The notes under the pieces were generated by a model. The model had not been told where the DNA came from and made no database searches. It worked only from the letters and a program-made list of their open reading frames with translations. This document shows, one piece after another, positions 1 through 64,000 of a DNA stretch of 64,000 nt. How positions within the stretch are numbered: the first letter of the stretch is position 1; the number at the start of each line of letters is the position of its first letter. Made by a program: the position numbers and the translations under genes. The stretch covers positions 1 to 64,000 of IMG/VR virus record IMGVR_UViG_3300042923_000601. One strand, 5' to 3'.

Positions 1-574
1 TCTTATCCATCAGTTTATTGAATTCCTCGAAAGCACCCTTCAGCGCCTGGAGATCAATGGAATGTGAGACGCCATTTAGCTTATCAATCTGAGACAAGTT
101 CTCTGCTATATACCGGCAAGCATAGTAGATTGTCTTCTCATACCCAACCATCGAGTATGGATTACGAACCTTAGGCTTATCCTTATAGGACTCATCCGGT
201 AATCGAGTTTTGAGTTCTTCCACGAGAAGCTTATTGCGTCTAAAGACGTTCTCGTATGTAAATACGAATGACGGGGAGTTTGCAATGGCGCGTAAACGCC
301 AGTCCATGATCGAATGTGCTGATGCATACCCGACCTGTTCAAGCTTAAGCACCACATCATAGACCACGTTCTCGTGTGTCTCGGATGGTACCTTGACATG
401 GACAAAGTAGCTCTTGGCATTCATTGCTTTGTGGACGTCAACCGACAGCTCACCATGCTTCTCAATGAGCGCATTATACCTAGGATCATAGACTGATCTC
501 CACTGTACAGCTTGAGATGCAGCTGACCCTTTACCCTGAGGGTTTCTTAAATACTGCTGAATTGTCAATTCCAT
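1..574 (-). CDS. Conserved hypothetical phage protein, 3' end outside window
   Basis: Not in the ORF track because it has no stop in the window. ATG at 574 after AAGGAGG; frame MELTIQQYLRNPQGKGS...YFVHVKVPSE...NSPSFVFTY...RNPYSMVGYEKTIYYA stays open to base 1. Confidence 0.8.
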   Translation of the reverse strand, partial: MELTIQQYLRNPQGKGSAASQAVQWRSVYDPRYNALIEKHGELSVDVHKAMNAKSYFVHVKVPSETHENVVYDVVLKLEQVGYASAHSIMDWRLRAIANSPSFVFTYENVFRRNKLLVEELKTRLPDESYKDKPKVRNPYSMVGYEKTIYYACRYIAENLSQIDKLNGVSHSIDLQALKGAFEEFNKLMDK

Positions 575-642
575 AATGTAACGCCTCCTTAATATAACGT
601 TAAAAAAGGGAGCCGAGAAATATACTCAGACTCCCTTGAAGT

Positions 643-1410
643 TTATTCAGCAGCCTTTGTAGGCATATACGTGAACCGAGGTGTGGAGGATCGGTCAAAT
701 GGCTGTGCTCCAACCTTGATGCGCTGAGAGAACATGGGTTCACTTCGAACGAATACTTCGCCGGTTTCGTTCTGCTTATATACAATCATTGGAATACCCG
801 TTTCAGTATCAGGTGCAATATGCAGCACCGTATACATCTTTTCTTTGAAATGCAGATATGCCTCACCCACTACAGGGGATGAGACATTGTATGGGTTGAT
901 AAATGTAATATCGCCCATCGTCATCTCATAGCCATCCGCATGGAATGTAAAGAGTGGGATACTTGTGTTAGCCAGACACTCCATGAAATGAGAGAGGGGC
1001 AGCGACCGGACATCGTTGGTGTCCAGGTATTTGAATTCGACAATACGGTCAAGCTCTGCGTCATCACCCACTTTGGTATCTTCAATGCTGACGAAACGCC
1101 CATCCCATCGACGCCATACTTCACCAGCTGTGGGGCAAAGTGGTTTAAGTGGCATATCAGGCACGACGATTGGTACAAGGATAGGTGTACCCACGAATGA
1201 CGTGCCTGTACTGATATCATCCAGATCATTAATCGTATGCTGTTCATATACTATCTCAGGACCGTCTTCTTTCTGAACGACAGATGCCACATGTGCAATA
1301 TGAGATATTGAACCGTCGAGGTTTTTATACTTACCGGCAAACGTATAGACCTTACCGGAAGAATCAACCCATTTTTGTTGGTGTGCGTTATCATGTGTAA
1401 TTCTCATCAT
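643..1410 (-). CDS. Hypothetical protein with C-terminal DUF1653-like domain
   Basis: HFKEKMYTVLHIAPDTETGIPMIVYK...VFVRSEPMF matches the DUF1653 pattern; AAGGAG RBS. Confidence 0.65.
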   Translation of the reverse strand: MMRITHDNAHQQKWVDSSGKVYTFAGKYKNLDGSISHIAHVASVVQKEDGPEIVYEQHTINDLDDISTGTSFVGTPILVPIVVPDMPLKPLCPTAGEVWRRWDGRFVSIEDTKVGDDAELDRIVEFKYLDTNDVRSLPLSHFMECLANTSIPLFTFHADGYEMTMGDITFINPYNVSSPVVGEAYLHFKEKMYTVLHIAPDTETGIPMIVYKQNETGEVFVRSEPMFSQRIKVGAQPFDRSSTPRFTYMPTKAAE

Positions 1411-1432
1411 TTACATCTCCTTTTTATAAATA

Positions 1433-1458
1433 GAGACTGTAGGATTACCTACAGTCTC
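1433..1458 (-). terminator. Intrinsic terminator after chaperonin
   Basis: 11-bp inverted repeat GAGACTGTAGG/CCTACAGTCTC followed by T-rich sequence on the minus strand. Confidence 0.65.
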
Positions 1459-1480
1459 CTGAATATAATGCTATGAGTGC

Positions 1481-3235
1481 TTATACTTCGCCTTCAAAAT
1501 CAACTGCGTCAACAAAGATCGTATTCGCTGTAGCCAGCACGATCGCTGTATCAATTGCACGCTCAACGATGTTGATATCCGTTTGGATTGGATTAATAAC
1601 ACGGTTCGTGGAATCGCCGCGAAGGTTGATAGGGCCCGCGAATACTGGAACTGGCACGGTGTAACGGCTCATATCAATGCGGCCATTTTCATCAACCAGT
1701 TTCTTACCGGCATTCGTTACGATCAGGTCCATAAATTCAGTGCGGCTTATTGCAGTGCGGTTTTGAACTAAGCGATAGTATACCTTGAGATAAGCTTCCA
1801 TCAGGGAATCCAGCAACAAACTGAATACGCTGATCTGCTGTTCTTGAGGTTTACCAGTGAAGCCGTCTTTCGTTTGAGCCATGAGTGAGAACAACGATGC
1901 AAGGGTGTCCACATTACATCCCACTCCGTAACCAGAGCGAAGTGCAGACTGAACAGCCTTCAATCCGTCCTCAACAAGGCGAAGGTTAATTGATTTGCGT
2001 TGCACAGAATCGCCGCCTACATAGATGGTACGAACACCATTCGTGATAACCTGAAGGCGTTTTTTGAGGGCGTTCAATTCCACCCCAGCACGGGTAACAT
2101 CTTCCTGCGGAAGCAGGCCGGACGCTACCGACGTGACGATCTCATTGATTTTTTCTTGAAGCCATGACACGTGACGATCCAGCGAGTCGGATTGTTTGAA
2201 CCCGGACAGCGTGATCTTACGGTCTCTGATTATGACAGTGTTAGCATAACCTTTGGCCAACCCAGCGATGTTATTGGCATCAATAGTCGTGTTTTCTTCA
2301 TACCCAGCAGCGCCAGTCACCTTGACCAGGTCGTTATAGTCGTCGCTGTCTTGAATGCTATTAGCACGAGTGTATACGATTGCCATATTCAGGAAAATCT
2401 CAGGCTGACTTTGATTGAGCGCTTCAATGAAGCGCACTGCATTCTGGTTTACACCGCTGCAGAAGATCACAAGCGATTTATCAGCAGCCTTCAGTTTACG
2501 AGCGTACTCGTACAGGCTGTTTTCAATGTTTACTTTACCGTCGATAACCAAGATTTCAGCATTCCGCAAGAAACTTGCATTGACACCGTCCTGATTAGCA
2601 AAGGCAGAATGCATCAATTGCCCGCTGATGTTAAGGCCACTTGTGGATTGGATGTAGGTATTACTGCCCATGCTGATATCCAGCAGCACATTCTCATTAG
2701 CCAAATCGTTATTACCGTTGTACAGTTCAACCAGGACATCAGCCAGTTCGCTATTACCGTCAACTGAAGTGAATGCCAGGTCGAAAACATCGGCTGCTGT
2801 GAGTGCTGTTGCACCGTTCTCCAGATCATTAACCAACGCACCGATAATGGTAGATGCAGCGTCCTGAATCTGGGATGGGGTGTATTTAGCAAACAGTTCC
2901 TTGTTATTGCGCAGTTCATGGTATACCGCAGCGGTTACCAGAATTGCAGTTGTTGTACCGTCACCTACATGGTGCGCCTGATGACCAGCCACTTCGAATA
3001 CCATCTGGTATACGGCCTCAGCTGTAGCGTCATCAAATCGTATCATGTTCAAGTTTTCGTAGCCGTCTTTCGACGCATTGATTTCGTTTTTGATTTTGAA
3101 GATGTTATGCGTCCCGAACGGTCCGTATGTAGCGCCAACTGTATTTTCAATAATCGACATAACTTGAGCCACTGTTCCGTGGAACGTGGTTTTAGGCGAA
3201 ACGTTTTGTTTAAAATAGCGACGATCCATTGGCAT
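1481..3235 (-). CDS. groEL: Phage chaperonin (GroEL/Cpn60-like)
   Basis: 584 aa; TYGPFG, SKDG, GDGTTTA nucleotide-binding motif, GYGVG; divergent, no GGM tail. Confidence 0.9.
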   Translation of the reverse strand: MPMDRRYFKQNVSPKTTFHGTVAQVMSIIENTVGATYGPFGTHNIFKIKNEINASKDGYENLNMIRFDDATAEAVYQMVFEVAGHQAHHVGDGTTTAILVTAAVYHELRNNKELFAKYTPSQIQDAASTIIGALVNDLENGATALTAADVFDLAFTSVDGNSELADVLVELYNGNNDLANENVLLDISMGSNTYIQSTSGLNISGQLMHSAFANQDGVNASFLRNAEILVIDGKVNIENSLYEYARKLKAADKSLVIFCSGVNQNAVRFIEALNQSQPEIFLNMAIVYTRANSIQDSDDYNDLVKVTGAAGYEENTTIDANNIAGLAKGYANTVIIRDRKITLSGFKQSDSLDRHVSWLQEKINEIVTSVASGLLPQEDVTRAGVELNALKKRLQVITNGVRTIYVGGDSVQRKSINLRLVEDGLKAVQSALRSGYGVGCNVDTLASLFSLMAQTKDGFTGKPQEQQISVFSLLLDSLMEAYLKVYYRLVQNRTAISRTEFMDLIVTNAGKKLVDENGRIDMSRYTVPVPVFAGPINLRGDSTNRVINPIQTDINIVERAIDTAIVLATANTIFVDAVDFEGEV

Positions 3236-3259
3236 TGATAAGACACTCCCTTAGTATGA

Positions 3260-3943
3260 TTAAATTTCGTTAGACAAAAACCCGCGAGTCGTATCATGCA
3301 GATTCGCGTATGCAAGGTTAAAGTTCAGCTCATCGCACAGGTCAAGTAGCACCGGGTGCTTGAGCTGAAGCTTTTCACCTACTGATTTAAAGTTGTACGT
3401 CAATTTAGAAAGAAAAAAAGAAACAGTTTCGATGTCAATCCGGCATCCGCACACAATGTCATAAACCATGTCGACATCGTGTATGAATACACTGGTAATA
3501 TCATTTGCTTCAATAAAAGACTCGACTGATCTTACATCGAAGATGTCGAGTACGACTTGTTCAGCGCGGGGTAATGTAGCTTCCACTTCAGGTAAAATCT
3601 CTACCCCGGCTATAACTAGTCGTTCAACAAACGTTTGCCCACAGGCAAGCTGTAACTGCTCGGCAATTTCTGTTTCAGGTGAAGATACGGTCACATCACG
3701 GTAGTGTTTTCGGATAAACTCGAAATACGAATCTTCTGTCACACCTGGATCGAGTAGACTCGCGGTATTCCGAGTTTCCGAACGTGCTGCAAGATAGATG
3801 TGCCCGAACTGGTCTACTTTGCTATACAAGGGATGTGTGAGACCAGCCCGAAGCATACGGTCAATGAACCCAACACTTTGGAAGAAGATTGTGTTGTAAT
3901 TGAGAACCAGTATTCGCTCAGGTCGTGTGCCGGTCATTGTCAT
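3260..3943 (-). CDS. Hypothetical protein
   Basis: 227-aa ORF collinear with neighbours in one operon. Confidence 0.7.
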   Translation of the reverse strand: MTMTGTRPERILVLNYNTIFFQSVGFIDRMLRAGLTHPLYSKVDQFGHIYLAARSETRNTASLLDPGVTEDSYFEFIRKHYRDVTVSSPETEIAEQLQLACGQTFVERLVIAGVEILPEVEATLPRAEQVVLDIFDVRSVESFIEANDITSVFIHDVDMVYDIVCGCRIDIETVSFFLSKLTYNFKSVGEKLQLKHPVLLDLCDELNFNLAYANLHDTTRGFLSNEI

Positions 3944-3970
3944 AATAGAGTACCCGGTACGTAAGTTATA

Positions 3971-4813
3971 TTACTGCTGCATTGCTGCAATCAGGTCATT
4001 AACTTCGCTTTCAGAGGTGTGAATGATTTCAGCACTGTACTTATTGGCATCGCGGTTTCCAGCATAGCGATTAGCATTACCAGCATCGGCATTGCCCCAG
4101 CTTGTGGATTGACGACCGCCAGAGCGGTTACCATTAGACGATTGGGAGAAGTCAACGCCAAGGGACGATGCAAGCTGCACCAAGCGGCCTTCCCAGATTT
4201 TACGATCAAACATTCCTTCTTCTTTGGCGGCATGTACACGGCCATTAGTCATACCGATAGCGTAGTCTTCGAGCGCGTCAAGGAACAGCTCGAATTCAAC
4301 GTTCTCAGCATCATGAGTGTAGCTGCCTGTTGCTGGATTGTAGTTCTTGATGTAAATGTCCGGATTGAAAACGTGTACCAGATACTTGTCTGTCTTTTTC
4401 TGATCGTCAACATCCGTATAAATAACAACTGCGATCGAGTCCGGATTTACATCCTGTAGCGACGCTGTAAGCGTTTCTTTCAGTTCACGGACTTGGATGA
4501 CCTGAATCAAGCCATGCGACAGACCAATTGCGAATCCTTCGAATTCACCGGTCTGTTCCAACTTTTCGAGCGCCTTGCGGCCGCGTTTAGCAATCTTTTT
4601 GCAATCCTTGGAGCCAATATATGCCTCAATACCTGATTTGTAGTCGAATTGGACAGGATTAGTGGACGCGTCTTTTGGCAGTCGGATTGCAATCTCAGCA
4701 GTTTTACTGAAGTAACGAATAGCCAGAGCTGTACGAGTCCGATTATTCTTGCTCTGAAAGCCAAACGTGTTACTTGTCCGTTCCTTCGAATTCTCATTGT
4801 TTGTAAATGCCAT
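3971..4813 (-). CDS. Hypothetical protein with low-complexity S/G/N tail
   Basis: 280 aa, AAGGAG RBS, AACA-N6-TG motif 44 nt upstream. Confidence 0.75.
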   Translation of the reverse strand: MAFTNNENSKERTSNTFGFQSKNNRTRTALAIRYFSKTAEIAIRLPKDASTNPVQFDYKSGIEAYIGSKDCKKIAKRGRKALEKLEQTGEFEGFAIGLSHGLIQVIQVRELKETLTASLQDVNPDSIAVVIYTDVDDQKKTDKYLVHVFNPDIYIKNYNPATGSYTHDAENVEFELFLDALEDYAIGMTNGRVHAAKEEGMFDRKIWEGRLVQLASSLGVDFSQSSNGNRSGGRQSTSWGNADAGNANRYAGNRDANKYSAEIIHTSESEVNDLIAAMQQ

Positions 4814-4856
4814 AACGTATCATTCTCCTTTTAAGTTGTGATTGTGGGTGAATCAT

Positions 4857-4868
4857 CAATAGCTTGTT
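4857..4868 (-). promoter_or_regulatory. Putative AACA-N6-TR promoter
   Basis: AACA-AGCTAT-TG on the minus strand, ahead of the 4813 start. Confidence 0.45.
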
Positions 4869-4955
4869 AGGGGAGTATCAATAAATAATGAGGGTGTATC
4901 GGGACTATGATATTTACCTCAATTTTGAAGTAAAAAATGAAAGGAGGTGATAAAA

Positions 4956-5339
4956 ATGGGTGCTGACACGCAGCTATTTTCATGGGAATCGCTAATGACG
5001 ATCAGTGGAGCGTCTCTATTAGTCTTTCTCATCGTGCAATACACCAAGCAACCCCTTCGTAAGATTCTTAAGTATGTCCCTACGGACTTGTACACCGCCT
5101 TTGTATCTTTCGTCATTTTAGTCACTGCTAGTCTTGCAGAAGACTCTAATACATGGTATGAATGGAAGATGTACGTACTGTGCTTCTTCAATTCATTCTT
5201 AATTGCATCAACGTCAAGTCACATTTACGCAAAAACAAAGAACCCTCCGGTATCCCGGAAGGCCAAAGAAGCAAAAAAAGAAGAGTCTGCCACCGAGAAT
5301 ACATATACGGAAAGCATAGAAGACTCCTCAGGATCATAG
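4956..5339 (+). CDS. Holin-like membrane protein
   Basis: ATG 4956 after AAAGGAGGTGA; three hydrophobic segments and a charged C-terminal tail. Confidence 0.55.
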   Translation: MGADTQLFSWESLMTISGASLLVFLIVQYTKQPLRKILKYVPTDLYTAFVSFVILVTASLAEDSNTWYEWKMYVLCFFNSFLIASTSSHIYAKTKNPPVSRKAKEAKKEESATENTYTESIEDSSGS

Positions 5340-5348
5340 AGAAAATTG

Positions 5349-5372
5349 CCCTCCACCGATTAAGGTGGAGGG
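5349..5372. terminator. Bidirectional terminator between convergent genes
   Basis: CCCTCCACC/GGTGGAGGG stem flanked by A and T tracts. Confidence 0.75.
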
Positions 5373-5400
5373 TTTTGCCGGTCTACCCGCCCAGAAGTCG

Positions 5401-5859
5401 TTATTCATCGTCTTCATCATGGTGTCCATATGGGCGTAGGTTCTTAAATATTCGAGGTGCGTGGATACCGATAAACATCAATACTAACGTTATAACCGCT
5501 AAATCCAGTACACCATACCCAAGGGATAACCCGATGGCTGATGTGATCCAGATGTTAGCAGCAGTGGTTAATCCGCGTTTAATACTATCCTTATCCATCC
5601 AGATTACACCGGCTCCGATAAACCCTATACCACTTACAACTTGTGCTGCAAGTCGCATAGGGTCTCGGTACTGGTTTGTGTCTAAGGTGGATAGAATCAT
5701 GATAAGAGCAGAGCCAAGACATACGAGGGAATGAGTTCGTATACCTGCTGCTTTATTTTTCGTCGCTCGTTCGTACCCGATAATAACGCCAAATACTAAA
5801 GCTAAGAATAGTCTGAGGTATAAGTGCCAGCCAAGATCAGATAGTATTAAAATTGTCAT
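5401..5859 (-). CDS. mgtC: MgtC/SapB family membrane protein
   Basis: IGYERATKNKAAGIRTHSLVCLGSAL, DPMRLAAQVVSGIGFIGAGVI, GLTTAANIW are the MgtC signature. Confidence 0.9.
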   Translation of the reverse strand: MTILILSDLGWHLYLRLFLALVFGVIIGYERATKNKAAGIRTHSLVCLGSALIMILSTLDTNQYRDPMRLAAQVVSGIGFIGAGVIWMDKDSIKRGLTTAANIWITSAIGLSLGYGVLDLAVITLVLMFIGIHAPRIFKNLRPYGHHDEDDE

Positions 5860-5913
5860 AATAAGTCCTCCGATTTCGTTTCTTTAGGGATCATAGAGAA
5901 AGCTACCCTCCGC

Positions 5914-6888
5914 CTAAACGGCGGAGGTATTTTTTATCGCAACGGATTGTCGGAAATCGTCCGGCCCAAACCCGCACTCTGGGAAGCAGTATACTGCCAT
6001 ATCATAGACAGACTTGAATATTGTGCGAGTAGGTCTTAGCATATTAGCAGACTGCAATCCATTAAATGACATCACTCGACGGATGGCATTTCGAGATGAT
6101 ATACCCTTACGCTCATATACATAATATCGGATACACATCTTTGCGCGTTCCTTTGCGGCTAGAACATCATTTTCATTATATTCTGACATGGTCCAAAATG
6201 ACGATGGGAGCTTTCCTCGTTTCCCTTCTAAAAGCTCTTTGTATATTGGGATCACATCACCGGAGTGCAGCATGTCATTAACATCAGCTGTGATATCTCT
6301 ACCGGCTTTGAACATCGCAACATCGAACTGGTATTCAGGAAATACGAATGAAAACATTGAATACAGCGTATCCCGCCCTGGATAGAGTCTGCGATATGCT
6401 ACATATGCACCCCAAATCCTATTCTCTCGAAGGAATATTACTTTGTCTGGGATGTTGTGAATTCCGCGTAGGTCTAGGTTTAAACGATCATGGATAACAG
6501 CCCGTACGTTGTGTTTGATCGTTTCAGGTGTCCAGTAATCTCTAGGACATCGCGGCATGTCAAGAGGCTGGATATCTAAGTCATCCACGCAGTAAGTAAG
6601 CAGTTCGATCATCGTGTGGAATACTTTACTCACCTCACCTGACAATCCAGATGCCAGTTTAATCTGCCGTAGTTGAGAGATGTCCAGCGCTGCAATTTCA
6701 GCTTTTGTCATTGGATTATACACAAATACATACCACCGGAAACAGATGCGATATCTCATTTTAGAATTCACATCATCCGGTGACCAGTATCCTTTGGGGA
6801 ACTGTTTCCGTGCTCCACTTAACACATCTCTGTACACTTTAATAATTTCTTCTTCACGATTGTCAAACTTGTTTGGGTCAACCATCAT
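5914..6888 (-). CDS. DUF4046-like repeat protein
   Basis: Two copies of the pattern: IIKVYRDVLSGARKQFPKGYW and IPIYKELLEGKRGKLPSSFW. Confidence 0.6.
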   Translation of the reverse strand: MMVDPNKFDNREEEIIKVYRDVLSGARKQFPKGYWSPDDVNSKMRYRICFRWYVFVYNPMTKAEIAALDISQLRQIKLASGLSGEVSKVFHTMIELLTYCVDDLDIQPLDMPRCPRDYWTPETIKHNVRAVIHDRLNLDLRGIHNIPDKVIFLRENRIWGAYVAYRRLYPGRDTLYSMFSFVFPEYQFDVAMFKAGRDITADVNDMLHSGDVIPIYKELLEGKRGKLPSSFWTMSEYNENDVLAAKERAKMCIRYYVYERKGISSRNAIRRVMSFNGLQSANMLRPTRTIFKSVYDMAVYCFPECGFGPDDFRQSVAIKNTSAV

Positions 6889-6925
6889 GCATACCTCCGT
6901 TATAGTAGGAATCGTTGTTCATATT

Positions 6926-6935
6926 TATGATATGT
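6926..6935 (-). promoter_or_regulatory. Putative early promoter (AYATATNAY class)
   Basis: ACATATCATA 38 nt before the 6888 start; leader ends CCTACTATAACGGAGGT. Confidence 0.6.
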
Positions 6936-6976
6936 AGTTGTAACATTGGCTTTTTACATGTAAAAAGAGAACCCCA

Positions 6977-8038
6977 TTAAGGGTTCTCTACAGGTTCATA
7001 ACGCTGGAGCATCAGTTGACTACGAATGTGTCTAGGCTCATGATTCATCACCCTCGATTGATCAGTAAACCATGAGTGTGGAAGACCAAGATATTCCATG
7101 GAGCCTTCGATATAAATAATCCCTGATGGTGCGTTCTTACTAAGAAGACTTTCAAGTTCATCATCCGTCAGGTCATAGAATGTATCATCCCATTTTAAGG
7201 AGTTGCGAATGAAGTTCTCCGCGTCCCATGCGTCGGAACGGTTTTCGGAGTATGCTGCCGCTGACGTGATAACCCTAAACGAATAACTACCGTCGTTAGC
7301 TGCACGTGCCTTGAACGATCCCATGTTCTTACATGATAACTGAGACAACCAGAACACGTTTTTATTGAACTCGACATCATTGTAGAAATGAACCGGGAAG
7401 TGGAGCTTGTCGGAGTACTCAAGCATCTCTGTGTTATTGCGTGGGATAAATGGAGACGCGATTTTATTCCCTAGTGTCTTATTATACTTATAGCGCCATG
7501 GATGTTCAGGGTCTGACCCGTTTTGAAGGGAGGGTTGCATATATGCAGGTAGATATCGCATCGTGTCTTCCAGTAACTCAAGCTTATGATTTGTATTTGC
7601 GCGATTCATGTCCATTAGACATATACCGCTTCGAACTGAGCCGAATAAATGAACCCATGACAATAATGCCAATGAAGACGTCACTCGACGCTGCTGACGA
7701 ACAGACACCAAATATTGATCCTGATTCTTCAGGGCGACATAGAAACTGGCCAGGTTCATTCGATTAAGCTCGAACCGACTCGGTCCTCCACAGTCAGGCA
7801 CGTATACACATTCCCGGAAATAGTACCATGGATTGATCGTACACTCCAGCATAATGCGCTGCCGCATTTCAGGTGACAGATTTGGATCGTGCGGGTCAAC
7901 ACCTTTCAACTTCCGATCGTACAATCTCAGGTGGAAATCAGAATTTTTGATCCCCAATTGTTGCTTAAGCAGATAAGCCAATTTAAGGAACGACGTGTTA
8001 GTAGTGGTATAATCTATGATGTAAGGTTTGCTTGGCAT
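6977..8038 (-). CDS. Terminase large-subunit ATPase-domain paralog with degenerate motifs
   Basis: ATG 8038 after AAAGGAGG; aligns by eye with TerL at 62024-64000 (NPWYYFRE/NYWYFLRE, LNRMNLA/LHRGNLA, LPAYMQ/LPLYLQ); Walker A reads VRQQRRVT; no nuclease domain. Confidence 0.8.
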   Translation of the reverse strand: MPSKPYIIDYTTTNTSFLKLAYLLKQQLGIKNSDFHLRLYDRKLKGVDPHDPNLSPEMRQRIMLECTINPWYYFRECVYVPDCGGPSRFELNRMNLASFYVALKNQDQYLVSVRQQRRVTSSLALLSWVHLFGSVRSGICLMDMNRANTNHKLELLEDTMRYLPAYMQPSLQNGSDPEHPWRYKYNKTLGNKIASPFIPRNNTEMLEYSDKLHFPVHFYNDVEFNKNVFWLSQLSCKNMGSFKARAANDGSYSFRVITSAAAYSENRSDAWDAENFIRNSLKWDDTFYDLTDDELESLLSKNAPSGIIYIEGSMEYLGLPHSWFTDQSRVMNHEPRHIRSQLMLQRYEPVENP

Positions 8039-8156
8039 GGTAAAACCTCCTTTGTAAATAGGGCGATAATCGCTCATTTCTACCATGTTTACCCAATACA
8101 CTTACATACAAAAAAAGAAGACGGGCTCCCGTCTTCTTTTAAGTATTAGCCGCAAA

Positions 8157-8396
8157 TTACCCTATAATTCGTACATGATCAGACCGATATGGGAATCCCA
8201 CAGCATCCATTAGTCGAACGAACCCTGAGGTTACAAGGATGCGCCGTTTAGAGTCGTCATCCATCTTTCCCCATAATTTCTGAAGAAGGTTTCGACGGGA
8301 AGTACTTTCCTTTGTAAAAACACTCGGTTCTCTGACCAGTACTGACACAAATAACTGGTAAATCTCATCTTGATCAAATTCTTCAGCCATAAACAC
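8157..8396 (-). CDS. Hypothetical protein
   Basis: 79-aa ORF with GGGTGG RBS, in operon. Confidence 0.55.
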   Translation of the reverse strand: MFMAEEFDQDEIYQLFVSVLVREPSVFTKESTSRRNLLQKLWGKMDDDSKRRILVTSGFVRLMDAVGFPYRSDHVRIIG

Positions 8397-8411
8397 GACC
8401 CACCCTTCTCG

Positions 8412-8807
8412 TTATCCCATTATCATGGGTAATTCAGCTATCGCATAGGCGTCATGGTCGAACATGAGCCACTGGACGCCTGTTGCTTGAGCAAATCGGT
8501 ATACGCGCATTAGGTCTTCTGGTAAACCAATTGGATCAGGGACATCAGGGTCGTCCAGTACGAGTATGGTGAATCCATACTCTGACTTTGCATAGACAAT
8601 CAACCCGGATACCCCGTCTTCCACTTCTTGACGTAACCATTCATACGTGTCGTCCGATATGTGAATTGATGATATAACCATCATTCGCTGAATGACGTTT
8701 TCGTGATCAACCGTCACAATCGGTGTGGATATACGGTGTTCCTTATAAATCTTGATCACGGGTTTCATCATCTCTTTCCGACGCGTTAGGGAAATGGGTT
8801 TCCCCAA
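8412..8807 (-). CDS. DUF5983-like hypothetical protein
   Basis: ISSIHIS...VYAKSEYGF...LPEDLMRVYRFAQATGVQWLMFDHDA..IAELP pattern; true start may be about 8770. Confidence 0.55.
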   Translation of the reverse strand: MGKPISLTRRKEMMKPVIKIYKEHRISTPIVTVDHENVIQRMMVISSIHISDDTYEWLRQEVEDGVSGLIVYAKSEYGFTILVLDDPDVPDPIGLPEDLMRVYRFAQATGVQWLMFDHDAYAIAELPMIMG

Positions 8808-8928
8808 ACTCGCTTAACGCGTCGAGGAATTCTGTCATCTGACCGGCTCTTTCCTCAGGTGTAGTGTTAGCTAACACCGTATTCCGCCGGTCAACAAGCT
8901 TCTGATACCGTTCTTCTGGTGTCGACAT
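8743..8928 (-). CDS. Hypothetical protein
   Basis: 61-aa ORF with AAGGAGGGG RBS. Confidence 0.55.
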   Translation of the reverse strand: MSTPEERYQKLVDRRNTVLANTTPEERAGQMTEFLDALSEFGETHFPNASERDDETRDQDL

Positions 8929-8945
8929 TGATTAACCCCTCCTTA

Positions 8946-9662
8946 TTAGCAGTTATCTTTAACCCATTGAATCACTTCTGGAAGTGGATTTTCAATCTCT
9001 CCTATTGCAGATGGGTTGGTTTGGACAATCATCATTTGGATTTCCAGGATGTTGCTCTCCAGTGCCTTCTCACCAGCGGGCGTTTGCGTAGCGAGATATC
9101 GCAATACTTCTAGGCATGGGTTTTGAATGTCTTCTAGATATTCCGATTCCTCACTGAGTAGCGACAGCTGTATATCATAATCCAAGTCCTTGATGGAGCC
9201 GACTATGCTCCACGCCGCGTTTTTAATTGCAAGCTGTTGCAATTCCTTAGATGGGTTTTTAACGTTTTCAATATCAGGTGGGCTTTTTTCAATTAGAACT
9301 CTTAAAACTTCAGGGGATGGATCAGGAACGTACGACAGAAGGGAGTTTTCATCCATGGATAACTCAATATATCGTATCTGTACTCGGTCGCTAGGATTTT
9401 TGATATACGCAAACACATGGTGTGGCCAACCCATTGTTCTTTCCATTGCTTCTATTAAGAAGTCATCGCTCAGATGCTCAAGCTTTTCAATGATATATCC
9501 CTCATACGGGTATTCACTGATCGATTTAAGGACAGCTTTGTGTTGAGCAGCCTCGGTTTGATTCTTAACCAATCGAAAATTCTCAACATTCTCGTCAATT
9601 ACCGCAAACTGTTCTTCTTCTGTAAGTATACCGTCACGTTTAATAATTTCAATAGCATTCAT
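8946..9662 (-). CDS. Helical repeat protein (about 24-aa I-x-N-P repeats)
   Basis: Repeats IKNPSDRVQ, VPDPSPEVL, VKNPSKELQ, IQNPCLEVL, IENPLPEVI; GGAGGT RBS. Confidence 0.75.
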   Translation of the reverse strand: MNAIEIIKRDGILTEEEQFAVIDENVENFRLVKNQTEAAQHKAVLKSISEYPYEGYIIEKLEHLSDDFLIEAMERTMGWPHHVFAYIKNPSDRVQIRYIELSMDENSLLSYVPDPSPEVLRVLIEKSPPDIENVKNPSKELQQLAIKNAAWSIVGSIKDLDYDIQLSLLSEESEYLEDIQNPCLEVLRYLATQTPAGEKALESNILEIQMMIVQTNPSAIGEIENPLPEVIQWVKDNC

Positions 9663-9698
9663 TATATTACCTCCAATTTAGTGAGTTTATTACACAGA

Positions 9699-9708
9699 TA
9701 TAATATGT
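9699..9708 (-). promoter_or_regulatory. Putative early promoter
   Basis: ACATATTATA 37 nt before the 9662 start. Confidence 0.6.
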
Positions 9709-9775
9709 AATTCATCATAGGGTTGACCTTTACATCAAAAAAAACAGAGCCATCGACGGGCCCTGTTTTATGAGG

Positions 9776-10228
9776 TTAACAATTGCTGATAAGCCATTTG
9801 ATCACTTCCGGATGTGGATTTTCAAAGAGTCCGATCACTGCTGGGTCAGTCTGAACCGCGAGTAGCTGAATCTCAGGGGTCAAGTTATCCTGTGACGCAA
9901 TTAACATCGGGTCGATTTGAGCAAGATACATCTGCACCTCAGGGCACATATTTGTAATATACGGCAGGTGCTCAGGATGATTGGCAAGAATGTCTAACTG
10001 AATGTCCTTATGTAAATCCTTGATGCAATCAATTGCCGTAGGGTCAATCTTATACACCAGTTGCTGTAATTCCTTGGACGGATTCTTGATCTTCAAGATG
10101 TCAGATAAGCTGGTTCCAATACGACTGCGGACAACGTCTGGTGATGTATATTGTATGCATCCAGACACAATACGACCCCTCTTGTTTACAGGTATTCCGT
10201 TATGATCATTAACTTCAACTGCACTCAC
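9776..10228 (-). CDS. Helical repeat protein, paralog of 8946-9662
   Basis: Shares KNPSKELQQL, IKDL..DIQL and ENP.PEVI.W...NC with the neighbour; GTG start after GGAGG. Confidence 0.75.
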   Translation of the reverse strand: MSAVEVNDHNGIPVNKRGRIVSGCIQYTSPDVVRSRIGTSLSDILKIKNPSKELQQLVYKIDPTAIDCIKDLHKDIQLDILANHPEHLPYITNMCPEVQMYLAQIDPMLIASQDNLTPEIQLLAVQTDPAVIGLFENPHPEVIKWLISNC

Positions 10229-10267
10229 CTTGGCATTCCTCCGTTATCGTTGGTTTATCTACCTATC

Positions 10268-10277
10268 TGTAATATAT
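10268..10277 (-). promoter_or_regulatory. Putative early promoter
   Basis: ATATATTACA (contains TATATTAC) 40 nt before the 10228 start. Confidence 0.6.
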
Positions 10278-10333
10278 ACCTGAAACTATGATCGACATAG
10301 AAAAGACAGAGCCCGAAGGCTCTGTCTAATCGT

Positions 10334-10534
10334 TCATTTCTTCATACGATCTTTGAGATCGCGGCAGGTGAACTCGTCACAAGTATACACATCCATACCT
10401 TCGTTATAGTAGTTAGGACCAAGTACATCATTGATCAACTGGCTAAAATGCTTTCGAAGGTTGGCGTACTGCAATAACTGTATGCCAGTATCGGATGGTG
10501 GGCTGGGTTTGTAATTCCCGATTCGTATACCCAT
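10334..10534 (-). CDS. Hypothetical protein
   Basis: 66 aa, TAGGAGGG RBS; followed by a hairpin with a C-TTCG-G loop at about 10307-10327. Confidence 0.65.
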   Translation of the reverse strand: MGIRIGNYKPSPPSDTGIQLLQYANLRKHFSQLINDVLGPNYYNEGMDVYTCDEFTCRDLKDRMKK

Positions 10535-10555
10535 TGGTATCCCTCCTAGGGTTAC

Positions 10556-13500
10556 CTACCCAATATTTACGATATTGGACAGGTAAGGATCAGATTTCTT
10601 ACGATACACTGGTCGTACACCGATCTCTTCAAGAATAGGTGTAACCAGTGACATGTTCTTATTGACCATAGTCTCTACATCCATAATCGCAAGTATCCAA
10701 TCGGGAACTTCTTCCTCAAGAGGAATGGCGATCTGGGTAATACCTGTACGGAGCTTAGGGTCTTTTAACAGCTCAACCATCCGTTCAAATTCTTCACGGT
10801 AGTCAAGGGCGATTGGGGCTAAATCCTTGGCCGACTTAATAGAAACCTTAACGGTATGAATACTATTCGGCATAGTGATATCATTATCTGGGTATAGTGC
10901 ATTCCAGACGTAGGTCGCCTTGAAGGAACCAGACTTCATTGGGTCGTCATAGGAGTCAATGGTATTCACCTTAGACTCTGTCAGAAAGTCCTTGTTACCA
11001 GACTTCACTTCACCTCTGATCTTATCCTCAAGCTTGAGCATCTTACGGAGTGCCTCCTGAATATCAACCTTATCGGTTACGATATGCTCAAAGAGGGTAT
11101 CTTCGATGTGCTTACGGACATATTTCGGCCCAAAGGACACCTTCTTAAAGTCAAAGCCTTTAATGTCGCGCTTTGGTGTTTTCATGTATTCACCTTCACG
11201 CAGGATGATTGAGTTAAGGTAACGTTTCTTGCCCGATGCCAGCAACAAGGCTGTCATGCCAAACTCGTTTTTCATCTGGTAGCTACCGAACGGATGCTTC
11301 TCAGCATTGGTATCGACTTTGAACTTGTCAAGTGCACGAGTGATCAACTCTGTCATGATGTAAGCCACTGTATTCATGGCTTTCAGTCTACGACCTTCAT
11401 CGATCTTATTTCCTTTCGATTTAGTATAGAGCACTGTATTATGAACCGGCTCCATGTACTGAGTGAAGATTTTCATCAGATCATGGATGGTGATGATATT
11501 ACTGTCGGTATCAATGACAACGACATTGTTACGACGGATATTAATCAGGCGGTCAACCCGTCCATAGTATGGATAGTTGTACTGGCAATATTCCAGAATA
11601 ATATTCGTCAATTTCTTAAGGTACTTCTCACCTTCCTGTGGTGGTTTATTTGGATTCAGGAAGAGAGGGGCATTGATGGAGAACTTGTTGATCATCTCAT
11701 GGATCAGTGGGTTCTCTTGGATAAATGCGTTCAGGTTGGACTTATAATATAAGCGATTAAGCGCCGTTTGAGGTACATGTTCCAGTAAAGCATCGAGGAT
11801 ACCTGCATCAAAGTTCTTGATCGCAGTACATTTACGCAGCAGGCGTTCACGCACATCCGACTTGGTTTTATTTGATGCCAGAATCTCACCGTCAATATAA
11901 GATACTTTCTCACTGATAATATTCTCACAATAGTGAAGAAGCTCATCCGTGTCATAGAACTGAATGGTGTCACTCAGGAAGTCCTCAAAGGTAGTCATGG
12001 CCAAAGAGATAAAGGTCTGACCCTTAGAGGTTGTAGACTGTGCGACATGGTACGAATAGAAGGTGGACGATCTCGTTCCTCCAACCCCGTACGCTGAGTT
12101 TACGTATGTCTTTACACGGTTCTGCTTCAGGTTGTACATCTTAGCATTTTCAGTATCACCGACTTTATCATACTCGATTTCGATCTTCTTCAGAACCTTA
12201 CGCTTCTTTAGGAGATTGTCAGTGATGATCAGACCCGGGCTAATTGGCCCTTCTTCGTGACGTTTGAAGAATGTACCAGATTCAGTCAGAATCGGACGCA
12301 CTTCAAGAATCCAGTCTACGATATCAAGCAGGGTCGTATTGTATTCGATATTCTCATAGCTATTAAACAGGATGCAGTCAGTGTTCTTCACATCACGCTT
12401 ATACACCCGTTTAAGGAAGGAATCGAAGTGCGACTCGCTCTCTGGGTGAATCATGCGCATAACTTTCTTCATCTTAAATGACCAGAGATCATAGAATCCA
12501 CCAAAGGATTTCTTCTTGGTAACGATCTTCGGTTCTTTGATATTCCGGTACAGAATGAACTCTTTGAGGTATTCATCTGTACGACGGAGTCCAAACCATT
12601 TAATACCCACCTTGATATAGTCACGAGTTTCGTAATCATCCACGAACTCACCACCACGAAGGTGAGGGTTAACGCTATACTCAAGCGGAGATACCCGGTC
12701 AAGGATAATCAGGCGACCATGCTGAGCAGAGTCAGACATGTTGTTCACCAGCTTAATTGATGGGTACATTGCCGTAGCATCAAGGTCAATAAGGTCAAGG
12801 AAGATGCGATTGCTCCGTTCAGTACCGAACAGCGTCGCACCCACATTGTTGATACCCGTAGGGTCACCAACAAGTGCACCTTTAAGAGTTTCTTCAAATC
12901 CACTTTCAGAGACCACATCCTCACCAGCATCTTCACCGAAGTCAAGGTAATTGGCATTGAGGTTGTTTCTCATGACTTGGCCGTTCTCAAAATGTCCAAC
13001 GTTCCACAAGTTCTTCAAGCTGACCGTTTGCCGGTTGGCTTTATCGACTTGAGTACCGGAGTCGTAACCTTTGAGGAATACGTCGTCGATATCTTCAACC
13101 TTGCGCTCAATCCCGACTTGAGACCACACGTCCACCATCGAGTAGAGAACAAAGTTTTCGTATTCTTCAAGTGCAGCGTTGATGACCGTTACACCTTTTC
13201 TGTCAAACTTACGTTTACCGAGCTTGAGTTCGATTGATGCAACGTTATCGAGGCCGTTAGAGCCAAAGTCTTGACCGCCTTTACGTCTGGCAGCATAATT
13301 CAACATTTGGTCTGTATACTTGGTGTAGGATAAGCAGTTAAAGGAGTCGCCACGGTTCTTAAAGTCACTGATAAACCGCTCGTCCACCTTATAGTACATT
13401 TCCGTTTTACCGAAGTCTGGGTGACAGAACAACGCTTTTGATGGGAGTCCCAACATCGTTGCTCTCTTGTCGATATATGGAATATCGTAGCTCATATTCC

Positions 13501-14353
13501 AGATACCGGTGAAGTCAGGCTTAAAGGCATGCTGAAGCTTAAAGATCGTCATGATCATCTCAGCTTCATCGTCATACATCATGACGTGGTAATCAGCCTT
13601 ACCGTACTTTTCATCAAATTCATCATGCAATCGCTCCATGAAGCGTGGTAGGTTACGTTCAAACTCCGCCTGCTGCTTATACCGTTTGTGATCACGGAGT
13701 AACAGGGTAAATACTTGCGGGAGTTTGACATTAGAACCCGGTGGAATATAGTCATAAATCAGCGTAACCGCTGAAATCGGGCATCTACCTGTCTCGTGAT
13801 CATACTTTGACCGACCGTAGATGTCGGTCTCGATATCGAGGTAGGACTTTGTCAGTGTGTACTTCTTAGGGTCGTAATGAAGTGCGGCTGTTGTGTACAC
13901 ATAGTCTTCGATGCCGCAGTCAGAGAAGTAGGCATGACGCCATTTGTGTACTTCTTTCCGACCATTCCACTTCCCAATCTCCTTAGCATAGTCAATCGTT
14001 TGCTTGACCTTCTTATCTTCTTCGGAGTATAGGTGATTGGAGAGTAATTTATATAGGTACCGTTCTCTCTCCTTATAGGTCACGGTATGTTTATCGAGCA
14101 GCTCGAACGGTACGGCCTCACGAGGCGTCTTCCAGTCGTGCATATGCTCTTCTTTTGTAACGTATATATCAGTCTGTGGGTTCTTGATGATTTGGAGCTT
14201 CTTTTCTCCAGTGTCGAAGTCTCGATAGACGATGAATAGTTCATCATCGGAATAGCTTCCGTCCGGCATTTTCTTTGACCGGCTGTACTGCACATTCAGG
14301 ATTAGGACATTTGCTCCTTTTTCTACCCCATGTAGTAGTGGTCTTGGGTACAT
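10556..14353 (-). CDS. Family B DNA polymerase with 3'-5' exonuclease, single 1265-aa ORF
   Basis: ExoI YLDIETD, ExoII WNMSYDIPYI, ExoIII YSMVD; polymerase motif A DLDATAMYPS, motif B KTYVNSAYG, motif C IDTDS. Confidence 0.92.
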   Translation of the reverse strand: MYPRPLLHGVEKGANVLILNVQYSRSKKMPDGSYSDDELFIVYRDFDTGEKKLQIIKNPQTDIYVTKEEHMHDWKTPREAVPFELLDKHTVTYKERERYLYKLLSNHLYSEEDKKVKQTIDYAKEIGKWNGRKEVHKWRHAYFSDCGIEDYVYTTAALHYDPKKYTLTKSYLDIETDIYGRSKYDHETGRCPISAVTLIYDYIPPGSNVKLPQVFTLLLRDHKRYKQQAEFERNLPRFMERLHDEFDEKYGKADYHVMMYDDEAEMIMTIFKLQHAFKPDFTGIWNMSYDIPYIDKRATMLGLPSKALFCHPDFGKTEMYYKVDERFISDFKNRGDSFNCLSYTKYTDQMLNYAARRKGGQDFGSNGLDNVASIELKLGKRKFDRKGVTVINAALEEYENFVLYSMVDVWSQVGIERKVEDIDDVFLKGYDSGTQVDKANRQTVSLKNLWNVGHFENGQVMRNNLNANYLDFGEDAGEDVVSESGFEETLKGALVGDPTGINNVGATLFGTERSNRIFLDLIDLDATAMYPSIKLVNNMSDSAQHGRLIILDRVSPLEYSVNPHLRGGEFVDDYETRDYIKVGIKWFGLRRTDEYLKEFILYRNIKEPKIVTKKKSFGGFYDLWSFKMKKVMRMIHPESESHFDSFLKRVYKRDVKNTDCILFNSYENIEYNTTLLDIVDWILEVRPILTESGTFFKRHEEGPISPGLIITDNLLKKRKVLKKIEIEYDKVGDTENAKMYNLKQNRVKTYVNSAYGVGGTRSSTFYSYHVAQSTTSKGQTFISLAMTTFEDFLSDTIQFYDTDELLHYCENIISEKVSYIDGEILASNKTKSDVRERLLRKCTAIKNFDAGILDALLEHVPQTALNRLYYKSNLNAFIQENPLIHEMINKFSINAPLFLNPNKPPQEGEKYLKKLTNIILEYCQYNYPYYGRVDRLINIRRNNVVVIDTDSNIITIHDLMKIFTQYMEPVHNTVLYTKSKGNKIDEGRRLKAMNTVAYIMTELITRALDKFKVDTNAEKHPFGSYQMKNEFGMTALLLASGKKRYLNSIILREGEYMKTPKRDIKGFDFKKVSFGPKYVRKHIEDTLFEHIVTDKVDIQEALRKMLKLEDKIRGEVKSGNKDFLTESKVNTIDSYDDPMKSGSFKATYVWNALYPDNDITMPNSIHTVKVSIKSAKDLAPIALDYREEFERMVELLKDPKLRTGITQIAIPLEEEVPDWILAIMDVETMVNKNMSLVTPILEEIGVRPVYRKKSDPYLSNIVNIG

Positions 14354-14416
14354 ACATCGAACCTCCCTAGATTTTGCTTCAATTTCGTGTTTAGCATTAG
14401 CTAATATTCTAATCCG

Positions 14417-14426
14417 GGTAATATAT
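14417..14426 (-). promoter_or_regulatory. Putative early promoter for DNA polymerase
   Basis: ATATATTACC 64 nt before the 14353 start. Confidence 0.5.
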
Positions 14427-14435
14427 CAATCGAAA

Positions 14436-14447
14436 AACAGAGCAATA
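14436..14447 (+). promoter_or_regulatory. Putative AACA-N6-TR promoter
   Basis: AACA-GAGCAA-TA 28 nt before the 14475 start. Confidence 0.5.
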
Positions 14448-14474
14448 AGACAATACTCTAAGGAGGAGTGCATC

Positions 14475-15767
14475 ATGGCACCAAGAAAGAAAACACTTGT
14501 CGCTACGAGTGAAGAGATCGAAGAAGCTGGCCTGAAAAAGGACTTCTTCTCTGATCGAAGAAATAGTGACGGTTATATCAAACTATCGTTTAATGAATAT
14601 GGAGCGCAGCGTATGGCTCAGGCGGCTGAGCGTCGTATCGAGCAGCGTCAAGCAGAAATCGATCAGCTCCGTTCCCAGCATAAGAAATTCGAGAAACTCG
14701 AAGACAAGCTGGAGACGAAGGCTAAGGAAGAGAATAAAAAAAAGAGTAAGAAGGATAAAAAGCGGGAGAAGAAAGAGAAGAAACGTCTCAAGAATCTTCC
14801 GGAATCGTCCCGTATTCTCTTTGCTGCTGTCGAGGAGTACACTGACAGACATCACAAATCCAAGAAAGACAGAAAGAAAGAGCGTGAGGAGTTTGAAGGT
14901 GTTTCGGAGAAGGTAAAACCAAACCGGGCTCCTAAAGAAAAGACTCCGGAGCAGGAAGAAGCCGAGCGTAAGCGTAAGGAAGCAAAGGATCAAATGGACT
15001 TCGAAATGAAGTTCGATGAACCGATCACGCTTCATCGGCAAACCATTATTGAAGTGGACAAGACGCTACAGGAGATCAGCATGATGCTGGAAGAAACCAA
15101 ACTTTCTCGTGCTCGTAACCGTAACGTTATGATTAAAGACTTGCTATCAGCCAAGGGCTCTCTCCTCGGGAACCGTATATCTAGTGCCAATGGTATTGCA
15201 AGTATTCAGAAAACCAAACTGGATGCTGCAGCCAAGAAAGCGGATGCTAGTAAGGGTGAGCAGAACGAGAAGAACCAAAATATCAACCTCTTGGCCAAAG
15301 CTTTCCCTCAGCTGGTCTCGGGTGGTCTTGCGTCGGCTAGTGTTAGTGCTGCTGGTGGAAAAGGCAAGGGTAAAGATAAAGATGATGTTAAGGATGACAA
15401 GGATAAGGACAAGGGGAAAGGCGGTAAGAAAAAAGAGAAGCGTCGCTCTCAGGAAGATGACGATGACTTCATGTCTACCGCAACCAAACTTATCAAATCC
15501 GGCGACTTTAAACTCACCCCGCACGAAGCTGCTATTGGTATCGAGGGTAAGTATAAGGTTGCAATCAAGAAAAGTTTCAGTACACAAGAATGGAAGTTCA
15601 TTGCAATCGACCATAATGGTAACGAGATTGCGAACTTCAAGGAAAAGCACCCGGGTGTCCTGCCTAAGCGGAAGGATCATGATATTCGGTTCGATGACGA
15701 TAAAGATATTGCACGTTGCCGCCGAACAGATCAGATGTTCCAGGTCATTCAGGTTCCGTACATGTAA
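14475..15767 (+). CDS. Lys/Glu-rich hypothetical protein
   Basis: 430 aa with TAAGGAGGAG RBS; long charged and coiled-coil tracts. Confidence 0.8.
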   Translation: MAPRKKTLVATSEEIEEAGLKKDFFSDRRNSDGYIKLSFNEYGAQRMAQAAERRIEQRQAEIDQLRSQHKKFEKLEDKLETKAKEENKKKSKKDKKREKKEKKRLKNLPESSRILFAAVEEYTDRHHKSKKDRKKEREEFEGVSEKVKPNRAPKEKTPEQEEAERKRKEAKDQMDFEMKFDEPITLHRQTIIEVDKTLQEISMMLEETKLSRARNRNVMIKDLLSAKGSLLGNRISSANGIASIQKTKLDAAAKKADASKGEQNEKNQNINLLAKAFPQLVSGGLASASVSAAGGKGKGKDKDDVKDDKDKDKGKGGKKKEKRRSQEDDDDFMSTATKLIKSGDFKLTPHEAAIGIEGKYKVAIKKSFSTQEWKFIAIDHNGNEIANFKEKHPGVLPKRKDHDIRFDDDKDIARCRRTDQMFQVIQVPYM

Positions 15768-15797
15768 AAAAAGAGAGGGGCGATGCCTCTCTCTTTT
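15766..15797. terminator. Bidirectional terminator
   Basis: AAAAAAAGAGAGGGG-CGATG-CCTCTCTCTTTT between convergent stop codons. Confidence 0.75.
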
Positions 15798-16261
15798 CAC
15801 CCGAATCTTACAATACCCCGAGGTGTGCGAATACCATTAACCAGACTGGAATCACGTTTGAAGGTGAATACTTCATAGCCGGTTCTGGATAGGAATGTTC
15901 TATTCTTTTCATTATCTGTAAGCACCCAGTTCGCAGCCATACTAACGAACTCTGCAACAGGACCTTCTATAAAGAGCATATCATCACATTCTTGCGTGGT
16001 TACTTTGATATCGCCGCATTCTATGTAAAATAAGAGACGCTTTAAGTCATTAACTGAGAAGGTGAAACGATCTGGGTAGGCCGACTGCTTGAAATGTGCG
16101 ACAAGAGTTTCAAATACAGTAGGTACCCATGACTCAACAGCGTTACGGGTTTGGACGTACGTGTCTTTCCATTCAACCGTATGGGTAAAGACGTCCGAAC
16201 CGAATCGAACTGTGCATCCAAATGTAACGCCATAGTGATTGTGCATCATAATATCAAACAT
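15797..16261 (-). CDS. Hypothetical protein
   Basis: Start revised to ATG 16261 (CGGAGGT RBS, promoter cassette upstream). Confidence 0.7.
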   Translation of the reverse strand: MFDIMMHNHYGVTFGCTVRFGSDVFTHTVEWKDTYVQTRNAVESWVPTVFETLVAHFKQSAYPDRFTFSVNDLKRLLFYIECGDIKVTTQECDDMLFIEGPVAEFVSMAANWVLTDNEKNRTFLSRTGYEVFTFKRDSSLVNGIRTPRGIVRFG

Positions 16262-16315
16262 GTCAACTACCTCCGATATAGTGGGAATATGAGTACGGTT
16301 ATGCTCATTCGTGAT

Positions 16316-16349
16316 TATGATATATACCCACCGGACAGAAAAATTACGG
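16316..16349 (-). promoter_or_regulatory. Bipartite early promoter
   Basis: CCGTAA-N18-ATATATCATA, 55 nt before the 16261 start. Confidence 0.7.
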
Positions 16350-16384
16350 TTAAAAGGAGAACCCATTTAAGGGTTCTCCATTGT

Positions 16385-17137
16385 TTAGTCAAAACCTTTG
16401 ACGGTTTTGAATCCAAGTTGTTTCACCGCGTCAGCATCCCAGGATTCATCAATATGCATACACCAAACCTTTGATCGAAGAGACTTCGGAATCAGCCGAG
16501 ATAACTCTTCCAATGGCAGGTGTACATAACCGTTATATGAGAACGACTGGGTGTCTTGATAGATGTAGTCCAACTCATCCGACCGCAACATTCGCAGGAT
16601 CACAGGCGGAATCGACCGGCTGTCCCCACTGTAATAAACCTTAGAGCCTTTAAAGAAGTCGATGAACTCGAAGAGGTATCCATAACATACTTTCAAGTCG
16701 TCATCATGCTCAGTACGAACCGGTGTTACGATGATCCGTCCCAGCTTCTCGCCAATGGTGACGATATTGCGATGACCGCCAAGGTCAAGTCGAACCAAAT
16801 TATACAACGTACTCTTGACACCCATGACATGGAATAAGTTGAGTACAGATTGGGTGTCAGGTGTGTATATGGTAACACCCGGACGGAACGCTCTATCTTT
16901 ATAATACATATTGAAAATCAGAGTGCCGAGACTTCCGACGTGATCGGGGTGAAAATGGGTAATGAATACGTGCACGTGACTTATACCCTGAAGTACATTA
17001 TACCGTTTCAGTCGATCATATGTAGTTTCACCACAATCGATCATGAATAGGTCCTTATCATCAGGGAATTTTAAGTACGCGCCGTTATTACCCAAGCGTG
17101 TGTTAAAAGCTGATCCAGTGCCAATAAATGATAACAT
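16385..17137 (-). CDS. MBL-fold metallo-hydrolase (RNase Z/Apyc1-like)
   Basis: Start ATG 17137 after GGAGG; IGTGSAF, IDCG, THFHPDHVGS (HxHxDH), YSGDS, WCMH. Confidence 0.88.
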   Translation of the reverse strand: MLSFIGTGSAFNTRLGNNGAYLKFPDDKDLFMIDCGETTYDRLKRYNVLQGISHVHVFITHFHPDHVGSLGTLIFNMYYKDRAFRPGVTIYTPDTQSVLNLFHVMGVKSTLYNLVRLDLGGHRNIVTIGEKLGRIIVTPVRTEHDDDLKVCYGYLFEFIDFFKGSKVYYSGDSRSIPPVILRMLRSDELDYIYQDTQSFSYNGYVHLPLEELSRLIPKSLRSKVWCMHIDESWDADAVKQLGFKTVKGFD

Positions 17138-17224
17138 TGATAATTCCTCCCATACGAATTTATCTAATGTACGGGAAATAATTATAAAAAAAGAGAGGTT
17201 GCCGAAGCAACCCCTCACGTAATG

Positions 17225-17626
17225 CTAGTTTACACAGGCGCGGTTTTCATCCAGCCGTCTCTTAGCCTCACGCAGTAAAGTCATGAGTTCGTCATGACTA
17301 TCACCGACAGGGAAGATGTTTGAGTACGTACCGGGTTTACCAATCTCAGCCACATAACCATACACTGGATGTGGCGCAAACTTAAGAGAATTGTTATGGG
17401 CAAGGTGCATGGTTGTGGCATGTTTAGTTTCAACCAGACCCGTTAAAGAGGCGATCTGACCCTCACCCATAGAACCATCATAGCGCATATTTGAGTTTGA
17501 TGTTGATTCATAAATCGTTGCGATCATACCAACTAAATCACCCATATCATACAGTTCAATCGAAAGCTGCCATTTAGGATTTGGGCCGATATTCACTGAT
17601 CCGATGTACGTGTCTCCAACTGCCAT
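17225..17626 (-). CDS. Hypothetical protein
   Basis: 133 aa with AAGGAGGT RBS; TTCG-loop terminator at about 17193-17217. Confidence 0.7.
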   Translation of the reverse strand: MAVGDTYIGSVNIGPNPKWQLSIELYDMGDLVGMIATIYESTSNSNMRYDGSMGEGQIASLTGLVETKHATTMHLAHNNSLKFAPHPVYGYVAEIGKPGTYSNIFPVGDSHDELMTLLREAKRRLDENRACVN

Positions 17627-17902
17627 TTACTGAACACCTCCTTGAATTTGTACGGGCTGTGTTTCTACGATATTACAGTTACGAGCGGCCTTCATCTGAT
17701 CATACTCACGCAGGTCATTGATTACTGCGACGGTCTGATCATGGTATGCCCGAATAGGGCATGCTTTACAGCTGCCATCAAAATTAATACCACGGGTAGT
17801 GCAGATATTGCAGGATACTTTAAATGCCTGCACTGCCTCACCGATAGTAGAGCAGTCCTGTTGAGCCTGAATTGCGATAGTCTGGAATTTAGTTTCGTAC
17901 AT
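17627..17902 (-). CDS. Small Cys-rich protein
   Basis: CNIC and CKAC pairs; CGGAGGT RBS. Confidence 0.7.
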   Translation of the reverse strand: MYETKFQTIAIQAQQDCSTIGEAVQAFKVSCNICTTRGINFDGSCKACPIRAYHDQTVAVINDLREYDQMKAARNCNIVETQPVQIQGGVQ

Positions 17903-17972
17903 AATAAAATACCTCCGATGTAGTAGGGTTATGTAAACGAATCACCTACAACGTAGGGTCCATTTACATGAT

Positions 17973-18006
17973 TATGATATATAGTCGCTACCACAAAAAA
18001 TTACGG
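17973..18006 (-). promoter_or_regulatory. Bipartite early promoter
   Basis: CCGTAA-N18-ATATATCATA. Confidence 0.7.
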
Positions 18007-18048
18007 AAGTAAATCCCGGGCCACGCCATAGGCGCTCCCGGGTATGAT

Positions 18049-18525
18049 TTATTCGTGACGAAATAGTTCTCCTAAGAGTGTGTTCACCAAGGTGGCAATC
18101 TCTGTGTAGGAGATATTATACATAATACCACTAAGCTCAGACGGATTAAGCACTTCACTCCAGTTTTCACCATCAATAGACGCATGGAGCCCACCTTTTA
18201 TGAAGGATAGCTTGGCATCTGGCCAAGTATAGTTTGAGATGGAACTGAGGAGTAAATCCTCTTCTTCATGGCGGGTCTGCACCGTGCGAGTCACAAAGTC
18301 ATGAAGCTCGCCTGGTACGTTTAATCTGAGATAGAACCACATGGCGGTATGACCGGTGGATAAGTATCGATCACCCTTAACCATGTATACAACATCGCTG
18401 ATGGTGGTAAAGGTCCCGTTGAGAGCAATGTCCAAGAACGTTAGGATCGAGTCTGTCATTCGAGCCTTCTCAGCATCAATAGGCGGTAGTTCTAGCTCAA
18501 TATAGGAATGGATTTCACTCGGCAT
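18049..18525 (-). CDS. Hypothetical protein
   Basis: 158 aa with GGAGGG RBS, coupled to upstream gene. Confidence 0.7.
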   Translation of the reverse strand: MPSEIHSYIELELPPIDAEKARMTDSILTFLDIALNGTFTTISDVVYMVKGDRYLSTGHTAMWFYLRLNVPGELHDFVTRTVQTRHEEEDLLLSSISNYTWPDAKLSFIKGGLHASIDGENWSEVLNPSELSGIMYNISYTEIATLVNTLLGELFRHE

Positions 18526-18529
18526 ATTT

Positions 18530-19144
18530 TCACCCTCCTTGTTTAGACATGCTCAACTCCAGTGATTCAAAATAGCCAATCAATCCGTCATGATGCTCTA
18601 AATATAGTACCATAGACCGGTGGAGGTCTAGCCACCGAGTATCATACCGGCTAATCTTTGGTTGAACCTCAACCTCAAGACCGTATTTACCCAGATATTC
18701 ATCGGCATAGGCTTGCAATTGATGCAGCAGTGCCAAATAGTTCTCAACGGGCTTCTGCATGAACTCAATACATTCCTCAACCATCGGTTTTGTAGCCCGA
18801 AGAATTTCAAGGATAGCGTCGACTTCAAATGGCTCAATGCTGATAAGCTGCCTTGCCGTCAATGAACCGGCAACCTTTGGCTTGTTCGGATAGGTGTATA
18901 TCTGATATGGCCCAAGCTCCATAGCCTTTTCAATGGATTTCAGGTAATAGGTAATCGATGAAATCTTCGTGATCACGTCAATCTCAGATACCTGACTACC
19001 TTCAACAAATTCACTGACTTGCTTGAGTAATGGCAGAAGGTCGTTACCTGTTATATACCTGCCAATATTGCAAAATTCAAGGTATGCGTCATACAGGTGT
19101 TTAGGCATAGGATCATGCTTCATATGTTTATTCTCCTCCCCCAA
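18530..19144 (-). CDS. Hypothetical protein
   Basis: 204 aa; start may be slightly downstream of the TTG given. Confidence 0.65.
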   Translation of the reverse strand: MGEENKHMKHDPMPKHLYDAYLEFCNIGRYITGNDLLPLLKQVSEFVEGSQVSEIDVITKISSITYYLKSIEKAMELGPYQIYTYPNKPKVAGSLTARQLISIEPFEVDAILEILRATKPMVEECIEFMQKPVENYLALLHQLQAYADEYLGKYGLEVEVQPKISRYDTRWLDLHRSMVLYLEHHDGLIGYFESLELSMSKQGG

Positions 19145-19706
19145 GTGTTACTGGTGTCATCCATCTAAACTCAACATGACTTTCCACAGGCTGGAGAGCC
19201 GCGTTATACAGGCGAACCCACTGCGTGTCTTCCTTCCGAGGTTTCACCTTGAGCTTGGACTCAACACCATATTTCTTGAGTGACATCTTAATACGCTGCT
19301 TCACTATCCGAATATCATCTTCCATTCGTTCCGCTGTTGGGCGGAGTGTATTGACGAGGATAGTGGCAATAGAATGAAGCGTGTTTGAGGTATCACGGAG
19401 ACCGATAAGGTTACCTTCTTCTACCTCGACGCTATAATACGTTATGCCCATCTCATCAACGCACGGCTTCATCTTTTTGAAGGCATCTTTAAGGATGGAT
19501 TTCATCAATGCCGGAGATGCATCGCCTTCTTTTGGATTCTCATAGTTGCGGATTATGGTGTGGATAATGTGGTTAGCACCCGGTGTTATTTCAGTCGGGA
19601 TACGCTGAGAAAAATCATGCCGACTAACCTCTTTGGTTAGTACGGTATGAAACGCATTTAAGGCTTCGATATAGTCGTGTTCTCTTTCAGTTAGGCGTAG
19701 TTCCAT
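19128..19706 (-). CDS. Hypothetical protein
   Basis: 192 aa with GGAG RBS and promoter motif upstream. Confidence 0.7.
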   Translation of the reverse strand: MELRLTEREHDYIEALNAFHTVLTKEVSRHDFSQRIPTEITPGANHIIHTIIRNYENPKEGDASPALMKSILKDAFKKMKPCVDEMGITYYSVEVEEGNLIGLRDTSNTLHSIATILVNTLRPTAERMEDDIRIVKQRIKMSLKKYGVESKLKVKPRKEDTQWVRLYNAALQPVESHVEFRWMTPVTLGGGE

Positions 19707-19751
19707 ACGTATTAAACAACTCCATTCAGTTAGGGTTTGTGTGTACTTAGG

Positions 19752-19761
19752 TATGATATAT
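19752..19761 (-). promoter_or_regulatory. Putative early promoter
   Basis: ATATATCATA 46 nt before the 19706 start. Confidence 0.55.
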
Positions 19762-19793
19762 AATCAAATACCTAGTTATTATACCAATGCGGA

Positions 19794-19976
19794 TCAGTGC
19801 ATCCGATTGATGACCTGGTTGGCATATGCAACCATGACATCCGAATACATTCCTTTGATCTGCTTGTCTGTCATGGATTCGTACCAACTTAGAGGATACT
19901 TATTGTCATGGTAATCCATCAAGTTGGTGATTCGAATTTGAATATCCATATCACGATCTCTGTAACTAGTAGACAT
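19794..19976 (-). CDS. Hypothetical protein
   Basis: 60 aa with AAGGAGAGGA RBS. Confidence 0.6.
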   Translation of the reverse strand: MSTSYRDRDMDIQIRITNLMDYHDNKYPLSWYESMTDKQIKGMYSDVMVAYANQVINRMH

Positions 19977-20002
19977 TAAGTATCCTCTCCTTTAAGTTGG
20001 GT

Positions 20003-22726
20003 TTAATATACTTTGATATAATCTTTCCCTGACGATTCCTTCAGGGTGTGACCCGGGAATAGAATGTAGCATACATCATACGGCTCATAATATTCTCTGG
20101 AGTGTGTAATAAAGAAGACCTGATTGATACCAATACGCTTCATTTGCTTCATTAAGATTGTACAGAAGAGTGCTTTGTTTTGCTCACTGAAGCCTGCATC
20201 GACTTCATCATAATTCAGGATACCATAGTTCGCCATGATTGGCTCCATGACAGCCATAGAGAGACAAGTAGAGATAAATGCTCGTTCAGAGGATGATGCA
20301 ATGGAAATGTCGGCACCCTTATCCCCGTTGTGTTGATATGGAATAGTAAATTCCTTATCGGTGATGTTGAATGTGTCGAGATAGAGTGAGCCATCGAAGG
20401 TTTCGCTGAGGAGGAGATTCGCGGAGCGGCGAATGTCTTCCACATACATATTCAGGATGCTAACCGGCATCCCTTTTGTAGTGGACATCGCCTTTTGTAT
20501 AAGTTCTAATATCCGCATGTTGTCCTCAAGCGTTTTCTTCTCTTTTTTATATTCAGCGATCTTCTGCTCTTGATACTTGTAACTATCGCGTTCAGCCGTC
20601 AACGGTTTCAGTCTGGCATCAACGGATTTGAGCTTTTGCTCACGCTCATAAATCTCATCCTTCAGCTCGCTGATTCGCTGACTAGCATCTTTAACCTTGT
20701 CAAAGTCATGAGACAAGGCAATGATTTCTTCCTTATTCTTATCCATCTCTTCCATCCGGTCTCGCATGTCCACCAGCATTTCTTCTTTATCTGCCAGATC
20801 GGAAATACGAGATTCAGTCTCAGCTTCTTCTCCTGACTCCGCTTGAATCCGGACAACTTCCTCATGATGCTTCAGTTTCATCCGCCCTAACTCATTGCGA
20901 AGTGATTGCACCAGATTATCGTTGTCAACCAGACTCTGGAGTTCTCTTTGGAGCAATGGGAGTTTGACGTTACGAACTTCGTCGATCTCCTCTTTGTCCT
21001 GCAGGATTTCAATCATATCATAGAAGTGATCATCGACACCTTTAAGCCGGTCTTCGAGCATCAGCGTCCGAAGTAGTCGATCTTCATTACTGTATTTCTC
21101 ATTGAACGGAAGCCTAGAGAGTAGAGTTAAGTTACTGCGGTAGAAGGTCAGCATGGATTCAACCTTTACCTTCAGTTTCTGTACTGTCGCAATCTCTTCC
21201 ATCTCACGGTGAAGCTTTTTGTATGATGCATTCAGGTCTGCCATCTGAGCATGGAATTCATTGATCTTCTCCTCGATGATGACCCACTTATGATAGTCCT
21301 GTAGGAAAGCACAATCGTCAATCACACAGTCTGCAGGACGTTTATCCAGTGTATCTTTCAAATGCTCATAGCCATTTAACTTGGCAATGTTAAGATCAAG
21401 TTCCGAAATCTTCTTATCAATCTCTTCAAGTGCAGCCTCTGTATCCCGGTAACGAGATTCAAAGTTAACACTGAACGCCGACTGACATGCTTCCTTGATA
21501 TCATCTTCGGTTTCAGAATGGACGATTACATCTTCCATGAATGTCCGAAGGTGGGATAAAACATCGAGACCCCGAACCAGATCGTCCGCAGACACCTTGG
21601 CCTTCAGGTCCTTAGACCGAGAATCGTAACTGTCAAGCTTATCTTGATAGTCTTTCAACAGCTCAACCAGATCATCTTTCGATCGGTCACCAGCCAACTG
21701 CCGAATCAGACTTTCCTTTTCCTCAATGGAGTCATAAATGGTATTCCGGAGATTCTTATGCGACTGTATTGAGGATCGCAGACCGATTAGCTTTTCCTTA
21801 AGGATAGCTTTCTCTGACCCTACAGCAAGAATAAGCTTCTCCAGATCAACCATTGAAGGGATTTCAAGCCCTCTCTCATATAGTACTCGATCGACTTTTG
21901 CTTTGAGCTTATCCTGTCTCGTATTCAGTTCACCAAGCGTATTGCGAATCATTTTGTATCTGTCAGATAGTTCACCTTCAGGGTCAATGGTCTTTAGTTC
22001 TGCTTTATGCTGATTGAGCTTTCCAATGTGCTTATCTCTCTTTTCAACCAACTCATTGGTGTCACGCTCAATAGCCCGGAGTCGCTCTGCAACCGTTACT
22101 TCATCTTCCATACGACCGAGCTTATCAATAATCGACGACAGGTAAGCTTTAACTGTAGAATACTTACGAGTAATCGTCTTACGGAAGGCAACAGGGTCGT
22201 CTGCTTTTGGAATGAAGTTATAGATATGATCTTTGCGGCTGGCACCTGTCATTTGAACCAGTGATACCATCTGGTCATTCTGAGCGGCGAGCTTCATGAA
22301 GTCCTCAGTGATGCCAAATAACTTCTCAATGGCTTCCTTGAAAGAGGAGACCAAGCTATTAGGATTGAGGTCAATTGTCTCGCCGTAGTATTCTTTGAAC
22401 AAGAAGCTCTTGGTTGAGTGGCTCGTCTTAGTCGGTATGTACACATGACGAACCCGAATCACTTCATTCGGGTCATCTTGGTTTTCATAGACCAGTTCCT
22501 TGTACCCTTCCTTCCCTTCACGAACAAACTTACTCCGACCATCTGTCGTACCATCAAACGGATGAATCAATGACAGGGCGGTTGATTTCCCTTTAGCATT
22601 TGTACCCAAAAAAATGAATACAGATTTGTCCCGATGCGGTCTGAGATCAAGCTCAAAGTGCTTTCTACCAAGACCGTTATATATTCCGATGATATTCTCA
22701 CATTCAAAATGGATTAAGCGATACAT
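20003..22726 (-). CDS. sbcC: SbcC/Rad50-like SMC-family ATPase
   Basis: Walker A GTNAKGKST, long coiled coil with central CxxxxC (CVIDDC), signature ASSSE, Walker B LNYDEVD, ITHS. Confidence 0.9.
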   Translation of the reverse strand: MYRLIHFECENIIGIYNGLGRKHFELDLRPHRDKSVFIFLGTNAKGKSTALSLIHPFDGTTDGRSKFVREGKEGYKELVYENQDDPNEVIRVRHVYIPTKTSHSTKSFLFKEYYGETIDLNPNSLVSSFKEAIEKLFGITEDFMKLAAQNDQMVSLVQMTGASRKDHIYNFIPKADDPVAFRKTITRKYSTVKAYLSSIIDKLGRMEDEVTVAERLRAIERDTNELVEKRDKHIGKLNQHKAELKTIDPEGELSDRYKMIRNTLGELNTRQDKLKAKVDRVLYERGLEIPSMVDLEKLILAVGSEKAILKEKLIGLRSSIQSHKNLRNTIYDSIEEKESLIRQLAGDRSKDDLVELLKDYQDKLDSYDSRSKDLKAKVSADDLVRGLDVLSHLRTFMEDVIVHSETEDDIKEACQSAFSVNFESRYRDTEAALEEIDKKISELDLNIAKLNGYEHLKDTLDKRPADCVIDDCAFLQDYHKWVIIEEKINEFHAQMADLNASYKKLHREMEEIATVQKLKVKVESMLTFYRSNLTLLSRLPFNEKYSNEDRLLRTLMLEDRLKGVDDHFYDMIEILQDKEEIDEVRNVKLPLLQRELQSLVDNDNLVQSLRNELGRMKLKHHEEVVRIQAESGEEAETESRISDLADKEEMLVDMRDRMEEMDKNKEEIIALSHDFDKVKDASQRISELKDEIYEREQKLKSVDARLKPLTAERDSYKYQEQKIAEYKKEKKTLEDNMRILELIQKAMSTTKGMPVSILNMYVEDIRRSANLLLSETFDGSLYLDTFNITDKEFTIPYQHNGDKGADISIASSSERAFISTCLSMAVMEPIMANYGILNYDEVDAGFSEQNKALFCTILMKQMKRIGINQVFFITHSREYYEPYDVCYILFPGHTLKESSGKDYIKVY

Positions 22727-22798
22727 AAGTTATCCTCCTACGACAAAGTTGATTTAATACTAAGTTTAGTTGCCAATTAAAAGCAAAAAAATTAAGAT

Positions 22799-22827
22799 AA
22801 AATAAGACCTCCCGAAGGAGGTCTTAT
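22799..22827 (-). terminator. Intrinsic terminator, copy 1 of a 29-bp repeat
   Basis: AAAATAAGACCTCCCGAAGGAGGTCTTAT; C-TTCG-G loop on the minus strand. Confidence 0.8.
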
Positions 22828-22834
22828 TTATAGT

Positions 22835-23482
22835 TTATGCGGGAAGCACTGCCTTGAATTCATCAGACGGGTAGAACCGAATATCGGTCATAGTGCTACC
22901 GTATGGGCCGTCAGTTGAGACTAGCTTATACTCACCTTCACCGGGGACGATAATCGATCTGTTTGCAACCAACCCCCGTAAGATAACAATGTCATGGCTT
23001 TGGAGCATAGTGGATGCAATAAAGTGATCGATGCATATCCCTCTCTCGATCTCGTCATGCCATTTATACAGGGAATCGACAGTGGCATACAATCCCGCAT
23101 TCATCACATGATGAGTAAGTAGCGTTGTGGGCGGATACAACCTATCCATATCAAAGTCATGAGCCAGCCAGTACTCGAAATCGTCCTCAGGGTCAAAACG
23201 ATACGGGCATTCAACCCGAATAAAGTCCTGATCCTCCCTCGGAAATGCATAATGGAACAGCCCGGATGAATAGGCGGTGATATAGCCGTCCGGCATAAAT
23301 TTTGTATCGCTGAAGAACCGATGGGTTACAGCAAGCCCGCGTGAGATCATTGTTCTGAGGGAGGTTGCAAGGTCCATCCCGACACTACTGTGGACATATT
23401 CTTCACCCTCCTTCATTTCTACACCGAAATTCGGTGCCAATAACACCATCAGATTCATATCAAACTCATTTACATTTTCCAT
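22835..23482 (-). CDS. Hypothetical protein, paralog family A (FYPSDEFK end)
   Basis: C-terminus IVPGEGEYKLV...DIRFYPSDEFK shared with two nearby genes. Confidence 0.75.
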   Translation of the reverse strand: MENVNEFDMNLMVLLAPNFGVEMKEGEEYVHSSVGMDLATSLRTMISRGLAVTHRFFSDTKFMPDGYITAYSSGLFHYAFPREDQDFIRVECPYRFDPEDDFEYWLAHDFDMDRLYPPTTLLTHHVMNAGLYATVDSLYKWHDEIERGICIDHFIASTMLQSHDIVILRGLVANRSIIVPGEGEYKLVSTDGPYGSTMTDIRFYPSDEFKAVLPA

Positions 23483-23527
23483 TACACGTCATCTCCAATA
23501 CCAATATAGTTTGTGGTCTTGCAAGTA

Positions 23528-23561
23528 TATAATATATACTCCAGTATCTGGTTTTATACGG
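23528..23561 (-). promoter_or_regulatory. Bipartite early promoter
   Basis: CCGTAT-N18-ATATATTATA, 46 nt before the 23482 start. Confidence 0.65.
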
Positions 23562-23566
23562 TATGA

Positions 23567-23595
23567 AAAATAAGACCTCCCGAAGGAGGTCTTAT
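23567..23595 (-). terminator. Intrinsic terminator, copy 2 of a 29-bp repeat
   Basis: Identical to 22799-22827. Confidence 0.8.
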
Positions 23596-23596
23596 G

Positions 23597-23839
23597 CTAA
23601 TCATAGTACGGATGATCCGGATGTAGCTCGTTATAATATTCATTTCTCGCTTGGAACCGCCAGCCGCAGTTACATCGTATGGCAATGTAGAGCATTTGGT
23701 TATGCTCGCCGCAACACCGGGCACCACAGTTAGGACAATCTCTCCAAAGTAATGGCGATATCCTTTTCTTTGGTGCATCATCGACCGGTTCTTCAGGTCT
23801 TTCTTCAGGTCTAAGCGCCCTCAACAATTTGCGTATCAT
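23597..23839 (-). CDS. Small zinc-ribbon-like protein
   Basis: Start revised to ATG 23839 (AGGAGGG RBS); CPNC...CNC. Confidence 0.6.
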   Translation of the reverse strand: MIRKLLRALRPEERPEEPVDDAPKKRISPLLWRDCPNCGARCCGEHNQMLYIAIRCNCGWRFQARNEYYNELHPDHPYYD

Positions 23840-23972
23840 AATATTATTTTCCCTCCTGTCAGTCGTCCATCTCAGAATTATCAAGGGTGCTATTATCCAC
23901 GTTAACGGCAACGATGATACCTGTCAATAGTATTAAATCGAGTATAATGTTGATTACCGTGTCGCCCATCGG

Positions 23973-24554
23973 TTACCACCGATTACGACGTTGGCGTTTA
24001 GCCTCGGCTCTACGTTGCGCACGGTTTACAATTGGAAGGTCCTTCATGACACTTTCTTTGATATGAAGCATCCGGTCCAGATCATCTTGTATTCGCACCG
24101 ACCCATCTTCCTGAGATGGCCGACTAGCTAGTTGCATAAGCGCCTGTCTCATTCCAAGCATATCTGCACCTGGCCCAGCGACCACAACTCTCGTCCCGGT
24201 AACTGTTACTGACGTATCATCGTTCTCATATAAAGAACCCAGTCGTTCCATGGTATCCTCAACGCTGTTTTCAAGACCAACTACGATAACTTTTCCATCC
24301 TCCAGACGGATAAACGGACTACCTGCGCCTTGCATAAGACCCACTTGTTCATTACTGAACTGATACAGTTCATCAAGAGCATTCTGCATAGTAGGATTAG
24401 CAGCCGCGCAATTCTCAAGTTCTTGTAGTGAATCTATTACTATTGATTTTCCAGATGACGGGTGTTCGACTTCACCGTAGAATTTAGGAATCTCAACTGC
24501 TTTACGTTGTCCCTTGGGTAAAAAGTACCCAACGATCGTTTCACTCTCTTTCAT
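23973..24554 (-). CDS. Hypothetical protein
   Basis: 193 aa with TAGGAGGT RBS; basic NRAQRR tail. Confidence 0.7.
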   Translation of the reverse strand: MKESETIVGYFLPKGQRKAVEIPKFYGEVEHPSSGKSIVIDSLQELENCAAANPTMQNALDELYQFSNEQVGLMQGAGSPFIRLEDGKVIVVGLENSVEDTMERLGSLYENDDTSVTVTGTRVVVAGPGADMLGMRQALMQLASRPSQEDGSVRIQDDLDRMLHIKESVMKDLPIVNRAQRRAEAKRQRRNRW

Positions 24555-24582
24555 TGTAACAACCTCCTATATAATATATGAA

Positions 24583-25188
24583 TTACAATCCGGCAAGTTT
24601 CTTGAACTCATCAGATGGATAAAAGTGTACCTGGTAAGTCTCGTCCTCAGTTAAAATATCTTCAACCTTAACTATGCGGTATTCACCTTCATTAGGCACC
24701 TCAATAGTCATGATTTCTTCATCCGAAATGGCCTCATAAATACCAGTGACAATTGCTTCATCATGGATAAATGCCAAATACGCGGCTCTCTCCGGCGTGA
24801 TTTCAAAATCGATCGCTGCCATTCGAATCGCACCGGTGTACATATTGTCAATATACTCATCCGGGTTTCCATATTCGTATATCAGTTCATTAAGTAAATG
24901 CTCATCATCCACATCAAGCAGATCATGCCGAACGGTAACGACCAAATGATCAGCGCTGGTTGGTAGATGATACTCCAGTAGAGGCGTTTTGAATGTTACT
25001 TTATGGCTACCGGCTGGGATCATGATCTTATTATAGCCACCGAACGTCACTGCAAGCCCCTTTGACGTTGCCTTTTGTAACGTCCCATAGACTTCTAACG
25101 GAGGGTGGTTACCAAGAAGTGTGTCCATGATGAACAGATTTGCCATTCTCGACATAAACGTTTCCGTGTACCACGGGGGTGTTGTCAT
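24583..25188 (-). CDS. Hypothetical protein, paralog family A
   Basis: Start revised to ATG 25188 (AAGGAG RBS); ends EVPNEGEYRIV...HFYPSDEFK. Confidence 0.75.
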   Translation of the reverse strand: MTTPPWYTETFMSRMANLFIMDTLLGNHPPLEVYGTLQKATSKGLAVTFGGYNKIMIPAGSHKVTFKTPLLEYHLPTSADHLVVTVRHDLLDVDDEHLLNELIYEYGNPDEYIDNMYTGAIRMAAIDFEITPERAAYLAFIHDEAIVTGIYEAISDEEIMTIEVPNEGEYRIVKVEDILTEDETYQVHFYPSDEFKKLAGL

Positions 25189-25264
25189 TTCAGGATTCTC
25201 CTTTTTAGTCAAGTAGTTCGGGCTAAAAATCAGTTTAAGCATCATATACCTCCAACTGGCTGAC

Positions 25265-25960
25265 CTATTTAAAGTCAGCCATATTCTTAAACTCATCGGA
25301 TGGGTAAAACCGAATGTCGTATTCAATATCATCCAGAGTAGAATCAAAGCCCGGCATAACTTGATATTCACCTTCATCTGGTACAGAGATTACTTTCTTG
25401 AAATCAGATGAATTTATGATCTCTGCAATCCGGTTGACGAGTATAACGTCATGTATGATCGCGAGAACCGATAGGTTCTCCGGAGTAGCATATACACCCG
25501 GGACTGATAAGCCAATAGCAGTTAGGTATAAACTGTCCGTATAATCTTCCGGTTCACAATACATCTCCAGCATCTCATTGAGCGTATCCATGTTATACCG
25601 GTATTCAAGAACATCCGATATCACTTTAACGGTCATATATTCCGTTCCGGCTGAAGGCATTTTGTATTCGAAATGCGGAGTTGCAAACACAAACGCCTGT
25701 TTATCAACGTCCTCATTCCCTACTTTCTTACAGATACGATCTACTAGTTGCTGGTGTTGACCGATCGCGGTCGCAAGGCCGGTTGTCACGGCAGACTGTA
25801 ATTTAGAGCATAGTGCCACCCGCCCCTTATCATCGGGCGGCGGGCTGTCCAGTATACTCCAAAGACTATCTGTGAATCGCATAGTGTAATCAGAATTCAT
25901 CATCTCCTTATTTTTCTTTTTACCAGATTTGTATTTTGGGTTAATAATCAATCTAAACAT
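25265..25960 (-). CDS. Hypothetical protein, paralog family A
   Basis: GGAGGTG RBS; ends SVPDEGEYQVM...DIRFYPSDEFK. Confidence 0.75.
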   Translation of the reverse strand: MFRLIINPKYKSGKKKNKEMMNSDYTMRFTDSLWSILDSPPPDDKGRVALCSKLQSAVTTGLATAIGQHQQLVDRICKKVGNEDVDKQAFVFATPHFEYKMPSAGTEYMTVKVISDVLEYRYNMDTLNEMLEMYCEPEDYTDSLYLTAIGLSVPGVYATPENLSVLAIIHDVILVNRIAEIINSSDFKKVISVPDEGEYQVMPGFDSTLDDIEYDIRFYPSDEFKNMADFK

Positions 25961-25974
25961 AGAACACCTCCAAG

Positions 25975-26307
25975 TTATTTATTTGTAACTACAGCAGGGA
26001 TATCGAATTTCATGATATCACCAGCGACACATAAACTCATGAGTTCTAAAAACTGACGTGCGAAACGATATTCAGCAGGTGGTAATTGGGTGTCACCCAT
26101 TAAGTATTCAACAACTTTATCCTTCACAGCTGAGAGTACACCACGGGTTAGTACAAGCTGAGCCCCTTTAGTGGTCTCGTGATTAGCAGGTGAGCCTGAT
26201 CCACCATCTATGAATAGATACTGTACCAGTCTATCAAAGTATTCGCTTTTCAAAGCAGATAATGTCTCTACGATTTCCCCATTTCTAATGATAATAAATG
26301 CTTTCAT
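25975..26307 (-). CDS. Hypothetical protein
   Basis: 110 aa with GGGGT RBS and promoter motif upstream. Confidence 0.65.
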   Translation of the reverse strand: MKAFIIIRNGEIVETLSALKSEYFDRLVQYLFIDGGSGSPANHETTKGAQLVLTRGVLSAVKDKVVEYLMGDTQLPPAEYRFARQFLELMSLCVAGDIMKFDIPAVVTNK

Positions 26308-26344
26308 GAACGCTACCCCCGGATCGGTTAGTATGATTCACTAC

Positions 26345-26354
26345 TATAATATAT
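26345..26354 (-). promoter_or_regulatory. Putative early promoter
   Basis: ATATATTATA 38 nt before the 26307 start. Confidence 0.55.
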
Positions 26355-26482
26355 ATTTCCATTTACCTGTATATGCCGTGCAAAAAAAATAATTGCTTTT
26401 TAATAGGTTGTACAGAAAGGCAAAAATAATTGAAGGATCATAGAGAAAGGAGGCGGATTTCCGCCTCCCACTCTGTGTCCTA

Positions 26483-27064
26483 TTATCTTGCGTCTTGTAC
26501 CTCACCTTGGAATTCTTGGGTAGCACCAGCTGCTTCCTCTGAGAATGCGGCGGCTTCGTCACCCAGTTCGAGTCCGGCGGTTTTGATAACAACAGTGTTC
26601 AGTTTCTTAGTAAGTTCAATGAGCGATTCCTTAAGAGGTTCAACCACGCGTTCAACCATAGGTTTAACGGTATGGAACACCGCTTTCAATCCACCAAGCA
26701 TGATCGCAAGTTTGAACTTGTTCTTCTCAGTGAAGTCAACCACAACGTCAACCATTTCATCTGTGATGTCCAGCATCATCATAATGAAGTCTTCACTGTA
26801 TTCCAGAGTGACGAGGACTGCATCGTTCTCGCCATCCTCAACACTTAGGGAGATACTACCAGCCATCGACCCAGGCAGTTCAGCGAAAGCAGCTGTGGTA
26901 GCCTCGACCCATACAAGAACATCTTCCTTTGTAACTTCGCCTTCGAACGCAGGGAAGATTGGAACGTTGATCTCGTCGTCGATGGTTTTGTTGATGGCGG
27001 CGACGATCCGGTTATTCAGTACCACGATGCGATTGATTTCTTTCAGGGATGCTGTCAGTTTCAT
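26483..27064 (-). CDS. Acidic hypothetical protein
   Basis: 193 aa with CGGAGGT RBS, own promoter cassette and downstream terminator. Confidence 0.75.
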   Translation of the reverse strand: MKLTASLKEINRIVVLNNRIVAAINKTIDDEINVPIFPAFEGEVTKEDVLVWVEATTAAFAELPGSMAGSISLSVEDGENDAVLVTLEYSEDFIMMMLDITDEMVDVVVDFTEKNKFKLAIMLGGLKAVFHTVKPMVERVVEPLKESLIELTKKLNTVVIKTAGLELGDEAAAFSEEAAGATQEFQGEVQDAR

Positions 27065-27120
27065 AATTAATTACCTCCGATATAGTGGGTGTATGATATA
27101 GGTTTGTACCTATTCGTGAT

Positions 27121-27154
27121 TATGATATATAGCCGGATATTGAAGAAATTACGG
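27121..27154 (-). promoter_or_regulatory. Bipartite early promoter
   Basis: CCGTAA-N18-ATATATCATA, then ATCACGAAT and a hairpin leader. Confidence 0.7.
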
Positions 27155-27159
27155 AAAGA

Positions 27160-27393
27160 TTAGCGGGCGGATTCAGTACGCATTACCCGCATGATATTTT
27201 GACGCATCGGCCCATTAACTGTACAGGTACCGTTGCATCTTGTGCACTTAGCCTGAGTGTCATAGCCAGGAACCATACGTAAAAGAGTCTCGCCTTTACG
27301 ATTGTAGTGATAGCAGCCTTGATATAGTACAGCATGTTTATACCAGTTACCTAAGCTTTGAATAATGGCTTTCGTTGGTTTTGATCTCTTCAT
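27160..27393 (-). CDS. Small C/H zinc-finger-like protein
   Basis: CYH...G..LL..VPG....AKCTRC; CGGAGGT RBS. Confidence 0.65.
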   Translation of the reverse strand: MKRSKPTKAIIQSLGNWYKHAVLYQGCYHYNRKGETLLRMVPGYDTQAKCTRCNGTCTVNGPMRQNIMRVMRTESAR

Positions 27394-27421
27394 TTTAGTT
27401 ACCTCCGATATAGTATAATTC

Positions 27422-27826
27422 TTAGCGCTTATGTTTATGACGACCCGGGCTGCTATCCATAAGAGACTTTACGTGAGGGAGAACTTCCGTCTCCAAAATT
27501 TCAAGCGCATGGATGATATGCTCAGGAATGTGGCCATACCCTACATGACAGGCCCGAATTTCACTAGATATTGTACGCATCATATTAACGGTATCATCCA
27601 GATGATCTTCAATATGCGCCACATCGATCAGAACTTCAGCGCCACACTTCCCGCATATTGCCATAAGAGGATTACTACCTGCAACTGGTTGCAGAAGACT
27701 CTTCCCTTTCTTTTTAATATGACAACATGGACGAACCCGTTCAGGCGCGCCCTCAATAGTAACAGCTGCATCGTCATATTTCAAGATAATTTCCTTTACA
27801 CCTTTAATATCCAACTTCTTTTCCAT
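27422..27826 (-). CDS. C/H zinc-finger-like protein, paralog of 27160-27393
   Basis: CCH...G..LL..VAG....AICGKC. Confidence 0.7.
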   Translation of the reverse strand: MEKKLDIKGVKEIILKYDDAAVTIEGAPERVRPCCHIKKKGKSLLQPVAGSNPLMAICGKCGAEVLIDVAHIEDHLDDTVNMMRTISSEIRACHVGYGHIPEHIIHALEILETEVLPHVKSLMDSSPGRHKHKR

Positions 27827-27880
27827 TCTAATTACCTCCGTTATAGTAGGATTCTGAATAAGCTTGTGCTTATTCGTGAT

Positions 27881-27914
27881 TATGATATGTAGTCGATTCT
27901 AAAGAAAATTACGG
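27881..27914 (-). promoter_or_regulatory. Bipartite early promoter
   Basis: CCGTAA-N18-ACATATCATA, then ATCACGAAT and a hairpin leader. Confidence 0.7.
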
Positions 27915-27951
27915 AAACGCGCAAGCAAAAAATAGGAGACAATGAGGTCTC

Positions 27952-28575
27952 CTATTGTTCGATACGATACGCTTTCAGGATCGTAGACAAAATATCTTGT
28001 GCAGAAGACTTAGGGATAGTTACCCATTTATAGTACATTGTCACAGGGCCTTTCTTAACAAGATGGCTGTGGACCGGGTATTGATCCGGGTGAATGTTGC
28101 TGAGGATAAGTCTCTGTACAACGCGATCAGTCGCATACTGCTCACACGCAGCGTCATCCAATTCGCCGAAGTTGGCATTCTGTGCAACGAATGTGTATTT
28201 GCCTTCTAATTGTCTCTCTATATTAAGAAGTGACATGTTGACATATTGAGGTTCAATGGATATGACTTCATCGAACGTCGTCCCAATTAATGAGTCATAG
28301 GTAATGCCGTCATATAGGGTATTAATGACTGGGCCAATGCCATCGCGGATTGTTTTGATCGTTGCTTGCAGTTCAACGATACGGGCGGACTGATACATAC
28401 CCGGTAATAGGTATTCTGCTTGAATTAACGCATATGCCAGGTTCTGCCTAGCGACCTTAACACAATCTGTGGATAATGTGTCATCATTAAAGCACTTCCG
28501 TGCGGCTTGCTGGTATGCGTGAAAACGAATGTCTAGCCGATTGAGTAGTCTCGCCGACTCTATTTCGATATGCAC
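27952..28575 (-). CDS. Hypothetical protein
   Basis: 207 aa, GTG start after GGAGGG. Confidence 0.7.
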   Translation of the reverse strand: MHIEIESARLLNRLDIRFHAYQQAARKCFNDDTLSTDCVKVARQNLAYALIQAEYLLPGMYQSARIVELQATIKTIRDGIGPVINTLYDGITYDSLIGTTFDEVISIEPQYVNMSLLNIERQLEGKYTFVAQNANFGELDDAACEQYATDRVVQRLILSNIHPDQYPVHSHLVKKGPVTMYYKWVTIPKSSAQDILSTILKAYRIEQ

Positions 28576-28614
28576 TATTTATCCCTCCAGATAATCATAG
28601 TATATTTTCATATC

Positions 28615-28624
28615 GATAATATGT
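28615..28624 (-). promoter_or_regulatory. Putative early promoter
   Basis: ACATATTATC 40 nt before the 28575 start. Confidence 0.45.
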
Positions 28625-28685
28625 CATTCGAAATCCAAGTAGCAAAAAAAGAAGGAACTCCGAAGAGTTCCTTGGTATGTATGTC

Positions 28686-29306
28686 TTAGACGGCTTTAGC
28701 ATTAGCCTTAAGGGATGCAACCATGCGTTCCACACTTCTCCAGATGTCATCACCTTCGCCACGTAAAGCTTCAGCTTCTTCTTGATTAGTCGTTTGTGCG
28801 GCCATCAGATTGCATTCGGTATACGCGAGAGCGCCTTGCTTTTTGGTCAGCCAGATGACAAACCCATACTCTGGTCTAGTCACGATTTTGACCTTCTCCT
28901 GTTCTGTCATATCATTCATGATGTTGAACGTGTACTGGAGAACGTCAGCGGCGAAATCCTGGAAATGATGAACCAGTGCTAGTAAGTTCTCCAGTCCATT
29001 TGGAGTGCGACCAAGGCGTAGCGTCACATTCTTCAGCCGGAAAGCTTCAGCCAATTTGATTTTCTTGTACACGTAATCCAGCATCTTATAGTCGCAGTGA
29101 CGGGCGTACATCGCCGGTGTACTACGAATCATGTTAGCAAACTGCTTATACACGATACTGTCATGCTCAATCAGACCAAGCGCAGCCAGATCATTCAACC
29201 CTGCGATGAAACAATCCTCAATAAATGAAGATTTATTATGCGGCGATACCACAATTAAGAATGAGTCCTTGAGTGCAATGGTGTTCAATTTAATCTTTTT
29301 AGACAT
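28686..29306 (-). CDS. Hypothetical protein
   Basis: 206 aa with AGGGAGGA RBS. Confidence 0.7.
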   Translation of the reverse strand: MSKKIKLNTIALKDSFLIVVSPHNKSSFIEDCFIAGLNDLAALGLIEHDSIVYKQFANMIRSTPAMYARHCDYKMLDYVYKKIKLAEAFRLKNVTLRLGRTPNGLENLLALVHHFQDFAADVLQYTFNIMNDMTEQEKVKIVTRPEYGFVIWLTKKQGALAYTECNLMAAQTTNQEEAEALRGEGDDIWRSVERMVASLKANAKAV

Positions 29307-29337
29307 GTGTAAATCCTCCCTAAAAATATACTATGAG

Positions 29338-29371
29338 TATCATATATAACCAACTTAGCACTTTTTTACGG
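29338..29371 (-). promoter_or_regulatory. Bipartite early promoter
   Basis: CCGTAA-N18-ATATATGATA, 32 nt before the 29306 start. Confidence 0.6.
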
Positions 29372-29434
29372 AGTGCGAATTTGAATGTTATCGTGATACT
29401 CATAGAAATGATATATCATTGTCGAACCTGATTC

Positions 29435-29875
29435 TTACGGTTTCTTGGAAGCCTTGGGGCTCATGGGTGAAGGTACGATAACCTTCGAGTTTGAGCGGCT
29501 TAAGATAGCCTGACGATCCTTCACGATCTGTGCGATTACCTTACGCGGGATACCAAGCTTGCTTGAAATGTACGTCATGGTCAACCCCTGAGTGTACATT
29601 TTAAAGATTTTGTCAGTCTGGCCCTCATCCAGGTTGGCGGCTACCGCTGGCTCGTTTGGACGGACAATCGTCATATGCACAATAGACCCATCTGGCATAT
29701 CACGATGAACTTCCACCATTGATCCTGCAACGGTTATTTTTGCAGGCCCTACCAGTTCGCCAACCGTTAAATTAACAATAGAATTCGGTATAATAGGCCC
29801 AGTCGGCCCTTTCTTTTTAGCCATTATAATCATTCTCCTTGTATTAAGATGGTATTGTATAGTTTTACCATTCAT
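29435..29875 (-). CDS. Putative HTH DNA-binding protein
   Basis: IFKMYTQGLTMTYISSKLGIPRKVIAQIV looks like a helix-turn-helix; start probably near 29824 (AAGGAG). Confidence 0.55.
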   Translation of the reverse strand: MNGKTIQYHLNTRRMIIMAKKKGPTGPIIPNSIVNLTVGELVGPAKITVAGSMVEVHRDMPDGSIVHMTIVRPNEPAVAANLDEGQTDKIFKMYTQGLTMTYISSKLGIPRKVIAQIVKDRQAILSRSNSKVIVPSPMSPKASKKP

Positions 29876-29940
29876 ACATTAATACCGGATGTAACTACAA
29901 AAAAGAAGACCTCATGAGAGGTCTTCTCTACTACCAGGTA

Positions 29941-32379
29941 TTAGTATCTCATTCTGTCGGATTTCGATTTCTTACCCTTCTTGTCTTTCTTAAATTTAGG
30001 GTACATATTCATACTCATAAGAAGGTTCTTCAGTTCTTTACGATCTTTCTTGGACAGATCAGGAAACAAGTCCTTAATCGAACCGAATTCACTCTTCTTA
30101 TTATCAGTCGGTTCTTGGTCCGGTGTATCACCTTTAATCACAACGAGAGATTTAATCTTCCGAAGTTTATTGAGGCTTGCCACCTCGATCAGAGAATCCG
30201 TACGACTGGCCTCAGTGTACACCCGAGAGATAATGGAGGTCTGTTCAGGTACACTAAGCATGCTGAACACATTAGGGACGAGCTTCTCTACCTCGATCGG
30301 TTCACCCCATGCCACGTTGGTTTCCACCTTCTCAAGAATAGCAATGTACACCAGATTGAGCAGGCGGGATGGATTAAAGAGGCGAAGATTTGTAAATGTA
30401 TCCGAATCAATGTTAAGTTCACCAAGCGCTCCAATTAAAACACCCAATTGGGTTCTTGGGAAGTAGTATGGATGCACAATATCACCGTCAATATCAGCCT
30501 GTGCTCGAAGTACTTCGGCCGCAGAGTGAGTTGCCCCGTGAATAAAGGTGGATGCTAGGCCGGTATTTGAATACCAGACTTGCTTATCATCAGAACGTAT
30601 TGGTTTTGGGGCACTGCTGATTCTTGCATCGATATAGTTAATCAGCCCCTGACGTTCGTCTGGGTATAAGATGTCGCTTACCGCAGCAACGTCTGGGTTC
30701 TGTGCAGTAATACGAATTGTACCAGCATCCTTATCCAACCATGACACCCGAATGGCGGACTCGTCATCCCATACATAAGTATGCGCACCCGTGTCACCTG
30801 GCGTTGACAGTGCTGTCATCAACCAGCGATGGATGTTATCACATGCGATGCTGAAGTACGTCATAACCTTCGTATCGGTATCACCGTCAGGTTCGTCGGA
30901 ATCAACATCGACACTACCATGTGTAGCACCGGCCATCGTGAAGTAGAAGGACCCAGCTCCATCATATTCAAGGCCGAATACCGACGTGCCCGTATTGTAC
31001 ACTCTGGAGCCCGGAGGGTTGAGCGAATCATACCCGGAGTCGGATTCAGTTAGCTCATCGTCAGGCTCTTCATCTGGGGCAACCAGATCAACAGCCTCGG
31101 TAGTCATTGTACCAACTTGGTATGCGATAAGCTCAGATAGACAGTTTACCACGTTGGAAACTTCGTCCGCAGTCATACGAATGCCAATTTCAGTCTGCTG
31201 CACTGAGTTCAAATTCTCACTATTATGACCAACGACAGTTAGAATGATGTCTCCGTTGTCACCATGCTCGGTTATAGCAACCTGACTAGCGGGCGCAATC
31301 CATACAATACGTGCGATCAATGCTGTTTGCCAGTCTTCAGTCAGAAGGGCATGGAGATCAACCAGCTGAGGAGTTGTCGGTTTCATCTCAATGATACCGG
31401 CGGCCATATGGATAACATCACCATCAATAGTAAACGACAGGTGCTGCCCACTACGGAGTGGGATTACCTGTGTCTCGGATGATGGCTGCGGATCGATTGG
31501 GTTCCCTTCCGCATCAATGATATGCAAGTACCGCGCGTTGATCAGTTTCTTCACAGCTGCACTCAACCGCTCAACATCTTCAGTTGTTGCAGCCGCAGCA
31601 TAATTATCAATCTCAACGACGTGCATATCAGGACCCAGAGACCGAACTGCCCATTGCGCGCCACTCAGTTCCGGTATATTGCTACTGAACGCTGCACTTT
31701 TCAATGCACGTCTGAATACGATAAGATCATATCCAGTGAAGACTGCGGACGCAGTATCAGTTGCGACCAGATACCCACGAACCAAAGCTGCGTTCTCAGG
31801 GTCTGTTTCAAACCAAACCTGAGTCCCACTTGCGAACTCGGTTCCGTATTCAAACATTTCCTTCACCGTCTGCTTTTGATTATTCATCTCGCCCTCATCC
31901 TCATCGTCAGTATTTTGTGTTAGTACCGATTCAAAAGACGACACTGTGAGTTCATCGTCGTTGATGGATTCGATATGCTGGATCGCAGAGGAAATAGTTG
32001 CAATCACGCTCTCAATTCCGGATACGTTGAATTTAGTATTGAATGAGATGAAAGAACTTTCGCCTTCACCAATCCATACAAAGTGTACCCGGGTAAGTCC
32101 ACCATAAATGAGCTCGCTCCGCATTTCAATATCGTCGGTGAGCTTAAGCGTGCGTTCTGGGCGATCCTTCCGGTCAACGAATACATCCATAATCATTCTG
32201 AGCATTGTAGGTTTAACCTGAACGAGGTAGCTGTTATACAGCTCTTTGCCGGACCGACCACGTACATACCCACTTCTAGGAGTGTAGAAATATAGGGATA
32301 CGGGCTTGCTGTTCCCATGCATTTTAGTACCTGCAGGGACGACGATTTCAACAAACGGTTTATTCTTTGTAGCTGGCAT
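29941..32379 (-). CDS. Large acidic hypothetical protein
   Basis: 812-aa ORF with TAGGAGG RBS; no recognised motif. Confidence 0.8.
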   Translation of the reverse strand: MPATKNKPFVEIVVPAGTKMHGNSKPVSLYFYTPRSGYVRGRSGKELYNSYLVQVKPTMLRMIMDVFVDRKDRPERTLKLTDDIEMRSELIYGGLTRVHFVWIGEGESSFISFNTKFNVSGIESVIATISSAIQHIESINDDELTVSSFESVLTQNTDDEDEGEMNNQKQTVKEMFEYGTEFASGTQVWFETDPENAALVRGYLVATDTASAVFTGYDLIVFRRALKSAAFSSNIPELSGAQWAVRSLGPDMHVVEIDNYAAAATTEDVERLSAAVKKLINARYLHIIDAEGNPIDPQPSSETQVIPLRSGQHLSFTIDGDVIHMAAGIIEMKPTTPQLVDLHALLTEDWQTALIARIVWIAPASQVAITEHGDNGDIILTVVGHNSENLNSVQQTEIGIRMTADEVSNVVNCLSELIAYQVGTMTTEAVDLVAPDEEPDDELTESDSGYDSLNPPGSRVYNTGTSVFGLEYDGAGSFYFTMAGATHGSVDVDSDEPDGDTDTKVMTYFSIACDNIHRWLMTALSTPGDTGAHTYVWDDESAIRVSWLDKDAGTIRITAQNPDVAAVSDILYPDERQGLINYIDARISSAPKPIRSDDKQVWYSNTGLASTFIHGATHSAAEVLRAQADIDGDIVHPYYFPRTQLGVLIGALGELNIDSDTFTNLRLFNPSRLLNLVYIAILEKVETNVAWGEPIEVEKLVPNVFSMLSVPEQTSIISRVYTEASRTDSLIEVASLNKLRKIKSLVVIKGDTPDQEPTDNKKSEFGSIKDLFPDLSKKDRKELKNLLMSMNMYPKFKKDKKGKKSKSDRMRY

Positions 32380-32398
32380 AATTAATTCCTCCTAGTAT

Positions 32399-32842
32399 TT
32401 AGCGTTGAACAAGTGAATTATCCGACACGACGGTTGGGATGAGCTGTTCATTGATGAAGTACTCAACACCCGTTGCAATGGTCTTAGCCGTATCAGCGTC
32501 AACCACGTAGTTAGACATGAGGTAATCCGTGAAATACTTGCGTATGGTAACATGTTGAAAATCGTCAATGCCGCGAGTGTCGAGAAGTTCAGGCATGGGG
32601 GAATTGGCGTTTAGTTGATTCAACACGTCCCGTACATTTAACCCAGCCGGTACGTAGTCAGGAACCTCCGCCTCAGTGATATTTTCATAATCAGCATTGA
32701 AGCTATCCTCAACGTACTCCAGTCCTTCAGTCGGAAGATCACTAGCTAACGCTTCCGCATATGCATCATCAACATCTGCTGCTTCAATCCGCATGGTGGT
32801 TGCCACCTGCCATGACACTGGCACCTCAAATACTTTACTCAA
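32399..32842 (-). CDS. Hypothetical protein
   Basis: Start revised to TTG 32842 after TAGGAGGAG. Confidence 0.7.
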   Translation of the reverse strand: MSKVFEVPVSWQVATTMRIEAADVDDAYAEALASDLPTEGLEYVEDSFNADYENITEAEVPDYVPAGLNVRDVLNQLNANSPMPELLDTRGIDDFQHVTIRKYFTDYLMSNYVVDADTAKTIATGVEYFINEQLIPTVVSDNSLVQR

Positions 32843-32898
32843 TATAACTCCTCCTAAATAGTAGTATATAGTAATGACCTGGTGGTCTGTTACTCGGG

Positions 32899-32908
32899 TA
32901 TAATATAT
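32899..32908 (-). promoter_or_regulatory. Putative early promoter
   Basis: ATATATTATA 57 nt before the 32842 start. Confidence 0.55.
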
Positions 32909-32959
32909 ATCCTGAACCAAAGATTACCCAACATGGACTTTTCCATGTTGGGTATAAGG

Positions 32960-33274
32960 TTAACCAATGTAATCAGTTAAACCTGCTGTATAGTTGATAT
33001 ATAGGATCACTGCTGTCAGTGCCATCAACACATCAGGTCTCGCTAACCGATCAAACATTGGGTGGTGGTCCTCCTCGGCATCCGACGCAATCATACATAC
33101 AACTACGATGGGAACAAGGAGTATACCACTTGCTACGATAGCCATCATCTGTGGTGTATTGGCTGAACCTCGGACACATGCGACTAAAAGCAGCACTCCG
33201 ACGATGGTCCAGCCCAGATGACGAACAACAAAATCCAAAATCGAAGCCCAATTCACACGTCTTAGCAAGGTCAT
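32960..33274 (-). CDS. Small membrane protein
   Basis: Three hydrophobic segments; AAGGAGAG RBS. Confidence 0.65.
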   Translation of the reverse strand: MTLLRRVNWASILDFVVRHLGWTIVGVLLLVACVRGSANTPQMMAIVASGILLVPIVVVCMIASDAEEDHHPMFDRLARPDVLMALTAVILYINYTAGLTDYIG

Positions 33275-33313
33275 AAATCAATCTCTCCTTCATAGTGGGT
33301 GTGGGTGCATCAA

Positions 33314-33347
33314 TATAATATGTAACTCTACTTATACGTTTGTACGG
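33314..33347 (-). promoter_or_regulatory. Bipartite early promoter
   Basis: CCGTAC-N18-ACATATTATA, 40 nt before the 33274 start. Confidence 0.65.
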
Positions 33348-33397
33348 CTGTAGAAAAAAAGAGAAAACTGGACTACCACGGTAGTCCAGTTGAATGT

Positions 33398-33937
33398 TTA
33401 CGAGAATAGTTCCAATAATGCAGGTTCATCGCGTGTAAAATTCGGTGAGGCTGGATCAGGTAAAATCACATTCCGGATATACCGCACCGGCTTACGTGTA
33501 TCGTTGAGGATAACCTGTTTACCCCGTATGCATATCGTCGTGAATCCTTTACGAACCACTATAATTCGGTTTGACCCTGTGTACTTTGAGGCTACACTGA
33601 GTTTACCATCTGAATTCACGTGTGGTTCAGGGAATAACACCTTGATAGCATCCTCTATTCTCGAATTGGTAAAGAGAACACGTTCTTTACCCTCACGTGC
33701 TTTGTGTAGCTTGTCAGAATACGTTACGTGTTCTTCGATTGTAGTACCCATCCATATCGGACGAACGGCGGCTTGAGCTTCATCATCCGAAAGGTGTGAA
33801 TCGTTAATGATCACCCTCCCTGAACGTATAAAGATCATCCGCCCGTCATATATGCGTAGTTGTACCACCATGGGACGGTCAGCCCCATGCATGATACTGA
33901 AATGATAGCCCGGTCGATTTACTCGAAATGCTGGCAT
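33398..33937 (-). CDS. Hypothetical protein, paralog family B
   Basis: Shares SRIEDA.K..F and RIIVVRKGF...IRGK..ILN with 34624-35175. Confidence 0.7.
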   Translation of the reverse strand: MPAFRVNRPGYHFSIMHGADRPMVVQLRIYDGRMIFIRSGRVIINDSHLSDDEAQAAVRPIWMGTTIEEHVTYSDKLHKAREGKERVLFTNSRIEDAIKVLFPEPHVNSDGKLSVASKYTGSNRIIVVRKGFTTICIRGKQVILNDTRKPVRYIRNVILPDPASPNFTRDEPALLELFS

Positions 33938-33954
33938 CTTAAATAGCAGCTCCT

Positions 33955-34578
33955 TTATTTAATTAGTGATTTGCCATCATCAATGATGAAGATAAATTCG
34001 CGATCGACATCGTCATTGACTTCGATGATACGTCGGGTTTCAGCCTCCACATCATCTACACGGTGGAATACTGCAATGTAGCGATTAACCCATTCTTTCG
34101 ATTTTCCGGTGATACTGCACAGCCACGCTCTCGTAATAGATAAGTGACTGTCAAAGATGACAATCATAGTATTTTCATGCATCATCTCAACTGCTATTGA
34201 GATTGCCAGTCGGGTTTTCATGTGCCCGGCCAGTCCTAAAATAACATTAAGCGCACTTCCTGGTAAACTAAAGGAAACTGCAATCTTCTTAATGCCTTCC
34301 GGGATAGCCACAGGTCCCTTACCCATTGTCATGATGGGAATATCATTCTCAATAAGATTCTCACCGTGAGACTTTACAATGCTCGCAGTCGTAACATCTC
34401 GTGTCGTACGAGTGATAACTGCGGAGCCAGCGGCACTTAATAGCGGTGCGCTACCAGACGGAAGATCACTGGTGAAAGACAGACTATTCTCAGCCATGCG
34501 GGTGTATGAGGAAAGCTCCAAATTCACAATCAGCTTATGACGAGCCATAACTGTTTCATTTGTTGAGTTAAACGCCAT
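33955..34578 (-). CDS. Degenerate RecA/DnaB-like P-loop protein
   Basis: GLAGHMKTRLAISIA (Walker A-like) and FIFIIDD (Walker B-like). Confidence 0.45.
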   Translation of the reverse strand: MAFNSTNETVMARHKLIVNLELSSYTRMAENSLSFTSDLPSGSAPLLSAAGSAVITRTTRDVTTASIVKSHGENLIENDIPIMTMGKGPVAIPEGIKKIAVSFSLPGSALNVILGLAGHMKTRLAISIAVEMMHENTMIVIFDSHLSITRAWLCSITGKSKEWVNRYIAVFHRVDDVEAETRRIIEVNDDVDREFIFIIDDGKSLIK

Positions 34579-34623
34579 TATAAATCTCTCCTTTAAATAT
34601 GGTATTAATTACATGTATCCCCA

Positions 34624-35175
34624 CTATTTCGAAAATATCTTCGTCACCAGCCACTCTGTCAGCTCAGGTATGGGTTGCTCAGTTTCCATCGCCGCATTAA
34701 CAATGGTCATGATATCAGTGTCTGATTTATTACTGGTATTAAGTAGCATCTTCTTCCCACGAATGACCACACTGTCGTAGCCTTTACGTATGATAATCAT
34801 TCGTTTAGTACCTTGCTCTACAGTTAGGCTATGCTCCAAACGAAGTTCATGCACGCCTTTGAATACCGTTTTGGCTGCATCCCGTATACGACTTTCCGAA
34901 AGTATATCCGGCGTCTTACGAGGCTGATTGTTTAACTGCCGGTTATGGTTGACTTGTGTTTCAAGCGCAGTATCTACCCAAATACGCTGGATTTCTTTCC
35001 GGATAATAATTGGTGGTAATACAGTATCGTTGATCAGAATTTCCTTTCCCCTCATAAGGACAGTGCGACCATCACCCTTTGACCGAAGCAGGTACACAGT
35101 CTTCTTACCACTATAATCCATTTGAAATACAAACTCTCCATTATCAAATCTGTAAACTCCCAATTGACTACACAC
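34624..35175 (-). CDS. Hypothetical protein, paralog family B
   Basis: SRIRDAAKTVF and RMIIIRKGY...IRGKKMLLN. Confidence 0.7.
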   Translation of the reverse strand: MCSQLGVYRFDNGEFVFQMDYSGKKTVYLLRSKGDGRTVLMRGKEILINDTVLPPIIIRKEIQRIWVDTALETQVNHNRQLNNQPRKTPDILSESRIRDAAKTVFKGVHELRLEHSLTVEQGTKRMIIIRKGYDSVVIRGKKMLLNTSNKSDTDIMTIVNAAMETEQPIPELTEWLVTKIFSK

Positions 35176-35228
35176 CCTTTAATTTAATATAGTAAAAAGA
35201 CTACCCAGTTAAGGGTAGTCTAATTGTA

Positions 35229-35843
35229 TTATTGCATGCCTGTGTGACCAAATCCATTGACACCGCGTTCGGTTTCGGAAAACTCTTCGCGGGATTTGGG
35301 TGTAAATTGCCCTTTAATCCGGTTCTGGATGACCAGTTGGCATATCCGGTCTCCATACTTGATGGTAAATGGTTCATCAGAGAGATTCTTCAGTGCCACT
35401 TTAACCTCTCCCCGATAATCGGGGTCGATGGTCGAAGTACCAGTCAGAAGAATAACTTGAAGCTTACTTGCAAGCCCACTGCGGGCCCGGATTTGGGCTT
35501 CAAGGTGCTCTGGAATTTCCATAAAGATACCCAGCGAGATCAGCGTTTTAGCGCCGGGTTCCAGTACGATTTCATCAATCGGTGTTTCAGAGCCGTCAAG
35601 TTCCTCGATAACGAGGTATGCTTTGGCATCTGCACCGACAGCAAATTCATTGGAGTATTTAGGCATGAAATTAGGGTCTTTCGCAGCAACCCCAATCTCA
35701 TAAGACGGGATACCGAGTTTACGGCTCATGAGGAGGTCGAAACCGTCCTCAAGGTCGTCAACGGCGCGCATTATATTGTGCATATCGCGCCGAAGTGCTC
35801 TCCACTGACGTGGAAAACTTGTAATGTCTTTGATCAGTCCCAT
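35229..35843 (-). CDS. dut: Trimeric dUTPase with N-terminal extension
   Basis: AVGADA (I), RSGLA (II), TIDPDYRGEV (III), GDRICQLV (IV), RGVNGFGHTG (V). Confidence 0.95.
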   Translation of the reverse strand: MGLIKDITSFPRQWRALRRDMHNIMRAVDDLEDGFDLLMSRKLGIPSYEIGVAAKDPNFMPKYSNEFAVGADAKAYLVIEELDGSETPIDEIVLEPGAKTLISLGIFMEIPEHLEAQIRARSGLASKLQVILLTGTSTIDPDYRGEVKVALKNLSDEPFTIKYGDRICQLVIQNRIKGQFTPKSREEFSETERGVNGFGHTGMQ

Positions 35844-35846
35844 GAA

Positions 35847-36623
35847 TTAATCTACATCCTCTCCCATGATATCGTTCACATCCGTAATGACCATAATGTT
35901 AGGATCATTAATCGGATAGACTTCGTCGTCAAACACGACGATTGCTTTCCCCTCCGGAGATAACGGATCGCGGGCTCCTTTCTTATCGAAGAAAATGAGT
36001 CCAACGTTCAGGTCGAATATCCCGGAATACTCATCCATCTTGTTGAATGTCATGCGGCTCTGATGCTCAAGGTGTTTCCTTGCATTCGCCTTGTCCGACA
36101 CTTTTGCCCAGCGAGGGCTGTAGGCATTGAAATCAAGCTGCTTCATCCATAGTGCAATGCGCAGTGCTTTCATACCAAGATCATCGTGTTCGGTAATTTT
36201 CGGGCGGAAGGTTTCACTGACCTTCAGGTCCATGGCATCAACATCTTTCAAGTGCTGAATGAGACTACTATTAATTGTCTCTGGCGTGATAGAAAATATT
36301 CTGTCGATGTGGTAGATTTTCTTTTCCTTATCTGTCCGAGGTCTAGCCACGAACATGTTTTCACCATCCATGTAGATACCGGGCTCGTGAATTTGCTTCG
36401 GCTTCTTCCCACGGAATGGTAAGATAAATGGTAAGCGAGCGACCAGTCCTCCCGGTGCTGTAAATCCAAAGGTATATGCGTTTCCTTCCTGCAAATCAGC
36501 TTCTGTGGTGTAGGGGTATACCCGGTACATAAATTCACCAAAGCTGATAATTTTGTTAGACAACTTCACTTCATTCGCCCCCAATAGTAGACTGTCACCA
36601 GCCCCGATCATGATGATTGCCAC
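35847..36623 (-). CDS. Hypothetical protein
   Basis: 258-aa ORF coupled to neighbours. Confidence 0.7.
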   Translation of the reverse strand: MAIIMIGAGDSLLLGANEVKLSNKIISFGEFMYRVYPYTTEADLQEGNAYTFGFTAPGGLVARLPFILPFRGKKPKQIHEPGIYMDGENMFVARPRTDKEKKIYHIDRIFSITPETINSSLIQHLKDVDAMDLKVSETFRPKITEHDDLGMKALRIALWMKQLDFNAYSPRWAKVSDKANARKHLEHQSRMTFNKMDEYSGIFDLNVGLIFFDKKGARDPLSPEGKAIVVFDDEVYPINDPNIMVITDVNDIMGEDVD

Positions 36624-37383
36624 CTAATGATGACCGGGTCTGGAGTTTGGATATGGATGATTCCTCTTGCTTTTTCGGTTCCTTATAGACCGGTACCATA
36701 TCGACGTCGAAATCTGTCAGAAAGGATTCTGAGATTTCTACTTCATGTACTCCGATTTCTGCGCTCTGCAAATAGGTTACCGCTATTAACCCTGCTAAAT
36801 GGAAATCGAATCGGTCAACTTCTCGAACCAATGTGTCAAAGGTGTTAATAGGTATTTGTATCGGATTATAGGATCGCGCATCAAGTGTTATTGACACGCC
36901 TTCTTCCCCATGGTCTTCACCCTCTCTTTTAATCACACAAGGCTTCAAGGTCACCACTTTACCCTTGTAGGGCTGGAATTGTGACTGAAAGCTTCTGTAT
37001 TTAGAATTAATCTTTACTGGACGGTCATCGTCATCATACTCAATGAGGTCGTCCATTTTAAGAACGTTTTGAATATACTCTTTACATACAGCTACAAAGA
37101 AGTCTCGGTTATTGAGATTGATAACGACAGACTCCAAGTATCCTTCCCCTTCCTTATTCTCTAAAACGAGAATAGAGGAATGCGTGAGCCGAAGTGTCGA
37201 CACACGCGGAGGGTCTTTATACGTTGACTTTCGTTTAAATTCAGCATGATAGTATAGCCGTTTCCCTTCTTTATCCGCATAGGACAGCCTAACTTTATGG
37301 GTAAGGTTAATTCGCCTGCCTAGATAAAGAGGAATAACTGTATTAATGCTATCTACATACTCCCTCGGTGTCAGTTTGATCAT
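36595..37383 (-). CDS. Hypothetical protein
   Basis: 262-aa ORF coupled to neighbours. Confidence 0.7.
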   Translation of the reverse strand: MIKLTPREYVDSINTVIPLYLGRRINLTHKVRLSYADKEGKRLYYHAEFKRKSTYKDPPRVSTLRLTHSSILVLENKEGEGYLESVVINLNNRDFFVAVCKEYIQNVLKMDDLIEYDDDDRPVKINSKYRSFQSQFQPYKGKVVTLKPCVIKREGEDHGEEGVSITLDARSYNPIQIPINTFDTLVREVDRFDFHLAGLIAVTYLQSAEIGVHEVEISESFLTDFDVDMVPVYKEPKKQEESSISKLQTRSSLGGNHHDRGW

Positions 37384-37687
37384 TCGGTTCCTCCGTTGGT
37401 GATAAGGTTAACGTCAATACATGTAAGATTTCCTCAGCTCCAGCTAATGCTTCCAATACTCTCGGGTGAGTTGCGTCAAGCTGTTGACAAAAATCCAGAT
37501 ACCATTCTGCAATGATAGGTGGAGTTGAGAACGCTGACGGGATACCGAGTTTAAACCGCCACTCCAGTATATCCTCGTAAGTAGTTACGTTCATGTCTAA
37601 TAAGTAGTAGATCAACTCTTCAGACCTAGACTTAAACGGCTGTCCCGTCGACTTGTACCAATTTTCAGACGGTACTAACCTTAGCAT
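37349..37687 (-). CDS. Hypothetical protein
   Basis: Probable start ATG 37687 overlapping the stop of the upstream small ORF. Confidence 0.6.
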   Translation of the reverse strand: MLRLVPSENWYKSTGQPFKSRSEELIYYLLDMNVTTYEDILEWRFKLGIPSAFSTPPIIAEWYLDFCQQLDATHPRVLEALAGAEEILHVLTLTLSPTEEPNDQTDTEGVCR

Positions 37688-37827
37688 GCGCCAAACCACC
37701 ATGGGTATGGCATGTATCTCGGACCTGTACCATATAGCTTGGCATAAACCATCGTCATATCCGGACGAGGTTGGGCTGTATTACATCCCGTGCTTATCAC
37801 ATAGAACGTTCGGGTACCTTTTCTCAT
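37681..37827 (-). CDS. 48-aa protein missing from the ORF track
   Basis: AAGGAG RBS; MRKGTRTFYVISTGCNTAQPRPDMTMVYAKLYGTGPRYMPYPWWFGAC; promoter motif 41 nt upstream. Confidence 0.55.
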   Translation of the reverse strand: MRKGTRTFYVISTGCNTAQPRPDMTMVYAKLYGTGPRYMPYPWWFGAC

Positions 37828-37867
37828 CAGTGGACAACTCCTTTAGGGTCGATTTCACGTTCATTAC

Positions 37868-37877
37868 TATAATATAT
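37868..37877 (-). promoter_or_regulatory. Putative early promoter
   Basis: ATATATTATA 41 nt before the 37827 start. Confidence 0.55.
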
Positions 37878-37909
37878 TATTTAATATTGTGTCTCGACCC
37901 CTATTATTT

Positions 37910-39484
37910 TTAATTACGCCCGTGTAGGTAGCTTTCCTTCCATTTTAAAACAATCCGCCCTTGATCATCTCTGACATAAGGTGCGGCCTTAGGTTTCGGT
38001 GCAATAGGTTCGTCGCCTACGTCAATTGTGATGATTTTACCCTGTTTAGCCTTCTTCCCAAGGTAAGGAAGACGATTCTGATACTGCGCATATGCTTCTT
38101 GGAAGTCAGAATTCAGTACTTCCATATAATAAACTGACTTGTTATTCTTCCGAAGACGACCGGGTAACTGGTCAGCATAAATCTTATTGCTATACGGGAT
38201 GGTGTTAATCATAAATTGAAGATTATAAATATCGGCACCTGTACCAAGTCCTTTTTCTGTACCTAAAATGATATCCTTCTCAAGCTCTCGCTCACGGTCC
38301 TTCTTCGGAATATCACTTGTATACATCCCGACGCTATACTCCGGGAAATTTCTCTCTAAAAACTTAGCCACTACCGTTAGGAATGCCTTAGTAGACCCGA
38401 GAATCAGGAGCTTACCCCCATCTTCTCTATACGGCACCATAATGGTATTGATGGCTTTATAAATCGCATTAAAAAAGGGAACCCGTGCGCCTTGGTGTTC
38501 GACGAGATAGTCCGAATACTTGGCTGCCGATAGTCCATCCTTTGTCTTACAGTTGATTCGTTGCTTTGTGGTTGGTTTATGGTGAAACGTGAATATGATC
38601 ATAATGATATGGTTCGTCTCAATAGTGGCGAACTCTTTACCGATGATAGGCACTCGGCTAAAGAGCCGCTGGAAGATGCGATCTTCATCACGGTCGCCTC
38701 GTCCTGCAGAGGATGTAAGGTAGAAGTTCCGTTTGACGTTAGTGTAGCAGTCGATCTTCACATTGGTTGCAAAGTCCCAGTGCGCTTCATCAATAACCTT
38801 AATCCCGGCTTTGGTCTTCTCAATCACCTTCTGGAAAGTATCCCAGCCGTGTTGACGGGCAAAGGAACGAACTGTCGCTCGGTTAAAGATAAAAATATCC
38901 ACGTCTTCCCTTTCACCTTTTAGGATAGAAAGGCAGTCTTTAGAACCCTTTACAATCATGACTGAGGACTTAGTCTTTGTGGTAGCTTCGAGTATACCCT
39001 CATACCATTGATCAGCGATTCGACTTGCTTGACCGGGTGTAAAGATAACCGCCTTATGCCCAAAGTAGGACATGGCTGCTGTCATACAATAGGTTTTACC
39101 CTTACCGGTATCAAGGTCACAGTATAGCTGGGAATGCCCCTTGGTGTATTGATACCTCTTATTCCCTCCGCAGAAAAAAGAAATAACTTCAAGCTGCAAA
39201 GGCTCACGTGGCTCACGGAGGAGTTGAATATCCATCCGCTCGTATGCTTGAGGTTTTGTGTTCACCTCAACAGTTCGGTCTAATGTAGAGGCAAGCTTAT
39301 CAGCTGAATATCCTCTTGGGATGCGAAGCTCGCGTTTATCTTCGTCATACGCGAACCCTACAATTTCTCTTTGATAAATCCGGTTATTGAAGACTGACAA
39401 TTGATTCTCAATCGTGGTACAGTCTCCTAAGTCATAGTTGGGAATGACATAATGCGAAAAATTAGCAATCACTGTATCTGGCAT
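37910..39484 (-). CDS. Superfamily 2 (DEAH-type) helicase
   Basis: Start revised to ATG 39484 (TAGGAGGT); DTGKGKT, VIDEAH, LTSS, QLPGRLR. Confidence 0.9.
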   Translation of the reverse strand: MPDTVIANFSHYVIPNYDLGDCTTIENQLSVFNNRIYQREIVGFAYDEDKRELRIPRGYSADKLASTLDRTVEVNTKPQAYERMDIQLLREPREPLQLEVISFFCGGNKRYQYTKGHSQLYCDLDTGKGKTYCMTAAMSYFGHKAVIFTPGQASRIADQWYEGILEATTKTKSSVMIVKGSKDCLSILKGEREDVDIFIFNRATVRSFARQHGWDTFQKVIEKTKAGIKVIDEAHWDFATNVKIDCYTNVKRNFYLTSSAGRGDRDEDRIFQRLFSRVPIIGKEFATIETNHIIMIIFTFHHKPTTKQRINCKTKDGLSAAKYSDYLVEHQGARVPFFNAIYKAINTIMVPYREDGGKLLILGSTKAFLTVVAKFLERNFPEYSVGMYTSDIPKKDRERELEKDIILGTEKGLGTGADIYNLQFMINTIPYSNKIYADQLPGRLRKNNKSVYYMEVLNSDFQEAYAQYQNRLPYLGKKAKQGKIITIDVGDEPIAPKPKAAPYVRDDQGRIVLKWKESYLHGRN

Positions 39485-39572
39485 GACTAACCTCCTAAGA
39501 AAGAAAAAATAACGAGCAGAGTAGAGAAGGGCAATTACGCCCTTCTCCATCTGTTTTATACCCGATAGGTTA

Positions 39573-39923
39573 CTACTCTTTGCGATATACCATTGGATGC
39601 CGATGAATATGCATACACACAACATCTCGTGGCGATAATACCCATTTAGCATCTTCGACAAAACTGGCCTTGAACTCGTCCACTGTGAAATCTAACTCGG
39701 ATTCCAGAATTAATTCACGGTATGACTCGTCCTCGGTTTCAAATGTAATAATCCACGCGGGGTCTACATTTGTCCGGAATCCTTCTACAAAATGTATAGT
39801 AACGATGTCCGGATTATCAACGTCCACACCCTCAGGTGGTTCATACATCGCTCTTAAATAGTTCTGCAGTGCACATTCAATTTTTATGAATTTTTCATTA
39901 TCAATACTATTCATAATAAACAC
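39573..39923 (-). CDS. Hypothetical protein
   Basis: 116 aa, acidic; GAGGTG RBS near second Met. Confidence 0.65.
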   Translation of the reverse strand: MFIMNSIDNEKFIKIECALQNYLRAMYEPPEGVDVDNPDIVTIHFVEGFRTNVDPAWIITFETEDESYRELILESELDFTVDEFKASFVEDAKWVLSPRDVVCMHIHRHPMVYRKE

Positions 39924-39936
39924 CTCAGTGCTATGT

Positions 39937-40530
39937 TTAAAAGTTGAAAGTACCAGTCAGATGTGGACTTTTTGTTCGCACATATGCCATGCCGGTATTC
40001 TTTAAATAATGCATTGGGTCAGCAGTTTTCTTAAGAGAATGAAGTGCTTGTGATGCTTTTGATACGAAGGTGGCCATGTATCCCGAAGTTGTCTCCTCAA
40101 CAATGTACGGGTCAAGACCATATTCAAATGCCGCCTGTACCATCGCTTTGATATCACTTCTAGCGATTGTTATACCGGATGCTAACCCATCAACTGGGCG
40201 AACTTCAATCAGTGGTTTATTGTTTAGTGATATCATGTAGCCTTTTGGCATACGAGTAGCTACATAGTCAGTTGCAGCATTGATGTATTTATCATAGACA
40301 TCGTTTGTAATCATCCTTACAATCGAGTCAATATTAGGGATTGTGCGGCTTTCCAAATAGATCAGCCGTGTCCAGGCAGAGACCGAATGGTAGTATACAA
40401 TTTGAATCTGACCATTTATTCTTACCATTGCCCGGATACGGCTACCCTCAGCAATGTCAATTTTCCAACCCGGTGGAAGTTTAGTTTCTACTTGAGATAA
40501 TGTATCGAGTATCATTTCCTCACTTGCCAT
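39937..40530 (-). CDS. Hypothetical protein
   Basis: 197 aa with TAGGAGGG RBS. Confidence 0.7.
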   Translation of the reverse strand: MASEEMILDTLSQVETKLPPGWKIDIAEGSRIRAMVRINGQIQIVYYHSVSAWTRLIYLESRTIPNIDSIVRMITNDVYDKYINAATDYVATRMPKGYMISLNNKPLIEVRPVDGLASGITIARSDIKAMVQAAFEYGLDPYIVEETTSGYMATFVSKASQALHSLKKTADPMHYLKNTGMAYVRTKSPHLTGTFNF

Positions 40531-40587
40531 TACTATAACCCTCCTAAAATAAAGTAAAGAAGAGCGGGAAAAATCCCGCTCTTCAAA

Positions 40588-40887
40588 TTATGCCTCAGGG
40601 GCGGATTCTTCTTTGATATACATGATGACAGTATCCTGTGTTTCGGACGTGTTCTTGAACCGAATCAAGACCGTCGATTGGTTAGGCTTGAGGGAACCGC
40701 CAGCCATTTTGATCAGTCGAGTCCGCATGTCCCGGATGGTGTACGCTTGTGCACCAGTTACCTGAGACGGCAGGTTTTCTTCGACCGAAAGATATTTTCT
40801 AGCAGCGATAAGACCACGTGTAGCCCCAATCGATGGTTCTTCACCAGGGATATTCAGATCATTACGAACGTCATTTACGATTGCCAT
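40588..40887 (-). CDS. Hypothetical protein
   Basis: 99 aa with AAGGAGG RBS. Confidence 0.7.
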   Translation of the reverse strand: MAIVNDVRNDLNIPGEEPSIGATRGLIAARKYLSVEENLPSQVTGAQAYTIRDMRTRLIKMAGGSLKPNQSTVLIRFKNTSETQDTVIMYIKEESAPEA

Positions 40888-40889
40888 TG

Positions 40890-41372
40890 TTAAATTCCTC
40901 CTTTAGGTTGTCCAAGTGTTTTGGATTCTTCAGTTTTTTTAAGATAATGCTGACCTGCGGCGTGTATAATCTGCCTATCAACATCACTGATACCATGACG
41001 TACTACGATACCATGAGCACGAGCTAATGCTTGTTCGCGTCTGGTAAGTTGCTCCTTATACCCTGGCGAGTTGCGATGCTCATCAAGCCCAGGGAGAGCT
41101 TCGTTGAATCTGGCTAACAGGCCGTCTGCAATGCATTCGATTGCAAATTCAGGCTCATGGCCTAACTTTATGCATTCGGTATAGGTTGGTTCAACATCAG
41201 CTTCGAGTGTCATAATCATGATACCTTCAGTCAGTTCAGATATCAGAATACGATTACGATTCATTCTCTGCGGCATAAATAACGACGTGGAGTTTGCACA
41301 CCAACCAGCTGGAAGGGATTGATTCAATCGTTCAGCGACCTTGTTAATTATTCCATCCATTAGCGCCACCAT
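40890..41372 (-). CDS. Hypothetical protein
   Basis: 160 aa, overlaps upstream gene end. Confidence 0.65.
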   Translation of the reverse strand: MVALMDGIINKVAERLNQSLPAGWCANSTSLFMPQRMNRNRILISELTEGIMIMTLEADVEPTYTECIKLGHEPEFAIECIADGLLARFNEALPGLDEHRNSPGYKEQLTRREQALARAHGIVVRHGISDVDRQIIHAAGQHYLKKTEESKTLGQPKGGI

Positions 41373-41637
41373 CCCTCTTCACCCAGCTATTCCGGCATAT
41401 GGTATACATTTCAAACAGCTGCTCCTCAGTCATCGTTTCCAGTACGTGAGGATTCCAGTCCCAGTGACCATACGATGCCCTGAAAAACCCACATTTATCA
41501 ATCAGTGGGTTACCCATAACGCCGTAGTTCGGTTGAGTTCCAATAACCAGAGACATCAAGTCTCTCTTATCCAGCTCAACAGTGAGCTTCCTTGCAGTTT
41601 CGGGTGTTCCAGTTGTCTCAGCATCCATCGTTTTCAT
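41344..41637 (-). CDS. Hypothetical protein
   Basis: 97 aa with AAGGAGG RBS. Confidence 0.65.
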   Translation of the reverse strand: MKTMDAETTGTPETARKLTVELDKRDLMSLVIGTQPNYGVMGNPLIDKCGFFRASYGHWDWNPHVLETMTEEQLFEMYTICRNSWVKRDGGANGWNN

Positions 41638-41649
41638 CCTCCTTATATT

Positions 41650-42831
41650 CTACAGCGGGCGGTTAATAGCATACCGACGGCCGAAGATGTTACATGTACC
41701 AGCACATTTCAGATTCGGGATTTGAACCTTCGATTTCAGGTCAGCGCCTGATTGAAGTTTCGGATAATCCAGATGAATCTGGGAATGCTCATCCGAGTTA
41801 TTCAGGTATTCGCGGAACGTATCAGCCGTTTGCATAGCGATTTCGCGCTGAGCATTGCAGCAGATGCGCTCGAACGTTTTCAAGATAAAGTGCTCGTATG
41901 TACCGCGTTCAACGATGTCAACCATCGTCGCCTGTGGGTAGGACAAAGCGCCTCTGTAATTAAGGTCAACACGCCATTCGTCCTCAAATGGTTTGACGAT
42001 CTCAGGAACGTAATAGTCCTCAGCATCTTCATCCAGATAGAAGGAGTGATTCAGGGTACGATGCCGCTGCGCTTGAGCATATTGAGCTAAACTGCCCTTA
42101 TACGTCGTGCAATAGACATCCCCATAGTATGGTGTGAACTTCCGTTCATGCAGATGAAGCATGGACAGCTTCCGGTTTTTGAGCCTAGCATTCAGCTCGT
42201 CCACCCGGAATGGCTGCAGTGTATCCAGAAATTCTGGGATATAACTTGCAAGCTTCCCGCCGAATCCGCCGTCATATTTACCCGTAGAGGCGTCGATGTT
42301 GGCATCGTGGAAGTCTTCCAGCATATGAATCAGATAATTCAGTTGATGCAGGTTAGTTGTGTATACCATCGTTGTAGGTGTAAATACACTGAGTTGATAA
42401 CGAGCGTTTTCAATCGCGTATTTTGTCACCTGCAGTGGTGTAAGTTTAGGAAACTGTTCAGCAATGATCGGTGTCAGCTTGTCAATCCATTTACGATAGA
42501 CTACGCCTTCGTCACCCATTGCCTTCATCGTTGTATAACGTGCAGACTTCTCCGAGGTCGTATACATACCTTCGTTGTTCAGCAGCATGGCAAGCGCCTT
42601 CGGGATATCCGAAAAAACAAAGGTGTAATTCACATGACCATACACCGAGTGGTGTCCACTACCCAGTGTCTGGTCGATACGCCGCTGTGTGCGCTCGGTG
42701 TCTTCAGCCATAATAGCTTCGACGGTATCCTTCATGTAACATACTCCTGCGGCATGAGACGAGAACCCAAGGGCCTCGTCCAATGGCAGGATAAATTGCG
42801 GCTTCGTTGAGCCCATAACCACTGTCTTCAT
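41650..42831 (-). CDS. thyX: FAD-dependent thymidylate synthase ThyX (long form)
   Basis: GHHSVYGH, SEKSARYT, QAQRHRT, ERICCNAQREI. Confidence 0.85.
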   Translation of the reverse strand: MKTVVMGSTKPQFILPLDEALGFSSHAAGVCYMKDTVEAIMAEDTERTQRRIDQTLGSGHHSVYGHVNYTFVFSDIPKALAMLLNNEGMYTTSEKSARYTTMKAMGDEGVVYRKWIDKLTPIIAEQFPKLTPLQVTKYAIENARYQLSVFTPTTMVYTTNLHQLNYLIHMLEDFHDANIDASTGKYDGGFGGKLASYIPEFLDTLQPFRVDELNARLKNRKLSMLHLHERKFTPYYGDVYCTTYKGSLAQYAQAQRHRTLNHSFYLDEDAEDYYVPEIVKPFEDEWRVDLNYRGALSYPQATMVDIVERGTYEHFILKTFERICCNAQREIAMQTADTFREYLNNSDEHSQIHLDYPKLQSGADLKSKVQIPNLKCAGTCNIFGRRYAINRPL

Positions 42832-42834
42832 CGG

Positions 42835-43083
42835 TTATTCTCCTCCATTTAGTTGTACCACACTCCATGAATCTTGAATAAAATCCATCATCATGGAGGT
42901 GACTTTGGTTTGGAGAGGCTTGCTCTCTGGGTAAACCACGAGCACGCCGTCCCCGTTTTCAATAATATGTGTACCGGGAAAGGTATCTGGTGGATACATT
43001 TTCCCTCGTTTACTATGTATGACGCCGGTATCTTCTAAACTAGCGCCACGCATGAATAGAGCAACTTCGCCGCTGATATCCAA
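42835..43083 (-). CDS. Hypothetical protein
   Basis: 82 aa, TTG start after GAAGGGG. Confidence 0.5.
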   Translation of the reverse strand: MDISGEVALFMRGASLEDTGVIHSKRGKMYPPDTFPGTHIIENGDGVLVVYPESKPLQTKVTSMMMDFIQDSWSVVQLNGGE

Positions 43084-43152
43084 GCGGTATTTCCCCTTCC
43101 ATATATCGTTTTAGCCTATTCACTTTTTTATTCCCTAAATTCACCAATAGAC

Positions 43153-43164
43153 CAATAGCTTGTT
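43153..43164 (-). promoter_or_regulatory. Putative AACA-N6-TR promoter
   Basis: AACAAGCTATTG, identical to the 12-mer at 4857-4868. Confidence 0.4.
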
Positions 43165-43175
43165 CGTACCATTTG

Positions 43176-43913
43176 TTAAATGACACCGGTATCGTCACTT
43201 GTTGTTGCATCCCATAAGTGGTACAGATGATACTTCTTTGTAAAGAGTGCGTATGCAACCCGAAGCACCGTCTTACGTTGACGCAGTGGGAACTCCACCG
43301 TTTGGCGAGGACTGAGAACCAATAGCGCATTCGATGTCATTCGAACTTCGATATAGTCAACGTCTCGCCTTACGGTAGGGTCATCTTGTTTAATAAGATA
43401 TGGGAAGTCGGTGTTGATAGCTGGCAGTGAACGAAGTGAATGGTGCAGATACTCCGTGTCCGTCAGATACAAGAAGAACGAAAAGACAGTGGACTTCCCA
43501 AGAAGATTGTTCAAGATATACGAACCAAGGATGTCAAGCTTGGCTATATTGTCCAGTACATCCAAGTACGTTCCTTTAGCAATGATCTCGGATGACTGGT
43601 ACAGAATTTTATCGAATAACGCGAAGCACTCGTGCGTATCGTCACGATACTTACGCAGCATCGTATCGGCATGACGACGAACCTCCGCCTCATAGGTTTC
43701 CTTTGTAGATAGCAGTTCCTTATTGGTAATACGCACGGTCATATGACCTTCCGGCGCTTTGCGTTCCATGCGAGCCAGCGTACGTTTCATATCCGATAGC
43801 TGACGTTCAGCTGCTTCGAGCTTGGTTTCAGTAACTGCCAGTTGAGTAACGAGCCCGTCTTTCTCTCTGGTTGCTTCTGTTGCAACTCTCTTCCATCCAA
43901 AAATACTCGTCAT
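43176..43913 (-). CDS. Hypothetical protein with N-terminal coiled coil
   Basis: 245 aa with AAGGGGAG RBS. Confidence 0.7.
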   Translation of the reverse strand: MTSIFGWKRVATEATREKDGLVTQLAVTETKLEAAERQLSDMKRTLARMERKAPEGHMTVRITNKELLSTKETYEAEVRRHADTMLRKYRDDTHECFALFDKILYQSSEIIAKGTYLDVLDNIAKLDILGSYILNNLLGKSTVFSFFLYLTDTEYLHHSLRSLPAINTDFPYLIKQDDPTVRRDVDYIEVRMTSNALLVLSPRQTVEFPLRQRKTVLRVAYALFTKKYHLYHLWDATTSDDTGVI

Positions 43914-44014
43914 AGTAGTAGTCTCCCTTTATTATAGAATAAGGTCAGAGGGCTGATTCCCTCTGACCTTTCAGTATCTATTCGTCGTTCCAAAGGTTCA
44001 TAAGAGTATACCTC

Positions 44015-45205
44015 CTACTCGTTGATGAATAGGAGACTGTAGCTTGAAGACTTTGTCTTCTTGTAGGTCAGTGGATTCTTAAGCTGTTGTTTAACCTTCT
44101 CAAACATCAGTCCTGCGATAACAGAACCGCTTAGGATTGCAGCGTCATTCATGCTGACCATCCGGTAGTTAGAAGGTTCCTGTTTAACCGTCCAGTCTGG
44201 GATATCAAGCTCATTATTCTTATCCCGGATCAGGTTACGGATAATCATTTCAATGTGTACCGAAGGCGTCTGGATTCCCCCTTGACGGAAGAGCTTGTTC
44301 AGCACCTTGATGAATTCGTTATAGTCAGTTACACCATCCAGCATCTTCTTACCCTTCTGGATAAACTTCGTAAGCTGCTTGATTGGTTTAGTCAACTCGT
44401 TATTACTAACGCGCAGGAAGAAGAACGGCTCAGTAGCATCAATGTGCTTCAGTTCGATCAGGCATTCCTCTTCATCCGAGTCGATGCTGAAGAACTGACT
44501 GTCACGAAGAAGTCCATACATCTGCTTACTGAGGTATAGGTGCATGCCGGTTTCTTCCCGGATTTCAATCATCTCACCGGTTTTCTTGTCACGGAGCGTA
44601 ACCTTCTCCATGTAATAGTTGTCATATTTATCATAGGCTTCTTCCGACTCCATCTTGATGTCTTGCCGTAACATGACAATCACATACTTGGACTCTTTGA
44701 TCTCAGGGTTGAGCTTAAAGAGCCAGCCGTTTGTGTTGACCAAGATGTTGTAGGTGTCAATGAGCACAACCTTGGCGCTGTTTGTAGCAAGCGCATGTCG
44801 AGCAGATAGCCCCAGCTGCGTCTTTGCTTCATTTGTGTCGATACCTGCGAATTTACCTGCATGCATACCATAGTTTACGTTATAGAGTAAGCCGTAGCAT
44901 ACCTTGCAGATTTTACCGTTCTTCACACCGCAAGTAGCCGGTGATCGGAGTTCCACATTCTTACCAATAAGATGTGTATCCTTGGTGCTGATAACCTTGA
45001 ATTTCTTAGGGCCGACTTTCATAAACCGGCCGTCATAGCTTGTCAGATCAGCCTGCGAGTCAATACGTGTAGAGTACAGATTCACAGTGTCGCAGGAATA
45101 GTGTGGGTCTTCATTAAGCGTCACGTTCTCCGTTGCGAAGTTAATGTGGCGACCAAAGTACCCAGCTTCTGCTACACCCATCTGCATGATACTTGCCTTC
45201 CTACC
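44015..45205 (-). CDS. Multisubunit RNA polymerase beta-prime (C-terminal part), exon 2
   Basis: GRKA...AGYFGRH (bridge helix), LRSPATC...ICKVCYG zinc site, EAKTQLGLSARH (trigger loop), VHIEMIIRNL. Confidence 0.88.
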   Translation of the reverse strand, partial: GRKASIMQMGVAEAGYFGRHINFATENVTLNEDPHYSCDTVNLYSTRIDSQADLTSYDGRFMKVGPKKFKVISTKDTHLIGKNVELRSPATCGVKNGKICKVCYGLLYNVNYGMHAGKFAGIDTNEAKTQLGLSARHALATNSAKVVLIDTYNILVNTNGWLFKLNPEIKESKYVIVMLRQDIKMESEEAYDKYDNYYMEKVTLRDKKTGEMIEIREETGMHLYLSKQMYGLLRDSQFFSIDSDEEECLIELKHIDATEPFFFLRVSNNELTKPIKQLTKFIQKGKKMLDGVTDYNEFIKVLNKLFRQGGIQTPSVHIEMIIRNLIRDKNNELDIPDWTVKQEPSNYRMVSMNDAAILSGSVIAGLMFEKVKQQLKNPLTYKKTKSSSYSLLFINE

Positions 45206-46551
45206 TGGTACCTTCACATAGTTCATTACACTATGCAGTTCGCACGGTTTATACGCCGTTGAACTTCTCCGGTTTTTCTCCGGATGTCGAGACTATATCT
45301 TGTCCATAGGGAGACATAAGTCTTCCCCTTAGGACCCTGCCATTTCCATTTAAGAGCATCTCACTCACCCATTTGGGCCGTACGCCTGTTGCCGAATTGC
45401 ACGGCTACTCACTGTTGTCACAGCTTTCGGCTAGTCGTTGAACGTGCTACTATCATATCTTTGCAGATTCACGGAGTGGTTAGTCCCGTTAGTCTACTCC
45501 CCTTAAACTTTTATACAATGAATATATTTCTTCTTTGGTGAAGTATTGGTCTGATATACCTGGCTGAACTCGTTTTCGGTATACATTTTCCACAAAACCT
45601 ATATCAATAGCTAGTCGGCCTGCGATATAGTTATGAGGTCTTCCGGCTACCAAATATCTACAAACTGCATGAACTGTCTCGTCGTCATACTTTCGCTGAC
45701 GTTTGCGGTTTGGTTTGATATTGTATTGATCAGATATTGATTTGTACTTCTTACCAATTGCTATCTCAACCAATAGTGAGAAAAATCGTTTGTTGTCTTT
45801 AACGTTAGATGTGCCAATTATAGCGAGTCCAATCTGACCATAATCCCAATTATCAACTTCCATCATCTTACAGACCTGGTGTACTTGGTCATATGTTAAC
45901 TGGGATTTGATCAAACCATACTCTATGGCATGCATAGTGTTTCTATGAAACGATGCCCATTCCAGATTCTTGTAGTAGTTGTACGTTGAATCACCGCTTA
46001 GATGATTCACTATTGGTAAGTTATCGGGGTTAGGGATAAATGCTAGTGCAACAAGCCGACTGACCATGTAATATGACATGCCATTCGTAGTCCCAACCTC
46101 GCTCAATTTAACAACTACCTTAGGATAACCGGATTTATCAACTTTAGTTTGGAATTTTCTCTCTATACCACGGTCTTTAGAGTATAACCGACCATGGTTT
46201 GATATTAAATAACGTCCACTTATTGCATTGCCGTCTTTGGCGTCATATACCAGAGGACGCCATTCTTCTCTGTCTTTCGGTATCAATCTTAACATGATGT
46301 AATGTCATCCTCTCGTATTAACCTCCATCTCCAACTAGATTCATGATCATAGGGGGATATGATAATACTTCGCTGCTGATAGCACATTTGTTGCAACCCT
46401 TAGACTTACTATCGTCAATAGGTTAGACCTCACCTTGTTTCTGGTTTCCCTCCTGCATCCCGACCAAGGGATTAGGTGTGAGGATTAAGCGCGTCCCAGC
46501 AATTAGACAGGTTATTCAACTGAGCGTTTCCACCCAGAGGGGGCAGTTCTT
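45206..46551 (-). mobile_element. Group I (IA-type) self-splicing intron with HNH gene
   Basis: P AATTGCTGGGA 46494-46504, Q ATCAGCAGCG 46371-46380, R GTTCAACGACTA 45432-45443, S AAGATATAGTCT 45290-45301; P1 GGGU/GCCC with U.G wobble; extra helices between P7 and P3. The 3' boundary is uncertain by one base. Confidence 0.88.
45489..46295 (-). CDS. Intron-encoded NUMOD4-HNH homing endonuclease
   Basis: EEWRP...YLISNHGR (NUMOD4); VSRLVALAFIPNPDNLPIVNHLSGD...NLEW...N (HNH); lies in a loop closed by TATCATATC/GATATGATA. Confidence 0.9.
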   Translation of the reverse strand: MLRLIPKDREEWRPLVYDAKDGNAISGRYLISNHGRLYSKDRGIERKFQTKVDKSGYPKVVVKLSEVGTTNGMSYYMVSRLVALAFIPNPDNLPIVNHLSGDSTYNYYKNLEWASFHRNTMHAIEYGLIKSQLTYDQVHQVCKMMEVDNWDYGQIGLAIIGTSNVKDNKRFFSLLVEIAIGKKYKSISDQYNIKPNRKRQRKYDDETVHAVCRYLVAGRPHNYIAGRLAIDIGFVENVYRKRVQPGISDQYFTKEEIYSLYKSLRGVD

Positions 46552-47421
46552 ACCCACTGCATCTACATACGCTGACTGAGGAGTGTTCAAACCATCACCC
46601 ATAAGGCTGCTGTTTGTTACATTCGGAATGGTGTCTCCGGACAGTGTCGGTTTAAATCCAACGTTAACGAAGACCTCTTGAGCTTGATGTTTGTTGATTA
46701 CACCTGCACGAATCATTGGTTTGAGCGGGTTGTTATCATCCATTTCATTCAGCAAGATATCAAAGAGCCGATCTGTTTGTCCCCGTAGGAATTGTTCGGC
46801 TTCGTCCACCCGGAATTTATCTGGGTCATCCTCAATATGCGTATTAAGAATATCGTTCACTTCTTTATTGCGACGAGCCATCTTAAGCATATCAAAGATT
46901 GAAATGGAGTTACCGAACAGTGGCCCCATTGCGGTTGCCAGCTTATTCATGAAGACTTGTGTATCGTGATAGATTTCAGATAACCCAGCTGCTGTAAACT
47001 GATCTTTATGGTTATCGGCAAATCGGTCAAAGAACTTCTTATACTCCGCATTCGTAAAGTGTTTCGGTGCAAAGATATCATCCTCTGTAACCGCAATACC
47101 GGTTACGATGTATGGCCGCCACATAATCATATTGAAGACGAAATGCACAAACGGCATTTCGAGTAGTGGACCATCACTGTCAAGCTTATATGCCATTTTA
47201 AGTTGTCCCAAATCTTCCATTGAGATGGACATGTCTTTGCGAGTTTCGGTGATGAGCATATTTACATAAGACTCGTACTCGGAGACCTCTGCAAACTCAT
47301 TGATTACCGGACACAGCTTCATTCCGTTATCTGCTGCGCCATATGCACGTAGTCTACCTTCGATATCCGACAAGCTGTAGTTCCAGCCTGCTAATACCGA
47401 CCCCTTTTTCTTCTTACCCAT
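46552..47421 (-). CDS. RNA polymerase beta-prime (C-terminal part), exon 1
   Basis: Ends NSSLMGDGLN..SAYVDAVG, which continues into GRKA of exon 2; spliced product about 686 aa; no DFDGD motif. Confidence 0.82.
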
Positions 47422-47522
47422 TCTGTTACCTCCCGTAATAGTAGTCGAAACGAGTGCGCCTAGATGATCAGTTACGATTTATTGTCATCTATGAAGTAGG
47501 TTAATATTGCACTCGGCATGGA

Positions 47523-47532
47523 TATAATATAT
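47523..47532 (-). promoter_or_regulatory. Putative early promoter for the RNAP gene
   Basis: ATATATTATA 102 nt before the 47421 start. Confidence 0.55.
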
Positions 47533-47618
47533 ATCTGAAGGATAAGATAGAGACGCCGAAAAGGAAACACCCTTCCAAACCGGAAGGGTGTTCGTATTTG
47601 ACCTAGGAGGGTCGTAAA

Positions 47619-48155
47619 TTAAGCATCCTGCAGCTTCACGCGGCTTGCTTTGATCATTGCAGCCTTTGCTTCCGGGTTTTGAACCAGCTTGAAGCGTTGA
47701 CGGCGAACGATCTGTTCCGCTTTCGCATAGCGGCTGTTCGACCGGATTTGCGTCAGGTATTTCTTCAGGATCATACGTGCCGCAACGACCTTACGGTATG
47801 CCGGGTCACCAGCAGCCTTAGCCATGCGGATTTTCATCAAGTTAATTGCCTTTTGTCTCCGCGCCTCCGGGGACAGTACCACATAAGATTTACTAGCTGC
47901 GTCCTCAGTCAGCAGTTGGTCGCGGATAAACATGGAGCCGTGTTCGGCCAGGAATGCCTGCATCCCGTCAGGACCGATTTCAGCCTCCAGCAATGCCATA
48001 GTGGCCTCCGCCATCAGTTCATCATCAAATTCATCGAAATCAAGGGCGTCATCATCGACGTCTTCGCCTGTGATGTCGTCCTCATAATCGGTGTCAGTCG
48101 CTTCAGCAACGTATGCGCCTTCTTGGATGGCGCGAAGGTGTGCCAATACATCCAT
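47619..48155 (-). CDS. Probable virion head protein with acidic propeptide
   Basis: Acidic N-half with several x-x-E sites, basic C-half; AACA-N6-TA motif upstream. Confidence 0.55.
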   Translation of the reverse strand: MDVLAHLRAIQEGAYVAEATDTDYEDDITGEDVDDDALDFDEFDDELMAEATMALLEAEIGPDGMQAFLAEHGSMFIRDQLLTEDAASKSYVVLSPEARRQKAINLMKIRMAKAAGDPAYRKVVAARMILKKYLTQIRSNSRYAKAEQIVRRQRFKLVQNPEAKAAMIKASRVKLQDA

Positions 48156-48194
48156 TTTTTACTTCTCCTTTCGCAGTACAAATTTGTTCTTGAT

Positions 48195-48206
48195 TAATAT
48201 GCTGTT
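48195..48206 (-). promoter_or_regulatory. Putative AACA-N6-TR promoter
   Basis: AACA-GCATAT-TA 40 nt before the 48155 start. Confidence 0.55.
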
Positions 48207-48273
48207 GGTTTGTTGAATCTATACTTGCAGGATCGCAGACGAAGTCGTATTCTATTCGACTGAAAACTGTATT

Positions 48274-48283
48274 ATATATTATA
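48274..48283 (+). promoter_or_regulatory. Putative early promoter (plus strand)
   Basis: ATATATTATA 37 nt before the 48320 start; orientation follows gene direction. Confidence 0.6.
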
Positions 48284-48319
48284 CTAATGAACTCATACTA
48301 TTAAAGGAGAGATTTATTT

Positions 48320-49117
48320 ATGACAGAAGAACGTCGTTCCATCGTCTTACCTAAAAGCCAAGTGGCTATTATGGTACACACGAAATCTAAGCGGCATTTA
48401 AGATCAACAGACTCTATCCTAAACGCCGGGGCAATTAAGGTGACAGAAGAGCCTATCGGGGTGCTCGGTACAATACCTCACGACCCAGTTTCAGGCATGT
48501 CGGTATTACAAAATATGATAGGAGATGAACGGTTCAATCCCAATCTCGCCAAGTCAGTGCGCATAGCAGTTAAATATATTCGTGATAAATACGGGTTCAT
48601 GCCGCATGATGTCATCATCAAACCGTCTTTTGAAGACGACACACTACTGGTTAAATCGGGTGGTGGATATTTTGACAGTAAACCTGTTAGCTATACAACT
48701 AACAAGACGAAGAAGAGTCCTGACCTTCTGATAGGTACAATCACCATGTCCGCCAACGTTGAGAAGACTATGAACCAATCGGGTGTTACCTATAGAAAAG
48801 GTGAATACCAAGAGATGCTGAAAACTCTTGGTATCCGGTCAACAGCTCCTAGTCTGTTTGTAGCAATGCTGCTACACGAGCTTGGACATGCTTATACGTT
48901 GTATCTATTCTTCAAGGAAGACCTGCAAGAAAACTTTGATATCCTGAACCAGCATGTCAACACCGGACAACGGTTCACATTCTCTGGATTGGCAGCTGAC
49001 GATATTGACCCAATGATGTGGAATTACATCGACTACGATGAAGCTCGGGCTGACTTATTCATGTGGGCTAATATGCGATCGGTATGGAATATCATTTCTG
49101 AGGAGGTTGGGTATTAA
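48320..49117 (+). CDS. Putative zincin metallopeptidase
   Basis: LLHELGH (HExxH) with downstream EARAD. Confidence 0.6.
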   Translation: MTEERRSIVLPKSQVAIMVHTKSKRHLRSTDSILNAGAIKVTEEPIGVLGTIPHDPVSGMSVLQNMIGDERFNPNLAKSVRIAVKYIRDKYGFMPHDVIIKPSFEDDTLLVKSGGGYFDSKPVSYTTNKTKKSPDLLIGTITMSANVEKTMNQSGVTYRKGEYQEMLKTLGIRSTAPSLFVAMLLHELGHAYTLYLFFKEDLQENFDILNQHVNTGQRFTFSGLAADDIDPMMWNYIDYDEARADLFMWANMRSVWNIISEEVGY

Positions 49118-49752
49118 TGACTATATCTAAACATGAATTTTCTGAGGAAGCTGTAAAAAGAGCGCGTCATATCACGGCACTATCCATGTACGCGATTAAT
49201 TGGCATTACGGCGTGAACGGTACTCCAAATATCGAATCCCGGAGAGAAACGTATTACCGGGATATGATAGTAAAATGGGCGCTTAAATATGGCTACCCAG
49301 AGCTTATCACAGCTGCCCGCACCTTCAATCGCACTAAAAACCGTCGAATCAGGAAGAAGGCATGGAAGTATATTAGACGGGTGCATACTCGGCTGTTGGG
49401 TACTGTGGCTATGGAAGATGCCTTTAAGGTAGATAACCCCAGACGCAGGAGGCGCTTGATTAGGAAAGCATACAAAGCATCACATTTACTTATTATGCGG
49501 AAAATCAAGTTAACTGCGCGGAAACCGTATCATCGCGAGGTACCACTTAATCTCACCGAGGTTGATGCATCTGGCCTGTACCCGAATATCAACCTTACAG
49601 GTGATACACCTGAACCAGTATCTGCTGATCTCAACGACATTGAAGAGTCTGGTGTATACGTCTACGACCGTAACGCTCCAAATGCACCACGGAGTAGCAG
49701 ATATATACTTCAAGTTACACCACAATCAGCTGGGCCGATTACCAATGAGTGA
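49117..49752 (+). CDS. Basic hypothetical protein
   Basis: 211 aa, Arg/Lys-rich; start overlaps upstream stop. Confidence 0.65.
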   Translation: MTISKHEFSEEAVKRARHITALSMYAINWHYGVNGTPNIESRRETYYRDMIVKWALKYGYPELITAARTFNRTKNRRIRKKAWKYIRRVHTRLLGTVAMEDAFKVDNPRRRRRLIRKAYKASHLLIMRKIKLTARKPYHREVPLNLTEVDASGLYPNINLTGDTPEPVSADLNDIEESGVYVYDRNAPNAPRSSRYILQVTPQSAGPITNE

Positions 49753-50218
49753 TACAGTGGTAGCTGTTGACCAGCCTAATATCTTTACGCTCGCATTCAT
49801 TCTAAACGAAACCGGTCAATACGTACTTCTAACTAGGCCAAAAGCCGAACACCATCCGTTCCAAGGAAAGTTGAATGGGATAGGTGGGAAGGTAAGGGTC
49901 GATGAACGCCCTATTGATGGGGTGGTTCGAGAAGTCGAGGAGGAGACCGGTATTATACTGGGTGCTAATGACCGATTCGAGCAGATTGTCTGTATGCGGT
50001 ACCCTAACGGGAACGAGATGCACGTATACTACATTGTACTAGAGAAGGCGGATGTGTTTCTTGAAGATCGAGAAGCACCCGAAGGTATTCTCAAGTGGTA
50101 TAACGTGCTAGACCCTAATGTCCTCAGTGCCTGTAACCCAGACATTGGAGGACACGGGGATGTCGCATACTTTATCAACTTTTCACGGATTTTATTTATC
50201 AGTAATACCTTAAGATAA
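49745..50218 (+). CDS. Nudix hydrolase (MutT-like)
   Basis: Start revised to ATG 49745; GGKVRVDERPIDGVVREVEEETG is a Nudix box. Confidence 0.9.
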   Translation: MSDTVVAVDQPNIFTLAFILNETGQYVLLTRPKAEHHPFQGKLNGIGGKVRVDERPIDGVVREVEEETGIILGANDRFEQIVCMRYPNGNEMHVYYIVLEKADVFLEDREAPEGILKWYNVLDPNVLSACNPDIGGHGDVAYFINFSRILFISNTLR

Positions 50219-50232
50219 TAGGAGGATTTGTA

Positions 50233-50760
50233 GTGGAAAATACAATTGTGTTGAACCATGAGTTATTCATGAAAAAATGTGCATCAGCGATGGCAACTGC
50301 AGCCAGTCCGCAAATACAGTTCCTGACCAAATACGCTAGATGGGTATTCCTGCGGGACCAGTATGGTATCGATATCAATGATACCTATTATATGTACGAT
50401 CCGGCAACGTGCACGATATACGCGGATACGAGTTTCCCACTTGTCCAACAGGTGGCCAATGAGTCCGTGCCTATTGAGGTTGTGATGGGCGTTGCATGTG
50501 AGATTATTATTAACCCATGGATAATACCCGAGACATCCGTGACTCACAGCATCGGACCATTTCAAATAAAACGTCCGCGTAAAAAATATACACTTGCAGC
50601 AAACGCAGCAGTCGGCGAATACACTGCACAATATCGTATCATATTCGACACTGATGAATCTGAGTTCAAGGTCGAGTTTCCTGGCGGTATTACACGATAT
50701 GTAGCCAGACTTATCCATGATAGTATCCAGCAAGCTTTGGATGCTGTCCAAACCAAATAG
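50233..50760 (+). CDS. Hypothetical protein, paralog family C
   Basis: YGIDINDTYY, VMGVACEIII, IIPET...IGPF shared with the next gene. Confidence 0.7.
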   Translation: MENTIVLNHELFMKKCASAMATAASPQIQFLTKYARWVFLRDQYGIDINDTYYMYDPATCTIYADTSFPLVQQVANESVPIEVVMGVACEIIINPWIIPETSVTHSIGPFQIKRPRKKYTLAANAAVGEYTAQYRIIFDTDESEFKVEFPGGITRYVARLIHDSIQQALDAVQTK

Positions 50761-50791
50761 CACTACACTTAGATAATAGGAGGAATTCATA

Positions 50792-51355
50792 ATGGAAAAT
50801 AGATTTATTCAAGGTCATAGTAGATTTACAGCTAAAGGTGTACTGGCGTTAGGCCATGTTGCAGAACGCGAAATGCGGTTTCTGGTTGGTCATTCCGACT
50901 GGATGCAGATGGGTGTTCGGTATGGTATCGTGATCAGCGATGTTCTATATACCTACAATACCGACATCCACAGTATCTATGTCGTAGAGGAAATACCACC
51001 ACACGCTACCCAGATCACATTTAAAGATATCCCTAATGATATCATGATGGGATTCGCGTTCAGTATTATTCTTGACCGGGATATTATCCCTGGCACTAAA
51101 CTGGTTAAGACAGTAGGTCCGTTCCCATACAGCGCTAATCTTGCTCCTCACATGAATGAAATCATGGGTGCGATTCCATACACAACAACTGTTGATCGAG
51201 ATGATCACACCTTCATGATTCAACTGAATGATGAGGTCATGGAATATGAGATTGATATACTGAAGCAGGCACTGCTTGCGTGCATCGAGGATGCTGAAAC
51301 GCTTGCCGGTAAGATAGCACCCAAGGGCACGTGGATTAACTTTGAAGTCAAATAA
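50792..51355 (+). CDS. Hypothetical protein, paralog family C
   Basis: YGIVISDVLY, MMGFAFSIIL, IIPGT...VGPF; TAGGAGG RBS. Confidence 0.7.
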   Translation: MENRFIQGHSRFTAKGVLALGHVAEREMRFLVGHSDWMQMGVRYGIVISDVLYTYNTDIHSIYVVEEIPPHATQITFKDIPNDIMMGFAFSIILDRDIIPGTKLVKTVGPFPYSANLAPHMNEIMGAIPYTTTVDRDDHTFMIQLNDEVMEYEIDILKQALLACIEDAETLAGKIAPKGTWINFEVK

Positions 51356-51426
51356 CTAAACCTTAGAGATTGTCCTATTGTGGGACAATCTCTTTATTTT
51401 TACATATCTTTAAATACCCTTTGCTC

Positions 51427-51438
51427 GACAATCTATTA
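51427..51438 (+). promoter_or_regulatory. Putative RACA-N6-TA promoter
   Basis: GACA-ATCTAT-TA 30 nt before the 51468 start. Confidence 0.35.
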
Positions 51439-51467
51439 ATCTTACTAATGAAGGAGAGTGTTTAAAG

Positions 51468-51815
51468 ATGTCGTTCAACGCATTGATCATCTTGTATTTC
51501 CTGATGACCAACTTCGGGATTTACTTGCTGGGTATCTTCGAGACTCGGAGGGTGAATATGTATGCAAAGGTACACGGGAAACTTCCGATGCCCACGTATA
51601 TTACCATCACATCAACCGCTCCGTTCGCGTACACAGCTCGCATCACATTGACATTGGGCCGGATTGCAACACAAGTTTTCAAACTGAAGTTCTCACAGAA
51701 GACGAATACGATATTTATGCATCTTACCATGTTTATACTGCTTATCACAACGGGGATGTTTCAATTTGCCTTTGGTTTAATGCGACACTTAGGATGGTTA
51801 GTCAAAAGAATCTAA
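51468..51815 (+). CDS. Small membrane protein
   Basis: Two hydrophobic segments; AAGGAG spacing fits 51468 rather than the GTG at 51458. Confidence 0.55.
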   Translation: MSFNALIILYFLMTNFGIYLLGIFETRRVNMYAKVHGKLPMPTYITITSTAPFAYTARITLTLGRIATQVFKLKFSQKTNTIFMHLTMFILLITTGMFQFAFGLMRHLGWLVKRI

Positions 51816-51838
51816 ATTGACCTATCGGGGGAAATTAA

Positions 51839-52195
51839 ATGATTACGACTTTATCCGCATCGTTAACGCTGTACATTTTGTACGTGGGACTTAATACCGT
51901 AATGGCAGCAGTCTCTAAACACACGCTTGACACACAGACCCGGATCACACTAAATAGTCGAACCGCTGTGTTGGTTATGCCCAGATTCTCAGCGTATAAA
52001 GCGGCTGGGATGATCGTATCTATACCAGCTATTCTATATTGCGCTGCCAGAAACAAATCTATTGGCGAACCATATAAGGTCACCAAAGGATTAGCTTCGA
52101 TAACGGCAGACATTCTGTTGACTCACATCTCTGTACCACTTGCGATCTACAATATCGTAAAGTATCAGTCAGAGCGTAAACGTAATTCCATTTAA
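51839..52195 (+). CDS. Small membrane protein
   Basis: Two hydrophobic segments; GGGGG RBS; terminator follows at about 52206-52232. Confidence 0.55.
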   Translation: MITTLSASLTLYILYVGLNTVMAAVSKHTLDTQTRITLNSRTAVLVMPRFSAYKAAGMIVSIPAILYCAARNKSIGEPYKVTKGLASITADILLTHISVPLAIYNIVKYQSERKRNSI

Positions 52196-52258
52196 ACGTG
52201 AATAAACCCATGGAGGAAATTCCTCCATGGGTATCTTATTTTTTGACTACAGGTGTTA

Positions 52259-52837
52259 CTATATTGTCATATTTGGGTACTTAAGTTGCCGCATTTTCCA
52301 ATCATGTTCCTTGATCGGATCAAAACCGTAATCCCGGTCAGGGCCGGACTTGTCGTTGAGGATTGCCGCTGCATCAGCCATAAAGGTTACGAAGGCTGAT
52401 GCCTTTGCTATATACGGGGGTATGTCCGCCCCGATATAGTTACCCTTTGCATCTTTACCTGGGTTAGTTTCACAAATCGTCTTTACAAAATCAAATGGCA
52501 TATGGGCTGGCCGGGTGGTACCATCCAGTGGGATATAAGGTTTCTTGACAGTTTCCTTTTCAGGTAATGATCGGTCGTCCTCAAACCCGGACAGCATGTA
52601 TTCAACGTAGTTCGGATAGCCTGGTGAGAACTTATCAGTAAACTTAAGATTCAATGATTCAATAGCCTGCTGGAAATTGCTGATTATTACGTTGGAAGCA
52701 AACATGTTACCCGGAAGACGGAGACGCACAAACCCGTTTTTAAGCAAATAAAACATTGCGTCGGGCATGTATGGCGTCTCAACTTCATTCTCAGGTAGTT
52801 CGCTAAATCTTTTAACAACTACTCCCATTATAATCAC
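52259..52837 (-). CDS. Hypothetical protein
   Basis: 192 aa; GAGGTG RBS; AACA motif upstream. Confidence 0.7.
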   Translation of the reverse strand: MIIMGVVVKRFSELPENEVETPYMPDAMFYLLKNGFVRLRLPGNMFASNVIISNFQQAIESLNLKFTDKFSPGYPNYVEYMLSGFEDDRSLPEKETVKKPYIPLDGTTRPAHMPFDFVKTICETNPGKDAKGNYIGADIPPYIAKASAFVTFMADAAAILNDKSGPDRDYGFDPIKEHDWKMRQLKYPNMTI

Positions 52838-52860
52838 CTCATTAGAATATTGGTAACTCT

Positions 52861-52872
52861 TATGCCTGTGTT
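52861..52872 (-). promoter_or_regulatory. Putative AACA-N6-TR promoter
   Basis: AACA-CAGGCA-TA just upstream of the 52837 gene. Confidence 0.5.
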
Positions 52873-52898
52873 TTAAAGTAGATATTTTAAAACGTCCA

Positions 52899-52908
52899 AT
52901 ATATTACC
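52899..52908 (+). promoter_or_regulatory. Putative early promoter (plus strand)
   Basis: ATATATTACC, identical to the motif before the DNA polymerase gene. Confidence 0.4.
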
Positions 52909-52926
52909 TGAAAGGAAGATGTTAGA

Positions 52927-53631
52927 ATGGAGTTCGATAAGAAATCTGTATTCGGCGGATTGATTAAGGTATGTGAAATCGTGGGTAAGATCACCACTGA
53001 GCCGATCATTGTATCCGAGGGAACATTTAGCTGGATGGCCGAAGGTGCGCTGGCTGTTGTGTTACTCTCACCTAAGGTAGAGAAGGAGGTCACACCTTTC
53101 TTAACCGGGAAATATGAGTTCGACCCTAAGCTTCCGATCTTTATGATGAAGTACTTTCAGTTTCAAGATATTGAATTTACCGATATCGGTGTTCGTCTTA
53201 CCTTTACAGGAGCATTATCCCCGGAAGCACTTGATGATAAGATGCTTATCAAATACATGGAGCAAATCGATCAGCCCGAGAAGGGTACGTTCGTTATACA
53301 TATCCGACATATCGGCGATAACCATAATTTGATGAATCGAATTCAGGGGATACTTACACGTGTTGGTGAGACTGCCGACTTTGATGCCAGCGTTATCGTA
53401 GATGATCTGGATAAGAATATGATTATGAAAGGTGATACGCCGCTGGATGTAGAGAAGGGGCCGTACCGGATTCGGGCATCTAAATCAATCTTTCAATCCG
53501 TTAATGCTTCTGATAGTATCGCACTTCGGTTTACTCCGTATCGAAATGATCCGAGTACCTTTCTATGTACGGCAACAGTCAGTAAACCCACTTGTATGCT
53601 AATCAACGTGTTCAATGGTTTACACCTGTAG
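52927..53631 (+). CDS. Hypothetical protein
   Basis: 234-aa ORF; hairpin terminator at about 53638-53660. Confidence 0.7.
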   Translation: MEFDKKSVFGGLIKVCEIVGKITTEPIIVSEGTFSWMAEGALAVVLLSPKVEKEVTPFLTGKYEFDPKLPIFMMKYFQFQDIEFTDIGVRLTFTGALSPEALDDKMLIKYMEQIDQPEKGTFVIHIRHIGDNHNLMNRIQGILTRVGETADFDASVIVDDLDKNMIMKGDTPLDVEKGPYRIRASKSIFQSVNASDSIALRFTPYRNDPSTFLCTATVSKPTCMLINVFNGLHL

Positions 53632-53685
53632 CCAAACGGGCTGTGGGCAACCACAGCCCTTATTTTTTTCTAGGGAGGAACGATC

Positions 53686-56139
53686 ATGGCAAAGAAAGAC
53701 GATCAAAGTTCGATAAGTGCGATTGCTGGTAACATCAAGCAGCTTATCAACACGCTTGGCAATACACAAAAAGCGACCAGCTATGCAACGTACGGCATTG
53801 AAAGAGACTTATTCGGCTCCACAGAATTGCTGGATAAAATCTCGGAATTGAATAAAAACAATAAGAACACGTTAGAGCGCACCGTTGAGGGTAACAGCTG
53901 GGCCAATAGCCGAATCAACGATTTCGGATTGTTATCTCCGTCTGAAAACGCCCGAAACCTTAGACAGAAACCTAAGGAGCAGCATGGTATCCATGACATT
54001 ATAACCAATAACAAGCAGCTCTTCAGCGAATTGCAGCAGATTATGATGATGGATAACCAGCTGTATGATACCATCGCCGACTATGAAATCCTCCGGCGGT
54101 CTATCCCGGAAATCTCCCGGGTTATCAATCTCCTGGTCAACGCAATCATCATCCCGGAGGTCATTACTTCAGATACCTTCACACTGGAGCATGACATCAA
54201 GAATAAAGGAAATGTTAACGCCGTTATGTCCCGGTTAGAAGAACGCTACGAGTTGGCGTCTAAACTGCGGACAATCGTAGAGAACTATCTGGTCATTGGT
54301 GTGGAGTATGTAACGGTTATCCCGTACAAGGCTGTCATCCAAGCGATCAAATCTGACCCAGATATTCAGAATCGTAGAAAGTCGCTCCTCAAGGAAAGTA
54401 CCCTTCAGGAAAGTGCTGGTATCACAGCTAAACTCACCACAGATGGCATCGGATCACTAAACGAATCGACCTTTATCGACGATTTAACCAACCGCATCAA
54501 GACTCACCTCGATGGGGAAGATGTCGTTGATACTGACACCCTTAAGCAACGGCTGGCTAAGGTTGCAACTGACCATGAAAGTAAAGAATTCAAAGATGGG
54601 CTGGGTCAGATGAATGAGAGTATCACGAAATGGATTGATGGTATCAATGTATACCAATCCAATCGTAAGCTCATTTACGACGCTGCCATTGTTGAATCCG
54701 TGCGTGAGGATAAATCGAAATTCATGTTCGAATCATCCTTTGAGGATTTCTTCTCTGACAATAAAAATATGAAAATCAAGAAAAAGAACGTTGATAGCGC
54801 GGCAGAGGGCATGAACGAGTTGGATGATAAAACGAATAAGGCATATGACCAGCTCGAAATCAATGGATGTAAGATCGAACGGCTTGACCCGGCGAGGGTA
54901 TACCCGCTGCGAATCAAGGATACCGTTATCGCTTATATCTACATGGAAGAACGTCGAGATAAGTCTCTTCGTTACAACCTCCAAGGAGAAATGCGTAACA
55001 ATTTCTCGTTCTATCGGACAGACAATCAGTCCTATGGCGAGTACAATGTTAAGATGATGGAAGACCGTATGATCAGAGAGATTGGTAACCGAGTACTCGC
55101 TAACCTTTCTCCTGAATTCCTTAAGGTCAATTTCGATGACATGGATGTCTTCTATGAGTTCATCCGGGATTCGAACATCCACCGCGAACGTCAAGATATT
55201 ATTATCCTTCACCCGGATGATGTGATTGAGTTCAAACGCCCAGATGGTTCTATCCTTAAAAATGCTACATTCTATGCTAAGATGTACCTGCTTATGGTAC
55301 TCAACAACATCCTAACCAAAGTGAGACGTGGCTCTGACCGTACGATTTACTATGTAAACACAGGTCTGACAAACAACGTTGAACAATCGGTTATGAATGC
55401 TATCGAAGCTATCCAGCATGGTGAAATCCGCGTATCCGACCTTGGGTCGATTGCGGGTATCATGGGTTCGGTTGGCTCGATCGTAGACTTGTTCCTACCT
55501 CAAACCGAGGATGGCGCACGCCCTGTATCACCTGAAGTCATTTCTGGACAATCAGTTGAGATGGATGAGCCATTCTTGCAGTTCCTAATCAAATCTATCA
55601 TTCTTTCCTTTAACGTACCTTCTGTTGTGGTGAACTATACGGATGAGGTTGAGTTCGCTCGTACCCTGTCCATGGCAAACCTCGACGTTGCAACATCAAG
55701 CGCACTGGCTCAAGGTGAAATCAACAAACCTTGGCAACGGTTGGTGCGCCGCATCATGACGTACGAGTATGACCTTGAGAAGGAGGAAGTTGAAACCATC
55801 TTCTCTTCCCTTATCCCATCAAAGAGCATGTTGATTCAGTTAACCAGTGACTTGATTGAAACCACCAAGAATCTGGCTGAATCATTTGCCAATATCCAGC
55901 TTGCAGGCAAAGACCAACTGGATAAACTGAAGCCATTATTCATTAAAGCATTCATGCGACAGAACTTTAATTATGATTGGGCAACAATCGATGCCATCGA
56001 AGAATCAATTAAAAGCGACGATATCGAGGATAAAGCACGAGCTAATGCACTCGACACCGCTGAAGCCGATGCTATGGAATCTGATGCAGCCGGTGGAGAC
56101 GCCGACATGGGCGACGGTAGCGGAGATGGCGGATTCTAA
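53686..56139 (+). CDS. Portal protein (phiKZ/AR9 type)
   Basis: 817 aa; YEILRRSIPEISRVINLLVNAII, YLVIGVEYVTVIPY, KVRRGSDRTIYYV segments as recalled from jumbo-phage portals; next to the tail genes. Confidence 0.72.
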   Translation: MAKKDDQSSISAIAGNIKQLINTLGNTQKATSYATYGIERDLFGSTELLDKISELNKNNKNTLERTVEGNSWANSRINDFGLLSPSENARNLRQKPKEQHGIHDIITNNKQLFSELQQIMMMDNQLYDTIADYEILRRSIPEISRVINLLVNAIIIPEVITSDTFTLEHDIKNKGNVNAVMSRLEERYELASKLRTIVENYLVIGVEYVTVIPYKAVIQAIKSDPDIQNRRKSLLKESTLQESAGITAKLTTDGIGSLNESTFIDDLTNRIKTHLDGEDVVDTDTLKQRLAKVATDHESKEFKDGLGQMNESITKWIDGINVYQSNRKLIYDAAIVESVREDKSKFMFESSFEDFFSDNKNMKIKKKNVDSAAEGMNELDDKTNKAYDQLEINGCKIERLDPARVYPLRIKDTVIAYIYMEERRDKSLRYNLQGEMRNNFSFYRTDNQSYGEYNVKMMEDRMIREIGNRVLANLSPEFLKVNFDDMDVFYEFIRDSNIHRERQDIIILHPDDVIEFKRPDGSILKNATFYAKMYLLMVLNNILTKVRRGSDRTIYYVNTGLTNNVEQSVMNAIEAIQHGEIRVSDLGSIAGIMGSVGSIVDLFLPQTEDGARPVSPEVISGQSVEMDEPFLQFLIKSIILSFNVPSVVVNYTDEVEFARTLSMANLDVATSSALAQGEINKPWQRLVRRIMTYEYDLEKEEVETIFSSLIPSKSMLIQLTSDLIETTKNLAESFANIQLAGKDQLDKLKPLFIKAFMRQNFNYDWATIDAIEESIKSDDIEDKARANALDTAEADAMESDAAGGDADMGDGSGDGGF

Positions 56140-56148
56140 ACGTAAAGA

Positions 56149-56174
56149 GACTACACCACAAATGTGGTGTAGTC
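56149..56174. terminator. Bidirectional terminator between portal and tube
   Basis: GACTACACCACA/TGTGGTGTAGTC stem with flanking A and T tracts. Confidence 0.8.
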
Positions 56175-56186
56175 CTTTTTTGGCGT

Positions 56187-56957
56187 TTACAGCGTGTATT
56201 CGCCAGTCAGCGGCTTAGCGTCATTACGCTCAGCGATATAGTTGATCAACAGGTTACGTTGATTCAGCAGTTCCTGTGCCTTCATGTCGATATAGTTACC
56301 GTACTGAAGAACGCCACGGAATGCCACATCATAACCCTCAACGATACCAATTTCGCCCGCATTCCAGTTATAGTGATCATTTGGAACACTTACTGGTGTA
56401 GCAGCTGTGATATAGTGAGCGCGACCCTGAATCTTCTGGTGAGTTTCATCAGTGGTCACGATGATGAAGGAAGCGGAGTGGTTCTCCAAGGAGTACTCCA
56501 GCTTATCATTACCGCTACCAGCGCGGCCCTTGTAATCCTGAATCTTGGAGCGAGGATCACCCATATTCTCGATCCAGTCACGGATCATTGTGTATACAGG
56601 CAAGCCCTTGAACTCCAGAAGCCGGATGGTCAGGGTGTCAAATGGCAGCTCGGAATAGGTGAAGTGTGGTACAAACCGATCAGAGAAACCATGGGTTTGG
56701 TTCTGAGAGTTTGCAGTCAATTCCGGAATACCAGTTGCAGACAGGGATGTCCGTTCCATGATAGCCTTGAACCGGAGATCATGAGTGTCCGGATAGAATT
56801 TCGTAAAGATTTTAGGCGTATTAACAACGAAGATTTGCACGTGACCGGTATATGCAGGGTCGAAAGTCTTGAGCATAGATGAACTCAAGTTCGGCACCCC
56901 CAGCCACAAGCTCGACGCTTCAATCGCCCGTGGTGTAGAACGTAGTACTTCTGTCAT
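56187..56957 (-). CDS. Tail tube protein
   Basis: 256 aa directly downstream of sheath; FDPAYTGHVQIFVVNTP pattern. Confidence 0.75.
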   Translation of the reverse strand: MTEVLRSTPRAIEASSLWLGVPNLSSSMLKTFDPAYTGHVQIFVVNTPKIFTKFYPDTHDLRFKAIMERTSLSATGIPELTANSQNQTHGFSDRFVPHFTYSELPFDTLTIRLLEFKGLPVYTMIRDWIENMGDPRSKIQDYKGRAGSGNDKLEYSLENHSASFIIVTTDETHQKIQGRAHYITAATPVSVPNDHYNWNAGEIGIVEGYDVAFRGVLQYGNYIDMKAQELLNQRNLLINYIAERNDAKPLTGEYTL

Positions 56958-56982
56958 TTTGGTTACCTCCTATTCAAGTTAT

Positions 56983-58737
56983 TTAGACAACGGTGTAGAA
57001 GAAGCTTGTGCCTTTGTTGATGTCTTTGAACTTCACTACGCCATCAACGCGAACACGGTTTCTTCCTGGGCCGATTTCATCTTCGCGCTGAGCAGTCAGC
57101 GTAAAGGAATCCAGTTTACCATCCAGCTGGAAGCCGATGTTCTGGATCAGGAATGCTTGGTATTTCTCGATGTCAGTATCCGTAGCGAAGTTCCAGCGTT
57201 GCTGTTTCGCAGTACGAAGACCGATACGAATGATCAGGTGCAGCAGGTACATGTTGTTCTTTTCAACCAGAGCCGAATCCTGCTTTTTAGCAGTGGACTG
57301 GTGAGCAGCAACATAACCGCCGACTTCTTCCATCGCAAAGTTAATGCGATTGTCAATGAAGGACTGTACAATATCCGAATTCTCATCATAGAATGCTGGT
57401 TTGTAAGAACCTGCAATCATGTTGGAGTATGGATAGTTTGCGCCAGCCTGTGGCCAGTGGCCGCCTCTGGAGTTGATCAGGTTCGGCAGAGCGAACGCGT
57501 CGAAGAAGGATAATGGCATTGTCAGACGTTTATTGGTGAACGGATCAGTGTACTGACCATATCCTGCCTGCAGATGCACTGCGGAAGAATCATAAGCCAG
57601 ATCACCGGATACACGCATCGCCAAGATAGTCGCGGCAGAGCCTTGGAGACCAAAGTCAATAACCGGTTTTGTGGTTTGACGTCTGCCAGCAAATGTGACC
57701 AGGGCGTCTTTAACCGCTTGTGTAGCACCGAAGTCAAACACGTAGTCCACAGTATAACGGTATTCATTCACCAGAAGGAGAGCAGGCTCCTCATTGTAAA
57801 TTTCCGCCATGCGGGCCATCATGTTAGTTACACGGTTAGGTTCAGTTCTTGCAAAGTCACCGTCGCCGCCACCAGCCAGTGCAAGGCCACCCACAGCTGT
57901 GAAGTCTACAGAGGTGTCTTGAATCTGGTAGTTAGGATAAGCGACATTTGCCTTTGTATTACCAAAGAAAATATCAGGATACTCTTCACCGGCAGGTACG
58001 TATGCAGCGATTGCAGCCAGGAAGGTGTCGTAGGTATCCAGCATACGGAAGAACACATCTGGAACGCGAGTTTCAACGTATTCGTCAGCGTAGATGCTGG
58101 TGCTGTCCAAAACAGCATCGATGTGTGTCGAGAAGGACACGGATTGAGGGCTGCTGCTGACCGATCTGCGAGACTCAAGGGTATATGCCCGCTGTGGGAT
58201 AACCTTTTCTGTCACGCGGTCAGGAACCAACCGCCAAGTGTACTTATTACCCTCAACACCAGTCCAGTTCAAACCGTGAACGGCGATAGGGTATGTCCGG
58301 TAACCATCAACGTCAGCTACAGTAGTAGCCAGTGCTTCGGCAGCTGTAATCAAGCTCTCCAGATTCACCGCGTCGTTGATTGTCTTGATTTCAAACTTCA
58401 CCTCAAATACGTCATCCTTCACACGGCCTTTTGCCAGAATAACATTGTGGGCATAGGTAGATGTTTTGGATGTAACACGATGGGTGATCACGTCACCGCC
58501 GCCACGAAGGAACTCGTAAGCGTAGTAGATTGGTGCCAGTGTGTTATTGAGGGAAGGTGTACCGTACCGATTCACCAGGGTAGACTGTGTATACCCTTGG
58601 TAAGTTGTCAGTTCAGTATCCTTACCGTAACCACGCGGCGAGAAGATAGGGATGAATGCTGTTGGCCGATCAACGTTTAGCGCCGCCGGAACCGGGGCGG
58701 TAATGGTCTGATCGACAATCGTAACCTTATCAAACAT
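56983..58737 (-). CDS. Contractile tail sheath protein
   Basis: Start revised to ATG 58737 (GAGGAGG); LAGGGDG, YVFDFG, RINF, C-terminal RVRVDGVVKF sheath pattern. Confidence 0.85.
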   Translation of the reverse strand: MFDKVTIVDQTITAPVPAALNVDRPTAFIPIFSPRGYGKDTELTTYQGYTQSTLVNRYGTPSLNNTLAPIYYAYEFLRGGGDVITHRVTSKTSTYAHNVILAKGRVKDDVFEVKFEIKTINDAVNLESLITAAEALATTVADVDGYRTYPIAVHGLNWTGVEGNKYTWRLVPDRVTEKVIPQRAYTLESRRSVSSSPQSVSFSTHIDAVLDSTSIYADEYVETRVPDVFFRMLDTYDTFLAAIAAYVPAGEEYPDIFFGNTKANVAYPNYQIQDTSVDFTAVGGLALAGGGDGDFARTEPNRVTNMMARMAEIYNEEPALLLVNEYRYTVDYVFDFGATQAVKDALVTFAGRRQTTKPVIDFGLQGSAATILAMRVSGDLAYDSSAVHLQAGYGQYTDPFTNKRLTMPLSFFDAFALPNLINSRGGHWPQAGANYPYSNMIAGSYKPAFYDENSDIVQSFIDNRINFAMEEVGGYVAAHQSTAKKQDSALVEKNNMYLLHLIIRIGLRTAKQQRWNFATDTDIEKYQAFLIQNIGFQLDGKLDSFTLTAQREDEIGPGRNRVRVDGVVKFKDINKGTSFFYTVV

Positions 58738-58775
58738 GGTCAAATGCCTCCTCTTCACTCTTAAGTAATGTAGAT

Positions 58776-58787
58776 TATTCTACTGTT
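58776..58787 (-). promoter_or_regulatory. Putative AACA-N6-TR promoter for sheath/tube
   Basis: AACA-GTAGAA-TA 39 nt before the 58737 start. Confidence 0.55.
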
Positions 58788-59562
58788 CAGATTCATCCAT
58801 CTGTTCCGGGCGTATCCGAATGCCTTTAATGACTTTTTCGATGTTTGTCAATGGGGCGGGGTTCTTACGGTCATCCCGGTTATCCGCCACCGTGAGCATG
58901 GACTTTACATCTTCGAAGCCAACCCCAGCCAGTGTGGAGGTAAACGCTGAACTCTCACGCATATTAATCCCTCTAATGATTTTAGAGTTGTCGGCATCCG
59001 GTTTGGCAACAAACCGAGCCAAGACAGACAGGTCACTGATCGACCGATATACAGCTGAGCTTACGATCTGCTGTACGGATTGATGGACGTTCAGTTTACT
59101 ATCATGAATCTTTTGCACTTTATTGACGACATCATTAACCTCGCTGCCGTAGTTGAGGCGAATCTTTCCTTCTGTCCACTGGGTAACAAACCGTTCGACG
59201 GAAGTTGGATTCTTTACAATCTCTGAATTGTAAATCAGTTCTGCGCCTCTGTAGTATACAAAGACTGTGAACCGTTCATTTGTACCATAAAGATTCATCT
59301 CCGCCCGCTTGACTTCATCTGGACGTGTAAGCAGCATGGTCGGAATCGCAAATTCAGAAAGTGGAACCTTAGCAATATCAGTCGCACCCTCAGGTACGAT
59401 TCGGTACTTTGCAATAAAGAGAAGATCGAAGATTTCACCGTCTTGTACAGCCAGCTTCGCATCGAAGTACTGGTCAGGCACATAGATTTCGCAACGGGGA
59501 GCATCTAAAATAATCTTAGACCCTTTGGCAACAAAGTAGCGTTCGTTCTGTTCATACGTCAT
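58780..59562 (-). CDS. Putative virion RNA polymerase beta-prime-C small subunit
   Basis: STLAGVGFEDVKSML matches SVIAGLMFEKVKQQL of the 44015 subunit and the bacterial beta-prime SAASFQETTRVL...KENVI region. Confidence 0.55.
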   Translation of the reverse strand: MTYEQNERYFVAKGSKIILDAPRCEIYVPDQYFDAKLAVQDGEIFDLLFIAKYRIVPEGATDIAKVPLSEFAIPTMLLTRPDEVKRAEMNLYGTNERFTVFVYYRGAELIYNSEIVKNPTSVERFVTQWTEGKIRLNYGSEVNDVVNKVQKIHDSKLNVHQSVQQIVSSAVYRSISDLSVLARFVAKPDADNSKIIRGINMRESSAFTSTLAGVGFEDVKSMLTVADNRDDRKNPAPLTNIEKVIKGIRIRPEQMDESEQ

Positions 59563-59581
59563 ATTTACCCTCCTTTCGCAT

Positions 59582-59593
59582 TACTTGTCTGTT
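59582..59593 (-). promoter_or_regulatory. Putative AACA-N6-TR promoter
   Basis: AACA-GACAAG-TA 20 nt before the 59562 start. Confidence 0.5.
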
Positions 59594-59638
59594 CGACACA
59601 CGAAAAAAGACACTTCCCGAAGGAAGTGTCTTGGTTTA

Positions 59639-61177
59639 TTATGGCGTGAGAACTCTGTAGAACTCAGCAAAGGCAGCGTGAGTGAATTCACGGTAACGGA
59701 CATTCATGGACTGTGTAAGGATGCTCATGGTGAATGATACCACGTATTTATTGTAGGTATCAGTCAGCTCAGTCGGCTTGTAAGCCCGAGCCATTACATA
59801 GCAGAATACCGTAGCGAAGCTCTCTGCCTGTCTGAGGTGGCTTTTGGTGATACTATGCTTCTCAGCGAAGAGTTTGAGGTTGTGAAGGCGTTCGTCAAAC
59901 GGCTCGCCTTCTTCATTATACTCAACCTTGGTTTGACCGGTAACAATGTTAGCCATGTCACCATAATCCAGATACGAGATTTCATCCAATACCGGGAACA
60001 TGCGATATGTTTCCAGCATGGCGATGAACATCATCCATACACTGGTCAGGTATTGAGGCGTAGCTTGCTTATCGGAAATATTCTTTGGAACCGGGAATTG
60101 CACTACGAAGGATGGATCATTGTTAAGCTTACCCACAAAGTCGTGGATTGCCCGCGCGACCATCTTCTTGTCTTTAAAGTCCTTTTGAATCTTGGACTTC
60201 AAGTTGAAGCCTTTTTCAATGATGCGGTGGAACGAGAACGCTTCGTCCAGCGCCTTAATCCGGCTTTCACAGGTTTCGATTTCAGTCTGAACGAACCGGT
60301 TTGTGAAGTGCAGCGGGTCGGATTTCAGACGTTCAACGTACCGTTTAAGATATTCTTTGTAGTGATGCAGTGGAGTAGGGTATGTATCCTCACCCTCCAT
60401 GCTGGCCTTGATTTCAAGCTCCATATCATTGATGCCTGCTTCTTGGAAGAACTTCATGGAGGCATTGACTTCATCAATTGCATTGATGATAGAGTTGCTT
60501 TCCGTAATCGAAGCCTTCAGATCAAGCAGGAATGCTTTAGCAGCCTTGATTGGTTTAGGGTTGAACTGCGTGATGCCTTTGTACAGCACATCACCAAGGA
60601 TCGTCTTCACCTGTTCGTCGCCGAGGTTTGTGATCTCGTTACGAGTCAGGCTACCCACTGTATCTTCCAATTTAGTTACAAGCTTATCAACTTCAGCATC
60701 CGGCGTATCGCTTGGGATCAGAAGCAGGATATTCTGGCGTGCGATTGCAGAGAACTGCTTGCGCACTTCCTCAGGGGTAGGAGGCTGGATGTCAGCCAGC
60801 GATTCAGGGGCGGTTTCATCGTCTTCACGAACCGGTACAATCGATTTCTCGCCGGTTAGAGCATCCACCTTAACCTGTGCACGAACCAGCTTTTCGCCTT
60901 CACCAAGCTGAGCAAGCATTTCTTCCCGGGTCATATTAAGCTCATCGTCCTCGACATCAAACGCCTTGATGTTAAGACCAAGGTCTTCCGGGTCAGCCAT
61001 TACATTGAATGGACTGGCCTCAGCTTCCAATGCAGCAGCTACGATTGGATTGGTTTTACCGGATTGTCTAGGGTAGTCAAGACCTGCGTCGTCTTGCGTG
61101 CCGCGAGCAGCAAACTGCGCGCCTTGATTCAAGATAGCTTTGAATTCATCAACTACGTTTTCTCTGGATTTAGACAT
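59639..61177 (-). CDS. Hypothetical protein, probably virion-associated
   Basis: 512 aa between terminase and sheath. Confidence 0.7.
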   Translation of the reverse strand: MSKSRENVVDEFKAILNQGAQFAARGTQDDAGLDYPRQSGKTNPIVAAALEAEASPFNVMADPEDLGLNIKAFDVEDDELNMTREEMLAQLGEGEKLVRAQVKVDALTGEKSIVPVREDDETAPESLADIQPPTPEEVRKQFSAIARQNILLLIPSDTPDAEVDKLVTKLEDTVGSLTRNEITNLGDEQVKTILGDVLYKGITQFNPKPIKAAKAFLLDLKASITESNSIINAIDEVNASMKFFQEAGINDMELEIKASMEGEDTYPTPLHHYKEYLKRYVERLKSDPLHFTNRFVQTEIETCESRIKALDEAFSFHRIIEKGFNLKSKIQKDFKDKKMVARAIHDFVGKLNNDPSFVVQFPVPKNISDKQATPQYLTSVWMMFIAMLETYRMFPVLDEISYLDYGDMANIVTGQTKVEYNEEGEPFDERLHNLKLFAEKHSITKSHLRQAESFATVFCYVMARAYKPTELTDTYNKYVVSFTMSILTQSMNVRYREFTHAAFAEFYRVLTP

Positions 61178-61178
61178 T

Positions 61179-61946
61179 CTAATTCTCTCCCATCGGTATA
61201 TTAAATGATCTGGTCAGGCGAGTTCCAAGTTCCACGACAATGTTATGATCGTAGATATTGTCCTTCATTTCTTGCATCAGACCAGCAAAAACACTGTCTT
61301 CGCTGCTTACATGGAGGATACTTTGACTATCCGGGCCATCAAGCGCGCTGTGAAGCTCATTGATACTGCGGATGTCACCGCCCATAACCGCGTACTGGAT
61401 AAACGTGTCGAAGCTGATGTTCATCGAGATGACGACATCGAGGACAGTACCCAGATTGGTAATGGTTAAGATCGCAGGCTCCAAATCCTCAGGGGTATCT
61501 GGACGCAGCTGAGACCGGTTAATCAATTCCGGGTCGATACTGTGGAGTATATTCTCATAGTTCTCCCGGATATAGTAGAACAAAAATGTCGTGATGGCAT
61601 CTTTCAAATCCAACACAAAGAATCGATACAGCTGACGAACCAGCGGTGCCAGATCGTCGCTATCGTAGCCGATTTCAACGTGATACTTGGATTCGATCCA
61701 TTGGATGATGTCGTTATGCAGGTGCTCACGGAAGTCTTCAATGTTGCCGTAATCGGCCTGATCATAATTCTCCGTGATGTATTTGTACTTGATGTTAAAC
61801 TCTTTCAGATAGTCAGTCGTGCTACAGTCGAGACCGCTCATGATTTGCTCCCGAATAGACTCCGTAAAGAACTGGTTGTCAATGATAGTCGCAATCTGAT
61901 GCAGCTTAGCCTCGTTACTGATACCCTCGTGATCGATGATAGCCAT
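61179..61946 (-). CDS. Hypothetical protein, probably virion-associated
   Basis: 255 aa with GAAGGGG RBS; GACA-N6-TA at 61980-61991. Confidence 0.7.
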   Translation of the reverse strand: MAIIDHEGISNEAKLHQIATIIDNQFFTESIREQIMSGLDCSTTDYLKEFNIKYKYITENYDQADYGNIEDFREHLHNDIIQWIESKYHVEIGYDSDDLAPLVRQLYRFFVLDLKDAITTFLFYYIRENYENILHSIDPELINRSQLRPDTPEDLEPAILTITNLGTVLDVVISMNISFDTFIQYAVMGGDIRSINELHSALDGPDSQSILHVSSEDSVFAGLMQEMKDNIYDHNIVVELGTRLTRSFNIPMGEN

Positions 61947-62023
61947 AAGTGCTTCCCCTTCCTATAAATGGGTCTTGTCTAATAATGTGTCTGCTGTATG
62001 GTAAAAAAGAAAGTAGCTGGTTT

Positions 62024-64000
62024 TCACCAGCTACTCCCACTGTACCGATCTCCTAAACCGAAAATCTGGTTAGTCGTACGGTCAAGCCTAACCGCTGAGC
62101 GTGCATTAAGCATTGCGATCGCATTTGGTTTCATGACCTTATTCATACCATGACCATCGGTTGTGAAGATGCTTGAGTTGTGATCGTTAGCCTCCAATTC
62201 CCACAGTTCCTTCTCGCTATTACGCTCTAAATCTTCTACGAAGAGAAGATCGTCGAACAGACCAGACAGGAATGGGTTATTCTTAGCTATCTTAGCGAAT
62301 TTGGTTTTACGAAGGACTTTATCGAGGACATCCTCTTGGTTGTAGTCCCGTTCTTCCAGTTCATCGCCATTGAAATTATACCGATTAAACAGACCAAACC
62401 GGCTAAGGTTACGCCCATAAAACATGACGTAGATACATGCCAAGTAAGCGAAGATGACGTCATCGTGCTTACCAGCTTGGTGATCGATGCGTTCTTCATT
62501 CTTGTACTCCAAATAACGGAGTTGATCAACGAAGTCACGGCAAGCGATCTTTTGTTTATACTTATTGTCAGACACAAACTTCAGCAGCAGGTCCATCATC
62601 TTCGGACGAGTGGCTGAGGTGACCTCATGACCATATACCAGCTTATCTTTATTCTTTGGCTTAATGACACCCTTCTTACGGCTCTCTTCAGCCAAGCGAT
62701 AAGCGAAGTCATAGTACATAAAGTTCTTCAGTGGTGTGCGGAGTAAGTCTTCAATAACAGCCGAACCGACATAGTTACTTTCAATAACCAGTACAGAGTT
62801 CGGGAAGTGTTCCATCATAAGCGTATATAAGAACCGCTTAAGTTCTGGAGATCGCATCGTGTTATTCTGGAACAAGGCAACCAGTTCAAGGGTTTCAGAG
62901 TCTACGATCGCAACAGCAGTCGCATCCTTACCTACACCCTTCGACACGTCGACACCGACCAGGTAACGTTTAAATGGATCGATCTCTCTATATACATCTA
63001 CATAGTAGTGACCGTTGATCCGAATCGTGCGGATAGGCTCAGTTGCCATTTCAACCAGCGCTTCGATATCCTCTGCACTAAATGGAGAGTTATTCGACGC
63101 TTTATTCCACTGGAGAAGCAACTCACGACGGATTTTAACCCAGTTATTATTGAGGTTCTCACACTGCTCCGTATACCATTCCATGGTCTTACCCAGTTGT
63201 AAGAATGAGAACTTAATGTAGACCATTTTGTTGGAAGAGTTCTTCCGGAGCCAGGTCTCAACATATTCTGCGTCTTCATCATACAGGTTCTCTGTAAACG
63301 GAGCCGCATTTTTGATAAGCGTAAAGGCATAGTCACCGTGAGTTGTACCAAGGTCACCCGGTGTAGAGGTGATACATACACCGTATGGTTTGCCGTTCTT
63401 CGCCGCGTTCTCAGATGCACGAGAGAACGCTGGCATTGCGGCAGCGTGGATAACTTCATTGAACAGCATGTGGCCCAACTCGTCAAACCACAGGGATGCA
63501 ACGGTGAGACCGCGACCCGCCCGCTCTGCGTTTTGGGTGTTACGGGCAGAGGCTTTAGTCAGAATCTTATTTCCAAGACGTTTATTCTTGATTTCGTTTA
63601 CGTTGTCCGTCTGACTCTTCAGCTCACCTGTCTTTTCATCGAAATCTTTATTGAACTGGAGGTAGAGAGGAAGCAAAGCACGGCTTTCTTTTAGACGGGC
63701 CAAGTTACTTACCGACGCTGCCTTATCCATATTCATAAAGATCGTTGTGGACGAGGTGGCATTGAAGTTAAACTGCCAGAGGTAACGCTGCACGGCACCT
63801 GTCGTCTTACCGAACTGACGAGGCAGCTCTAGGTAGTGAGAGAGGTTATGTTCAAAGCACCAAGCTTGTGCCAAGTTACCCCGGTGTAGCATAAAGGGGG
63901 TACCGCCACCGATATCCGTGGAAGCACCCTCTTCGGGGATTCTGGCAATTTCACGTAGGAAGTACCAATAATTTCGAGACACTTCGACAACGACCTTACT
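62024..64000 (-). CDS. terL: Terminase large subunit, 5' end outside window
   Basis: Frame open to base 64000; Walker A PRQFGKTT, Walker B WFDE, nuclease GVDVSKGVGKDATA and HDDVIFA. Confidence 0.93.
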   Translation of the reverse strand, partial: SKVVVEVSRNYWYFLREIARIPEEGASTDIGGGTPFMLHRGNLAQAWCFEHNLSHYLELPRQFGKTTGAVQRYLWQFNFNATSSTTIFMNMDKAASVSNLARLKESRALLPLYLQFNKDFDEKTGELKSQTDNVNEIKNKRLGNKILTKASARNTQNAERAGRGLTVASLWFDELGHMLFNEVIHAAAMPAFSRASENAAKNGKPYGVCITSTPGDLGTTHGDYAFTLIKNAAPFTENLYDEDAEYVETWLRKNSSNKMVYIKFSFLQLGKTMEWYTEQCENLNNNWVKIRRELLLQWNKASNNSPFSAEDIEALVEMATEPIRTIRINGHYYVDVYREIDPFKRYLVGVDVSKGVGKDATAVAIVDSETLELVALFQNNTMRSPELKRFLYTLMMEHFPNSVLVIESNYVGSAVIEDLLRTPLKNFMYYDFAYRLAEESRKKGVIKPKNKDKLVYGHEVTSATRPKMMDLLLKFVSDNKYKQKIACRDFVDQLRYLEYKNEERIDHQAGKHDDVIFAYLACIYVMFYGRNLSRFGLFNRYNFNGDELEERDYNQEDVLDKVLRKTKFAKIAKNNPFLSGLFDDLLFVEDLERNSEKELWELEANDHNSSIFTTDGHGMNKVMKPNAIAMLNARSAVRLDRTTNQIFGLGDRYSGSSW

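What the first reader, a model, noticed from the sequence alone, without database searches (positions are those of the whole stretch)
45200..45215. Intron 3' splice site seems to need a terminal A rather than G
P1 puts the 5' site after GTG GGT (46552, U.G pair). To stay in frame and restore V-G-G-R-K, exon 2 must begin at GGT (45205), so the intron ends ...GUACCA. A 3-bp P10 pairing (exon GGU with intron ACU) agrees. Using the G at 45205 as omega-G gives a frameshift and a quick stop. Terminal-A group I introns are very rare (one is known in Coxiella 23S rRNA). Alternatives are a 5' site shifted by one base (V-G-S-R-K) or a sequencing error.
Basis: inference. Interest (0 to 1): 0.62.

Follow-up and report, generated by a model that had tools for sequence, protein, structure and literature searches.

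The report
Phage intron ending in A, not G
A self-splicing group I intron that interrupts an essential RNA polymerase gene of a giant phage has an A where almost every such intron has its last G, so it either splices with a terminal A (known once before, in Coxiella) or it is a damaged copy.

Summary
On the minus strand, a 1346-nt group I intron (46551..45206) carries an HNH homing-endonuclease gene. It splits the gene for the C-terminal half of the non-virion RNA polymerase beta' subunit, at the start of the bridge helix.

Eleven intron-less homologues read G-[G/A]-R-K across this point with no length change. The same intron family at the same codon in other phages fixes the 5' splice site after U46552. 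This is a U.G pair at a fixed distance from P2.

Only an intron ending at A45206 then restores ...DAVG|GRKAS.... Using G45205 gives a stop after 10 codons.

Three further lines put A45206 at the omega position:
- P10 pairs GGU with ACU, with a compensatory change in a relative.
- The family's tail template is GAAG-N4-Y-G.
- A covarying omega-1/J7/9 pair is present.

All 34 other family tails have a G within one base of that position. The P7 G-binding pair is unchanged.

An independent Logan assembly has the identical sequence. A read-level error or a defective allele cannot be excluded.

The best reading is a natural omega-A intron, not experimentally proven.

The parts
46552..47421 (-). Exon 1 of the non-virion RNAP beta' C-terminal-half gene (AR9 g154 homologue), 290 codons ending ...YVDAVG. 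The open frame runs 11 codons into the intron, to a stop at 46516.
   Evidence: tblastn to AR9, PBS1, BpSp and phiR1-37 beta' genes. phrog_3015 profile positions 28-232. GGGAGG Shine-Dalgarno sequence before the ATG.
45206..46551 (-). Group I intron, 1346 nt, of IA type (hairpins between P7 and P3'). Its endonuclease ORF sits in the P6a loop.
   Evidence: Boundaries come from the abutting homology of exons 1 and 2. The core is aligned with the family. The ORF-less same-site homologue L014a scores 54.6 bits on RF00028. The window itself scores 14.4 bits.
46541..46555 (-). P1 hairpin. Exon G46555, G46554, G46553 and U46552 pair with the guide G46544, C46543, C46542, C46541, with U46552.G46544 at the splice site. 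A46551-U46545 extends the helix. Guide bases 46545-46547 (UCA read 3'->5', i.e. 5'-ACU-3') form P10.
   Evidence: Direct reading. Same P1 in L012 and L014a, and a fixed register of the wobble G in 7 family introns.
46520..46537 (-). P2: CUGGGUG-GAAA-CGCUCAG.
   Evidence: RNAalifold finds 7 pairs; 6 of them keep pairing through changes on both sides.
46506..46511 (-). P3 5' strand CCUGUC. It pairs with GGCAGG at 45336-45341.
   Evidence: Read from alignments A1 and A2. The pair covaries: L014a has UCUGUC/GGCAGA and L014b has UCUGCU/AGCAGA.
45489..46295 (-). Intron-encoded HNH homing endonuclease, 268 aa, intact, with an N-terminal NUMOD4-like part.
   Evidence: phrog_59 HNH endonuclease at 1.1e-26. 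Pfam NUMOD4 at 7e-4, below the cut-off. Homologues carry PF07463 and PF13392.
45432..45436 (-). P7 5' strand GACUA. It includes G45436 of the G-binding pair, whose partner is C45291.
   Evidence: RNAalifold P7, with two compensatory pairs in L012. The G-C pair is invariant and unchanged in the window.
45286..45301 (-). J8/7, the P7 3' strand and J7/9: AAGAUA-UAGUC-UCGAC. G45288 is the proposed P9.0 partner of C45207.
   Evidence: Single exact hit in the window. Covariation of the J7/9 base with omega-1 across the family.
45216..45284 (-). P9 (45268-45284), P9.1 with an inner hairpin (45237-45265), and P9.2 (45216-45236).
   Evidence: RNAalifold consensus with compensatory changes in P9 and P9.2. 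The window keeps 48 of 52 consensus pairs.
45206..45215 (-). 3' tail GAAGGUACCA. A45206 is at the omega position and C45207 at omega-1.
   Evidence: Family template GAAG-N4-Y-G: G at that position in 28 of 34 unique tails, one base earlier in 4, one base later in 2. L067 has the near-identical tail GAUACCG|GGU.
45203..45205 (-). First exon-2 codon, GGU. It forms P10 with 46545-46547.
   Evidence: Direct reading. L012 has GGA/UCU and L014a has GG/CU.
44015..45205 (-). Exon 2, 396 codons: GRKASIMQMGVAEAGYFGRH... (bridge helix onward).
   Evidence: tblastn to AR9 and others, with the match starting at residue 1 and abutting the exon-1 match. phrog_3015 profile positions 246-647. Pfam Rpb1_5 at 4.6e-4, below the cut-off.

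Best explanation
A mobile group I intron carrying an HNH homing endonuclease sits between the two Gly codons of ...D-A-V-G|G-R-K-A..., at the N-terminal end of the bridge helix, in the gene for the C-terminal half of a jumbo phage's non-virion RNA polymerase beta' subunit.

Proposed mechanism:
1. Exogenous G attacks after U46552, which is the U.G wobble pair of P1. This is inferred from family homology.
2. For exon ligation, P10 (exon GGU with guide ACU) and a one-pair P9.0 (C45207 with G45288) place A45206 in the unaltered P7 G-binding site, not a G.
3. The 5' exon then attacks after that A and yields the in-frame mRNA. This is inferred from the reading frame, homology and the family template.

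The G pocket is unchanged and a competing G follows immediately at +1. Ligation after the A is therefore expected to be slow and probably accompanied by mis-splicing. This would resemble the Coxiella Cbu.L1917 'natural splice mutant'.
For: Gene identity and the exact junction:
- The exon-1 and exon-2 matches abut to the base in AR9, PBS1, BpSp, phiR1-37 and LPJP1.
- They also abut in three 58%-identical metagenomic relatives without an intron here.
- Close relatives read KGGRKA or QGARKA, and Listeria phage LPJP1 reads DAVG|GRKA.

Intron identity:
- The core is conserved, with compensatory changes in P2, P3, P7, P7.1/7.2, P8, P9 and P9.2.
- The ORF-less same-site homologue scores 54.6 bits, E 3.6e-13, on RF00028.

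5' splice site:
- The wobble G is at the same register in 7 family introns.
- P1 is identical in L012 and L014a, whose reading frames require cleavage after that U.

Omega position:
- Only A45206 gives the homologous protein with that 5' splice site.
- P10 is 3 bp only in this register, and its third pair is compensated relative to L012.
- A45206 sits at the modal omega position, used by 28 of 34 unique family tails.
- C45207 matches the C-G / U-A covariation with J7/9: 18 of 18 in the A class and 13 of 16 in the G class, Fisher p about 1e-8 to 6e-7. The sequences are related, so the p value is only indicative.
- L067 has the tail GAUACCG|GGU.

The sequence is real at assembly level. Logan contig SRR35179801_11772 is 100% identical over 7212 nt, including this site.

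The ribozyme is not decayed (48 of 52 consensus pairs) and the endonuclease ORF is intact.
Against: - No RNA data exist, so ligation after an A is inferred only.
- The three other same-site introns (L012, L014a, L133) all read A-G|G-G-N. The window's CCAGGU could therefore equally be that motif with one G missing, in which case G45205 (omega-1 = A) looks like the 'natural' omega and gives a frameshift.
- The P7 G-binding pair shows no compensating change. From general knowledge of Tetrahymena G414A mutants, an A should bind poorly there and an adjacent G is a likely cryptic site.
- The two assemblies may derive from the same reads.
- The contigs from a second sample do not cover the site.
Confidence: 0.55

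Rival explanations
1. The A is real, but the allele is a splice mutant. The ribozyme ligates mainly after the adjacent G45205, or stalls after step 1, giving a frameshifted beta' (stop after 10 codons). The genome is then crippled or hypomorphic: a recent mutation caught in the assembly, surviving on a minor in-frame product or by complementation in co-infection.
For: G45205 has the same local context (A-G|G) as omega in L012, L014a and L133. The G pocket is unchanged. The frameshift was verified. Omega one base later than the mode occurs in 2 of 34 family tails.
Against: The base is the consensus of a 246-kb contig, and a second assembly reproduces it. The gene is the single detectable beta'C homologue of an essential polymerase. 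With omega = G45205, P10 drops to one G.U pair. The rest of the intron, the endonuclease ORF and both exons are intact.
Confidence: 0.18
2. Sequence error in the reads. The true sequence has GGG (ACCAG|GGU), or a G at 45206, and the intron is ordinary.
For: All three same-site relatives have an AGGG run here, and one extra G would make the window canonical.
Against: Two different assemblers give identical sequence over 7.2 kb. ORFs up to 1265 aa in the window are unbroken, so the indel error rate is very low. The existing tail has exactly the modal family length, with C at omega-1. That pattern fits a G-to-A substitution better than a missing base.
Confidence: 0.07
3. A cryptic in-frame 3' site is used. 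Omega = G45212, the last G of the invariant GAAG, with the normal 5' site. The protein then carries Val-Pro inserted before G-R-K (DAVG-VP-GRKA, 688 aa).
For: It is in frame, with a canonical U.G pair and a canonical terminal G. The local context A-G|G-U-A is the same as at 45205.
Against: No homologue has any insertion at this point. The tail would be 4 nt, against 9-11 nt in all 34 family members. GAAG is invariant inside the intron in the whole family. P10 would be reduced to one G.U pair.
Confidence: 0.08
4. Both splice sites are shifted by one base. Cleavage occurs after A46551 (A-U pair) and omega = G45205, giving V-G-S-R-K.
For: It is in frame and has the same length as the homologues. 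The guide UGCCC pairs with GGGUA, and AC pairs with exon GU. A distant Staphylococcus phage has Ser at the aligned position.
Against: Cleavage would not be at the U.G wobble, which sits at a fixed register in all 7 family introns examined. The two same-site relatives with identical P1, including the same A-U extension, must cleave after the U to stay in frame. Most relatives have G or A at this position, never S; a few more distant ones read K-G-R-K or A-G-R-K. The nearest ones have GGT there at DNA level.
Confidence: 0.05
5. Genes in pieces. The intron no longer needs to splice, and the two halves are translated separately (301 aa, and 403 aa from ATG 45226) and assemble into the polymerase.
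For: Both halves are open ORFs. The ATG lies in the P9.2 loop, where the family consensus has GCG or ACG.
Against: There is no Shine-Dalgarno sequence before ATG 45226, whereas 43 of 66 long ORFs in the window, including exon 1, have GGAG-type sites. The break would fall at the first turn of the bridge helix. The ribozyme core is fully conserved.
Confidence: 0.04

Closest known systems
Coxiella burnetii 23S rRNA intron Cbu.L1917 (Raghavan et al. 2007, J Bacteriol 189:6572). [quoted passage not shown] Details of its slower splicing are from my memory of the 2009 'natural splice mutant' paper, which is not held in the library.
   Same: A bacterial-type group I intron whose 3'-terminal nucleotide is A instead of G, with an otherwise canonical core and, as far as I recall, an unaltered G-binding site.
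   Different: Cbu.L1917 is in an rRNA gene of a bacterium, and splicing there was shown experimentally. The intron here is in a phage protein-coding gene, where the reading frame gives independent evidence for the junction. It carries an HNH endonuclease, has a G at +1 that competes, and nothing has been shown at the RNA level.
PhiPA3 gp210 intron: an HNH homing endonuclease inside a putative group I intron in a jumbo-phage RNA polymerase beta-subunit gene (Birkholz et al. 2024, PMC11620839).
   Same: A mobile group I intron with a nicking-type HNH endonuclease, inserted at a highly conserved catalytic-region codon of a multisubunit RNAP gene of a jumbo phage.
   Different: The subunit differs (beta versus beta'), the phage clade differs (PhiKZ-like versus AR9/PBS1-like), and the insertion site differs. 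No unusual terminal nucleotide is reported there.
Phage IA2 introns with the ORF in P6a (T4 td) and HNH-ORF introns of Bacillus phages (SPO1/SP82 I-HmuI, Bastille I-BasI). These are from general knowledge; the references are listed in PMC11620839.
   Same: Overall architecture: P1-P10, extra hairpins between P7 and P3', ORF looped out of P6a, J8/7-P7 sequence AAGAUAUAGUC, and an I-HmuI-like NUMOD4/HNH endonuclease.
   Different: Those introns end in G. The family here has a characteristic 3' domain (GAGAAGUUCA...GAACUG, P9.2, GAAG-N4-Y-G tail) that I did not find described.
Same-family introns at the same codon in uncultured relatives: L012 (Ga0182745_1000033), L014 intron 1 (ANAN16-1 scaffold_332) and L133 (ERR12726941).
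   Same: Same insertion point (G|G-R/L-K-A), same P1 (GGGU/GCCC), same P10 register, and a homologous core.
   Different: All three end ...A-G followed by GG. The window has one G fewer, or an A in place of the terminal G.

Membership tests
Group I intron (Rfam RF00028) | Conserved catalytic core (P3-P8, J8/7, P7) recognisable by the covariance model. | tested here: met
   The window scores only 14.4 bits, E 1.5, with the ORF in the way. The homologous ORF-less intron at the same site (L014a) scores 54.6 bits against a gathering score of 50, E 3.6e-13, over the full model. The window aligns to it helix by helix.
Group I intron (Rfam RF00028) | 5' splice site after a U that forms a U.G wobble in P1 with the internal guide sequence. 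| tested here: met
   U46552.G46544 preceded by three G-C pairs. The register is identical in 7 family introns.
Group I intron (Rfam RF00028) | 3'-terminal guanosine (omega-G) immediately before the 3' exon. | tested here: not met
   The only junction that restores the homologous protein with the canonical 5' site ends in A45206. 34 of 34 other family tails have a G within one base of that position, 28 of them exactly at it.
Group I intron (Rfam RF00028) | P10 pairing between the guide sequence and the start of the 3' exon. | tested here: met
   GGU (45205-45203) pairs with ACU (46547-46545), 3 bp. L012 has GGA/UCU, a compensatory third pair.
Group I intron (Rfam RF00028) | G-binding G-C pair in P7. 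| tested here: met
   G45436-C45291 is invariant in the 7 aligned family members. The neighbouring P7 pairs covary in L012.
Group I intron (Rfam RF00028) | Self-splicing by two transesterifications. | not testable with these tools
   Needs in vitro transcription and splicing, or cDNA.
Subgroup IA (P7.1/P7.2) | Two extra hairpins between the P7 5' strand and the P3 3' strand. | tested here: met
   RNAalifold predicts covarying hairpins at alignment A1 columns 19-38 and 44-58, plus others before P3'. I did not test a finer assignment such as IA2.
Omega-A group I introns (Coxiella Cbu.L1917 type) | Terminal A used in exon ligation while exogenous G is used in step 1. | not testable with these tools
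   Only the genomic A and the frame argument are available.
HNH homing endonuclease (I-HmuI-like, NUMOD4 + HNH_3) | HNH motif and family profile match, encoded inside the intron. | tested here: met
   phrog_59 at 1.1e-26 and phrog_959 at 7.5e-21. NUMOD4 at 7e-4, below the Pfam cut-off. Homologues carry PF07463 and PF13392. The ORF lies in the P6a loop (46367-46356 / 45459-45448).
Jumbo-phage non-virion RNAP beta' C-terminal subunit (AR9 g154) | Homology over both exons, including the bridge-helix motif G-x-R-K...G-Y. | tested here: met
   tblastn to AR9 g154 at 1e-6 (exon 1) and 6e-25 (exon 2), with the matches abutting. phrog_3015 at 1.6e-40. Pfam Rpb1_5 at 4.6e-4, below the cut-off.

The most novel reading that the evidence does not exclude
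This is a second natural group I intron that ligates its exons after a terminal A, and the first in a protein-coding gene or a virus. P10 and a covarying P9.0 pair, rather than the identity of the omega nucleotide, set the 3' splice site, even with a competing G at +1. Slow or leaky ligation might throttle production of the phage polymerase subunit.
Probability: 0.5. Interest if true: 0.65.

Novelty: new variant of a known kind. Interest (0 to 1): 0.55.

Why it matters
The terminal G is among the most conserved nucleotides of group I introns, because it occupies the same pocket as the guanosine cofactor. The only natural exception I could document in the literature held here is Coxiella's rRNA intron.

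A phage case in a protein gene would help in three ways:
- The correct junction can be read from the protein frame, which is not possible in rRNA.
- It offers a natural system with isogenic-like relatives ending in G (L012, L014a, L067 tails), for asking how far P10 and P9.0 can substitute for omega-G.
- It bears on annotation, because pipelines that look for a terminal G would mis-join this essential polymerase gene.

If it turns out to be a read error or a dead allele, it is of no wider interest.

Tried and rejected
- **Rfam at gathering threshold on the whole window:** nothing found. The window's intron is seen only at E 1.5.
- **megablast of the locus against phage genomes:** no match.
- **Other copies of the intron core in the window:** none.
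- **Independent samples covering the 3' site:**
  - A metagenome scan with a window-specific 25-mer found nothing.
  - Sample 3300042934 has a 99.5-99.8% identical strain, but its contigs stop at 46430 and restart at 44928.
  - Cluster look-up and a search with the endonuclease gave no near-identical variants.
- **Intron-less allele of this phage:** a scan with the ligated-junction pattern found none.
- **Closer relatives of the tail:** a scan for GAACTATGTGAAGGTAC gave only chance hits.
- **Same-site introns in metagenomes:** a pattern scan recovered only the L012 and L014 types already known.
- **Papers:** the Coxiella papers could not be read.
- **Junction models considered and rejected:**
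  - Omega = G45204 gives an immediate stop.
  - 5'SS G46553 with omega = G45204 gives V-G-R-K, which is one residue short and has no U.G pair.
  - A -1 ribosomal frameshift on the mis-spliced mRNA would need a slippery heptamer, and there is none at G GGU GUA (direct reading).
Full report
**What is there**

The window is part of a 246,689-bp IMG/VR contig, IMGVR_UViG_3300042923_000601. On the minus strand there are two ORFs. One is 47421..46516 (301 aa) and the other is 45226..44015 (403 aa).

Both ORFs match a single gene in AR9, PBS1, BpSp, phiR1-37, several Staphylococcus jumbo phages and Listeria phage LPJP1. That gene encodes the C-terminal half of the non-virion RNA polymerase beta' subunit (AR9 g154). 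Both pieces also hit the same PHROG family. Exon 1 covers profile positions 28-232 and exon 2 covers positions 246-647 of phrog_3015.

In AR9, PBS1, BpSp and phiR1-37, the match to exon 1 ends at the base before the match to exon 2 begins. The same is true in three 58%-identical metagenomic relatives that have no insertion here: L007, L008 and L010.

Between the two pieces lies a 268-aa HNH endonuclease ORF at 46295..45489 (phrog_59, 1.1e-26). It is flanked by RNA with the hallmarks of a group I intron, for example AAGAUAUAGUC at J8/7-P7.

**The junction demanded by homology**

Across the break, homologues read:
- Y-[IV]-[DN]-A-x-G-[AG]-R-K-A, with no length variation;
- KGGRKA or QGARKA in the close relatives;
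- DAVG|GRKA in LPJP1, where the DNA is GGT|GGT AGA AAA.

The window has ...GCA GTG GGT followed by the intron, and then ...GTACCA followed by GGT AGG AAG GCA.

Joined frames were computed:

| 5' splice site | Omega (last intron base) | Result |
|---|---|---|
| after U46552 | A45206 | 686 aa, DAVGGRKAS |
| after U46552 | G45205 | stop after 10 codons |
| after A46551 | G45205 | VGSRK, 686 aa |
| after U46552 | G45204 | immediate stop |
| after G46553 | G45204 | V-G-R-K, one residue short |

**The intron family**

The same intron occurs at the same codon in other uncultured phages:
- L012 ends ...GAAGGAUAG|GGACUC.
- L014 intron 1 ends ...GAAGGCUAAG|GGCCGC.
- L133 ends ...AAAACUAG|GGUCGU.

L014 has a twin copy 20 codons downstream. 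The closest relative phage, L127, has two further copies at other codons of this gene.

A pattern from J7/9-P9 (TCTCRAC-N16-GAGAAGTTCA) retrieved about 35 distinct copies in viral contigs.

RNAalifold on seven members gives P2, P7, extra hairpins between P7 and P3' (IA type), P8, P9, P9.1 and P9.2, with many compensatory changes. P3 (CCUGUC/GGCAGG) also covaries, as read from alignments A1 and A2.

The ORF-less L014 copy passes the Rfam threshold for Intron_gpI at 54.6 bits, E 3.6e-13. The window copy keeps 48 of 52 consensus pairs in the 3' domain, so the ribozyme does not look decayed.

**5' splice site**

In all seven introns, the guide G that pairs with the splice-site U sits at one fixed register: G-NNN-C-[C/U]-U-[U/C]-U before P2.

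The window, L012 and L014a share P1 GGGU/GCCC and the same A-U extension. In L012 and L014a the reading frame requires cleavage after that U. I therefore place the window's 5' site after U46552. This disfavours the VGSRK alternative.

**3' splice site**

Three independent features put A45206 at the omega position:

1. **P10.** Exon GGU pairs with guide ACU as G.U, G-C and U-A, directly stacked on P1. L012 has GGA/UCU, so the third pair is compensated. With G45205 or G45212 as omega, only one G.U pair remains.
2. **Tail length.** After P9.2 the family has GAAG-N4-Y-G. The G is at that position in 28 of 34 unique tails, one base earlier in 4, and one base later in 2. The window reads GAAG-GUAC-C-A. 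L067 reads GAAG-AUAC-C-G|GGU.
3. **P9.0-like pair.** The base before omega covaries with the third base of J7/9, UC[G/A]AC. All 18 A-class tails have U. Of the 16 G-class tails, 13 have C (Fisher p 1e-8 to 6e-7). This is indicative only, because the sequences are related. The window is G-class and has C45207.

Against this, the three same-site relatives are among the exceptions. They have A before omega and read AG|GG. The window's CCAGGU could therefore be that motif minus one G, with G45205 as the 'structural' omega.

Either history (G-to-A substitution or loss of one G) leaves the same present sequence. With that sequence, an in-frame product with the canonical 5' site needs ligation after the A, or use of the distant cryptic G45212.

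**Is the base real?**

A Logan assembly of run SRR35179801 (contig 239,339 bp, a different assembler) is 100% identical over 7212 nt, including the site.

The window has unbroken ORFs up to 1265 aa, so indel errors are rare.

I could not find a second sample covering the site. I cannot tell whether the two assemblies share reads.

**How it most likely works**

The P7 G-binding pair G45436-C45291 and its neighbours are identical to those of relatives that end in G. Step 1 should therefore use guanosine as usual. In step 2 an A would have to occupy a pocket built for G.

From established knowledge of Tetrahymena omega mutants, and from the Coxiella Cbu.L1917 case, this predicts slow ligation and some use of neighbouring Gs. 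The Coxiella paper's title was confirmed. The kinetic details are from memory.

Three points argue that enough correct mRNA is made:
- the polymerase subunit is essential;
- the base is the assembly consensus;
- the intron, its endonuclease gene and both exons are intact.

I give 0.55 to productive omega-A splicing. The rest is divided among:
- a defective or hypomorphic allele (0.18);
- the cryptic G45212 site (0.08);
- read error (0.07);
- shifted sites (0.05);
- separate translation of the halves (0.04).

Separate translation is weak because ATG 45226 lies in the P9.2 loop and has no Shine-Dalgarno sequence. By contrast, 43 of 66 long ORFs in the window have one.

**Comparison with known systems**

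Mobile group I introns with HNH endonucleases in jumbo-phage RNAP genes are known, for example PhiPA3 gp210 (PMC11620839). Phage IA introns with the ORF in P6a are classical.

What is unusual here is only the terminal nucleotide. The one documented natural precedent I could find is Coxiella's rRNA intron. I rate this a new variant of a known kind.

Noticed in passing
L009:3294-3884; L012:4369-4972; L014:3334-3796 and 3849-5089; L127:6880-7807 and ~8169-8832; L133:1-1244: The beta'C gene of this phage clade is an intron hot spot. Introns of one family sit at five or more different codons: upstream near residue 255; G|GRK; RKAA|V; GYFS|R; and TNE-S. There are up to two per gene, and the twin copies in L014 look nearly identical. 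ORFs P0017 and P0020 break after LSARHAL, which suggests a further site.
   Followed up: partly
L012:4973-4981 (also L011): Exon 2 of the same-site relative reads G-L-K-A (CUC), where every other homologue has the conserved Arg of the bridge-helix G-x-R-K motif. The change is a single G-to-U difference from CGC.
   Followed up: no
window 45150-45200 (-): This clade has one residue fewer between R-K and G-Y of the bridge helix (RKASIMQMGVAEAGY) than AR9, more distant relatives and E. coli beta'. The close relatives all share the shorter form. The comparison with E. coli is from memory.
   Followed up: partly
window 45224-45226 (-): The ATG that opens the 403-aa 'exon 2 ORF' lies in the P9.2 loop, where the family consensus is UAGCGA or UAACGA and the window has UAAUGA. 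It is in frame with exon 2 only because the run here is GG rather than GGG. It has no Shine-Dalgarno sequence.
   Followed up: partly
window 46430 and 44928 (contigs L128 and L083, sample 3300042934): A 99.5-99.8% identical strain in a second sample also carries the intron's 5' end. Its contigs stop inside the intron and resume 277 nt into exon 2. This could reflect low coverage or a polymorphism or repeat in the intron or endonuclease region.
   Followed up: partly
window 41650-42831 (-): There is a ThyX (Pfam Thy1) gene three genes downstream of the beta' gene. L012 has a ThyA-type gene in the same neighbourhood. AR9 and PBS1 relatives use uracil DNA, so this clade may differ. The uracil-DNA point is from memory.
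   Followed up: no
family loci, e.g. L023, L040, L046 (viral contigs): The same intron family, with a highly conserved 3' domain (GAGAAGUUCAUAAGAGAACUG...GAAGAUAYUG), is spread over many unrelated phage contigs and genes. Several sit in what look like topoisomerase/gyrase-type motifs (..PIRGK..). The family is detected poorly by RF00028 when it carries an ORF.
   Followed up: no
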